The position numbers and the translations under genes were made by a program. Positions 1 through 64,000 of a stretch of 64,000 bases of DNA are shown piece by piece. The first letter of the stretch is position 1, and every line of letters starts with the position of its first letter. A model generated the notes under the pieces. That model did not search any database. It saw only the letters and a list, made by a program, of their open reading frames with translations, and was not told where the DNA came from. The DNA comes from Eledone cirrhosa (Eukaryota), in the NCBI GenBank assembly GCA_964016885.1, contig OZ024743.1:68696001-68760000 (forward strand), written 5' to 3'.

Positions 1-424
1 AACAGCCTTCTAAAAACAGAGCCAAATACGAGATCTTCTTTTATAAACTATATTTTCAAAGCACAGACCAACTTATAGACAGTTGCATGTAACATCGCAC
101 ACCCGCAATATAACTATTTACATCACTGGCAAATGGTTCGATGGTAAGCGCGTCTGCGCGCATTTCTTTGTATTTTTCTTCAATAAAACAATTGAACTTT
201 ATATATCTTGTTATTATTCCGCACGCGACCTGTGTTCCAGCGACATTGACGAAAATAGTTATGAGCAGATAAGTGGAAAGTATGTCAGCAGTGAATAATC
301 TATTTTAATCACTGGCGATGGTAAGTGAGAGAGAAAATTAGAGGAGGCACCTCTTGCACCAGTGATGGGGTCTCTGCAATGACTCACTATTCTATTCTAT
401 TCCAGCTACCCTGTTCTAAACACC

Positions 425-2810
425 AGTCGACCCTATCAATTGCTTTAGATTGATCCAAGTTGATCCAGGGCCCACCCATGCAAGGTTCCTTAACCACCCT
501 CTCTATGATGTATCGCATGAGATGGAGGTTGTCGTGGATGGATCTGTCCGGGATGGCGCATGTCTACGCCTCTCCCACCAGATCACCGACGACAAGCGCC
601 AATCTCTTTGCTAACACCTTGGCCAAAATCTTAAACTCTGCGTTTAGCAGAGTTATGGGCCTGAAGTTGTCTATAACGTCGCCCTTGTTTGGTTCTTTTC
701 TCAGCGGCGTCACCGCTCCCCGGCTCACAAAACTAGGAATGTTCCCGTTCTGCTGCCAGTTGCCGTAGACATCTTCCAAGAGGTCGGCGAACAAGTCTGG
801 CATATACGCATAAAGCTCGTAGGGCAGACCATCCAAACCTGGCGATTTACCCCTAGTGCAGTCAGACATCGCTTTCTGTATTTCACCTGCTGTTATCGGC
901 TTTTCGCAGCACTGCGGTCGTCGAGAGCCGCGGCAGTCCGTCGAGGTATGCACCGAGGTGCATACTCCGATCCTACTCGTCGCCGCTCCCGAACAAATGA
1001 GCAAAGTGCTGTTGAAAAGCCGCACACATCTGCTCGGGTTCGAGCATCATACGCCCGTTTTGATCAGGCAAAGAGCGAATTGTGGACATGTTGTCACGTC
1101 GCGCCTCCACCACCCGGGCCCATTGAACGGCTTTCGTCCCCTCGAGTCTTAGAGCACGCGCTCTAGCTCTGACAACGCAGCCTTCACGCTTTGCGTTGAA
1201 GAATTGGTCGAGTGCCAATCTCGCCGTAAGCACGTCGGTTGCGATGCCTGTCCTAAACGCCTCTTCTAGCTTTCTAACTAACTCTCCCTCTACTCTATTT
1301 TCCTCTACCACTACTCCTTTGCTAAACCTTATCGATTCTACTCTAATAGCCATTTTCAGGGTAAACCACCCCTGTTGTTGACGATAGCACCCGTCAACGC
1401 ACGCTTAACTAATTCGCTGCTCCGGTCTCTGTAAACTTTGCGCGCCGGTTCAGCTTCCAGTAGCCGGTCCCTTGCCTATGGATTCTATCTAAGTCAACTT
1501 CACATATCACAAATTTGTGGTCCGTGTAGTCGACTACTTGAAATTGTGGACAACCTACACTAGCCTTATATGTTTCCCTACAGAATACCCTATCTAAATA
1601 CGATCTGGATGACCCGATGCGGTTTGCCCATGTTCATATTGGCACATTCGGAGAATCCAGTCTATATCTGCCAGACAGTTCAAAACATCTGAGCAGGTTG
1701 TTGAGGCTTTTACACCCTCCTGCCCTGTGTACTAGCCCCTTATAATCCCAGCGTGTATCTAAGATACCGTTCCAGTCGTCCAACTAACACTAAAGAACGG
1801 GACGTTCCTAGAAAGGTCTCTAGACGTCAGTTGGGGTGTAGACGGCTACTAGCCTGGAAGCATTTCCTTCGCTGCCGGTGACATCCAGCACCACCGACAT
1901 ACCTTCTGGTTCCATGAAGATGGCCCGTATGGCGATATCCAAGCGTGTCCAAAAAAGCACGGCAACCCCTACCTCCGATCCTGGGCGGCTGGGAGATGCG
2001 TATACATCGTAGCCGCCGAAGATCGGTGCGAAGACTCGTGCTTCGGAGATTCTGGTCTCGCTGACGGCCACCACATCTATGTTTAGTGACCTGAGGTCGT
2101 TGAGCAGTTGACCTTGCTTCCAAGGTGTCCCCAGGCCACGTACATTTATACTGCCTATTCTAAGTACGGCCATGTTGGATGAGAAACGGTGTAAGTGAGA
2201 AAGGATCACTTACCTCGATCGTATGGTGAAGAGGATGTCGGAGAATATCCTCTTGGTAATCGACCCTCTGAATTCTCCAATTGCGTTGGGGAATTTTTGC
2301 TTTCAAGGTTTGTAATGTTCTATTGAGATTTCAATGATACTTATGTTTGTCGGGAGAGTTATTGGTGTTGGTGGGGGTGTAGTAGTTTTTTTGGGGATGT
2401 CTGTGTGCTGCTTTATGTGTTGTAGGAGTTCTTTATTTGTTATGTTTATGGCTGTGTACTTTCTGTGGGGAGGGGCGATGCTGCTGCTGTCTTGTTGTTA
2501 CTGTTGGTTGTGTGTGTTTTGCTGTGTTTGTGATGTTGATGTTTTTGGTGATGCTGGTGGTGGTGTGGTTGTTGTTGGTGGTGGTTCTTGTAGTGGTGAT
2601 AGTGATGGTGGTGGTGTTGATGCAAGTCTCCTTGTAACCTTACCCCTCTTTGTCTGCCTTCGCTTTAGGAGGGTGAAGCTAAGGGTTTTTTTATTTTTTT
2701 ATTTTTTTGTGGCAGACCTTTTGCCACTTCCCTCCCGTCTCACACTCCGTGTCGGACTCCGCGGCGTCCGGGATGGGTATGAGCTCCACTGCTGTTGGTG
2801 GTGGTAGTAC
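425..2810 (-). mobile_element. L1/Tx1-clade LINE copy A, degenerate: ORF1 3' part, APE endonuclease and N-terminal RT; 3'-truncated
   Basis: Frameshifted ORF pieces: MAVLRIGSINVRGL..SET (APE start, ATG at 2173), GKSPGLDGLPYE, NFRPITLLNAEFKILAKVLAKRL, INLDQ; Pro/Thr-rich ORF1 remnant at 2220-2800. Confidence 0.9.
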
Positions 2811-2814
2811 TGGG

Positions 2815-5800
2815 GGGATGCACTTCTCTCTCCACCCTCACCTTCCTTTCCAGGTGAAAATTGAAGAAGTTGTTGAGGGATTGGCCAAAGAGAAAAGTAT
2901 CTGTCTTCAGTCCTTTCAATCTGGTTCACCATATAACCTTTTTCGCAACTGCCACCAGACAGAGGAAAATTTCCTGCTCTTCCTGACCTAAGGAAGGCGG
3001 CGGGTCGCTCTTCATTATGGACTCGGCCGATAGCCGGATTCGTTCCACGCGTGACGTGACAGTAGCGGGTAGACATAACTCCACAAGACGGTAATGCACG
3101 GACATTGGACAAGTGCGTGCAGAACGGTTTATCCCCAACCGGCAGTGCCCCCCCCCCCCCGTAGCACTACCAAGAGTGGGATTTTTGGAAATTGTCCATC
3201 GTCCCCGGCTCGAAAGTCCTCCGGTACAGACTGGTCAGTCCGACTTCTTCGAGGCCCAAAGCTTCTCCGAGTGCGTCATCGCACTTGCCCACCACTAATC
3301 CTCTCTAGAACTCGAGAATCGAAGTTCCGCTGATCGCATTTCCCGCTTGAACGGCGACTACACCTATTCACCGTTTAGGCAGAATATCTGGAGATGTCGC
3401 AGCCTCAACGCATGTCTGCGCATCATTAGCCACGGCATGCCCAGCCCTCCGAGTAGAGAGAGTTATGGCAGCAGATGGACCACCTTACCAACGGAACTTG
3501 TCCCCTCCACAATAATTCGAAGAGGAACCGTCCAACTTGACGAGGCGCGGACGGGGGCAAGGCACGACGGTCAGGCGGTAGTAGATGACGGACGGGATGT
3601 ACGCATTCGCCACCTCAACGCGACCTTTCTGTGATAGCTTCCTCACAGACCATTTTTGGGTGAGACTGACTACTCAGATCGTTACCTCGTCCCAATTATT
3701 TTCCACCTGGAGGTCTGGTCCGAACCAAACCCCGAGCAACTTTACCGGTCCGTCTGTCCAGCGCCCCACGACGCTGTTGGACGGCATAGGCTTGTCTCTC
3801 CAGGTTCCCAGCTACAAGCCCACCGACTTTTCCGGGTTAGGCTTGGCTCCTGTCAACGTTTCATATTCCTTCAATAAGGTGCCAACAACCTCGATTTCTG
3901 AGGTGTCCGACACGATAACGGTGATGTCCGCACAAGCCGATACCGCCTTTACACGTCCCGGTCCAAGCGGGATGCCCTGCAACAACTCCAGTTTCCGCAG
4001 TAAAAGCTCGAGAGTCAATACGTACAGAAGGGAAGAGAGAGGGCACCATTGACGGACCGTTCGGGAGAGCCGAGATGGTTCCAAGAGGTGGCCATTAACC
4101 TTGACCACCGACCGTGTGCCGCTGTGCATTGCAGCAATCCAGCTTCTGAAGACAGGGACGAAGCCAGCTGCTTTGAGGACAAATTCCAGATACCGATGGT
4201 CGACCCTATCGAATGCTTTCGATTGATCTAAATTGATCAGTGCCCCACCGAAGCGAGGTTTACACACTACCCTCTATATGTTGTATCGCTTGAGGTGGAG
4301 ATTGTCGTGTATGGATCTGGCTGGGATTGCGCAAGTTTACACCTCCCCAACCAAATCCTCGACGACAAGCGCAAATCTCTTTGCTAACACCTTGGCCAAA
4401 ATCTTAAGCTCTGTGTTGAGAAGAGTTATGGGCCTGAAATTGTCTAATGTATCCCTCTTGCTCTCGTCTTTCCTTATCAGCGTCACCACTCCGCTGCCCA
4501 CATAACTGAGAATACTCCACTTCTGCTGCCATTTGCAGTAGAGTGCTTCGAGGATATCTAGTATAAGTCTAGCATATTTACGTAAAGCTCGTAGGGCAGG
4601 CCATCCAAACTGATGACTTGCGCTTCATGCAGCCGACAAGGGCGTCCTGAATTTCGGCTGAAGTAAGCGGCCTTTCGCAGCGCTCAGCGTTGTCCGTCGA
4701 GATGCGCGGCAAGCCGTCAAGGTAGGACCTGAAATCTACTAATCTCTCTGACTCGCCGCACTCCCCGAACAACCGAGAAAAGTGCTGGCGAAAGGTCTCA
4801 CACACCGCTTGGAATTGTTTATCTCGTGTCCGTCTCGGTCCGCCAAAGACCGAATGGTAGTTTTATTACCACGCTGCGTCTCCGCCACGCGGGCCCATCG
4901 AACAGCTTTGGTTCCCTCGTTTCTCAGCGCACGCGCCTTAACTCTGACAATGCAACCTTCGTGTTTCGCAATGAAGAAATGTTCTAATGCCATTCTCGCC
5001 GCTAGCACGTCAGTTGCAATGCCACTACAAATAGCCTCGTCTAACTTATCCGCCAGCTCATCCTTTCTATTTTTCTCTAACGCTAGTTCTTTGCTAAACT
5101 CTATCGAAGTTACTCTAATCTCTCTTTGAGAGCTCCCACCATCTGTTGTTGATGATCCCCCTGTCAACTTTTGCTTAACTAAATTGTTGACTCGGTCCCT
5201 GTAAACATTACGTGCCGGAAATGACATGTTCAGCTTCCAGTAACCCGGTCCCAACCTACGCGTTTTATCTAAGTCGATCATACAGATCACAAATGTGTGA
5301 TCTGAATAGGCGACCCTTTTTAAAAGTGGGCAGCCTATTTCTATCTATTTTCCTAATGAAGATCCTGTCTATATAAGATCTAGATGACCCCATTCGGTTG
5401 GTCCATGTCCATACTGGCACATTAGGGACATCTAGTCGATACCTGTCAGACAGTTGGAACTGGCTGAGTAGGTGCTTGAGGCTTTTGCACCCCCCGCTCC
5501 TAGCAGCTACTCCCACACAATCCCAGCGTGTGTCTAAGATGCCATTCCAGTCCTCCGCTAACAGTAAAGGGCGAGACGTACCCAGAAAGATCTCCAGGCG
5601 CCTAAAGAAATCCGGTCATCCGGCCCCTGTAGGGGCGTAGACGGCCAGCAGTCTAAAGGCACCACCTTCGCTACTGCTTAGATCCAAGACCACCAACTTA
5701 CCGTCCGGATAACGGAAGATCGACCTTACCTCGAGATTCAGTCCTTTCCTAAACAGCCCTGCCGCCCCACCTCCCATTCCCGGCTTGTTAACAGATGCGA

Positions 5801-6465
5801 AGATCTGATAGTCGTCGAAAATGGGGGCTAGTGCGCGCGTGTTGGAAATTCTGGTCTCGCTGTCGGCAATCACATCCATTTCCAGCGACCTGAGGTCGTT
5901 GAGCAGGAAACCCTGCTTCCAGGGTGATCCCAGGCCGCGAACATTTAAACATCCTACTCTTAATATGGCCATGTTGGCAAGCTAAAAGAGTGAGGAAAGG
6001 TTTACTTACATCCCGGGGTCTTGTGAAGGTCGGGTTGTTCGACCTCCATGGTTGGTGGATTTTCTTTTGGGAACCTCTTTAAAAGTCTCGATGTGGGATC
6101 ACATTCGGGGTTCCCACGTCTTGAGGAAAGCTTTCCCGAATTTCTTTGAAGGAATCGCGTGACATTCGGACCAGAAGCAAATCTTCTGGCACGCAAAATG
6201 TGCTCATTTCAAAAATCTCCCCCTTTGTTTGAATGTCCTCGCTTCGTGCTAAGAGGGCCATCATTTTATCGTTGACCCTTCTGACAAGCACGAAATTTTT
6301 AACATTTTGTTGGTGTGGTTTTATTTGTTTTCGTTTTGGTGACTGTGGTGCTGATGGTTTTGGTGGTGTTGTTTCGGGTATGTTTGTGTTTGTTGTAGGT
6401 GTGGTGTATCCAATTTCAGGTATTTGTGTGTTTATTTCTACTTGTGTTTGTTTAGGTTATTTGCG
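2815..6465 (-). mobile_element. L1/Tx1-clade LINE copy B, degenerate: ORF1 3' end plus ORF2 (APE-RT-zinc finger)
   Basis: MAILRVGCLNVRGL (ATG 5972), SRSYIDRIF, GPGYWKLN, LINLDQSKAFDRVDH, VRQWCPLS; many frameshifts; 3' UTR missing. Confidence 0.9.
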
Positions 6466-6467
6466 TT

Positions 6468-6522
<55 letters not shown>

Positions 6523-6765
6523 CTTTCTTTATTAACCACAAGGGTTTACATAAAGTAGACATTAAGGACAGTACAGGACAATACAGGACGGTACAAATGG
6601 GCATTTTTGCGTGTAAAAAAAACAGAGGTTGAAATAAAATAACAAAGAAAAATTCCCCAATAAAGGGGAGACTTCCGAGGGACATTTGTGGAGAAAGCCC
6701 ATTAAAAGACCACAGTGGCCCTGACCACCAGGGCAAGTGCCCTCTCCCAGTTTTCCAGCTTTAAT

Positions 6766-9700
6766 TTACAGACACATACTCAGAGAAGGCCCATTGATTC
6801 GGGCCATACTTGCTTCTCTCACCCATCTTTCAACAAGATGCTGGGAAGAGAGCACTTCCCTCTCTACCCTGATTTTCCTTTTCAAATGAAATTTGAAAAA
6901 GTTAATCAGGGCATCACCGAAGAGGTAAGTGCTCGTCTTCAGCCCTTTCAAACGTGTACACCATACTATCTCTTTCGCCATGGCCACCAGGCAGATAAAA
7001 ACTTCCTGCCCTTCCCGGCTAAAGGAAGGGGGCGGGGCAATCCTCACGATGGACTCAGCTGATAGTTGGATCCCTCCTACACGTGACAGCAGGTGTTCGA
7101 CATAAACCCACAAGTCAGCAATGCTCGGACACTGGACGAGTGCGTGCAGGACGGTTTCGTCGCCCTGCGCACATCTCGGACATGCCCGGCTGACGGCACC
7201 TCCATGCCTGTAGAGTTTATCCCGAACTGGCAAAGCTCCTCGGTAGCACTGCCAGGCCAGGGATTTCTGGAAGTTGTCCATAGGCCCCGGCCCGAAAGTC
7301 CTTCCGAAGAGATTGGCTAGTTGATTTTCGTCGACGCCTAGAGTTTCTCCAAGTACGTCGTCGCTCTTCCCCTCCACTAATCCCCTATAGAACGCCAAGG
7401 TGGACTTTCCACCGATCACATTGCCCGATTGGTCGAGGGCTGTGAGCGCCTGAAGACATTCCAGTCTCCAAGCGCTCCCTCTCGGTCTTCGCTTGACCCA
7501 GGACTGCCGCTCCGTCAAGGAGACGAGCTGGGGAAAAACGTGTCTAGCAAACGGCGACCACACCTGATCACCGTCGAGGAAGAGGTGGAGATATCGTAGC
7601 CTGAGCGCGTGTCTGCGCATCATCAGCCACGGCATGCCCAGCCCTCCACGTAGCGGGTGTTGACAGCAGATGGACCGCCTGACCATCGGAGCGCGTCCCT
7701 TCCACAAAAAGCGAAAGAGCAAACGCTTCAGCGCAGTCAGGCGGGGCTTAGGACAAGGTACGACGGTCAGGTGGTAGTAGATGACGGATGCGATGTACGC
7801 AATCGCCACCTCCGCTCGACCTTTCAGGGATAGCTTCCTCTCGGCCCATTTCTGGGTGAGAGAAGCCACCCTGCTCGTCACCTCGTCCCAGTTTTTGTCC
7901 GTCTGGAGGTCTGGACCGAACCAGACCCCTAGCAATTTAACCGCTCCGTCCGTCCAGCGCCCGACAACGCTGTTGGACGGCATGGACCTGCCTCTCCAGG
8001 TGCCGAGCTGCAGGCCCACTGACTTTTCCTGGTTGATCATTGCTCCTGTCACCGCTTCGTATTCTCTTAGTGTAGTGCCGATCGCCTCGATGTGTTTGGC
8101 GTTCGACACCACTACGGTGACATCGTCGGCATATGCTGACACGGATCTTCCGCATCCTAGTTCGCGCGGGACCCCGCTCAACGTCTCCAGTTTGTGCAGT
8201 AATGGCTCGAGAGTCAATACGTACAATAGGGACGAGAGTGGACATCCTTGGCGGACAGAGCGCATGATGTTGAACGGTTCCGAAAGGTGACAGTTCACTC
8301 TCACTACAGAGCAGGTGTCGCTGTGCATGGCAGCGATCCAGCCTCTGAAGACGGGCCCAAAGCCAGCCGCCCTCAGGACTGCCGCTAGGTAACGATGGTC
8401 GACCCTATCGATGGCTTTCGACTGATCTAAATTGATCAAAGACCCACCCGTGCCAGGTTCCCTAGCTACCCTCTCTACGATGTATCGCATGAGGTGGAGG
8501 TTGTCGTGGATCGATCTGTCGGGAATGGCGCATGTCTGTGCCTCTCCGACCAGACCACCAACGACAAGCGCCAACCTCTTTGCTAGCACCTTGGCCAACA
8601 TCTTGAACTCTGTGTTTAGCAGAGTTATGGGCCTAAAATTATCTATGTTATCCCCCTTGTTCGGATCCTTTCTCAGCAGCGCCACCGCTCCTCGGCTCGC
8701 AGAGCTGGGTATTCTCCCGTTCTGTTGCCAGTTGCAGTAGACGTCCGCCAAGAGGCCTCCGAACAAGTTTGGCATTTGTACGTAAAGTTCATAGGGCAGA
8801 CCATCCAAACCAGGCGATTTACCCCTTGTGCAACTAGTCATTGCATCCCGTACTTCAGCGGTTGTTATCGGCTTTTCGCAACACTCCGCCTCAGTGGCCG
8901 AAAGCCGCGGCAGTCCGTCGAGGTAGACACTAAAGTCCATCCCTCGATCCGGCCCGCCACTGCCCCCGAACAGTTGAGCGAAGTGTCGCTGAAAAGCTTC
9001 ACACATTTGCCCGGGATCGAGTAGCATGCGCCCGTCGTGGTCCACCAAAGACGGATCGTAGCTTTGTTGCCACGACGCGCCTCCGCCACTCGGGCCCATT
9101 GAACGGCTTTCGTCCCCTCGTGTCTGAGAGCACGCACCCTAGCTCTGACAACGCAGCCTTCGTGCTTTGCATTGAAGAATTGGTCAAGGGCCAATTTCGC
9201 CGCAAGTACGTCGGTCGCGATGCCTTTGCTAAGCGCCTCATCTTCTATCAATTTTCTAACTAATTCTCTCTCTGCACTATTTTTCTCTATTGCTAAAGTC
9301 TTACTAAACCTAATGGACTCTATTCTAATTGCTCTTTTCAGAGCAAACCACCACTTGTTGTTGACGATGGCCCCCGTCAACGCCCGCTTAACTAGTTCGC
9401 TAATCCGGTCTCTGTAGGCCTTGCGCGCTGGTAAGGACGCGTTTAGCTTCCAGTAGCCGGGTCCTCGTCTATGAAGACTATCTAAGTCAAGCACACAGAT
9501 CACGAATTTGTGGTCCGTGTAGCTGACTATCTTGAATTGTGGACAGCCTATGCTAGACCTATCTATTTCCCTACAAAATACTCTATCTAGATATGATCTG
9601 GATGACGCTATGCGATTTGTCCAAGTCCACATTGGTACATTCGGGAAATCCATTCGGTACCTGTCAGACAGTTCAAAACGTTTGAGCAGGTTGGTGAGAC

Positions 9701-10189
9701 TCTTGCACCCTCCTTCCCTATCCACTAATCCCACACAATCCCAGCGTGCATCTAAGATCCCGTTCCAGTCGCCCACTAACACTAAAGAGCGGGCCGTTCC
9801 AAGAAAGGTCTCCAGACGCCGGAAGAAATCAGGCCGCCCTGCTCCTGTCGGGGCATAGACGGCCACTAACCTGAAAGCTTGCCCGTCTCCGCTGGTCACG
9901 TCCAGCACCACCAACTTACCTTCTGGGTCCAGGAAGATAGCCCGTATGGCAAGATCCAAACCTCTCCGAAAAAGCACAGCAACTCTCTCCCCGATCCCGG
10001 ACGGCTGGGAGATGCATACACATCGTAGCCACCGAAGATCGGTGCGAAAGCCCGTGCTTCGAAGATTCTGGTCTCGCTGATGGCCACTACATCTATGTTT
10101 AGTGACCTGAGGTCGTTGAGCAGGTGGCCCTGCTTCCATGACGACCCCAAGCCACGCGCATTTATGCTGCCTATTCTGAGTGAGGTCAT
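6766..10189 (-). pseudogene. LINE ORF2 (APE endonuclease, reverse transcriptase, C-terminal CCHC zinc finger) split by frameshifts near 9990 and 9055
   Basis: MTSLRIGSINARGL..ISET; GDWN; SYLDR; YTDH; GYWKLN; VRQGCPLS; AYADDV; CPRCAQGDETVLHALVQC. Confidence 0.93.
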
Positions 10190-10506
10190 GTTGAAAAGGA
10201 GTGGAAAAGATGGGAAAGACCACTTACCTTACTTCTCGTAGGGGAAGGACAGTTTTTCCATCCTTTTCACTGCTTGTGGCCTCCTCAGGAAGGATGTCCT
10301 TATAAATCCCCCTGGAGAGTGCTTGTCGGAAGTCTCCGATGTCCTTGGGGAATTTTTTTTTTAGTGTCATGTACGTTTTCTGTGTGATGCGAGTGATTTG
10401 TATGTGTGGAGGTGGTGTGAATGTTGGGGTTGTTGTGTAGTCTTTTTCTGTGATGCTGGTGTTGTGTTGGATGTAGTGTAATTATTGCTTGTTGTTCAAA
10501 TTTAAT

Positions 10507-10690
10507 TGTTTCTACTTTAGGCACAAGGCCAGCAATTACCCAGTGTATTACTGGTACTTTATTTTATCGACCCTGTAAGGATGAAAGGCAAAGTCAACCT
10601 CGGCGGGATTTGAACTCAGATCGTAAAGGGACGTAACTATGCTGGAAAGCATGGCGTCCGACTCTCTACCGATACTGCCAATCCACCGCC
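10507..10690 (-). mobile_element. tRNA-derived SINE (Nin/Deu-type core) inserted into LINE copy C with a 19-bp TSD
   Basis: B-box GAGTTCAAATCC and core GCCTTTCATCCTTAC.GGGTCGATAAAATAAAGTACCAG; CTTGTTGTTCAAATTTAAT at 10488-10506 and 10691-10709. Confidence 0.9.
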
Positions 10691-11004
10691 CTTGTTGTTC
10701 AAATTTAATGCTGTGTAGTGTGTATCGTTTTGGTTGTTTTGTTTTGTTTGCGTTTGTTGTGGGTTTGTTTCTGTTTCGCATTTTGGTGAATTTTGTGGTG
10801 TAGTTGATGGTGGTGTTGGGGTTAATGATGGTGATGGTATTGGTGTTTGGGTTGATGTGGTTGGTGATGCTGGTGTGGATGGTGGCATATCTGTCCTAAC
10901 TTTTTTGTTTCTTAATTTATTTGTTTCCCTCTGTATTTTGTTTTTGGAGGGGGAAGGAAGAGAATTTTTTCTTTTTTGGTTTCTTTTTTTTTTCCGGATA
11001 TCGT

Positions 11005-11910
11005 TTACCACTCCTCGTCGTCACAATCCGTCTCCAGTTGTGATAGGCCGGGGAGTGGAAAATCCTCCACAGGCGTTAGTTTTGCTTGTGGCGTGGTGGA
11101 TGGTGTAGGCGCTGGTGCTAGTTCTGAAGTGTTGGCTGGTGGTGGTGTTGGTTTTGCTGGTGGTGGTGGTGGTGTTGGTTTTGCTACTGTTGCTGTGGTT
11201 GTTGCTGTTATAGTTGCTTCTGTTGTTGCTGCTACAGTTGTTGCTGCCATCTCTGCTACTGGTGGTGTTGATGGTTGTGTCTCTGGGGTGGGTAGGAGAG
11301 GTGGCCTCAACCTTTTAGCCTGAGGGCAGAAAGCCCTTTGGTGGGTTCCTTCACCACAAACGACACACCTAGGTCTTCTGCCCTCGACAATTACCGTGAG
11401 GTGGCTGCCGTCAGTAAGATCTATTACCTCTGGGATCTCCTCAATGCATTTTTGGTCCGCTTGGATCAGGAGGTCCATCCCAGATCCGGACCAGTTCTCC
11501 TGCTTTTCTTTTGCTATTGCTATTATTTTTGTGTTGGCTTCGATGCCGGCGAGGACGGCCGCTATTAGCCAGGGAATTTCGATGGCCGGTGGAACCTGTG
11601 TCACCCTGATCTTTACGAGTCTCTGGCCACAATAGCTTGGGACGAGTGTGAAGTCGTCACTTCTTAATGGGGCCATGGAGTGTTCTTTAGCCTCCTCTGG
11701 TGTTTCAAAGAACACGTCCACGGTTCCATACTTCTGCCCACGTCTGATGTGGGTTTTTCTTGCCCACACATGTCCCAAAGCTTTTTGGATTTGGGACTCG
11801 GATGCCCGTTCCACTCGGCGCGATTTTACATTTATTGTTCGATACGACACGGTGCATAGGCGCCGATGCTCCATTTTATTAGGTGGGCGTGAGGCTGACC
11901 CTGTACCCAT
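11005..11910 (-). CDS. LINE ORF1 (gag-like nucleic-acid-binding protein) core; probably ran from ~12417 to ~10224 before frameshifts and a SINE insertion
   Basis: CVVCGEGTHQRAFC (CX2CX4HX4C knuckle) followed by a Pro/Thr-rich tail; lies upstream of ORF2. Confidence 0.8.
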   Translation of the reverse strand: MGTGSASRPPNKMEHRRLCTVSYRTINVKSRRVERASESQIQKALGHVWARKTHIRRGQKYGTVDVFFETPEEAKEHSMAPLRSDDFTLVPSYCGQRLVKIRVTQVPPAIEIPWLIAAVLAGIEANTKIIAIAKEKQENWSGSGMDLLIQADQKCIEEIPEVIDLTDGSHLTVIVEGRRPRCVVCGEGTHQRAFCPQAKRLRPPLLPTPETQPSTPPVAEMAATTVAATTEATITATTTATVAKPTPPPPPAKPTPPPANTSELAPAPTPSTTPQAKLTPVEDFPLPGLSQLETDCDDEEW

Positions 11911-12627
11911 CTTTCTTTACCATTTGTTTGGCATTTTCTAAATCCTCCTGAGTTACCGTAAATGCTTCGAATTTTTTGGCTACTCTGTCAAAACTGAGGG
12001 TGGTTTTTATAATGTCATTGTTATTGTTGTTGCTATCGTTATTTGTGTTAATATTAATTTTAGTTTCAGTTGTGGTGGTGGTGACGTCAGTCGTCTTTGG
12101 TGGGGAAGAGTCCATTTTGCTTGATTTCATTTCGACATCACGAGTTAATTTATTTTTTTCTTCTTTTGTTTCTGTTGTCGCGGTGGTGGTGGGGTGGTGG
12201 TTGTCGCGGTGGTGGTGGTGGTGGAGGCTTTAACACCTGCAGTCATTGGTAATGGCGGGAAATGAATGTCTGCCTGAGACAAATTTAAAATATTGCTACT
12301 GCTTATATTTTTTGTAGTGTTGGCAAACGTAGTAACATTTACAATGGTTGTGTCGGTGTGAGGTGTTAATTTGTGAGAAAGGCTTTCAGCTGCTTGGTGC
12401 AGAGGTGAATTAGCCATTTTTTTTCAAAGAAATATTTTGATAATCATAAAAGTTTAAATTTTGGGCACAAGGCCCCAATCTTTTTGGGTGTCCTTTTCGG
12501 AAAACAATGTATGTGCGCTTATATATGGTTAACAATAAAAAAATTTCCATAAAAGGCAATTTTTAACAAACGGAAATAACAAACCTTTGCGGAGCTCACG
12601 ATGATACGATTTACTACGTAGGTCGCC

Positions 12628-12628
<1 letters not shown>

Positions 12629-12661
<33 letters not shown>

Positions 12662-12724
12662 GTGATAATAATAATAATAATAATAATAAGAAGAAGAAGA
12701 AGAAGAAGAAGAAGGAGAAGAAGA
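12629..12724. repeat. (TAA)n/(GAA)n compound microsatellite
   Basis: Direct reading. Confidence 0.95.
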
Positions 12725-13649
12725 CGCACGGGGTGGTAGAACGTCACGAAATGGCTCCCGTAAGTTTTTTGATTTTTAACATATTTAAATCAATTGTGAA
12801 AGAACAATTCTTAGCACAAATGTTGCATAAAGGCACCGAATGAGGTCCCATAAAGTTTCGGATCCATATTATATTGTTGTATCGCTCAAATATTCAATTT
12901 TTTTATAATATATTTTGTATTCAACAAAAGAAAATGGTTATAAATGGAACAAAACACCCTCTGTCTACACTATATAGAACAGCGGCAATTTCAATTTCAC
13001 CAACACCAGAAACTTGATACACTACCTATCCCATCACACTAAATATAACGGCAACTTCACCGGCATCATAATAATAATTACTATTATTATTGTCTCAAAT
13101 TTTAAAAAATGTTTAATTCAAATTTTACGGGAATATGTCAACACAAAATATAATGAAAATATATATTAAACATACGAACACAAACTCATAGATACTATAT
13201 CAGTAACCACAACACCACCGCTGCCACCACCCCACCACATCCATCATCGCCGCCACCACTCATTCAATGCTACTGACACTATTCCCCTGTTAACTTGAGA
13301 GAGAAAAGGGAAGGTGGTGGTAGCACTAGACAAGAGAGAGGCTAGCAAAAGATATAAATAGATTGACTTGGTGACCTTGCCACGGACAAACGTCTACATC
13401 AACAATTATGGGACTGCTGGCTCACCCCTTCCTCACCAACAATATAAAAAGCCCCGGCGCCACCACCGACATAGCCAGCAGCAATAACAGCCAACTACAA
13501 CAAAAAGTATATTATATTATTGTAATGCACTGGGTGATTGCTGGCCTTGTCCCTGGAGTGGAGACAATTATTAATAATTTCATTCTTAAGCCACGCAATG
13601 CTCACATTAAGGAACCACTCATGATAATAACAATTTAAAAAAAACAACA

Positions 13650-16600
13650 AAAAGAAAACCCCGTGACCAAGAAATACCGGGATGGCGGCCGGCGGGGAAT
13701 AGCCATGTCTCTAGGGGAGAACGACCCCTCTAGTCTTGGTTGACACTCGTTCTAGAAGTGGTAACACGGAAAGATTACCCCTTGGCGGATAAGGATAAAA
13801 CGCGACAAAATAAAGTAGATGTCTAATGATGAAATCTCATACCGGATCGGCCGTCACCCGGGTAAAAAAGGGCCGCGTTCCTCAGAGAGGAACCTGACTG
13901 GGGTCGAAAAATCAGCTAATGGTTCAAACCTTCCCATCACTTCGGAGCTGGAGACCTCCCATAACCGGAATACTCCTACTGTTGGCCCTCCATGCTCACC
14001 ACCAAGAAATCCAAAGAAAAAGAGAGAAAAATGGTCAAGGGAAGATAATAAAGAAGTCCTTGAGGCTTTCTACACTGCCATGTACTACCCATCAAATACA
14101 TCGAATACAGAGCAAACATATATCAACTGGAAAAAGAAACATCCCGAAAACAGAGGCTATATTGACAGTAACAAACTAGCCAATATACGAAGAAATATTG
14201 TAAGAAAAAAGTTACTAACTGATATAGAAATTGATCAGATCAAGCTAGTAGCACAAAGTCAGCGAAGGGAAAATGAAGCATGTGTCAGTGAAAACGAGGT
14301 AAACTGTAACACTTCGAATCCCAGAGTTGGGGCGGAATCACTGGCAACAGAACAAATTAAAGAAAGGAGCGAAAAAGTGGAGGGAGTGCATGCTCAGGAT
14401 GAAACTCCAAATGAAAATAATGAGATCGTAAATGATAAAGAAATGAATGAGAATGAACTTGCCAACTTGAAGGATTAAATTATGATCGAATGGATGAAAA
14501 TGAAAGAATCTGACATGGGGGAACGAGACACCCTCCCTAAGATCCAGAACTCCAAACAGAACCAAAAGATAATACACAAGACTAACATAATTCTCAAAAA
14601 CATTATCATCACAAACAAAATAAACATTACTGACTTAAATCATCTCTATTATGCATCGGCTAAAGTCACCACTCACTTATGTGGAGTGAAGATGAAAAAA
14701 CAAAGGAATTCCCACAAGAAATCTACATGGCAAGATAACATCAATCGCCAAATAAACCTTCTCCGATCTGACATAGAAATTTTAACAAACTATAAAGTAG
14801 GTGAACATGTTAAACAAACTAAACTTAGAAAATTGAAAAAAAAGTACAGTATAAGATCAACATGTGACATAGACATGCTGATAGAAACAATCAAGCAAAA
14901 AGTGTCGGCCAAAGCTGCTCGTATAAGGCGCTTTGAAAAACGATCTAGATTCTATAAGGACAATAATATGTTCAAAAACAACCAAAGAAACTTCTACAGA
15001 AAAATTGGTAAGTCAACAATAACTGCTAAATCAATACCACCCAAGGAGGAAGTGCAAGAATTCTGGGAAAAGATCTGGGCCGAAGAAAAAGTTCATAACA
15101 TACATGCCCCATGGATAGACAGACAAATGAAAGAAACAGCTCACCTTGAAGAACAAACATGGGAAAATATAACAGTTGAACAGCTGCGCTTGGCTCTAAG
15201 AAAAACCAGCAAATGGAAATCCCCAGGAAAAGACAAAATACAAAACTTTTGGATAAATGCCTTCACAGAGTCTCATGAGCTGTTAGCCCAACTTTACAAT
15301 GAAATAGTTAAGGAGCCAGAAAAGATACCATCATGGCTAGTTAACGGCATTACATTCCTGCTACCGAAGAATGATGAGACAAACAATCCCAAAAATTACA
15401 GACCGATAACCTGCTTGACCACAATGTATAAAATTTTAACATCAGTCCTAACTGAATACACATATGACCACCTGATAACAAATGACCTATTTCCCATTGA
15501 GCAGAAAGGGTGTAAACGAGGCTCATATGGCTGTAAGGATCAGCTTCTGGTTAACAAAATGATACTGGAAGATTGTCATAATAGACACAAAAACCTATCG
15601 ATTGCTTGGATAGATTATAAAAAAGCATTTGATAGTTTGCCACACAGTTGGATTGAAAAATGTTTAGAGATTTTCAAAATATCCCCCGTTGTCAGGAGGT
15701 TTTTGTCATTCAGTATGAGGACATGGAGAACGACACTCCTTTTGAATAGTGAAACAAAATCACTGGAAGCTGGAGAAGTTAACATTAATTGTGGAATTTT
15801 TCAGGGTGACTCTTTATCACCGCTTTTATTCTGCATCGCACTTATACCATTAAGTAAAATGCTCAATGAAACAAAACATGGATATAGAGTCTATGACAAA
15901 ACCATTAATCACCTGTTCTACATGGATGACCTGAAACTATTTGCAAAAAATGATGAACAATTGCAAGCGCTATTATCCACTGTGAAGCAGTTCAATGATG
16001 ACATTAAAATGGAGTTTGGACTGGATAAATGCGCCAAAGCAACGTTCACCAGAGGAAAGCTGCTGAAGAGTTCAGACATTAATCTTGATCGGGGGAATGT
16101 GATAAGAGAGCTTGATCAAGAACAAACTTACAAATATCTAGGTGTTTGTGAAGGAGACGGAATCAAGCACTCGACAATGAGGGAAAGGATAAGGAAGGAA
16201 TGTTACCGCAGAGTCAGAGCAATCTTAAGAACGGAATTGAATGCAAGGAATAGGATCGATGCCATAAACACGCTTGCCATACCAGTAGTAACCTACAGTT
16301 ACAATGTCATCAACTGGTCAAGCACAGAGATCCGTAGGCTCGATACAAAAATCCGAAAATTCTTAATCATGCACAGAATGCATCACCCTAAGGCAGACAT
16401 AGATAGAATATATCTCCCTAGGAAAGAAGGAGGACGTGGGTTAATCCAGTTAGACATTGCGTTGAAAACTGCAACAATTGGATTATCCACATATCTAAGG
16501 GAATCACATGATTGGATGATCAAACTCGTTTTGAAACACGAAAGCACCAAAAGATCATATTCCATTACAAAAGATGCACAAAGATACAGTAATGGACTAC

Positions 16601-17626
16601 AAATTTCAGAAGTCCCATTTACTGCTGAAATGGAAAACACAGAAAAAGCAAAGCAGGTAAAAGTAACTGCAAAGAAAGAACTGCTACAGAAACTGGCTAA
16701 GAAATGGCAAGAAAAGCCTCTGTATGGAAAATACCCAGAGCGAGCTAACAATCCTGATGTTGACAAAACTTTAACCCATCAGTGGTTGGCATCCTCTGGA
16801 CTGAAATCGGTGACTGAAGGACTGATTATATCCGCACAAGATCAGTGTCTGCCAACAAAAAATTACCAAGCCAACATAATAAAAAATGGGTGCAGCCCAT
16901 TATGCCGTGTATGCAAAAAACAACCAGAGACCATTGACCATATAATTTCAATGTGCAGTCCTATAGCTCCAACCGAATACCTAAACAGGCATGACAGAGC
17001 TGCACAATACATACATTGGATAATGTGTAAGCATTTTGACCTGCCCCATCAAAAGAATTGGTGGGAGCATCAACCACCTCCCATACTTGAAAAAGATCAC
17101 ATCTCAATCTTGTGGAACTTTAGCATCCAAACAGACCGAAAAATAGATGCAAATAGACCTGATATAATATTGAAGGACTTTCAAAGGAGGGTATGCCTGC
17201 TAATTGATATGTCTGTTCCAATAGACAAGAATGTATCTATAAAAACATTTGAAAAATTAAGCAAGTATAAGGACCTGGAGATAGAAATTGGAAAAATGTG
17301 GAAATTGAGAACTAAAACAATACCAGTGGTTGTAGGCGCTCTGGGAATGATACCTAAGGGGTCTAACGACTACTTATCGCAAATCCCAGGAAACCCGCGT
17401 ATAGGAGAAATACAAAAGATAATACTAATGGGAACTGCCCATATACTAAGGAAGATCCTGTCAATATAAGTACATCCCAAGTCTAAACACTAAGGATGCA
17501 TGTGTGAATATGTATGTTCTTTCTTGAACATGGCGGACCTTGTTGTCTCTTGAGGTCACTGGTTGTGACTTGGTGATAACTCGTATAAACATAAAGCAAG
17601 ATAAATGCAAATAATAATAATAATAA
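13650..17626 (+). mobile_element. R4/Dong-clade non-LTR retrotransposon (RT + CCHC + restriction-like endonuclease), near full length, ending in (TAA)n
   Basis: One long reading frame, ~140-bp 3' UTR, ATAATAATAATAAT at 17611-17624; 5' boundary approximate. Confidence 0.88.
13819..17469 (+). CDS. RT-RLE polyprotein (~1215 codons) interrupted by one in-frame TAA at 14476-14478
   Basis: WKSPGKDKI, NYRPITCL, WIDYKKAFDSLPH, GIFQGDSLSP, LFYMDDLK, CRVCKKQPETIDHIISMC, RHD, NRPDII..IDMSVP..KLSKY; ORFs 13819-14478 and 14482-17469 are in the same frame. Confidence 0.92.
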
Positions 17627-17723
17627 ATGTGAAGACTAAAATCCAAAGCCGGCTCGAAAAGGATAAATATATATCGAATATATAAGAATCCTAGAGCAAA
17701 TATTTATTAAAATAAGAGATTAA

Positions 17724-17774
17724 AGTTTAAGCAAAGAATCGCTGCTTTCACCCTTAACGGGATCTTCTGAAACT
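17724..17774 (-). ncRNA. Hammerhead-like motif with variant core CAGAAGA (family D)
   Basis: Minus strand AGTTT-CAGAAGA-TCCC GTTAA GGGT-GAAA-GCA..TGC-TT-AAACT; same sequence at 37773-37823, 38412-38461 and 47352-47402. Confidence 0.55.
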
Positions 17775-18092
17775 GTTTGCTTAGAATAAATGAACCTGCA
17801 ATATTAGGAGTGTTTACTTCTGTATCATTCTGTATCACTGTGTATACATTTATAGATAAATAAGTATATACAGGTACGAACACAGATTTGTACATACATA
17901 TCTCTATATATATATGTATGTGAGTGTGTCAATGTTAATACTATATTTAGATATTGAAGTATGCAGAATATGTAATGGCGGCTGAATGGCAATCATTACT
18001 ATAGACAGAATGCCTTACATTGTTTGGTCGGACACCCTGAGTTGAGGGACCCAATCATATGGATGTCGCTACACCGGTCAAATACTGAGTCG

Positions 18093-18145
<53 letters not shown>

Positions 18146-18283
18146 CTTCTGGTAAAAAAATGTAAAGAAGCCTTTGTTTTGTCATCTGTATTCACACAAT
18201 GTACCTCGTCGACATTAAGTCGCGACTTTCCTCTATGTAAATATGTATGAGTATTACACACACACACACACACAAACACACAA

Positions 18284-18364
<81 letters not shown>

Positions 18365-18410
18365 TATGTGTGTGTGTGTGTGAAGATTGTTATATTCTCG
18401 TATATATATA

Positions 18411-18445
18411 TACTAGCAGAGGTACTCGGCGTTGCTTGGATATTA
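18411..18445 (-). mobile_element. Helitron-like 3' terminus (CTAG|T with subterminal hairpin), degenerate
   Basis: TACTAGCAGAGGTACTCGGCGTTGCTTGG, similar to 31532 and 38231. Confidence 0.5.
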
Positions 18446-19336
18446 AATAGCAGTTGTGTATACCATTTATGTCAATACTTCAGTGCTGCTTCGAAAAGTA
18501 TACTTTTACAAAATCATCGGCTTTTTCCAAAAGGGGGTTCCTTATCCGCCTCTTCCTTTATTCACTTGTTATATATGTATATCTGCCATTATGAGTGTGA
18601 GCGAGTGTATGTGTGTGAGTATGAGCGACTGTTTGTATCGGGGGTGAACGTGTGTGTGTGTGTGAGTGAGTGTGTGTGTGAGAGAGATAGAGAGTGTGTG
18701 TGTATGTGTGTGTGAGTGTGTGTCTGAGTGTGTACCAGTATTTATAGGTGTGTGTGAGCGAGTGTGTGTGTGTATGTTTGAATGTGAACGAGTGTTTGTG
18801 TGTATGTGTATGTGAGTGTGTGTGTGAGTGTGAGCGAGTGTTTATAGGTTTGGGATTGTGTGTGTGTGTGTGTGTGAATGTGAGTGAGTGTGTGTATGTA
18901 TGTGTGTGTGAGTGAGTCCTTGGTTCAATAGTGGATAACCACAGTAAGTAATGTACTCAATACATTAATAGGGTGTGAACATCAAATTCGAATGAAACAT
19001 TCGATCAATTATTGTAACGGTTTATGAATCAGGAAATGGTACCATAAAAAAAGAAGAAATGTTCCACATTAACCTTTTAGATCATATTCAGTCAGAATTG
19101 TCTCACACCTTTCTGTTCAAACTGGCTGTAACTGGTCACTGATACTGATGTTAAGTTATTGTTCTCAAAATAAATAACATCAAAATCTCAAAGAGTCGAT
19201 ATTAAGTGAGATAATTATGTAAAGTATAGCATTTACTGTGAAAATTCAATATATATAGAGTAATATAAATGCTAAAGGGTTACAGTCCATGGTTTTTCCT
19301 AAATATTATGTGCTTTATATATATATACAATATATA

Positions 19337-19570
19337 GGCGCATGGCTTAGTGGTTAGCACATTGGGCTTGCAATCGAAAGGTTGTGAGTTCAGTTCTCGG
19401 ACCGGGTGATGTGTTGTTTCTTTGAGCAAGACACTTTATTTCACGTTGCTCCAGTTTACTTAGTTGTAGAAATGAGATGATAGGTCACTATCATTAAATT
19501 ACCCAAGGCACCTCCAACGAGATATATCTTGGAGGAGGCCAGCTAAACCTGCACTGGTGTGAGCTGTCAC
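19337..19570 (+). mobile_element. tRNA-derived CORE-type SINE
   Basis: A-box TGGCTTAGTGG, B-box GAGTTCAGTTCT, core TTGAGCAAGACACTTTATTTCACGTTGCTCCAG; close paralogue at 52991-53230. Confidence 0.85.
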
Positions 19571-19649
19571 ACACATATATACAAAATAATATGGTTCTCA
19601 AACGATATATGATCCCCCCCCCCCTCTCTCTCTCTCTATATATATATAT

Positions 19650-20098
19650 ATAAGTATGTTTTGAAACAGTGAGCGAGTTTGAAATTAGAAAATATATAGC
19701 TTTCACCGTATTTTTGACTAAAGGAATTTTTAGCTTGATAACGGGGTTTCGAACCCTCAGATAAATGGAAAAAGATGAGTATTGACGTACATGGGAGTCG
19801 AACCCACATCTGTGGTTATCGCGACCACTGTGCTACCATTACACCAACACATCACCCATCTCTTTCCATTCAAATTAGAAACTACTTTCTTAGCGAGTAG
19901 TTTCTAATTTGAATGGAAAGAGATGAGTGATGTGTTGGTGTAATGGTAGCACAGTGGTCGCGATAACCACAGATGTGGGTTCGACTCCCATGTACGTCAA
20001 TACTCATCTTTTTCCATTTATCTGAGGGTTCGAAACCCCGTTATCAAGCTAAAAATTCCTTTAGTCAAAAATACGGTGAAAGCTATATATTTTCTAAT
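19650..20098. repeat. Near-perfect palindrome (~200-bp arms, axis ~19891) with a 35-bp unpaired tail, inserted in (TA)n
   Basis: 19684-19886 is the reverse complement of 19896-20098 (one mismatch seen). Confidence 0.95.
19929..19999 (+). tRNA. tRNA-like cloverleaf (pseudo-tRNA or SINE head; CGA in anticodon position, non-canonical loop); mirror copy 19783-19853 on minus strand
   Basis: GATGTGT/GTACGTC acceptor, GTGT-AATGGTA-GCAC D arm, GTGGT-CGCGATA-ACCAC anticodon arm, GTGGG-TTCGACT-CCCAT T arm; G33 and T37 are non-canonical. Confidence 0.7.
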
Positions 20099-20111
20099 AT
20101 ATATATATATA

Positions 20112-20828
20112 TAATAGTGAAAGATTGAATAATAACATGGTCGGCTGTACAACAAGGGGTTTTATTTCAAGTATTAACAATTGTTTCATTGATCAGGTGA
20201 GTCTAAAGGTCGCTAATCACTCGAAGTTGCGTTACTGGACCTTAAATACAGTGTGTACCTCTGATCAAATCATCGGAATACTAGAGAGTTTTACATATAG
20301 CATTTGTATATATAGATACAACGTAGAATCAAAACAATAACATCAATAATAAAAGATAATGATAAAGAGGTCCTTAGCCCTACCCCTTATGTCTCATCCT
20401 CGTATCTCTCACTTAATTTTTCATTTATTATTTTTTATGTTTTATCTGTCATTTGTTACTACTTTTTATTCTCTACTTCTAACCCTCTGATATTTGACCA
20501 CCCCGTATGTATGTATCTAATGTTGCTTTTCATATTAGTATTATCTCCACACTTACATATTTATACAAACACTTACTCACTACCACCACTATTAAAGTGG
20601 AGTAACGCAACTTCGAGTGATTCCCCTTGTTGTACAGCCGACCATGTTATTATTCAATCTTTCACTATTATTACGCCAAGTACAACCTGTATAGGAATTC
20701 TTGCGAACTCGCTACCTAACTATGGAAACATCTTTTTTAGTCAAACAAAGCCGTACGTTAAAATATCCACAATACAGAGTACTCACAACCTCTAACCTGA
20801 TTACCTATAACGATAACTTGTTATCCCA
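20112..20828. repeat. Inverted-repeat insert in (TA)n: arms 20112-20248 and 20590-20670, tail to ~20828
   Basis: TAATAGTGAAAGATTGAATAATAACATGGTCGGCTGTACAACAAGGGG and its reverse complement; the right arm lacks 20160-20214. Confidence 0.85.
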
Positions 20829-21350
20829 TATATATATATATATATATATGAATTATTGATGCACTGGGAAAATGTCCACTGAAGTTTTCAACTGAGAATC
20901 ATAAGCAGCACAACTATAATATATGTTGTGATACCTTATTATTTTACCCATGCCTGTTCCAGCCGACTAGCTGGGGCCATGCTGTGGGACCGCCATTAGC
21001 GCCAAAATTTCTATAGCCAACTTCCATTCGTTGGTCATTGATGTAGAAGTAATTTGTAACTGCTGCCCTTATTTGTACATCATCTTGTGCTGTCAGTGAT
21101 TGTGTATATATTTACGTGAGTATATAAATAAGCGTTAATATTTATATTATAACTCTTTATGCTTTGTAACTTATAGGGTTGACAGACCATAGTCGATAGG
21201 ATAGATACCACACAAATATCAACCAGCGTCGATATAATCGACTAAAGCATGGAAGCTAGTCCTAAGCATGGCCTTAATCAATGACTGACAACACCAAAGT
21301 AAAACATTTATCAATACACACACACACACATATCTACCTGAGTGTCTGTG

Positions 21351-21432
<82 letters not shown>

Positions 21433-21829
21433 TGTGTTTGTGTTTGCGTGTATACACTGTAACCTTTATGTATATATGAGTGCGTGAGAGTCTGTGTGTC
21501 AGTGTGTGTGTCTCTGTTAGATATATATATATACTAGATTACATCCTTGCGTGTATGCTTAGGGTGTAGTTTCATGTGTGAGCATGCGTGATTTCTGTAA
21601 CAGCTTTATGAATGGGGTTGATATGTGAATCACGCACCCGTTCACCCTGTTGTAAACACGACTTTCTCAATGGTACTTGTCAGTCACCTGGTTTAGAAAA
21701 GTTCTCAAGCGTTCCATTAATCTTAACTTGCTGAACCACCTCAGATATCGCCTGCCTCAAACACAATTGGTTATAATTTAGACATAATCTCCTACCAGCT
21801 GTCATATACACACATAAGGGCAAATGCAA

Positions 21830-22680
<851 letters not shown>

Positions 22681-22766
22681 AAAGAAATCCTTGGCTATCT
22701 CTCACCCAAGTCCTACAATTTATAATTTTTTAACTCTCAACAGATCAATCAATAAAAACTAATGCA

Positions 22767-22767
<1 letters not shown>

Positions 22768-22834
<67 letters not shown>

Positions 22835-22835
22835 C

Positions 22836-22905
<70 letters not shown>

Positions 22906-22906
22906 T

Positions 22907-22939
<33 letters not shown>

Positions 22940-22954
22940 CTGGCGGTAGTAGTG

Positions 22955-22992
<38 letters not shown>

Positions 22993-22993
22993 T

Positions 22994-23041
<48 letters not shown>

Positions 23042-23057
23042 CTGGCGGTAGTAGTAG

Positions 23058-23110
<53 letters not shown>

Positions 23111-23111
23111 C

Positions 23112-23172
<61 letters not shown>

Positions 23173-23212
23173 TGTAGAAGTAGTAGTAGTAGTTGTAGTA
23201 GTAGTAGTAGTG
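22768..23212. repeat. (AGT)n microsatellite with recurring interruptions ACTGG[T/C]GGT and TGTAGAAGT
   Basis: Direct reading. Confidence 0.95.
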
Positions 23213-23778
23213 GGGGTGCTGGTTCTGGTTTTGGCCTTGGTGGTGCTGCTGCTGCTGCCGGTGGTAGTGGTGGTGTGGGTGGTGGTGGTGTTTGTGGCGC
23301 CGATTGTGTTGATGGAAATACCCGACAATTGTCTTTGTTTACCGATGTATTAAACGGATGCTTGTGGTTTTGTTAATGTGCATTTTATGATGTTTATTAT
23401 TATATCATTTATTTATAGTCCACATTCCAGAAATTGAATGGATTGGCTTGGCACAAATCACTTTAAAGTACTATGTTAACACTGCTCGATGATGTCTTTC
23501 TCAAGAAAAATGGTTGTGATGGCCGTATTATGCGTCGAAACCTACACCTGTGTAGAAATCTATAAAGTTCCGACTGATGATCCTGTCCCTCATGGAGTTG
23601 TCTTTCCAGGTGACTGGTAACAGGCTCCCCGAATTGTTGTGATTTAACAAAGTTTCTGCTGTAATTCTTATTGCTCCGAACCCCTGTCATTAACTTCGTC
23701 CACATAGCAAACGTTGACCCCCATAACACAGGCTCCATTGCAACTTCAACACCACAAACAACAACTATCATTATTATG

Positions 23779-24215
23779 TTGGCAGTATCGGTAGAGTGTC
23801 GGACATGCTTTGCAGCATAGTTACGTCCCTTTACGATCTGAGTTCAAATCCCGTCGAGGTTAACTTTGCCTTTCATCCTTACGGGGTCGATAAAATAAAG
23901 TACCAGTAATATACTGGAATAATTGCTGGCCTTGTGCCAAAAGTAGAAACAATTATTATACCAGTAATGCACTGGGTAATTGCTGGCGTTGTGCCTAAAG
24001 TAGAAACAATTATTATTAAAAGCGCGGTGAATTGGCATTATCGGTAGAGTGTCGGATGCCATGCTTTGCAACATAGAGTTACGGCCCTTTATGATCTGAG
24101 TTCAAATCCCGTCGAGGTTAAATTTGCCTTTCATCCTTACGGTGTCGATAAAATAAAGTACCAGTAATGCACTGATTTAATTGCTGGCCTTGTGCCAAGA
24201 GTAGAAATAATTAGT
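23779..24215 (+). mobile_element. Two tandem Nin-type SINE copies with a duplicated tail
   Basis: GAGTTCAAATCCCGTCGAGGTTAA..GCCTTTCATCCTTACGG.GTCGATAAAATAAAGTACCAG twice; tail TGCTGGC..TGTGCC.AAAGTAGAAACAATT repeated. Confidence 0.88.
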
Positions 24216-24507
24216 ATTAAAAGATGTGTCACGACACAAAGTTTTACATGGCTTCTTAAATTTGTTCCGGTTTTACCCTGTTATCAAACCCATCCTAATT
24301 AAACAGGTTGCTGTTTTGCAGTTAAACTAACAAGTATATTCGTGGGCTGGTGAGATATCTTTACTTGTAGCCCTTACAGCCTAAAGCTGTGTTTTTTTAC
24401 CAAACACGTCCTTGATATTTTCTTGAAATTAATAATGTGGACAAAGATATTCCGTCCGCTAGCTAGAACAGCCGGCTGTACATAGAGTAGAACAGCTAAA
24501 ATACACA

Positions 24508-24700
24508 GAATTATTGTTTCTACATTTGACACAAGGTCAACAATTATCCCAGTACATTACTGGTACTTCATTTTATCGACCCCCGTATGGATGAAAGGCA
24601 AAGTTAACCACGGTGGGATTTGAACTCAGAATGGCAAGGGCCGTAACTCTATGCGTCAAAGCATGGCGTCCGGTCCTCTACCGATACTGCCAATTCACCT
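24508..24700 (-). mobile_element. Nin-type SINE
   Basis: Reverse complement of the same consensus. Confidence 0.85.
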
Positions 24701-25059
24701 GAGAGCAGCAGCAACAACAGCAGCACTATTACCACCATTAACAGTACCAAAAACAACTGCAACTAAAACATAAAATCGCGTGCAGCAGCTGTGAATTGTG
24801 ATTTTCCACCACTGTTAAAGTCTACCAAGATGAACGCTGTTGTTCCAACTGCAAACACAATGAACACTAACACCACCGTCACCATACCACCACCACCAAC
24901 ATAACTACAAAACATATAACAGAAACAAACGATAGAAATAACAGCAACATGAATAAAGGATCGATCGACTTTCGTCAACTCGGACCGAGGAAACAATGTT
25001 TTCGTCGGTCTTTCCAGTTGCTAGTACTATCTGTCGGTCGCAACTCCAGGTAGAAAGAG

Positions 25060-25171
25060 CAACCTGAAATAAAGACTCTTTCTCAAGGACATAACGCATC
25101 GCCCGGTCCAGGAATTGAACTCACAACCTCAAGATTGTGAATCCAATTCTCTAGCCACTCAGCCACCCGCC
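25060..25171 (-). mobile_element. CORE-type SINE head fragment
   Basis: Minus strand GGCGGGTGGCTGAGTGGCTAG..GTGAGTTCAATTCCTGGACCGGG..TCCTTGAGAAAGAG. Confidence 0.7.
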
Positions 25172-25449
25172 TTCACAGTAACACGAAAAACAGCTCAAAT
25201 GATAACAAAATAAACCACAAAATGAACAAAACGTTCCCTACGGTGACAGCTAAAGCCAACCAAATGTTTAAGTTGGACAATTTGAACAAGGACAAATGTT
25301 TGGCATAAGCGGTGAAATGTATCAATGTTGATAATATTTGTGTCGACATAAACGTCCCACCCCAATTGTCGGCAGTATCTCCACACGATGTTGAAATAGC
25401 ACTTAGAACCATATGACCGGACATCGAGCAGACATTGCAAGAGCCAGGT

Positions 25450-25820
25450 AATTTGGTACTATTTCAGTGCACTTCAAATGTGCATACCTGGCCGTGAAAG
25501 AAGTTTTGATTTCCTACTGGACAGGCAGACAAATTTATGCCCTATCCGGCGTATCCGAGAAAAAGGACCGTAAATGTCAGAATTGCTGGATATCTGGTGG
25601 CCCCTGGAAGTGACATTTTTCTCAAGCTGAAGAGGACAAAGAAGGAAACATGCTCTCACATTAAAGCAGAAAATATCGTTAAGTTTCTGGACCTTATTCG
25701 CTTGCCGAATAGAGTAGAACTCCATGTCAGTTTTGGCGGTAAGAGACCTCACTCCATCTGTGTGGGTTGACTGGACACTTGAGATCTTTCTGCACCCAAA
25801 CCAAAGCACTAGTTTACCTT
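25450..25820 (+). pseudogene. Degenerate Tx1-type ORF1 relic
   Basis: PAYPRKRTVNVRIAG..DLIRLPNRVELHVSFGGKRPHSICVG aligns by eye with copy C ORF1 PSYCGQRLVKIRVTQ..EVIDLTDGSHLTVIVEGRRPRCVVCG. Confidence 0.5.
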
Positions 25821-26009
25821 GCTTCTACCACCAGGAACTCGAGAGTGAACAACACCAGCAACAGCTAGCAGGTAGTTTTTCTTTATGGTGGCTGTGGCGA
25901 AAGAGATTGTGTGGTGGATGTCGATGAAAGGATTGAGAACAAACACTTTCCTTTTCGGCCAAGCTCTCACTATCCGTTGCAAGTTCCACTTTAAAATGAT
26001 TGTGTGAGT

Positions 26010-26340
26010 CCCTTGCCATTCTGAGTTCAAATCCCGCCGAGGTTAACTTTGCCTTTCATCCTTACGGGGTCGATAAAATAAAGTACTAGTAATACACTGG
26101 TGATGGCTGGCCTTGTGCCAAAAGTAGAAACAATTATTATTATTATTGTTGTTGGCGGTGAATTGGCAGTATGGGTAGAGGGTCAGACGCCATGCTTTCT
26201 AGCATAGTTACGTCCCTTTACAGTCTGTGTTCAAATCTCGCCGAGGTTGACTTTGCCTTTCATCCTTACGGGGTCTATAAAATAAAGTACCAGTAATGTA
26301 CTGTGTAATTGCTGGCCTTGTGCCTAAAGTAGAAACAATT
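26010..26340 (+). mobile_element. Two Nin-type SINE copies (first is 5'-truncated)
   Basis: Same consensus at 26010-26135 and 26153-26340. Confidence 0.88.
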
Positions 26341-26509
26341 ATTATTGTTGTTGTTGCTTTGTTGTAATTTAATGAGCGGTAATACTTTTTAAGGAGATAA
26401 AAAAAAGAACAAATTAGGGAAATGTTTATTGATTTTAATGTTCTGACAATTGCAATAGCTTCCTGGAAACTTTAGCTGTGTTGTCAGTTGATTGAGTGTG
26501 TAATATACG

Positions 26510-27035
26510 CAGACACAACACAACACACACACACACACACACTGAGACTCACATACATTCACACACACTGTGTCTCTCACACACACAGGGTCTCAGACCT
26601 ACACACAGTGTCTCACACACACACACAGTGTCTCTGACACACACACACTGTGTCTCTCACGCACACTGAGTCTCACACACACACAGAGTGTCTCTGACAC
26701 ACACTGTGTCTCTCTCACGGACACACTGGGTCTCTCTCACACACACTGGGTCTCTCTCACGCACACACTGGGTCTCTCTCACACACACTGGGTCTCACAC
26801 ACACACTGGGTCTCCCACAAACTGAGTCTCTCACACAGACGGTGTCCCTCACACACACTCTCTCTCTCACACACACACACTCAGTCTCTCAGCCACTCAG
26901 TCCCCCACACACTCAATCTCTCACACACACACACTCTCTCTCCCACACACTCAATCTCTCACACACACACACACACACACTCTCTCCCACACACTCAGTC
27001 TCTCACACACACTCAGAATCTGACACACACACAGC
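26510..27035. repeat. Degenerate CA/CT-rich minisatellite (units like TCTCACACACACTG[G/A]G)
   Basis: Direct reading. Confidence 0.85.
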
Positions 27036-27205
27036 AGTCCCTGTTTCCACACCGCCTATATAGGTGTAGTGTTAGTTTCTACTGGTTCTACTGGCTGCCA
27101 ATCAATGAGTCTTCACTCAGGATTAACTCTTGATTAAATGTCGAGAGAAGTAGAGAAAACCAAGAAATGACTAATACATACAGATGTTGCTCTTCTTGCT
27201 TATTA

Positions 27206-27396
27206 GGGCGGTGGATTGGCAGTATCGGTAGAAGATCGGACGCCAAGCTTTGATACATAGATTTACGGCCCTTTCCAATCTGAGTTCAAATCCCGCCGAG
27301 GTTAACTTTGCTTTTCATCCTTACGTGGTCGATAAAATAAAGTATCAGTAATGCACTGGGTAATTGCTGGCCTTGTGCCAAAAGTAGAAACAATTA
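27206..27396 (+). mobile_element. Full-length Nin-type SINE with TTCTTGCTTATT flanking duplication
   Basis: GGCGGTGGATTGGCAG head, B-box, core and tail. Confidence 0.9.
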
Positions 27397-27581
27397 TTCT
27401 TGCTTATTGATTTGGTTATGTTCTCTTCTTTCTTTATTGCTTCAATTCGATTCCCCTCAGTATTAACCATTTAGCATTTACATTACTTAATATATACTAT
27501 TGTATTTTCATGGTAAAAGCTTTACCTCACATAATTATCGCACAGAGTAGGTTTATTTACAATAGTTTATAACTTTACCTA

Positions 27582-27988
27582 TTAATCCGTATGGTCAGCA
27601 AATAGGGTCCCACGTGCTGGCCTCCCCACAGCCCCGGCGGACAGGATGGAGAAGACATTTCCCCGGAGGATGGTAAGGGAGAATCGCTGAAGGAGCCATT
27701 CCAACTCGCGAGGCTCACACCTACGGCTGGCCAGCTCAGCGCCTATGGTAGTGAATAGCGAGGTAGCCCTAGATCCAAGGACACCAGAAGTCTCCACTGT
27801 CAAGGATACAACCGCGAACCTGTCGGAAAGCGATCGGTCTTTGGAGAGTTTCACCTCCTCAGCCCAACGTGCAGCAGCGCCTGGGTTAATCGCAGACTGC
27901 ACCAGGTTGCGGCTGGAGAATGTGTCGGTGCAAGTGGCATCTCAGACGAGGGGTTTGCCACCACGGAATGGGAACATGGTCATACCGT
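27582..27988 (-). pseudogene. 3' fragment of a CRE-like non-LTR retrotransposon (RLE domain)
   Basis: FPFRGGKPLV*DATCTDTFS..AARWAEEVKLSK..VETSGVLG..LQRFSLTILRGN, typical of the CRE-clade C-terminus. Confidence 0.75.
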
Positions 27989-28585
27989 TATTACTGTTGT
28001 CTTTTGTTATGTATGTGTGTTTGTCTTTGTCTGTGAGTATGTGTGTATGTGTGTGCATATGTATATGTATCTCTCCCTCTGGATGGATATGTGTATGTTT
28101 GAAGTTGTTGTTGTGTGTGTTTATCTATAGGTTTATATGTACATATGTGTGGCTGTGAGAGTGTGAATGGATGGGTATGTCTGTGCAGTTTTTGTTATGT
28201 GTGTGTTTGTTTGTGACTGCATGTGTGTGGATATGTGTGTGTGTGTGTGTGTGTTTACGTATATGTATGTACATCTTTGTGTGTGAGTGTGTGCGAATAT
28301 GTGGATGTACGGCCGTGTGTGTGTGTGTTTGTAAGCGTATTTCTATGGATGTATGTGTCTGTGTGAAGTATTTGTTGTGTGTGTGTGTTTATATGTGCGT
28401 ATGTGTATGGGTGTGAGTGTGTGTGTGTGGATTGATGTGTGTGTGTATACATATGTCTGTGTATGGGTGTGTGTCTCTGAATGGATGTGTCTACGTGTGA
28501 AATCAAGTAATTGCTCGTATTACTACTTGTATGAAAAGTGAGGAGTGTTTATTTAATATCTATTGAGAGAAGGTAAAACTGGTGT

Positions 28586-28634
<49 letters not shown>

Positions 28635-28683
28635 CGGTGGTGGTGGTAGTGGTTGCAGTGATGGCGGTGGTAGTGGTGGAAGT

Positions 28684-28753
<70 letters not shown>

Positions 28754-28770
28754 ATAGCAAAAGTAGTGGT
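28586..28770. repeat. (AGT)n/(AGC)n/(GGT)n compound microsatellite
   Basis: Direct reading. Confidence 0.9.
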
Positions 28771-29446
28771 GATAGTCCTTGTTGGTGTTGTGTAGCTGAT
28801 AGTTTTGTGACTGTTGCACCTTTTTCGCAGTAGCTTTTGCCTGTGTTGTTGTTAGTGGAATGATGTGTGTGAGTTAGTGAAAGCAGACCTGAGTGATTTT
28901 GATGTTGAATCACCTAAATGAATCCCTTAATATCAGTAAAATGAGCAATACTAGGAAATACCGCAAACTAAAATCATGTTTAGGGATAATATGGAATTAT
29001 TTAATCTGAAATCCAACAAGGAATCCATAACATTTCCAAAGATAATAATCAGGTCTGGACAATGTTCTATTGTGATACTCGCAGTTCTATATTGATGCAT
29101 CGTATACCGATCTGGCTCATAAATATTCATAGAGTGGTTTTATTGTAACCGGAACTAGATGACTCCTAGGATTTATTCATTAAAAATGGATCATTAGGGG
29201 CGTTAATTTTCCACTGGTACGTCAAAAATGTGTTTAGAATAATTAAGCAAATAATCACAAGACAGTTATTAGGGGTAAAAGCTAACATATAAGAAATGCT
29301 GAGGTAGACCACGAGCAAGAAGTTAGATAACATCTATATCCTCCTTTGAGCTTCTAGATCCAGTCGGGTCATCTTGAAACGGTTGCTTAAAAAGAAACCC
29401 TCATGATAGCGTGGTTGCACTGATCTCATAGGAATAACAGTGTGCT

Positions 29447-29577
29447 GAAGAAGAAGAAGAAGAAGAAGAAGAAGAAGAAGAAGAAGAAGAAGAAGAAGAA
29501 GAAGAAGAAGAAGAAGAAGAAGAAGAAGAAGAAGAAGAAGAAGAAGAAGAAGAAGAAGAAGAAGAAGAAGAAGAAGA
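29447..29577. repeat. Pure (GAA)n, ~43 units
   Basis: Direct reading. Confidence 0.97.
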
Positions 29578-29939
29578 TATTTCAGAGATTCCTTCACCCG
29601 GTTACGTAACTTGGACTGTTGCATTAGTAACTACTGTGATAAAATAATTCTCCTAGACTGTCCAGATTACGAAAGGTTCTCTGCAAAACTGACAACTAAT
29701 CAATTTTCAAAACCTTAAAATCTTTTCAGCTCGTTACTGGTCATTGTTTTTATCTAAATTTTCGGTGAAGCAGGAATAGAAGAGATGGCGCTTAACACAA
29801 ACATTCTGATAGAAGGAATCAGAAGATCTTGAGCTGATTCCAGGCTTTTTGAAAGAAACACGAGATACATCCGTCATTCTGATTGTCAGATACACTACAG
29901 ACGTAACTAAAATCGTACGAAATATCTTAGCCAGGTTTA

Positions 29940-30545
29940 CCATATTTGTGACTAACAACTATATGACCTTCCTCAGATATTCTGCCGTAGCTATACTAGA
30001 TATACGAGATATATTACATTTGTGACTAATAAATGTATGACCCTTCTCAGATATTCTGCTGTAGCTACACTAGATATACGAGATATATTACATTTGTGAC
30101 TAATAAATGTATGACCCTTCTCAGATATTCTGCTGTAGCTACACTAGATATACGAGATATATTACATTTGTGACTAATAAATGTATGACCCTTCTCAGAT
30201 ATTCTGCTGTAGCTACACTAGATATACTAGATATATTACATTTGTGACTAATAAAGATATGACCCTTCTCACACATTCTGACTTAGCTATACTAGATATA
30301 CTAGATATATTACATTTGTGACTAATAAATATATGAGCTAACTCGGACAGATATACCTCATTTGCGAGTAACAACGATATGAGCTATTTCAGACACATAT
30401 TTGTAACTAAAAGAGACATGAGCAACCTAAGACAGATGTTATATATATATAAATATATGTGTGATTCATAAATATATGACCAACCTAAGACATTCTAATT
30501 AAGGATACTAGATATATTAGATATATTACATTTGTGATTAACAAA
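29940..30545. repeat. 74-bp minisatellite, ~5 good copies decaying to the right
   Basis: GATATATTACATTTGTGACTAATAAATGTATGACCCTTCTCAGATATTCTGCTGTAGCTACACTAGATATACGA recurs with period 74 (30001, 30075, 30149). Confidence 0.92.
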
Positions 30546-31530
30546 GGTATGAGTCTCCTAGAATTTTCTATGAGATATACAACACATGTTTGTCAGGAAA
30601 TATGAGTGTCTGAAGCAAAACCCCAAGAACTACTTGGACGGGTTGTTTGCCATAGGTCAACATTGAATGATGGCTGTCGACCTAATAATTCCATCACATA
30701 TTAATCGGTCCATACTGAAACCAGACATCATCTTGATTTGCAACCCAACAACAAATTGTGAAGTGATGAAGCTAACATATCTGGAACGATAGGATGGAGG
30801 AAGCTCGGAAGAGGAAGAAAGTAAAGTAACAGGAGTTGGAGGAGGACAATGGAGGGAACGGATGAAGGAGAACCAACGGAGAAATGAGGACCAGATACAT
30901 GCCAATGAAGTTTGGAAGCCGAAAGTTCGCAGCTCGTTTCTTTAGCAAACCCGACGAAACTCTACGCATGACGGGAATAAGGAATCGCAAAGGAATCGGG
31001 AACAACGCAGTAATATCCAAAATACACAATGGTAACAAGATACAACACTTATGACGTCTGCAATGTTTTGAATCCGGAGATATTGGAAGAATTTACCATT
31101 GTTTATGCTGTACATAGAATCACACTAAACAATAATTTGTAGATAGTGTATTCTGTTGATGTTGAAAATTTTAAATATATAAAATCTATTGGCATTGGCG
31201 TTTGTATGTCTTATACATAGAAGTATATTTAAATTGTTACATGTTATAATGCTGGCACTGCAGGCTAGATTTGAAAAGCTTAGTAGATCACACCGCAAAG
31301 TTGATGAAAGATCTATCTCTTTGTTAATACATACGAAGATTTCAAAGTGGCAGCTGGAAATAAAGAATTAACATTTACATTAATTTATCACTGAGTAATA
31401 TGGTGTAGTGTGGTGAGTAATAATAGGTGAAATAAAGTATGGTGTGGTGAGGTGTGATGTGGTGTTATGTAGAGTAATATAGTCTGGTGACTTGTCGTGT
31501 CGTTAGTATGGTATACCTGTTATAGTTTAA

Positions 31531-31690
31531 TACTAGCAGAATGGCCCGGCGTTACTCGGGATTTTCTCAAGGGTTCTTATATATTTGATATATATTTGTC
31601 CTTCCTCATCGAGCCTCGTGATGTAAATACGTTTGTTTATATTTTGTTATTGTGTATTCAAAAATATCTGTACACGAATATATAATTATA
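31531..31690 (-). mobile_element. Non-autonomous Helitron-like 3' end
   Basis: TACTAGCAGAATGGCCCGGCGTTACTCGGG plus ~150 bp homologous to 38231-38385. Confidence 0.7.
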
Positions 31691-31697
31691 TATATAT

Positions 31698-31821
<124 letters not shown>

Positions 31822-32203
31822 TTCAAGAGTAACCAATCTTAAAGAGAGAGTTAGATAGACCCAGGACACCATAGTGAAATACCAATATATGGAACATTAC
31901 ATTCATGTAACCATCTTTCTTTACCTTAATTTATATTCCTTTTGAAGTTCCGATGAACTGCTCCAATTTTACCTAAGTTAATTATCTTCAACTGAACCAG
32001 ATCAATAATAATCAATAATCATTTGATCGAGAAACATTATATGGAGTAGCGAAAGGATTGTAAACGGACATTATTCGTATTATTATTATTATTCGTATTA
32101 TTATTATTATTCTTTACATTCCTTACATTAAACTACAACTATGTTGACAATCTTTAAATAATGTCTTCCTTGTAAAATTCGTGGTCTTGTTTTGCTTAAC
32201 TAA

Positions 32204-32237
<34 letters not shown>

Positions 32238-32332
32238 TGAAGTAATTCCGTCGGAAAGGTCCAGGGAAAAAGAGTTCTCTATGTAGGTTACAGAGCTTAA
32301 TAGTTATGTAATAAACAACAGAACGCAATTAT

Positions 32333-32394
32333 TTCATTTACCAGTGGTTTCTTGAAAGCAAACAAATTTTGCTTTCAATCATCATCAGAATGAA
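32333..32394 (-). ncRNA. Type I hammerhead ribozyme (family B)
   Basis: TTCATT-CTGATGA-(TGA)TTGAAAGCAAA ATTTG TTTGCTTTCAA-GAAA-CC ACT GG-TA-AATGAA. Confidence 0.75.
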
Positions 32395-32562
32395 AAAATC
32401 CTGGTGTATTTATTGACATTGGATTTTAAAAGCAAAAATATAATCTATATGAATGTGAGGCTGGAAAAGGAAGAAGGAAAGGAAAAATAAACACACATGC
32501 ACACACACACACACAATTAGATACACACACATATATATATACACATATATATACATACATAT

Positions 32563-32611
<49 letters not shown>

Positions 32612-32728
32612 CATACATACACATATACATACACGTACAAATACACATTCATATACATACATACACACATATATATCAACATATCCATACATACACATTC
32701 ACACAAATACACAAACACACACACACAC

Positions 32729-32841
<113 letters not shown>

Positions 32842-33185
32842 TATATACATCTCTCTCTCTCTCTCTCACTCTTTCTCTCTCTCTATATATATATATACAT
32901 ACATACACATAATCATACATATATACACACGTACATACACACACATACATACATGCATACATACGCATACGCAAATATAGATATATGTTTACACACCTAC
33001 ATACGCACACACACAATTAATTATAAGAAAAAATATTATAATAAAAATACCGTCACATAAGAATACAAAATAAATGTAAAAATTATTATAAAGTTGACAG
33101 CGATACAGGCAACAAATAAATGAACAAACACACGTGGTAAGCAATACACACAATTGCACATACACATACATACATAAAAATAAAT

Positions 33186-33216
<31 letters not shown>

Positions 33217-33247
33217 TATATACATACATACACATACACATAAACAT

Positions 33248-33305
<58 letters not shown>

Positions 33306-33315
<10 letters not shown>

Positions 33316-34150
33316 ATAAATCATGTCTACAGAATTATTAGATAAACAAAATATATACTCCATTTCCTCTGCCAAACAGCACAATCAACCATATAAAATA
33401 TCAATTATACTAAGCCATAAGGATAAAAGCTCCTATGGAGAAATCTCCGACAAATAAACGAGAGTGGCTTCTTCGCGGTATCCTCAGCAGGTTATTTATC
33501 CAACATTTCGACAGCATGCATAAATCGACCAAGTACACAATTAACCATATGCAAGGGGCGATATTTGGCTGCGCTTTCGAGCGACCGGCCTACACGCCGT
33601 CAACAGCCAATCACATTCTTTCCAACTTGACCACGGCCATACTGTGATTCTTAGCCATATTTGAATCCAATTTTGGCGCGATCGGCTTGGAATACTAAGT
33701 GTCTATTTTTGAGTTTATCTCCTGATGATTCCGAACTCAATGGATTTCCTATTAATAGGATATCTAAAAATACGGATGAAACCATGGTAGGGATGTAGTT
33801 ACGGTATGTACACAGTTCTTCTATGTTTGATTTTACACCGAATTGCATATGGTTAATTGTGTACTTGGTCGATTTATGCATGCTGTCGAAATGTTGGATA
33901 AATAACCTGCTGTGGATACCGCGAAGAAGCTACTCCCGTTTATTTGTCGGAGATTTCTTCATAGGAGCTTTTATCTTTATGGCTTAGTATAATTGATTTT
34001 TTATATGGTTGATTGTGCTGTTTGGCAGAGGAAATGGAGTATATATTTTGTTTATCTAATAATTCTGTAGACATGATTTATAATAATATATTGCTCTGAG
34101 TATTTAATTTATTAATTCTTCATAGAGCTAAAAAGTGACCGGTTGTAACA
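33306..34150 (+). mobile_element. Non-coding HHR element (family E) with a ~250-bp 5' inverted duplication, in (TA)n
   Basis: 33306-33554 is the reverse complement of 33843-34090; the unique middle holds an HHR; diverged relative at 50650-51240. Confidence 0.82.
33717..33794 (+). ncRNA. Type I hammerhead ribozyme with extended helix II
   Basis: ATCTC-CTGATGA-TTCCG..TCCTATT AATAGGA..CGGAT-GAAA-CCATGG-TA-GGGAT; palindromic helix III; predicted cut after GUA at 33789. Confidence 0.8.
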
Positions 34151-34175
34151 TATATAAATTTATGTATATGTAAAC

Positions 34176-34238
<63 letters not shown>

Positions 34239-34653
34239 TATATACACACACACACATATAAATACATACATATACACACACACATACATATAAATACATA
34301 CACACACATGTATGTGTGTAAAACTCATTCTTAATTGTATTCATTGAACCTTGTTTAATTCTTAAATATATATATATATATACAAATACATATATATATA
34401 TATATACATACATATACACACACACAAATATATAAGAAAATACATAAATATTATATATATATAAAAATAAAAAGATGAAAGGGGTAAACAAATAGTTGGG
34501 AATACAACAAATAATAAATAAATAAATAATTAGAAAAGGGTATAAATGTGTATACCTGATTTAGAGCACTCAACAAGTTCCTGGAGCAAATGATCAATGA
34601 AAATAAGCATTAAATCACTGTATGTAATTATGCATATACATACACATACATAT

Positions 34654-34702
<49 letters not shown>

Positions 34703-34853
34703 ACCATAAAATACACACACAGAAATATAAAAACACAAACACACACATATATACACACACACAAATACAACAGAAGCATATAAAATACAATTATATACAC
34801 ACATACATATACATACAGATATATATAATTATATATACACATACATATACATA

Positions 34854-34908
<55 letters not shown>

Positions 34909-34947
34909 GATATTAATAAACAGAAACTATATTTATAAAACCATATT

Positions 34948-35012
34948 TATTTCATTATACATATTTCAAGGACACCATGTTTAATTATGGTATGCCTTCA
35001 TCAGACAAAATA
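34948..35012 (-). ncRNA. Type I hammerhead ribozyme (family C)
   Basis: TATTTTGT-CTGATGA-AGGCATACCAT..ATGGTGTCCTT-GAAA-TATGTA-TA-ATGAAATA. Confidence 0.72.
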
Positions 35013-35052
35013 CAATATATACCACTTTTATAAATAAACATTAACATGTTTA

Positions 35053-35153
<101 letters not shown>

Positions 35154-35372
35154 GCAACACACACACACAGAAATAAATATCGAAAAATAAAAAAGGTGGG
35201 TATGTAAAGGGTAAGGTAGAAAGTAGGGGGGAATAAGGAAAATAAATACATAGGAAAAGGTTTAAATATAAGAGGAGATAAGGGAGAAAAAGAATATAAG
35301 TGTACAGAAAGTGAGTTCAGAAGGTAAAAAAAATCGTAGTGGATGTAAGGCGTAGAGAGCAGAGAAGAAGTT

Positions 35373-35468
<96 letters not shown>

Positions 35469-35636
35469 ATATGTATGTATATATATGTGTATGTATATAT
35501 ATGTGTGTATGCAATTGTGTGTGTGTGTCTGCATGTGTGTTTATTTTTCCTTTCCTTCTTGCTTTTCCAGCCTCACTTTCATATACATTATATTTTCGTT
35601 TTTAAAATCCAATGTCAATAAATACACCACGATTTT

Positions 35637-35695
35637 TTCATTTTGATGATTGAAAGCAAAATGTGTTTGCTTTCAAGAAACCACTGGTAAATGAA
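35637..35695 (+). ncRNA. Type I hammerhead ribozyme (family B), C3 mutated to U
   Basis: TTCATT-TTGATGA-TTGAAAGCAAA ATGTG TTTGCTTTCAA-GAAA-CCACTGG-TA-AATGAA. Confidence 0.7.
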
Positions 35696-36198
35696 ATAAT
35701 TGCCTTATGTTGTTTATTACATAACTATATATATATATATATTTCATTAGGTTTGTTGGTTCACCACAGGATAGAACTGGTCATTCCCTATCGTCAATCC
35801 TGTTGTAATATTCTGACGAGTACTCAACGCAGTGCAGTTCACCCATCTTCCTTTGTGTAGTTGGTGGTGCGAATACGGAGTTAATTATACATGAAATAAA
35901 ATAACAGGAGACTGGACTGGTGTAAATCCTTGAAAGGTTTATTATACTATGATCATTTCAATGACCGGCATCCATATGAATCCGGTGATATCATCAGGTA
36001 TTGGAATATAACAAAGGAATATGTAAAAAACCATGGGTCCGAAAAATCAGAGACAGAGACAGAGAAGACGACTGACCAACTAGCTTCTCGGCCAGTCGCC
36101 CTCAAAGTGTTGGCAACTGAAGCTACTAATGAATATCTGGTGAGGCGACGAAGGCTTATAATGCACTACCACCACTCCGTCAAAGAAGAAGGGGAAAA

Positions 36199-36278
<80 letters not shown>

Positions 36279-36860
36279 AAAAGAAAGAAAGGGGGAAAGA
36301 AGTGTAGTGTAAGGGTCATACTACATTCATGCTAGAAAATGCCGCGAAAAAATGCTACCCCAAAGAATCTATAATGTGTGTCTGTATGGTCTAATGTGTG
36401 AACCGAAGATTGGAACGTTAAACATATGTTGCGAGTTATAGGATGAAATTAAATTAAATTAAAAATAGTAAATTGCAAAATGATAAATTGAAAAATAAGT
36501 TATTAGAGAATTAAAGATTAAGGTAGCGAGATTTATTTATTTAATGAACTTACGGAGAGAGTATTATATGAAAAGATTTATCTCGATACGATATTAGGAT
36601 GGGTAAAAGAGTAAAGATTTCAATTGGGAGTCCCAGCCAGCCCCCCCCCCCCCCCACACCATGAGTTAGCCAGTCTCAAGGGGTATCGTCCAGCGAAAGA
36701 AATGGAAATTAATTTTTCCGAGTACTCTAGGAACGTGGCTACCTTAGGCTCCGGGAGCGCTAGCGGGAACTCCACAATCTCGAGAGGTCATCGTCTATAC
36801 CAAACGTATACTATTTATCATCAGGTTTCATATATTAACTAAATTTCTTAATTAATTATA

Positions 36861-37158
36861 CTACATTTTAAATTTATATTTATATTTAAACGTTGAGTTC
36901 AATCTATGTCTGCAGCAACTGAATAAATTGCTCCTTAAATTAAGGGAATTTTTGGACTTTAATATAAAGAATATTTCCTCTACACAAAGATCACAATTCT
37001 CTGATGAGGAATTAAAAGGAATCCCTTTTGAGACAATATTCCAAATCATCGAATATTTAACATTATCTCGTTTAAGGTGCCAGAGTAGGCTAGATAGCGA
37101 AGTTGAGGATTTTTTGTTTGGATCTGTGAAAGAATTCTTATATAAATTGTTAATTTAA
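36861..37158 (-). pseudogene. Penelope-like GIY-YIG endonuclease C-terminal fragment
   Basis: STSLSSRLWHLKRD..IWNIVSK..CDLCVEE..LNLRSNLFSCCRH. Confidence 0.8.
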
Positions 37159-37540
37159 CTTAATATGACATGACGTAAAATTGTCACTATATCCTCCCCT
37201 CTCTATAAAGTACTTCCTCTCTCTTCAGTTTCTCTATCTGTATGATGAATTATTATCTCTCTGTTGCTTTCTTTTGTCTTTCTTATTTCTTTCTTTTTTC
37301 TTTCTTTTTTCATTTCCTCCTATCTATTTTTATATATATATTCCTTTTCTCTCTCTCCTTCTTTTTTCTCTCTCCTTCTTTATCTCCGTTTTTCTTTTCT
37401 CTCCGTCTTTTTTCTAACTGTGGTTAACACTATAACTAATAAAATAATTATAAACATATCACTATCCAGACAGCTTCCAAAAGTAATGGTCGCTTCTAAT
37501 AGGGTACGTCAAAATTATTTGTAAAACTGTTTATATATTG

Positions 37541-37605
37541 TATTTTGTCTGATGAAGGCATACCATATCTTAATTTGGTATCCCTGAAATATGTATAATG
37601 AAATA
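37541..37605 (+). ncRNA. Type I hammerhead ribozyme (family C) in a pLTR ending ~37740
   Basis: TATTTTGT-CTGATGA-AGGCATACCA..TGGTATCCCT-GAAA-TATGTA-TA-ATGAAATA. Confidence 0.75.
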
Positions 37606-37754
37606 AATATGGTTTTATAAATATAGTTTCCATTTATTTAATATCGTATATCTACTGCAAAAACTTGTCGAGTGCTTTATATCAGTTATAAAATATTTAC
37701 TTGTTGTATCCCAACAATTTTAAATAAAACTTTTGCATATATATATATATATAT

Positions 37755-37876
37755 ATTAAAATAACAGATTAAAGTTTAAGCAAAGAATCGCTGCTTTCAC
37801 CCTTAACGGGATCTTCTGAAACTAAAATAATAAATCTGTGGACGCAGAAGTAAATATTTCGAAAAACGTTACACAC

Positions 37877-37916
<40 letters not shown>

Positions 37917-38511
37917 ATATATACATATATATACACACACAGGTAGCGTCATAATGTCGTGATGCAGACAGTCAGTCATGCAGAGAGATATTATAAGGGC
38001 GCAATATTATATCTATGTATCTATCTAAAAAGAAAGACTAAGAATTACAGAAAGAGATCGCTAACCAGCGCCTAATGCGGTCCCTATAGCATTGACAATT
38101 TAAAATATTGTTTGCTCAAAACATCACAGGATCATAAATATTACATGTAAAATTTGAAAACAATCGGTTGGGTGGTTCTCGAGTTTTAGGGAGTCAGACA
38201 GACAGATATACTCTATTTTGAGATATATAGACTAGCAGAATGGCCCGGCGTTGCTCGGTATTTGCTCTAGGGTTCTTATCTATTTGATATACATTTATCC
38301 TTATCGAGCCACGTTAATAAGTACGTTTGTTTATATTGTGTTATTGTGTATGTAAAAATATATGTACACGAATATATAATCATATATATATATATATAGA
38401 TAACACATTAAAGTTTAAGCAAAGATCGCTGCTTTCACCCTTAACGGGATCTTCGGAAACTAAAAAGATCAATCTGTGAACGCAGAAGTAAATATTTCGA
38501 AAAACGTTACA

Positions 38512-38560
<49 letters not shown>

Positions 38561-38859
38561 TAGCGTCATAATGTCGTATTGCAGACAGCCAGACATTCAG
38601 ACAGATATTATAACGGCACGACGTTATATCTGTGTATCTATCTAAAAAGAAAGACTAAGAATTATAGAGAGATCGCTGAATCACCTAATGCGGTCCCTAG
38701 GCCATTGAAAATACGAAATATATTTTGCTCAAAACAATCACAGGCCCATAAGTATTACATGTGTAAAGTTTGAAAACAATCGGTTGGGTGATTCTCAAGT
38801 TTTAGGGAGTCAGACAGACAGAGAGACAGACAGACATTCTCTGTTTTAGATATATAGAT
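37755..38859 (-). mobile_element. Tandem non-autonomous Helitron-like elements (partial 37755-38230, complete 38231-38859), each with a family-D HHR-like fragment
   Basis: Minus-strand 5' ATC/TCTATA, (CTGT)n microsatellite, 3' hairpin CCGAGCAACGCCGG plus CTAGT; 37755-38230 duplicates 38400-38859. Confidence 0.72.
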
Positions 38860-38939
38860 AATGTGGGGGAGTGTTGTAGTATAATGAATGGTACGATAGG
38901 GTTTAATAGAAATGTTTTGTATGATGGAGGATTAAAAGT

Positions 38940-39260
38940 GTAAAGATCCCCTTCGGTCACGATAGACCATGACATTTGCAACTAGAATGTTCCCCTCTGA
39001 GGCACAAGTTGTTTGTGGAAGACCAGCAGTTGCCCATACATACCAGTCTCCCCTCTCCACATCACCGATATTGTCGAAAGGAAAGGCATGTCCAATACAA
39101 CTTGACACCAGTGACGTCGCAACTCATTTCTACAGCTGTGTAAACTGGAGTAACGTGAAATAAAGTGTCTTGCTCAAGAAAACAAAGCAAAGCACGGTCC
39201 ATGGATCGAATTCACAGCCTTACCATTAAAAGCCCGGTGCTCTAACCACTAAGCCATGCA
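38940..39260 (-). mobile_element. CORE-type SINE, full length
   Basis: Minus strand TGGCTTAGTGGTTAGAG..GAATTCGATCC..TTGAGCAAGACACTTTATTTCACGTTACTCCAG. Confidence 0.82.
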
Positions 39261-39487
39261 ACAATTGAAGGGGCAGCTGTTTTAATTAGTCCAATATGTT
39301 CATTTTTACGCAAGTGACATAAAGTAGCTGCAAGATTCTCTTTAAAAATACATTTGTTGATCTAAAAACATTATTTGTCATTGAGCTTCACAAGCTCCTC
39401 TTCTTTTATCTCATCATCCTCTCGTTAACTTGTTTTCCCATTCCTTCTCATTCCCTCTCAACAAACACCCCCTCACACACACACACA

Positions 39488-39553
<66 letters not shown>

Positions 39554-39603
39554 TATATATATATATATGTGTGTGTAGATGAATATATATATACACACTC
39601 ATA

Positions 39604-39645
<42 letters not shown>

Positions 39646-40166
39646 AGTGGAAGCTTAGCAAAATCGAAGCTTTGGCTGCGGCCAAGCAAAGTCGACCTAC
39701 AATAAGGAATGAGTAGCAAAGCACTCAATCGAGCTAGGTCCTTAGAGTAATAACATTACGTTTAAATAGCTTGACAAATTGAATATTGCGGTAGGCAAAA
39801 CCCAACCATACAGTACCAAAACAACGAAAGAACTAATGAGGTTAAAACAACAGACTTGGATAGATCGAACGATATTCTGCAATACTTCCGATATGTTTCT
39901 ATGAATACGAAATCATCAATCCCACTTTCGTAACACGCAAGCTTGTGGTATTCCATGATCGAACAGGGGACTCACTTCATCGACAGATATGTAGATATCT
40001 AATAAAATGTTTTAGTTTGCTTAAAGTAGTGTATACAATATAAAATGTAGAAAGTGATATATGTAAGAAGGCTAAACAATGCAAAATGGACGGTAAGATG
40101 ATGAAGGCAATAAATTAGATAGCTACCTGTTAATCTTATTTTTTGTTGTTATTTCTTTCAACCTAA

Positions 40167-40276
40167 GTTCAAATCCCGCCGAGGTTGACTTTGCCTTTCA
40201 TCCTTACGGGGTCGATAAAATAAAGTACCAGTAATGCACTGGGTAATTTGCTGGCCTTGTGCCTAAAGTAGAAACA
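40167..40276 (+). mobile_element. 5'-truncated Nin-type SINE with a 19-bp TSD
   Basis: GTTATTTCTTTCAACCTAA at 40148-40166 and 40277-40295. Confidence 0.9.
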
Positions 40277-40454
40277 GTTATTTCTTTCAACCTAATATTA
40301 CGGGATTTAAATCTCCCTTCGTCAGAGAATAAGTAACTCTCGGAGATAAATAAATGTTCTGGTCTCTTCTCTTTGAAATTAGATTTAAATGTTCAACTTC
40401 AGGTTAACCAATATATGTCTAAAGACTATTTCAATCATGGAAGCTCACTAGGCC

Positions 40455-40690
40455 GGAGGTTATCCACGTTTCCATGGCGTTAAGCATTTAAGTGTAAAAT
40501 ATCTAACCCTGGATAGGACACCAGTCCATCTTAGGTTTAAATTCCCAACTACTCGTTATCAGTTGAGTATACCGGAGCAACGCAAATGAAGTGTTTTGCT
40601 AGAGAACACAACAGACATCACCGCAGTCAAGGAATCGAAACCACGACATCATTATCGTAAATTCAACATGCAAAATACTAGGCCACGGTC
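40455..40690 (-). mobile_element. Diverged CORE-type SINE
   Basis: Minus strand GTGGCCTAGT..GGTTTCGATTCC..CAAAACACTTCATTTGCGTTGCTCCGG. Confidence 0.65.
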
Positions 40691-40737
40691 TATAATACAC
40701 TCAACATTACATAAATACATATATATATATATATATA

Positions 40738-41200
40738 TAAGTATGTATACATATATGAATACAGACGTACGCTAGTATGCATATACATGCACACATACAT
40801 ATATGTACGTATGGGTTTACCGAACATTTATTATAATGCTCGGTTTGTTTGTAAACAAACAACACGAATTATTAGCCATAGAATGTTCGGCAACCATCGT
40901 TGGCCTGTTGTTCAACACTGACTAAATAATGATGAACTAGTTTCTAGCTTATTAGCTGTCATCAGAATCGTATACCTTCCTGTCAGTCGATTGAACGTTT
41001 GAAAGTATATAATTTCCTTATGCATATTAACGGCTGAGCAGCCTAATTTGCATATCGAGTGAGTTAGTCGGCCGGGTGAACCAAAAATGATAAATGAAAA
41101 AAATGAAACTTCATTTCTCACTATTAATACGGCTTATACTTAAATATAAGAATGTATACGTACATGCATATATGTATACAGACGTACGCTAGTATGTATA
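40738..41200 (-). mobile_element. Monomeric retrozyme-like element (family F) with a ~45-bp terminal direct repeat; HHR at 40931-40976
   Basis: Homologous to the 59.3-60.7 kb units; minus strand CTGATGA-C-AGCT AATA AGCT-A-GAAA-CTAG-TT; TACAGACGTACGCTAGTATG at both ends. Confidence 0.8.
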
Positions 41201-41358
41201 TATTTTTTTCACCTTAGCGATTCTGCTCCATTACGATTTGAACACATATATGTATATGTATGCGTGCGTTTTTCTTTTTTGGTCAGTTATAACATACGGC
41301 TCGGAAAAACCTATATATATACATTAGGGTAGTAGAGTGGGTAATAGGAACCAGTATA

Positions 41359-41454
41359 ACCCCGACGGCAGAGCTAAAGCCGTTTCGACGGCTAGTTCTA
41401 GACTAAATAAGAATGTTTAGCTTGGTAAATAAATAGCCGAGCTTCTCAGGGGGT
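41359..41454 (-). ncRNA. Hammerhead-like motif in pLTR (family A; core CUGA-GA); mirror copy 44512-44596 (+)
   Basis: ACCCC-CTGAGAA-G..CGGCTA..TAGCCGTC-GAAA-CGGC..GCCG-TC-GGGGT. Confidence 0.62.
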
Positions 41455-42383
41455 AATTCCTTATATGGGAAGATAGTAATTGTCAAAAGGATTGGTAACA
41501 AATTTGTTGTAAAGACAGATGATTATATCATGGCATTTGGTGGGCGGTGGGGGTAGTTGAACTTGCATGTAGAACAAAGAGGGAGTGGAGGAAATCCAGT
41601 CAAGTGTTGAAAATGAAATCTATACAGCAGATTCTAAGGATAGTGTATGGAGGGTCGAAAAAAGTGTACTGGAGAATGGGAAGAGGGGGGGTTGAAAGAA
41701 TAGGTAAATCGAAAGGGAGTAAACAAAAAAAAAAACATATAAAAATAAGGAAATAAATATATAAAAATCTATTTCTGTTTACTACTCCATCTCCACAATC
41801 ACCAAATCTCTCATTGGTATTGTTAAGCTATAGAAAAGTTTAATAGGTGGAGAAAAATACTAAATACGAGATTGTAATGAAAGAATGTTATAAAGCCGGT
41901 TTACAGGGTTCTAACACCACTGCTATAGTTAGTTAGTAATCAGCCAATGCTATCTTATAATGACAGGTTTATAAGTTGAGAACAAAAATACAACTACAAA
42001 AATACTAATACGAAATATTAATTCAGAATACTAATACAGAAATACTAATACAAGAATACTAATACAAAAATACCACTAAGAAATTTAGAAATCACAGAAA
42101 TGGAGCAGCAACCAGAAAGAAAACAATTTACTGGGGTCTAACACATCTGCTATAAAAAGCGTAATCTGCCAATTCTATCTTAAAATTGGGGGGGGGGGGG
42201 GGGTTACTGAGGCTACAGAGGACCGATGGGCTGCATCGGGTGGGCGAAAAGTTGAAAAAAAAATACGACAAGGAAGGAGATCTGGGGTGGAAGCACTAGG
42301 AAGAGATTGGGGAAGAAATAAATATAGAGGAAATTTATAAAAAAAATATATAAAAAAGTTACGTCTACCTTTGTGAGCAGGTG

Positions 42384-43561
42384 TTACCCCTTACAAAATC
42401 GGCCAGTGTGGTGTTTCAGCCCTTGTCTACCCCCCTCCACCGGGTCATTACGAGGTTTGAGAGCGAGGTAAGACCTACGCAATCTGTGTTTGCATGCAGT
42501 TACCAGTTCGTATTTCTTGTTTAGGAGTTGGTACTTCGAAAACAGGATTTGTAATGTTTCCTCCGAGCATAAATTACACGGACGGCGTCCTCCCGTGTAA
42601 GAGTTAGCTCTGGAAAGTAAGCTCCAAGTGAGATTGTAGGTTATATTATTATCTTTGAGGTCCCATACGTGGCCCGAAAGTGTAGTGGCATGACACCGGG
42701 CCGGGTTTCGGAAAGTATGTCGGTGTAGGTAGAGCCGTCTCTTGAAGTCACAAGCGGTTAATCCTACATAAGCTTTGTTAGAGGTGTCCGTCATCACGAT
42801 GCACTGGTAGATGTTGTAGTGGGAAGTGTTTTTCGATGAGCCTAAAAAGATTTTCCCAATAGGTGTTGTCACCTCGGCATTGTGGGGAGGATTGAACCAC
42901 GTTACGTTGCATGAGCGGCGGTGTCGCCTGCTGGTGCGCTAATGGAAGCTGGATAATAGGATATTTCCTCCCGGAAGCCACTCCGCTTGAGAGCCTGATT
43001 GTAATAAGGCGCATGTTCGTCGAATATCTGCTCATTAGCGGACAAACGAGATATGCGGAGGGAGATGTTTTTAACCAGGTTATTGGTGATGTTTCTAGGA
43101 TGGTACGACCGGCGGTGGATGTAATGCAGGTTGTCGTTTGGTTTCCTGTATGGGTAGTACAGATCATTATCGAGGTTAAGTGTAACGTCCAGGGAAGTTT
43201 ACTCGGGTTTGGGACGTGTGTAGTGTTATTTTAAATCCCCAGTCGCGGAAGAAGCTGATTAATTGTTTACGGACCCGGTCTGTACTACTGGGGTTGTGCC
43301 CTTTGAGGGTAGGAGCCCATCATCGCGGTACAATCCACTGCCGAATGCAGGAAACATTTCGGTGAGTTTAAATATTAGGAATAATCCTATAAGATCTGTG
43401 ACCTCAGCCGAATCTGTCGCGCCGATACTGACGTCAAAGGGGGAGTCAGGAGCTCTCTTTATCCATTTGGAGTTGTCGAAAGCTAGGACTGCTCTCCTGG
43501 CGTGGAGGTTGATGTTTCTTTCCTGGTCGGTGATGGGCGTGAGTGTTTCGGCAAAGTCCAA
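42384..43561 (-). pseudogene. PLE reverse transcriptase C-half plus GIY-YIG endonuclease, frameshifted
   Basis: ORFs 43259-43561, 42778-43167 and 42384-42872 carry the motifs listed above. Confidence 0.88.
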
Positions 43562-44606
43562 GGGGTAACCCTGCTTACAAAGGTAGACGTAACTTTTTTA
43601 TCTTTTCCTCTATATTTCCTTCTTTCCCCCCCCCCATCTCTTCCTAGTCCTTCCACCCCAGATCTCCTTCTTTGTCTTTTTTTCAGGTTTTCGCCTACCC
43701 CGATTCAGCCCATCGGTCCTCTGTAGCCTCAGTACCCCCATCCCCCTAATTTTAAAATAGAATTGGCCGATTACGCTTTTTATAGCAGATGTGTTAGACC
43801 CCAGTAAATTGTTTTCTTCCTGGTTGCTGCTCCATTTCTGTGATTTCTAAATTTCTTAGTGGTATTTTTGTATTAGTATTCTTGTATTAGTATTTCTTTA
43901 TTATTATTCTGAATTAATATTTCGTATTAGTATTTTTGTAGTAGTATATTTGTTCTCAACTTATTAACCTGTCATTGTAAGATAGCATTGGCTGATTACT
44001 AACTAACTATAGTAGTGGTGTTAGACCCCCTGTAAAGCCGGCTTTATAAAATTCTTTCACAACAATCTCGTATTTAGTATTTTTCTCCACCTATTAATCT
44101 TTTCTATAGCTTAGCAATACCAATGAGAGATTTGGTGATTGTGGGAATGGAGTAGTAAACAGAAATTGTTTTTTTAATATTTATTTCCTTATTTTTTGTT
44201 TTGTATATATTTATTTCCTTATTTTTATAATGTTTTTTTTCTTTACTCCCTTTCAATTTACCTATTCTTTCAACCCCCCCCTCATCCCATTCTCTAGTAC
44301 ACTTTTTTCGACTTTCTATACATTATCCTTAGAATCTGCTGTATAGATTTCATTTTCAACACTTGACTGGGTTTCCCCCACTCCCTCTCTGTTCTACATG
44401 CAAGTTCAGCTACCCCTACCTCCCACCAAATGCCATGATAGAATCATCTGTCTTTACAACAAAATTTTGACCAATCCTTTTGACAATTACTATCTTTCCA
44501 TATAAGGAATTACCCCTTGAGAAGTTCGGCTATTTTTATACCAGGCTAAAAATTCTTATTTAGCCGTCGAAACGGCTTGAGCTCTGCCGTCGGGGTCATA
44601 CTTGTT

Positions 44607-44662
<56 letters not shown>

Positions 44663-44799
44663 TAGTAAACTGGATGGTAATATCCGTAGTGGTAGAGCAC
44701 TCAGTCCATGGGGCGAGTTAGGTAGAAGTGGTTACACATATATCGTGACGATACGTTGCTTTAATTGAATACGATAGTGAAATTAATAGGAAAAGAAAA

Positions 44800-45940
44800 T
44801 CCATAATACAATTTTTCAACAACTACAACGTTAAGTTAGAAATAGAGAATAACTACAAAATCGGTAACTTCTCAGGTCTTTACTATCCTTTCCATAAAAT
44901 TAACGAAAATCTAAATTATGTAAGTTTCAGTTCTAATCATCCTAGAAGTATTAAAAACAGTATTGTCAATAGCGTCCCACAACGGATTTCACGCATAGCT
45001 GTTAATAAAAATATTTTTGATGATAAGGCTGAATATTATAATGAAGCTTTACATAGAGCAGGATACTCGAATATAATTAATTACATAGATAACAATAACA
45101 TAACAAATCATCCTAGTATTAATTATAATAATAATAAACAATTTAACTTAAACACTAAACGAAACAAAAAAACTAGAACTAGAAATATTATTTGGAACTC
45201 TCCCTCATTCTCATTAAGCGTTAAAAGACCTTTAGCAAAGCTATTCTTTAAAGCACCAGATAAATGTTTTTCTAAAGCCCACAGATACCACTCTATTTTT
45301 AACAGACACACTATAAAACTATCCTACTCTAATTATGAACATAGTTATGAACATAGCACAAAATATAAATGAACATAGCACAAAATATAAATAGAATTAA
45401 TAATAGAAACTTAAATTTAAACCCTATCCAAAGTAACCAACATAGCAATAATAATATGTCTAACAACAATATTCAGAATAATAGTACCGTTCCGAACAAC
45501 AATAACTCCAGTAAATGTAACTGTAGAATCAAATCAAACTGCCCTTTATGAAATAATTGTTTAGACAAAAGCGTAGTTTATAAATGCAGAGTTAAAACTA
45601 GAGACAAATGTTTAACTATGTTGGTGCCACTTCAACAAAATTTAAAGAACGCTGGAATAACCATAATCACACATTTAGGAGATCTAATAAAAAATCTTCT
45701 ACTTCACTTTCACATCTAATTTGGAACTTAAAAGACAACAATATAGACTATTCAATATCTTGGAGAACGATTTCTAAAGCACCTGCATAACGAAATATGG
45801 CTTTATCAAGATTCTGTAAATTGTGTATCGAACATATGTTTTATGTAATTAACTGTCAAAACTCTATTACTCTTAGAACAGAATTATTTTCTTCTTGCAG
45901 AAATCGCCAAAATTCCACGTTCAGAACTATTTTCAATTTA
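44800..45940 (+). pseudogene. Degenerate AT-rich Penelope-like RT-thumb/GIY-YIG fragment
   Basis: YVSFSSNHPRSIKNSIV..RIS..YNEAL; RNIIWNSP; CNCRIKSNCPL; VVYKC..YVGATSTKFKERWNNH; CKLCIE. Confidence 0.85.
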
Positions 45941-46898
45941 TAATATTCCTATACACCTTCAAAATGATCCTATCTTCTTTAAAAATTAAAATGTAAATTT
46001 TTTAATATTTTTAATATTTTTTAAATTTTAATATTTCTAATTTTTTTTAATATCGCTAATATTTCTAATATTTTTAATATATATATTTTTAATATATGCA
46101 AAAGTTCTATTTAAATTGTTGGGATACAACAAATAAATATTTCTATAATTGATATAAAGCACTCGACAAATATTTGGAGTAGATATACGATATTAATAAA
46201 TGGAAACTATATTGGAATTATCTTTCCTTTCTCAGTCGTGCAAATATAAACATATGTTTGATAATGTAAATAACTTCGCTAAATTAACAATATTCTGAAA
46301 ACATTTTCAATGTTGAAGAAAATTTTCGAATCTACAAATTGTTCTCCTCTCACAACTTGAAACACATATTTTTTTAAGTAAAATACAAAATTAACTTCCT
46401 TCATAACTCATATTAGAAATATAAACAACTAATAATTGTAAATTATTTATATTTCTATAATACTAATACATACGCAATTATTAAGCTATATAGATATTTA
46501 TATACATATAACCTGTTGTAAGATAAAAATACTTACAACCATAATCCTTCATATAATCTAATTGATTATATATACAATATTATAACTCATAATATAGGTA
46601 AATAAATTTAAACTCTTGAACATATTCCATTTTTTCCCCCAAATTAACGAAAATGCTAGCTCTTCTTCCTTTTTCTTCTTTCCTAAGCATATAAAGACAT
46701 ATCATCATTATTTAAATTCTGCATAGCGTCTAAAATAACGGTTTTATTTTCAGCCCTTTACAAAAACCTCATTTGCATACTCGTCTTAATAATTTGAAAT
46801 ATCTGACTTTTCTTCTCTTATCCCTTCACTATCCAAGGAAAACTTGAACCGTTAAGGTATTTTCCTTGGTTATGACGAAATTTATAAAACACACTTCG

Positions 46899-46958
46899 TA
46901 TTTTATCTGATGATACCGTACCAAAGTTTGGTACCCTTGAAATATATATAATAGAATA
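46899..46958 (+). ncRNA. Type I hammerhead ribozyme (family C, diverged)
   Basis: TATTTTAT-CTGATGA-..GTACCAA AGT TTGGTAC..-GAAA-TATATA-TA-ATAGAATA. Confidence 0.65.
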
Positions 46959-47022
46959 AATATGGTTTCATAAATATATATATACATATATATATATACA
47001 TATATTTGTGTGTGTATGTGTC

Positions 47023-47072
<50 letters not shown>

Positions 47073-47094
47073 TTTGTGTGTGTATGTGTCTGTG

Positions 47095-47148
<54 letters not shown>

Positions 47149-47351
47149 TATATATCTACATATACATACACACAGACACAGCCACGTACACACCGTTTTT
47201 TCACCGCTCCTATTAATGACGTATTATATTCGTTTTTTTCCCGTTCTTTGCCAGGGAACGTTTCCACGAACCAAAGTATCGTCTTCCAGTCTTCCTCCGG
47301 TTGCAACGTTTTTTGAAATATCCACTTCTGCGCTTACAGATTGACTTCGTT

Positions 47352-47402
47352 AGTCTCAGAAGATCCCGTTAAGGGTGAAAGCAGCGATTCTTTGCTCAAA
47401 CT
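47352..47402 (+). ncRNA. Hammerhead-like motif with CAGAAGA core (family D) at the 3' end of a pLTR-like insert 47180-47420
   Basis: AGTCT-CAGAAGA-TCCC GTTAA GGGT-GAAA-GCA GCGATTCTT TGC-TC-AAACT. Confidence 0.58.
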
Positions 47403-47418
47403 TTAATCTGTTATTTTA

Positions 47419-47519
<101 letters not shown>

Positions 47520-47973
47520 ACAAGAAACACATATAAACACACTAGTAAAGATAGAATACATTAACCAATACACAATCACCCAATCACGAACACTCATCAA
47601 ACAAAACACTATACACACACGCAAACGCATGCGCAAAGAAGTAAAAATAAAATAAACAAATAAATAAATATATAAACAGACTAATTAAAGATGGCGTAGA
47701 AAATACAATGCAACGGGTGGAAAAAATAGCACCACTGACGATGTTGCAGATGTGCAACGAAAGAACTTTGATAAACAATATATATGTGTCTCTGTCTATA
47801 TTGTATCTGTATTATTTTTGACCGTTGGTCAGTCAATGGGAACATTGTGGACCGAATAAATTAGATTACCGATATAAAAGACACAGAAGCGAAAAGCGAA
47901 AACCAACCAAATAGTGAGTGTGTTCTGTTATTAATTCTGGCAATATTACACAAATATGACCCTCCCCAAGTAT

Positions 47974-48062
<89 letters not shown>

Positions 48063-49085
48063 TATATGTATATATATGGAGGGAAATTAGCTAACCAGTG
48101 TAGAAAGGCCCTGAGAAAGACCCACTTAAAGATTAAGGTGGTAGAAAAGCCATGAACCGCCATAAAATTCCTGATCAGAAAAACATACCGTTTTAAGAAA
48201 ACCCACTGTACTAATAGGAAATGTACTATATGTAAAGTAAACCCCCGGATAAACTATAACTCTAGCAACGTAGTCTATAGTATAAGATGTACAGAGGCTA
48301 CTTGCAGAAACATGACAACATCATACATAGGCGACACAGCTCGTAGCATAGGTGAAATGATAGACCAAAACAGGTGGGAACTAAACGGACAAAAAACGGT
48401 TCAGTACTATACGAACACGCCAGACAACAACAGGATGGTAACATAGACAACATAGACATTAAAATAATATCTAAACATAGAAAAGACCCAGCAGATAGCC
48501 AAATCAGAGAGGCCAGTGAAATAGAACTTAGAAGGCCAAAGCTAAACAGGAAAAATGAATGGAATAACAATAACACCCAAACAAACAATACTGACCTAAG
48601 AGAAATATAAATAAATAAATAAATAGATACAAACACAAGCACAATAACGTATAAAGACACACTAGTAAACTAAGATAGAATACAATAACCAAAACACAGT
48701 CACGCAAACACGAACACGCATCAAACACTAAACGCACACGCAAACGCATGCGCAGAGAAGAAGACAAAATAAATTAATAAATAAATAAACAGAATAAATA
48801 AAGACGGCGTAGACATACAATACAACAGGAGGAAACATAATAGCATAACTGACGATGTTGCAGATGTGCAACGAAATAATTTTGGTATACTATATATATA
48901 TATATGTGTTTGTGTTTATACTGTAGCTGTATTTTTGACCGTTGGTCAGTCAATGGTAAAAATTGAGGACAGAATAAATTAACTGATATAAAAGATACAG
49001 AAGCGAAAACCAACCAAAGAGTGAGTGTGTCCTATTATTAATTCTGGCAATATTATTACAACAATATGACCCTGCCCAAGTATAA
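47520..49085 (+). mobile_element. PLE relic (family G): pLTR 47520-47975, GIY-YIG 3' fragment 48080-48600, pLTR 48600-49085
   Basis: Direct repeats ~450 bp; NVVYSIRC..SYIG, IKIISKH..IREASEIELRRPKLNRK; HHRs at 47731-47772 and 48845-48887 (CTGACGA-T-GTTGCA GATG TGCAAC-GAAA). Confidence 0.82.
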
Positions 49086-49128
<43 letters not shown>

Positions 49129-49179
49129 TTAAAACAGAAAACAAAAAGCAAATAACGATGAGTGCAGTACAAAGTGTTA

Positions 49180-49226
<47 letters not shown>

Positions 49227-49277
49227 TATAAAGCTTAATATATGTATATTATATTTCCTATATATATATATATATAT

Positions 49278-49468
49278 AACGAAGGAAATGTGGTAAGGAA
49301 CCAGGTGGACCATAACGCACCAAAGTACTCAATACTTGAGGTAGTAGAGTGGGTAATAGGAACCAGTAAGACCCCGACAGCTGAGCTCAAGCCGTTTCGA
49401 CGGCTAATTCTGGACAGAATTAGCCGTCGAAACGGCTTGAGCTCAGCTGTCGGGGTCTTACTGGTTCC

Positions 49469-49470
<2 letters not shown>
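49278..49470 (-). mobile_element. Fold-back mini-insert of the family A pLTR 3' end: perfect 55-bp arms (49357-49411 / 49416-49470) plus tail
   Basis: Exact inverted repeat around GGAC; matches 41330-41395 and 44561-44610. Confidence 0.92.
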
Positions 49471-49501
<31 letters not shown>

Positions 49502-49983
49502 TATATATATATATAGTGAACGAAACATTCCTGTACAGAAAGAACATCTGAAGGTGCAGAAAGAGTATATTAGTTTACTGCTCAAAATATGTGAAAAGGA
49601 GTCTGTACTCAACGTTAAGGGTAACGCCTTTCTTCTAGAGGGAGTCGGTAAAAAAATGTGGAAAAAGCAAGAAGGAAAATTCAAAAGCACGAAAAGAATA
49701 CAGAAACATGTTTGGGCTTGTTCATAAACCATCACTTTGTGCAGGGTAGGTAAATACGGAGACAAGATAGTTGAGCTTGAATATGTGAAGGTTAGTGTAC
49801 GCACACCGGCAAACACACCCTATAAACTTAAGTGTACGTCGATATATAAAGAAACACAGTAACACTGACACACATTCATATGTAAGTATATATATATATA
49901 TATATATGTCAAAATGAATGGACCTGTTATTTTTGTCTAAATACATTTTCTCAAGTTCCATCCCACCCGTCCTTCTCATTCTT

Positions 49984-50019
49984 TCTTCTGATGAAGGACT
50001 AGCGTCAGAAACATCAAGA
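49984..50019 (+). ncRNA. Minimal PLE-type hammerhead, slightly degenerate
   Basis: TCTT-CTGATGA-AGGAC TAGC GTCA-GAAA-CA-TC-AAGA. Confidence 0.62.
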
Positions 50020-50100
50020 CAAGCTTCCTGCTATATCAAGCGTTAACCTAATATATCCCTTCCATATACTGTACCGATTGTGTTGTTATTTCTGCTTACC

Positions 50101-50235
<135 letters not shown>

Positions 50236-50244
50236 TGTATATAT

Positions 50245-50610
50245 ATATATTTGATAGATAATTCCGGAGGAGAAGCAAAGGAAAAAAAGACTGTTCTATG
50301 TATAGAAAAGAGCTATTTAATTAGAAAGTGAAAAATACAAAATATAACTACTCCATTACCAAATGTTTCTGGATCCCATACAATATTCATATACGTCTAG
50401 ATCGGTCAATGGAGTAGTTATATTTTGTGTTGTTCACTTTCTAATTAAATAGCTCTGTTCTATACATAGAGCACTCTTTTTTATTTTATTTTCCTTCGGA
50501 ATTACCTAATATATATATTTGTATATGTATATATATATATATTGCTCTAATTTTCAATTATTTAATTAATTCTTCATTGAGCCACACCGTGAATGGTTGC
50601 CAAAAACATA
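50245..50610. repeat. Diverged fold-back insert (arms ~50250-50360 / 50405-50515) with tail
   Basis: GAGCTATTTAATTAGAAAGTGAA..CAAAATATAACTACTCCATT and its reverse complement; GAAACATTTGGTA next to the axis on the minus strand; tail resembles 34090-34150. Confidence 0.8.
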
Positions 50611-50649
50611 TATATATATATATATATGACTTTGTCTAATTCATATGTA

Positions 50650-51240
50650 TATACCCTTTAAATTTTTATATACTCCCGTAAGGTTGACTAGATCTTTAGG
50701 CAGTATTCGGCTACGGTTTCTAGTAACCGGCCTACTCACCGACAGGCACCAATCATAAACTTTATGCCTTGTCCACTGGCCACGTGATGATTCTTAGCCA
50801 TTTTGAATTCGTTTCTGGCGGGGATCATGGTAAAAAAATCTTTATCCAATTGAGTTATCTCCTGAGAGAGTTCCTAACCTCGTTGATTTATACAAATCGG
50901 ATATATCCAAAAAGTGAACGAACCGCCGGGTAGTAGAGATATTATGATGATTTTGGTAAAGTTTAAGTACATTTTTTCTTCTAACTTTGATATTGTACAT
51001 AATTATGTGTAGTTAAATATATGTCTAGTCAATTTCTACAGTCTAATAGAAATATTAGGTAATTTTTTGTAGCGGTACATCGCGGATAACAAGCTATATC
51101 ATGTGTCTATTATTTCTTCATAAGTACATTTTAAACTTTATAGCCTCGTTTAAATGATTTTTTTGTGTGGTTGATTTATACTGATTGGGAGGAGAATTAC
51201 TGTATATATTTTATGTAATGACTCTTTGGACTTACTTATA
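50650..51240 (+). mobile_element. Diverged copy of the family E element with a decayed HHR (~50856-50940)
   Basis: Shares CCGGCCTAC, CCAATCA, TGATTCTTAGCCAT.TTTGAAT and TTATCTCCTGA with 33585-33725. Confidence 0.6.
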
Positions 51241-51393
<153 letters not shown>

Positions 51394-52541
51394 CATATCT
51401 ATGTGTGCGTGCGTGTACACGCGTGTGTGTGTGCATTTTGTGATTGTGTCCTGTATCTTACAATTCGACAAAAATAGATCGATGATCGATATAGATATAT
51501 CAGCCCTGAAAGAACTATTTAAGCCTTTATGATCGACGTTAACACGGCACCCCAAAGTGGCTACAGTAAAAGTATTGTTACTGTGTATGCATATGACTCT
51601 ATCTACATATGTACTGAGGTTATAACTATGAGTTTGTGACTGTATAATTTCAAGCTAATTTGGTGTATAGAAATACCAGATTATTACTTAATGTGTGTGT
51701 CTCATTCTTTATATCCATGCAAATTGTTTCTGTATGTATGTGAGTATATGTAAATATATGTATATATTTATGTGTAAGTCTGGATGTGTGTATTTATCCT
51801 TTTTTTCATTTACTGGATGTATATGTGAAGTAATCTTTAAGAATGTGTGTGTCGATATCTATATTGCAGGTTAGGTTATGTATCAATGTGGCTTTTTGGA
51901 GTAATATCTGTAAATACAGCTTTGATTATGGTTATGTATCTGTGTGTTTATGTGTGTATGTGTAAATGTTGTTAGTTTTATGGGTGCATTGATAAAGACT
52001 GTTTGTGTGACTGTAATTGTCCTTCTGTATATGTACGGATAGATATGCAGGTATGTGTGTAATGCACTGATTGTATATTATTACAGGTAAGAGCGTTTCA
52101 ATGTGTGTGTGATAATGTGGAAGTTTGTGAATGCCTTTATGTGTGGACAATAGATATATTGAGAGACTGTGTGTGCATGTGTGTGAATTTATAAAGGGAA
52201 AAAGAGGCAGAGAAAACGATATATTGGAATCATTCCAGTTTGGGGTCCTGAAAACGGATATCCTATCACATTTACGTAGATAAGCTTGGATAGATTGAAC
52301 TGTAGAGAGCTATATAACACTTTGTGTATCGCAGGAAATATTGCAGAAAGAGAGAAAGAGAGACAGAAAGGATGTAAGAGAGAGATAATATTACCAGTAA
52401 GCTAGTGGTTGTAGCATGAATGCTGTTGGAGTCTCTCCAATACGGCTTACCGGAGGACATTTTTTCAACTAAATGCTAAAATGTTTGCGGAAAACATATG
52501 ATGCTCCCTCACAGGTATGAGAGCAACAATATCACATGAGA

Positions 52542-52575
<34 letters not shown>

Positions 52576-52990
52576 ATCAATATATGTATATATATATATG
52601 AAGCATAAAACTGGACCGGGTCATCTATAGATAAACAAATACATATGAGTTCTTTTGTTCCATCTCATTGTATTTTTACTTACATAATACATTTTACTCT
52701 GCTTCGGCAAAAGTTTGATACTGCCTGTAAACCTATCCAGGGAAGAACCATGTTACAATACTCATGTTGCCATCACTTACATTTTAGACAGGATTTTACA
52801 GGATTACATTTGAAAAACTGGCACCAAATATAATCCACTTGAAAGGTGGTCCTCTTTTAATGTTCCTTAAGAGAATGTTTTGTTTATTTCCGCGCTAAAA
52901 GCCAAGCCTTGCCTCCATACAATTTATAGCAGCTACTTCTCTTATAGATAAGCATAGAAAACATTTAACTAGTCCACAAGACCTTGTGAA

Positions 52991-53230
52991 GGCGCATTGC
53001 TTAGTGGTTAGAGTATTAGGCTTGCAATCGAAATGTTGTGAGTTCAATTCTCGGACCCGGTAATGTGTTGTTCCTTGAGCAATACACTTTATTTCACCTT
53101 GCTCCAGTTTACTGAGTTGTAGAATGAGATGATAGGACTGGGACCCCTATCATTAAATCACCCAAGACAACTCCAACAAGATATACTTTGGAGGAGGCCA
53201 GTTAAACCTGCATAGGTATGAGCTGTAACA
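52991..53230 (+). mobile_element. CORE-type SINE
   Basis: Paralogue of 19337-19570 ending in (CAA)n. Confidence 0.85.
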
Positions 53231-53607
53231 ACAACAACAAGTCCTCACGCTGTAACGCTGCTGGTATTGAGCTTAATATGCTGTAGTTGTGGCATTTGGA
53301 TTATTGCTCATATTGTCCACAGTGTATTATGTAAAGAGCTCATTTAAGAATGTGGTAAAATAAACTAATTTTTCGTTCTGCTTCCCTAGATACAAATATT
53401 TCTACTACACGCTTTCTAAGTAGTAGAAGTCTGTTATATCTGATGCTGGTTCCACGTGCATAGACAATATCAATCGACTTAAGATTTCTGATTGAAATGT
53501 ATATTGGAACAATGTATATTGGAAATAGAGGCTCTTTATAAGTGGTATATGTGTTAAAATATGGTGAGTGTTCCATACTCAACATGGGGATTCATATCTT
53601 CATTATG

Positions 53608-54072
53608 TATCGGTGAATTGGTAGTATCGGTAGAGGGTTGGACACCATGCTTTGATGCATGGAGTTACGGCCCTTGCCATTCTGAGTTAAAATCCCGGCT
53701 AGGTTAACTTTGCCTTTCATCCTTACGGGGTGGATAACATAAAGTACCAGTAATGCACTGGGATAATTGCTAGCCTTGAGCCAAAAGTAGAAACAATTAT
53801 GTATTTGCAAAAACGTCATTACACTCTCAAAAACGCCATTACACTGGGTGACAGTTTCTGCTGTTAAAGTACCATTAATTCCTTTTCTTGTTGTTAAACT
53901 CATCTGCGTCCAAACAAATCTTGCCTATTTTTGCTACGATAAATGCATTACTGTGGGCGGTGGATGGTAGTATCGGTAGAGGGTCGGACGCCATGCTTTG
54001 ACGCATAGAGTTATGGCCCTTGCCATTTTGAGTTCAAATCCCGCCGAGATTATCTTTGCCTTTCATCCTTAC
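53608..54072 (+). mobile_element. Two Nin-type SINEs (53608-53800 and 3'-truncated 53955-54072)
   Basis: Same consensus as the other copies. Confidence 0.85.
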
Positions 54073-54819
54073 TATGGCCCGTCCTCTTTGGCTGGGCTTT
54101 CTCTCGCTTGTATATAACATTAATTCAGGAACAGCTTTTTAAAAATATTCTCTATGTTAAGCTAAACAGCATTTGAGAAATTAATGAGTATTGTCTGACA
54201 TTAGCTGGCATTGAATCTCATGGCGAGTCTGACATATAGATTGTCAAGCAGTGTGACACGAATATGCAATAATACTACACTATTATATTGTAATAACACC
54301 ACTAATCTCTTTAATCTCAATAGTAATAAACAATATAAGCTACTTACTTATAAAATGTTCTTATAAATTTCTAGCTTGAAGAAATGATCTGATCAATTTG
54401 AAGTTACCTGCAATCCATATATTACCTGACCGTTTCATCGATGTAAATTACTTCTATTTCATTACTTAGGGCAATTGCGTTGATTATTGCAGGTTTGTCG
54501 GGTGTTTATCATCAATTTATTGGAGTCAAAGGTGTATATCACACTCCTTAAATGATCGCTAGCAACACTTTGACATAAATGTGCAGTAATTAGCGAAGTC
54601 ATATGCGATTCGGCTTTAACCTAAAATTTATAGACAGCCATAACGAAAACATGGCAGCCATCATAAAATCTGAGAGAATACTGTGTGAGAGCGTGTTGAT
54701 TATGAGAAAGACTTCTAAGGTGGGTCGTTGTTTCATATTTCATACACATATAATTTGCAATGTTACTTTCTTTCGTGGGAGTTATGCATTCCATCAATAT
54801 AATTTGGTAAAGGTTTAAA

Positions 54820-54903
<84 letters not shown>

Positions 54904-54909
<6 letters not shown>

Positions 54910-57900
54910 ATAATAATAGTAATAATAATAATAATGCTTTCTTTATTAACCACAAGGGTTTACATAAAGTAGACATTAAGGACAGTACATGACAATACAG
55001 GACGGTACAAATGGGCATTTCTGCGTGTAAAAAAAACAAACCAGGATGTAACAAAAAATAACAATGAAAAATTCCCCAATACAGGGGAAAATTCCGAGGG
55101 ACATTTGTAGAAAAAGCCCATTAAAAGGCCACAGTGACCCTGACCACCAGCACAAGTGCACTCTCCAAGTTTTCCACCTTTAATTTACAGACACATACTC
55201 AGAGTAGGCCCATTCACTCGGACCATTCTTGCCTCTCTCACCCATCTTTCAACAAAATGCTGGGAAGAGAGCACTTTCCTCTCTAACCTGATTTTCCTTT
55301 TCAAATGAAATTTGAAAAAGTTAATCAGTGCATCACCGAACGGGTAAGTGCTCGTCTTCAGCTCTTTCAAACGTATCCACCATACTATCGCTTTCGCCAT
55401 GGCCACCAGACAGATAAAAACTGCCTGCCCTTCCCGGCTAAAGGAGGGGGACCGGGAATCCTCCCGATGGACTCAGCTGATAGCTGGATCCGTCCTACAC
55501 GTGACAGCAGGTGTTCGACATAAACCCAGGCCAGTAATTTCTGGAAGTTGTCCATAGGCCCCAGCCCGAAAGTTCTTCCAAAGAGTTTGGCTAGTTGATT
55601 TTCGTCGACGCCTAGAGTTTCCCCAAGTACGTCGTCGCATTTCCCCTCCACTAATCCTCTATAAAACGCCGAGGGGGAGTTTCCACCGATCACATTGCCC
55701 GATTGGTCGAGGTCAGTGAGCGCCTGAAGACATTCCAATCTCCAAGCGCTCCCTCTCGATCTTCGCTTGACCCAGGACTGCAGCTCCGTCAAGAAGACGA
55801 GCTGGGGAAAGACGCGTCTAGCAAAAGGCGACCACACCTGGTCACCGTCGAGGAAGAGGTGGAGATGTCGTAGTCTGAGTGCGTGTCTGCACATCACCAG
55901 CCACGGCATGCCCAGCCACCCACGTAGCGGGTGTTGACAGCAGATGGACGGCCTGTCCATCGGTGCGCGTCCCTTCCACAAAACCCGAAAGAGCAAACGC
56001 TCCAGTGCAGTCAGGCGAGGCTTAGGACAAGGTACGACGGTCAGGCGGTAGTAGATGACGGACGCGATGTACGCGTTGGCCATCTCCGCTCGACCATTCA
56101 GGGATAGCTTCCCCTCCGCCCATTTCTGGATGAGAGAAGCCACCCTGCTCGTCACCTCGTTCCAGTTTTCGTCCGTCTGGAGGTCCGGACCGAACCAGAA
56201 CCCTAGCAATTTAACCGCTCCGTCCGTCCAGCGCCCGACAACGCTGTTGGACGGCATGGACATGCCTCTCCAGGTGCCGAGCTACAGGCCCACTGACTTT
56301 TCCTGGTTGATCGTTGCTCCTGTCACCGCTTCGTATTCTCTTAGTGTAGTGCCGATCGCCTCGATGTGTTTGGCGTTCGACACCACTACGGTGACATCGT
56401 CCGCATATGCTGACGCGGATCTTCCGCATCCTAGTTCGCGTAGGATCCCCCTCAACGTCTCCAGTTTGTGCAGTAATGGCTCGAGAGCCAATACGTACAA
56501 GAGGGACGAGAGGGGAAATCCTTGGCGGACCGAGCGAATGATGTTGAACGGTTCCGAAAGGTGACCGTTCACTCTCACCACAGAGCAGATATCGCTGTGC
56601 ATGGCAGCGATCCAGCCGCTGAAGATGGGCCCAAAGCCAGCCGCCCTCAGGACAGCCGTTAGGTAACGATGGTCGACCCTATCGAAAGCTTTCGACTGAT
56701 CTAAATTGATCAAGGACCCTCCCGTGCCAGGTTCCCCACGTACCCACTCTACGATGTATCGCATGAGGTGGAGGTTGTCGTGGATCGATCTGTCGGGAAT
56801 GGTGCATGTCTGCGCCTCTCCCACCAGACCACCAACGACAAGCGCCAACCTCTTTGCTAGCACCTTGGCCAAAATCTTGAACTCTGTGTTTAGCAGAGTT
56901 ATGGGCCTGAAATTATCTATGTTATCCCACTTGTTCGGATCCTTTCTCAGCAACGCCACAGCTCCTCGGCTTACAGAGCTGGGAATTCTCCCGTTCTGTT
57001 GCCAGTTGCAGTAGACGTCCGCCAAGATGCCTCCGAACATGTCTGGCATCTGTACGTAAAGTGCATAGGGCAGATGATCCAAACCAGACAGGATCGTGGC
57101 TTTGTTGCCACGACGCGCATCCGCCACTCGGGCCCATTGAACGGCTTTCGTCCCCTCGGGTCTGAGAGCACGCACCCTAGCTCTGACAACACAGCCTTCG
57201 TGGTTTGCATTGAAGAATTGGTCAAGGGCCAATTTCGCCGCAAGTACGCCGGTCGCGATGTCTTTGCTAAGCGCCTCGTCTAATTTTCTAACTAGATCTC
57301 CTTCTGCTCTATCTTTCTCTATTGCTAAAGCCTTACTCAACCTAATGGACTGTATTCTAATCACTCTTTTCAGAGCAAACCACCACTTGTTTTTGACGAT
57401 AGCACCCGTCAACGCTCGCTTAACTAGTTCGTTAATCTGGTCTCTGTAAGGCTTGCGCGCTGGTAAGGACGCGTTTAGCTTCCACTAGCCGGGTCCTCGT
57501 CTATGAAGCCTATCTAAGTCAAGCACACAGATCACGATTTTTTGGTCCGTGTAGCTGATTATCTTGAATTGTGGACAGCCTATGCTTGAACTATCTATTT
57601 CCCTACAAAATACTCTATCTAGATATGATCTGGATGACCCTATTCGGTTTGTCCAAGTCCACATTGGCACATTCGACAAATCCAATCGGTACCTGTTAGA
57701 CAGGTAAAAACGCCTGAGCAGGTTGGTGATGATCTTCCACCCTCCTCCCCTATCCGCTAATCCCACACAGTCCCAGCGTGCATCCAAGATCCCGTTGCAG
57801 TCGCCCACTAACTCTAAAGAGCGGGACGTTCCGAGAAAGGTTTCCAGACGCCGGAAGAAATCAGTCCGCCCTGCTCCTGTCGGGACATAGACGGCCACTA

Positions 57901-58530
57901 GTCTGAAACCTTACCCGTCTCCGCTGGTCACGTCCAGCACCACCAACTTACCTTCTGGGTCCAGGAAGATGGCCCGTATGGCGAGATCCAAACCACTCCG
58001 AAAAAGCATAGCACTCCCCCCCCCCACCCCCCACCGATCCAGGACGGCTGGGAGATGCGTACACAGCGTAGCCGCCGAAGATCGGTGCGAAGGCCTGTGC
58101 TTCGGAGATTCTGGTCTCGCTGATGGCCACTACATCTATGTTTAGTGACCTGAGGTCGTTGAGTAGGTGACCCTGCTTCCATGACGACCCCAACGATGCG
58201 CATTTATGCTGCCTATTCTGAGTGAGGTCATGTTGAAATGGAGTGGAAAATATGGGAAAGACCACTTACCTTATTTCTCGTAGAGGATGGATGGTTTCTC
58301 CATCCCTTTTCACTTTATCGTCTGGTGAAGGGACCGTTGAATCCTCCCTTCGGCTGGTCGTCGGTTCTTCTGTGAGTATATCCGAATGTACTCTCCGGTT
58401 GAGTGTCCCTCCTAGGTCTCTGAAATCACCAACTGCGTAGGGGAAATTTATTTTAATATTTGTGTATTGTTTCTGTGCTATTCTTACGAGTCTTATGTTC
58501 GTTGGTGTTTTGATTGGTGCTGGTATTATA
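54904..58530 (-). mobile_element. L1/Tx1-clade LINE copy D (ORF2 and 3' UTR of the copy C subfamily), 5'-truncated in ORF1, with internal deletions and a (TAA)n tail
   Basis: 3' UTR 54935-55184 nearly identical to 6522-6765; ORF2 ATG at 58231; deletions near 57088 and 55530. Confidence 0.92.
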
Positions 58531-58677
58531 CCTACATATAAATAGGCCGTTAGGAAAACGCGGGAATTATAGACTTGTTGAAATTTCATTACTTCAAATT
58601 TCATTACTAGAAATAGCAGCACAATACAACAAGTCTATAATTCCCGCTTTTTCCTAACGGTCTATTTATGTGTAGGT
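58529..58677. repeat. Inverted repeat (~50-bp arms) at the 5' junction of LINE copy D
   Basis: ACCTACATATAAATAGGCCGTTAGGAAAACGCGGGAATTATAGACTTGTTG and its reverse complement at 58628-58677. Confidence 0.85.
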
Positions 58678-59023
58678 CACTTTACCGGCCTGACCTCATA
58701 CATTGGGCAGAAAGCAATATATTTGCTACCACAAGGCTTTTGAAGAGCTCATTCGTTCCATTAGGAATTATTTGAATTTCCAATCTTTTGATAAGCGAAA
58801 GCGTCGGTCATAACACTAGTACAGGTGAATATTTAAATGGTATTTTAATTTATTTAAAAGTTTGTGTAATGTTTACTTTTTCCGCTCATTTTTATAATTC
58901 TGGTATCTGAAATTAGTACCATAGAATAACCACTGTTAAAGACACCATATTTATTTCCGTGGATACTTAGAACCTACTGGATTATTTATATCATTTATTT
59001 ATATATATGTATATATATGTATA

Positions 59024-59094
<71 letters not shown>

Positions 59095-59096
<2 letters not shown>

Positions 59097-59279
59097 CAAA
59101 GGAATTGTGGTAAGGAACCAGATGGACCATAACGCATTAGAGTACTCAATACTTAAGGTAGTAGAGTGGGAAATGGGAAAAAGTATGACCTCGACGGCAG
59201 AGCACAAGCCGTTTCGACGGCTATTTCAATAGCCGTCGAAACGGCTTGAGCTCTTCCGTCAGGGTCATACTATTTCATA
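59095..59279 (-). mobile_element. Second fold-back mini-insert of the family A pLTR 3' end
   Basis: GCCGTTTCGACGGCTATT-TC-AATAGCCGTCGAAACGGC; tail homologous to 49280-49356. Confidence 0.9.
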
Positions 59280-59309
59280 TATATATATATATATATGTAT
59301 GTATACAGG

Positions 59310-60181
59310 CATACATATATGTATACATACTTACAGTAGTATCTATATATATATACATACATGCACACATATATATATATGTACGTATGGATTCATAGGA
59401 CATTTATTATAATGTTCGGTGTGTTTGCAAACAAACATCCCTTATTAAGCCGTAGTGTCTAGCAACCATCGGTGCTCGTTTGTTCAACACTGACAAAAGT
59501 ACTCTATACTAGTTTCAAGCTTATTAGCTATCGTCAGCAACGTATACCTTCCTGCGAGATTGTTGAACGTATACACTTACCTTATGCATATTAACGGCTG
59601 AGTAGCCCAATTTGCATATCGAGTGGGTTAATCGGCCGGGTGCACCGAAATTGTTATACGGAAAAAATGAAACGAAATTTCATTTCCCCCTCTTAGGACG
59701 GTTGTTACTTAAATATAAGTATTTACACGTACATACATATATGTATACAGACGTACAGTAGTATGTATATATATATACATACATGCACACATATATGTAT
59801 GTACGTATGGATTCACCGAATATTTATTATAATTCTCGGTGTGTCTGTAAACAAACATCCCGTATTAAGCCGTAGTGTCTAGCAACCATCGGTGCTCGTT
59901 TGGTCAACACTGACAAAGGTACTCTGTACTAGTTTCAAGCTTATTAGCTATCGTCAGCAACGTATACCTTCCTGCGAGATTGTTGAACGTATATACTTAC
60001 CTTATGCATATTAACGGCTGAGTAGCCCAATTTGCATATCGAGTGGGTTGATCGGCCGGGTGCAGCGAAATTGATATACGGAAAAAATGAAACGAAATTT
60101 CATTTCCCACTCTTAGTACGGCGGTTACTTAAATATAACTATGTACATGTACATACATATATGTATACAGACGTACAGTAG

Positions 60182-60228
<47 letters not shown>

Positions 60229-60671
60229 GCACACATATATATATGTACGTATGGATTCACCGAAGATTTATTATAATGCTCGCTGTGTTTGTAAAAAAAA
60301 CAACCCGTATTAAGCCGTAGTGTCTAGCAACCATCGTTGCTCGCTTGTTCAACACTGACCAAGGAACGCTGTACTAGTTTCAAGCTTATTAGCTATCGTC
60401 AGCAAAGTATACCTTCCTGCCAGATTGTTGAACGTATATACTTACCTTATGCATATTAACGGCTGAGTAGCCCAATTTGCATATCGAGTGGGTTGATCGG
60501 CCGGGTGTACCGAAAACGATAAACGGAAAAACTGAAATGAAATTTCATTGTATGTATATATATATACATACTACTGTACGTCTGTATACATATATGTATG
60601 TACGTGTACATACTTATATTTAAGTAACAGCCGTACTAAGAGTGGGAAATGAAATTTCGTTTCATTTTTCC

Positions 60672-60673
<2 letters not shown>
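59310..60673 (-). mobile_element. Tandem array of ~420-bp non-coding units, each with a type I hammerhead (non-LTR retrozyme-like, family F), plus a 125-bp inverted end
   Basis: Period 420 (59461/59881); HHRs at 59499-59548, 59918-59968 and 60363-60413: CTGACGA-T-AGCT AATA AGCT-T-GAAA-CTAG-TA; 60549-60673 is the reverse complement of ~60075-60195. Confidence 0.88.
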
Positions 60674-60718
<45 letters not shown>

Positions 60719-60893
60719 TGTATATACATATCTGTGTGTGTGCATGTGTGTGTTTGTGTGTGTGCGCGCGCGCCCTCGTCATGCCAATACCAGTAATTGT
60801 TGCGAGCCAGGTGTTAGTTTCCTGGGAGGTGAGGACAGAATTAGTAGGTTTACATACATCCATTCACACACACAGGCACACACACACACACAG

Positions 60894-61271
<378 letters not shown>

Positions 61272-61278
61272 TGTGTGT

Positions 61279-61321
<43 letters not shown>

Positions 61322-61523
61322 GACATATTGGTATGCGGGCAATGTCACTTATCTTGATATGTAATACAATTTAGAAACAGCGAAAGGGAAAAAGGAAACT
61401 AATTTAGGTTGATTCTTTTAGTGGGAGCAAAATGATTGACACGGCATTTTAATAAATATATTTATATATATATATATCACAGAAAAACAGACAACCGGTG
61501 TTGCGACGAATGAAATTTATTGG

Positions 61524-61617
61524 ACATATTACAATCGTTTCTCTGGCGACCAGCTCGAGGCAAGATCGATTTGATGATTGAACGTGACTCTGAACATCGC
61601 AAGGTCTTCAGATACGT
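61524..61617 (-). ncRNA. Type I hammerhead with long helix II, in a ~165-bp insert in (TA)n
   Basis: ACGTAT-CTGAAGA-CCTTGCGA..TCGCCAGA-GAAA-CGATTG-TA-ATATGT. Confidence 0.68.
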
Positions 61618-61651
61618 TCTGATTCTACGAAGCAGATTTTCCTATATATAC

Positions 61652-61683
<32 letters not shown>

Positions 61684-61711
61684 ATATATATATATATATC
61701 TATCTATCTAT

Positions 61712-62308
61712 CTAAGGCGGGTAAAATTCCCGAGATCCATGGACTAGTTCTCTCCAGCGGTCTCTGTCCCTCATTATCGCTGCCATATCCTGCATCTCCA
61801 ACAGACCAGTGTCTGTCCTTAGGGCATCAACATATGTTAACCTTGGTCTTCCTCTTCTAGTGTGTCCATGTAGGGGCTCCCAAAGGAGCACTGAGTGCAA
61901 TGTCAACTCTGGATGTCGGTAAGCATGTCCAGCCAACCTCAGTCTCCTCTGTGTCACTTTTGAGCTGACTTTTGGGATGCTCCCATACAGCTCTGAGTTT
62001 TTCATCCTCAGTGTATCCTGATTAATGTTCAGAGCCATCCTCAGCATTCTCGTGTAGCACCCATCCACCACCTGAGTGAGTTTCTTGGTCAGTGTCCAAG
62101 TCTCAGACCCATACAGCAGCACAGACTCCACTACAGCAATGAAGAGGCGGATTTTCAGGTCTCTACGAAGGTCCGACTTCCACACCGATCTCAAGCTGTG
62201 ACACGCCGCCCAGGCCTTGCTCTTCCTCTCAACCACATCATCCTCCGTATTCCCAATCTTTGCTCCCAAATACAGGAAGTCCTCAACCAATTCCAGCGGC
62301 TTCCCGCC

Positions 62309-62310
<2 letters not shown>
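61712..62310 (-). pseudogene. 3' fragment of an RTE-clade LINE (RT C-terminal region)
   Basis: VEDFLYLGAKI, ESVLLYGSETWTL, RMLRMAL, RLRLAGH, RGRPRLTY; short tandem-repeat tail. Confidence 0.85.
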
Positions 62311-62390
<80 letters not shown>

Positions 62391-62404
62391 TGTATGTGTG
62401 TGTG

Positions 62405-62665
62405 TGTGTAATAAACAACACAATACGATTATTACAATTACCAAATGTGTCACGAAAACAGGTGTGCTCAATAGAGACGTCTAAAATCGTTCATCGTTCC
62501 TTTCTAATGAACGGTTTCAGACGTGTCTATTGAGGTCACCTGTCTTCGCGAAACCTTTGGTAAATGGAATAATTGTATTGTTTTGTTTATTACACAATTA
62601 GATAGTTCTGTTGTATACATATAACACTCTTCCTTTTTTACCCTTTATACGGAAATACTCAATGT
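62405..62665 (+). mobile_element. Fold-back mini-insert related to the family B pLTR
   Basis: Imperfect ~90-bp arms around 62500; GAAACCTTTGGTA-AATGG at 62550, compare GAAACCACTGGTA-AATGA at 35677. Confidence 0.78.
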
Positions 62666-62677
62666 ATATATACATAC

Positions 62678-62811
<134 letters not shown>

Positions 62812-62994
62812 GTTATTAATTAGATTTTTATTTTTTAGGTTTTTCAACACATTATTGAGCGTCTGAATCTGATTTTGGGAATCGATTGTATTAGGTATGA
62901 TTTACGTTTACACAAGGTCGCGGTTGGTTTTGGTTTAATTCTGATTGTATTTACGTTCAAGTCATTGAAATGAGCGAGAGCGAGTGAAATAGAT

Positions 62995-62996
62995 TC

Positions 62997-63077
<81 letters not shown>

Positions 63078-63236
63078 GACAGAGAGATATAGATAGATGG
63101 ATAGATAGGTAGATAGATAGATAGATAGAGAGAGAGATAGAGAGAGATAGAGTGAGCGGCGGGTTATAAGAAAGTAAAATAAATAAAGCTACAGAGAGAG
63201 AGAGAGAAAGAGAGAGGGAGAGAGAAAGGGAGAGAA

Positions 63237-63308
<72 letters not shown>

Positions 63309-63345
63309 GGAGAGAGAGACACACACAGAGAGAAAGAGAGTGAGA
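62995..63345. repeat. (GATA)n followed by (GA)n microsatellites
   Basis: Direct reading. Confidence 0.95.
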
Positions 63346-64000
63346 GAAGCTGTTGCATGAAATCCCTAATGTCACTCCACTAGAGTAACCAGTAGCCACA
63401 TACATGTCAAAGTGATGGATCACTAAACCTTCTGTGGGGATTTATCTTAAAAGGGCTGGGATTACGGAGAATATGTCTTGCAATTGAAGATAACTAAACC
63501 CTCATTAATTATCGAATGGAGGGTATGGATGGCAACGAGGACAATATAACAATGGCTGAATCCTTAATAAAATATGAAGTAACAGCATGTTTCTTTCTCT
63601 TATTATCTTATTGATTTTCATCCCCAGCTGATAATTGGCTAATTTTAAGATTTAGAAGTATGTGATGCAATGCATCTGATAATAGTGATTTCTAATATAG
63701 GCACAAGGCAAGAAATTAGGTGGAAAAAGACAGTCGGATATTGACATATTCGTAATGGCATCAGCTTGAAAATACCTCAGTATTTATTTCAGCACATTAC
63801 ACTTGGAGTCCAGGGTTCATCGAAGTAATCTCTAACTTTTTTCTTCCAAAAGAAATCGACTGTGATTTGACCTGGAAATTTATTGGAAATGATACGTCAT
63901 ATATCAGGACGTTGCCCCTTAAGATTACATATGAAGTTGAAAACCCTTTAACTTCCCTTTAAATTATCGACTCCTAAAGAATGGAAGCTAACGTTTAATT

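Follow-up and report, generated by a model that had tools for sequence, protein, structure and literature searches.

A ribozyme-free repeat with a tRNA-derived head, probably copied by a Neptune-type Penelope-like element, and its truncation hot spot at T-loop A58

The window analysed here, a 64,000-nucleotide stretch of the Eledone cirrhosa genome, contains a palindromic insert at positions 19651–20098, bounded by two (TA)n runs that represent the target sequence (left flank 19637–19652, right flank 20098–20113). The palindrome is formed by arms of 203 nt each, 19684–19886 and 19896–20098, which differ at a single position (19926) and are separated by a 9-nt spacer, much as the first-pass annotation had claimed in describing nearly identical arms of about 200 bp. 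Against a 259-nt tandem unit read from neighbouring copies, the left arm lies on the reverse strand with its 3′ end outward and spans unit positions 46–259 (19684–19898), and the right arm lies on the forward strand and spans unit positions 58–259 (19896–20098), terminating at the short end, unit 259. The two 5′-truncated arms are joined through a 3-nt microhomology overlap at 19896–19898. The left arm alone is extended by a 33-nt tail of the type found in Penelope-like elements (PLEs), which occupies 19651–19683 on the reverse strand and corresponds to positions 1–33 of the tandem unit that follows; this tail, the inversion and the (TA)n at both ends bear out the PLE-like layout proposed earlier. 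Three changes from the family consensus are common to both arms. Since the arms differ from one another at only one base, compared with a mean arm-versus-arm divergence of 2.4% across the family, we conclude that the window copy is very young.

Each arm carries a tRNA-like cloverleaf, at 19783–19853 on the reverse strand (A58 at 19798) and at 19929–19999 on the forward strand (unit 91–161). In the forward copy, an A-box-like sequence is found at 19936–19947, a non-decoding anticodon loop at 19959–19965, a B box at 19979–19987 and A58 at 19984. The cloverleaf is enclosed by a 19-bp clasp, whose 5′ strand is at 19910–19928 (unit 72–90) and whose 3′ strand, at 20002–20020 (unit 164–182), holds a run of five T residues (T5, 20009–20013) resembling a Pol III terminator. 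Beyond it lies a small GGG/CCC hairpin (20026–20038), also on the forward strand.

A search of the 3.0-Gb genome with the arm sequence gave 1360 first-look candidates, and near-full-length matches among the 40 scored were 94–99% identical. Exact 24-mers were matched 738 times at the 3′ end of subfamily A, and 4071 and 1715 times immediately 3′ and 5′ of the T loop, respectively, these being counts of arms or units rather than of inserts; the check on copy number called for earlier, for which the 4071 matches are the family-wide count, reveals a multicopy repeat. It comprises subfamilies A (259 nt), B (283 nt) and C, together with older forms. Junctions of the same family are present in public contigs of one sample (three runs, none of whose contigs spans the window insert), and the layout therefore does not stem from an error peculiar to this assembly. 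A single-copy assembly fold-back, which the first-pass annotation had named as the finding that would overturn it, is contradicted by the recurrence of the layout in thousands of copies and of the CATG junction in the public contigs. One old insert (G000:C1:131458900–131465830; L273, L274) holds some 25 tandem units and, in keeping with the PLE layout, has both a short inverted arm and a tail. Non-adjacent units of this array share variants, a higher-order sharing that points to later duplication at the DNA level, and the array was dropped as proof of rolling-circle copying. An identical tandem pair at L026 looks like a later duplication as well.

The mode of insertion was defined in 75 loci for which the 3′ end was the sole basis of selection; of these, 51 are two-armed, 22 single-armed and 2 complex. 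The 3′ ends of both arms face outward into (TA)n. In 50 of the 51 two-armed inserts one end falls at about unit 251/259 and the other extends 28–45 nt further, tails in the family stopping mostly at +37 or +44. Three marks of PLE membership are present: a tail of 30–40 nt at one end only (the same 50 inserts), an inverted 5′-truncated arm with partial tandem units, and an AT-rich or (TA)n target. An insertion of LINE type, with a simple tail, a target duplication and a single arm, is not what these loci display; they have the PLE layout instead. A tail with an inverted copy is described for PLEs in the available text of PMC8557442, and two internal start sites for reverse transcription have been demonstrated in vitro, according to the available part of PMC11167929; the inserts agree with both. 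At L037 and L047 the non-tailed arm extends further 5′ than the tailed arm and so is not contained in it, and simple fold-back copying cannot yield such a pair. Moreover, rare variants are common to opposite arms at 0.0019 per site and between loci at 0.00004, an approximately 40-fold ratio that suggests that both arms are usually drawn from one source, the alternative being conversion of one arm by the other. A tRNA SINE of a different kind begins directly after a TA run at 19337–19571 of the window and at L083:1261–1481, in the latter case between the two arms of the element, which raises the question of whether it may also use PLE machinery.

The tRNA-like nature of the head is recognised by ARAGORN, which calls genes at 19782–19854 (reverse) and 19928–20000 (forward), and by Rfam, in which RF00005 scores 44.3 bits (cut-off 29) at 19783–19853 and 19929–19999. 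Comparison with host tRNA-Gln, the one tRNA covered in the analysis of parentage, gives matches in 46 of 74 columns and a D arm that is nearly identical but one base shorter in the head. These three results identify a tRNA-derived head with A and B boxes of the SINE2 kind, and the copy counts, the layout and the head comparison together support the initial proposal of a young, multicopy, PLE-mobilised element with such a head. Host genes of tRNA-Gln type occur in regularly spaced clusters at G000:C1:168.21–168.28 Mb and C6:47.25–47.30 Mb.

The anticodon loop of the window copy does read CGCGATA, as first reported, giving G33 and U37, and it is accompanied by a short variable loop. Under the established rules for tRNAs, these three features are incompatible with a normal tRNA-Ser, and we conclude that the window cloverleaf is not one. 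The attributes of a functional tRNA gene, U33, a purine at 37 and arm lengths fitting the anticodon, are lacking here, a Ser anticodon being combined with the short variable loop. Across subfamilies the loop reads CGCGATA, CTGGATA or CCGGATA. The claim that all four stems pair is correct for subfamily A, which has a 7-bp acceptor, a discriminator A and canonical D and T arms, but does not extend to the family: full pairing at the top of the anticodon stem is confined to A, and a G·A opposition is found there in 106 of 162 full heads. In subfamily B the two top acceptor pairs are broken. The clasp described around the cloverleaf is confirmed, its 19 bp having pair probabilities of 0.8–1.0 in the family unit. 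For the acceptor and D stems of that unit the predicted pairing is weak (0.02–0.38), and the fold of the right arm has a z-score of −4.3.

Between the consensuses of A, B and C the D and T arms differ only by an additional A in the D loop of C, whereas the flanks diverge and the anticodon loop and acceptor top vary. The check for covariation suggested at the outset came out negative, with nearly no two-sided changes in the 162 full heads; subfamily changes are one-sided and compatible at pairs 81, 82 and 96, and breaking at 72, 86, 90–92 and 116. Because constancy is concentrated in the D and T arms and two-sided changes are few, the cloverleaf appears to fit a role as promoter and T loop better than that of a processed tRNA. 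Diverged relatives at L302:1426–1650 and L318:1426–1650, with altered D or anticodon arms and the same T arm, could supply covariation if further ones were gathered.

The sequence that follows the clasp had been read either as a collapsed hammerhead ribozyme or as a second T arm with a B box, and neither reading survives comparison with the family. The family has TAAA where the window copy has GAAA. The G of this GAAAC (20032/19750, unit 194) occurs in 3 of 200 aligned columns, two of which are the window's own arms, and at 19750 the public contigs carry the family base in 100241 of 100280 depth units. A CUGAnGA…GAAA core is absent from the sense strand of the A and B units even with one mismatch allowed, and the same motif scan finds the core in the Neptune family discussed below, which served as positive control. 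Rfam returned only tRNA and below-threshold miRNA hairpin matches, with no ribozyme; this silence carries little weight, since Rfam also missed the Neptune hammerhead. The loop of the supposed second T arm reads TTCTAAA, TTATAAA or TTCTTAA. The hairpin at 20026–20038 is neither a hammerhead nor a conserved B box, and the type I hammerhead that each unit of a retrozyme possesses was not found in these units. The CTGA…GAAA of the window copy and the tandem units do recall a retrozyme whose hammerhead has collapsed, but with GAAA nearly private to this copy and CTGA replaced by CCGA in B and C, we attach almost no credence to that explanation, or to an assembly fold-back.

The identity of the machinery that copies the element is indicated by four independent hybrids, encountered among 322 partly overlapping loci, in which element and PLE sequence are joined with no TA run at the joint. 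In L086 and L246 one arm derives from each family and the two meet head to head; in L138/L139, a single event that has been duplicated, a piece of reverse transcriptase (RT) is fused at the 3′ strand of the acceptor; and L303 involves an 81% relative. These four inserts tie the element to an autonomous PLE. For the partner family 2012 candidates were obtained, with 91–96% identity among 40 scored; it encodes an RT followed by a C-terminal GIY-YIG endonuclease that is preceded by CX4CxxC. Its copies carry a tail and are bounded by (TA)n, and the 3′ UTR contains a hammerhead core. Although the Pfam scores of its domains lie below the curated cut-offs, we call it Neptune-type from its domain order and motif, which correspond to those given in the accessible text of PMC8557442; an assignment to Naiad was dropped, the endonuclease being C-terminal. 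No 3′ sequence common to the element and Neptune was found by blastn with a word size of 7 at loci L165–L182. Other PLE families also abut the element, and Neptune may not be its only partner.

Some further observations relate to these PLEs. A decayed PLE at 41344–44611 of the window has 1-kb inverted arms and endonuclease- and RT-like remnants, and terminal sequence like its own is joined to the 3′ part of the element in L204 and L318. The motif GTGAAAGC occurs near the 3′ ends of the element, of the Neptune family (L165–L182) and of a third TA-inserting repeat (flanks of L184 and L246); it is changed in subfamily C, and may be a recognition site for a protein or a product of chance. Short Neptune copies often start some 65–75 nt upstream of the hammerhead core rather than at the predicted cut site (L008, L009, L017, L051, L086, L108).

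The most striking property of the family is the distribution of its 5′ ends. These were mapped for 187 arms, the two arms of one insert not being independent counts, in three sets: the 75 3′-picked loci, 27 of subfamily B, and 40 picked on unit 152–175, the last of which is biased against starts beyond 152. Of the 180 arms that reach unit 158, 123 stop at 145–158; among the remaining 57, none stops at 136–144, 24 stop at 98–135 and 33 pass. The 3′-picked set taken alone gives 65 of 97 stopping at 145–158. In the window this hot spot corresponds to 19983–19996 on the forward strand, and both window arms read through it. Most junctions lie either at the palindromic CATG (151–154) or, where an arm meets a TA run, at AT (152) or TA (155); of 28 arms of the latter kind, 24 stop at 145–155. 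Fourteen of the 123 stops reach 145–149, and the palindrome TCGA of the T loop (143–146) is never a junction. From these last two facts we infer, allowing for trimming in placing the exact stop base, that the cDNAs end at about 146–147, A58 being unit position 146.

A58 is also a site of excess substitution. It is changed in 46 exact matches (23 to T, 16 to G, 7 to C), compared with 17 and 26 at control A residues (p = 3e-4), and A-to-T changes number 23 at A58 and 9 and 7 at two control residues. The controls lie in the same 25-mer, the CpG-adjacent context of A58 may contribute, and the excess is small, amounting to roughly 25 additional changes in about 2000 read-through units. A58 is unchanged in 112 of 112 aligned pieces of subfamily A, and of 12 loci that have a different T arm, 11 carry an A at this position. 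No subfamily lacking A58 emerged from this exact-pattern search, which would miss one with further changes in the 25-mer, and the 30 A58-changed matches inspected of the 46 are spread over several subfamilies. The enzyme TRMT6/61A methylates GUUCRA loops outside tRNA, and m1A causes truncation and misincorporation, as stated in the available portion of 10.1101/202747. We consider it reasonably likely, from the position of the edge and the substitutions, that host m1A58 blocks the RT and so gives rise to the hot spot. A genomic record of truncation at m1A58 was not found described in the freely accessible papers searched.

The same sharp edge at 145–148 would be produced if the RNA were cut in the T loop by a tRF-3-type host nuclease or an unrecognised ribozyme, the hot spot then marking the 5′ end of a monomer and the tRNA mimic taking the hammerhead's place as the cutting device. 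Conversion of multimers to monomers is indeed the role proposed for the ribozymes of Sm-alpha and retrozymes in the consulted part of PMC6765202. Such cutting leaves the substitution excess at A58 unexplained, however, about one-third of arms pass the site, and the element contains no Rfam ribozyme or hammerhead core; we regard it as unlikely.

Truncation elsewhere in the head bears on transcription and RNA processing. For 191 arms reaching unit 126, the rate is 1.1–1.5% per base over 80–126 and 0.4% over 63–79; this four-fold fall upstream of unit 80 is a weak hint of a transcription start near there. The T5 run (unit 171–175) is conserved in all main subfamilies and, with a T4, lies between the A and B boxes and the RT starts. 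A plain Pol III transcript would for this reason end before the RT starts, and the mobile RNA would need read-through or another polymerase. Transcription of the element by Pol III is nevertheless plausible. One might alternatively suppose that the tRNA part is a passenger in read-through from a flanking promoter, and that RNA structure or an elbow-bound protein creates the hot spot on unmodified RNA; the expected arrest of Pol III at T5, a three- to four-fold increase in truncation across the entire tRNA body and the missing covariation would agree with this. Against it, the D and T arms stay constant across A, B and C, save for the D-loop A in C, as the flanks diverge, the RT gets through the acceptor stem and the far longer clasp before stopping, and the edge coincides with A58. 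We judge the passenger explanation very unlikely.

Marginally less credible still is cleavage of the cloverleaf by RNase P and RNase Z, a possibility raised in the first-pass annotation, by which units or a tRNA-like small RNA, in the manner of mascRNA, would be freed. The acceptor, discriminator and D and T arms of subfamily A would suit these enzymes. An edge at G1, the RNase P site, is nonetheless missing among the 191 arms: none starts at G1 and one starts at position 2, and starts are scattered over 80–98. In the mapping of 5′ ends described above, one or two starts fall at 161–162. The broken acceptor top in B, the near absence of two-sided changes and a clasp that pairs leader with trailer also argue against processing, and the idea is left unsupported.

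Overall, we think it probable that the element, a non-coding repeat that lacks a ribozyme and is headed by a tRNA-derived part, is copied in trans by a Neptune-type PLE, from an RNA that is likely to be methylated at A58. The RNA would arise from tandem or 3′-extended copies, probably through Pol III transcription that is directed by the A/B boxes and continues beyond T5, or through transcription reading in from a neighbouring promoter, and a TRMT6/61A-type host enzyme would methylate its GUUCGA loop. The PLE endonuclease would cut both strands of (TA)n, and reverse transcription would begin from two internal positions, unit 251/259 and +33 to +44, using two templates of common origin. About two-thirds of the cDNAs would halt at base 59; once trimmed to the nearest microhomology, whether the CATG palindrome or an AT of the target, they would be joined. 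Only read-through copies such as that in the window would regain the whole head and could become new sources. A more specific proposition is that of a ‘SINE of Penelope elements’ that is transcribed by Pol III, has a tRNA head and lacks a ribozyme, and whose RNA passes for a tRNA in the host, so that m1A58 blocks the RT and most new copies lose their promoter. We advance it more tentatively, as a possibility somewhat short of an even prospect.

Known systems offer partial parallels, here drawn from the available portions of the reports cited. Sm-alpha and Sj-alpha of Schistosoma (PMC6765202, PMC2770079) resemble the element in having a tRNA-Gln-like, SINE-like unit, dispersed and in tandem, with a presumed Pol III promoter; Sm-alpha has an active hammerhead, which the element lacks, and PLE-type inverted arms and tails are not shown for it in those portions. 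The non-LTR retrozymes of animals (PMC7229834, 10.64898/2026.07.22.740005) are likewise short, non-coding tandem units proposed to be non-autonomous PLE partners, but carry a type I hammerhead and are akin to PLE pLTRs, whereas the element has a tRNA head, no hammerhead and no detected pLTR similarity. Non-autonomous Chlamys PLEs such as MRC1 (PMC8557442) share the lack of a canonical hammerhead, head-to-tail insertions, microsatellite targets and tails. They generally have 3′ sequence in common with an autonomous family, are not described as tRNA-headed in the text available, and belong to systems that differ from the element's partner with its C-terminal endonuclease. SINE2 elements and Helenus TRIMs (PMC10886601) are likewise non-autonomous and contain a part that derives from a tRNA and probably bears a promoter; SINEs depend on LINE machinery and Helenus possesses LTRs, whereas the element has neither A tail nor LTR and inserts with two ends in the PLE manner. 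The element works like a SINE or a retrozyme that parasitises PLE machinery, while lacking the hammerhead of retrozymes and Sm-alpha and the LINE-type insertion of SINEs. A tRNA-headed, ribozyme-free PLE partner was not found described in the literature, and Repbase, Dfam or supplements (e.g. the O. vulgaris library, PMC13282606) may hold the family.

Such an element would carry SINE-like parasitism beyond LINEs and LTR elements to Penelope elements, with no ribozyme involved, and it bears on whether PLE-type mobility needs hammerheads. That priming takes place at two ends and from separate templates is supported in vivo by the hybrids and the two-armed layout. Should blockage at m1A58 be correct, thousands of genomic copies would constitute a fossil record of an RNA modification that occurs in the germline, and an enzyme that modifies tRNA would hold a mobile element in check, acting as a brake on copy number.

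The surroundings of the insert contain other repeats. A second fold-back element adjoins it at 20111–20671, with arms at 20111–20172/20610–20671 and 20215–20245/20592–20622; it has no strict hammerhead core on either strand and is multicopy in the public contigs. Elsewhere in the window, a 996-codon open frame occupies 14479–17469, and several GC-rich paralogous blocks of 70–93% identity lie at 426–10271 and 54904–58314.
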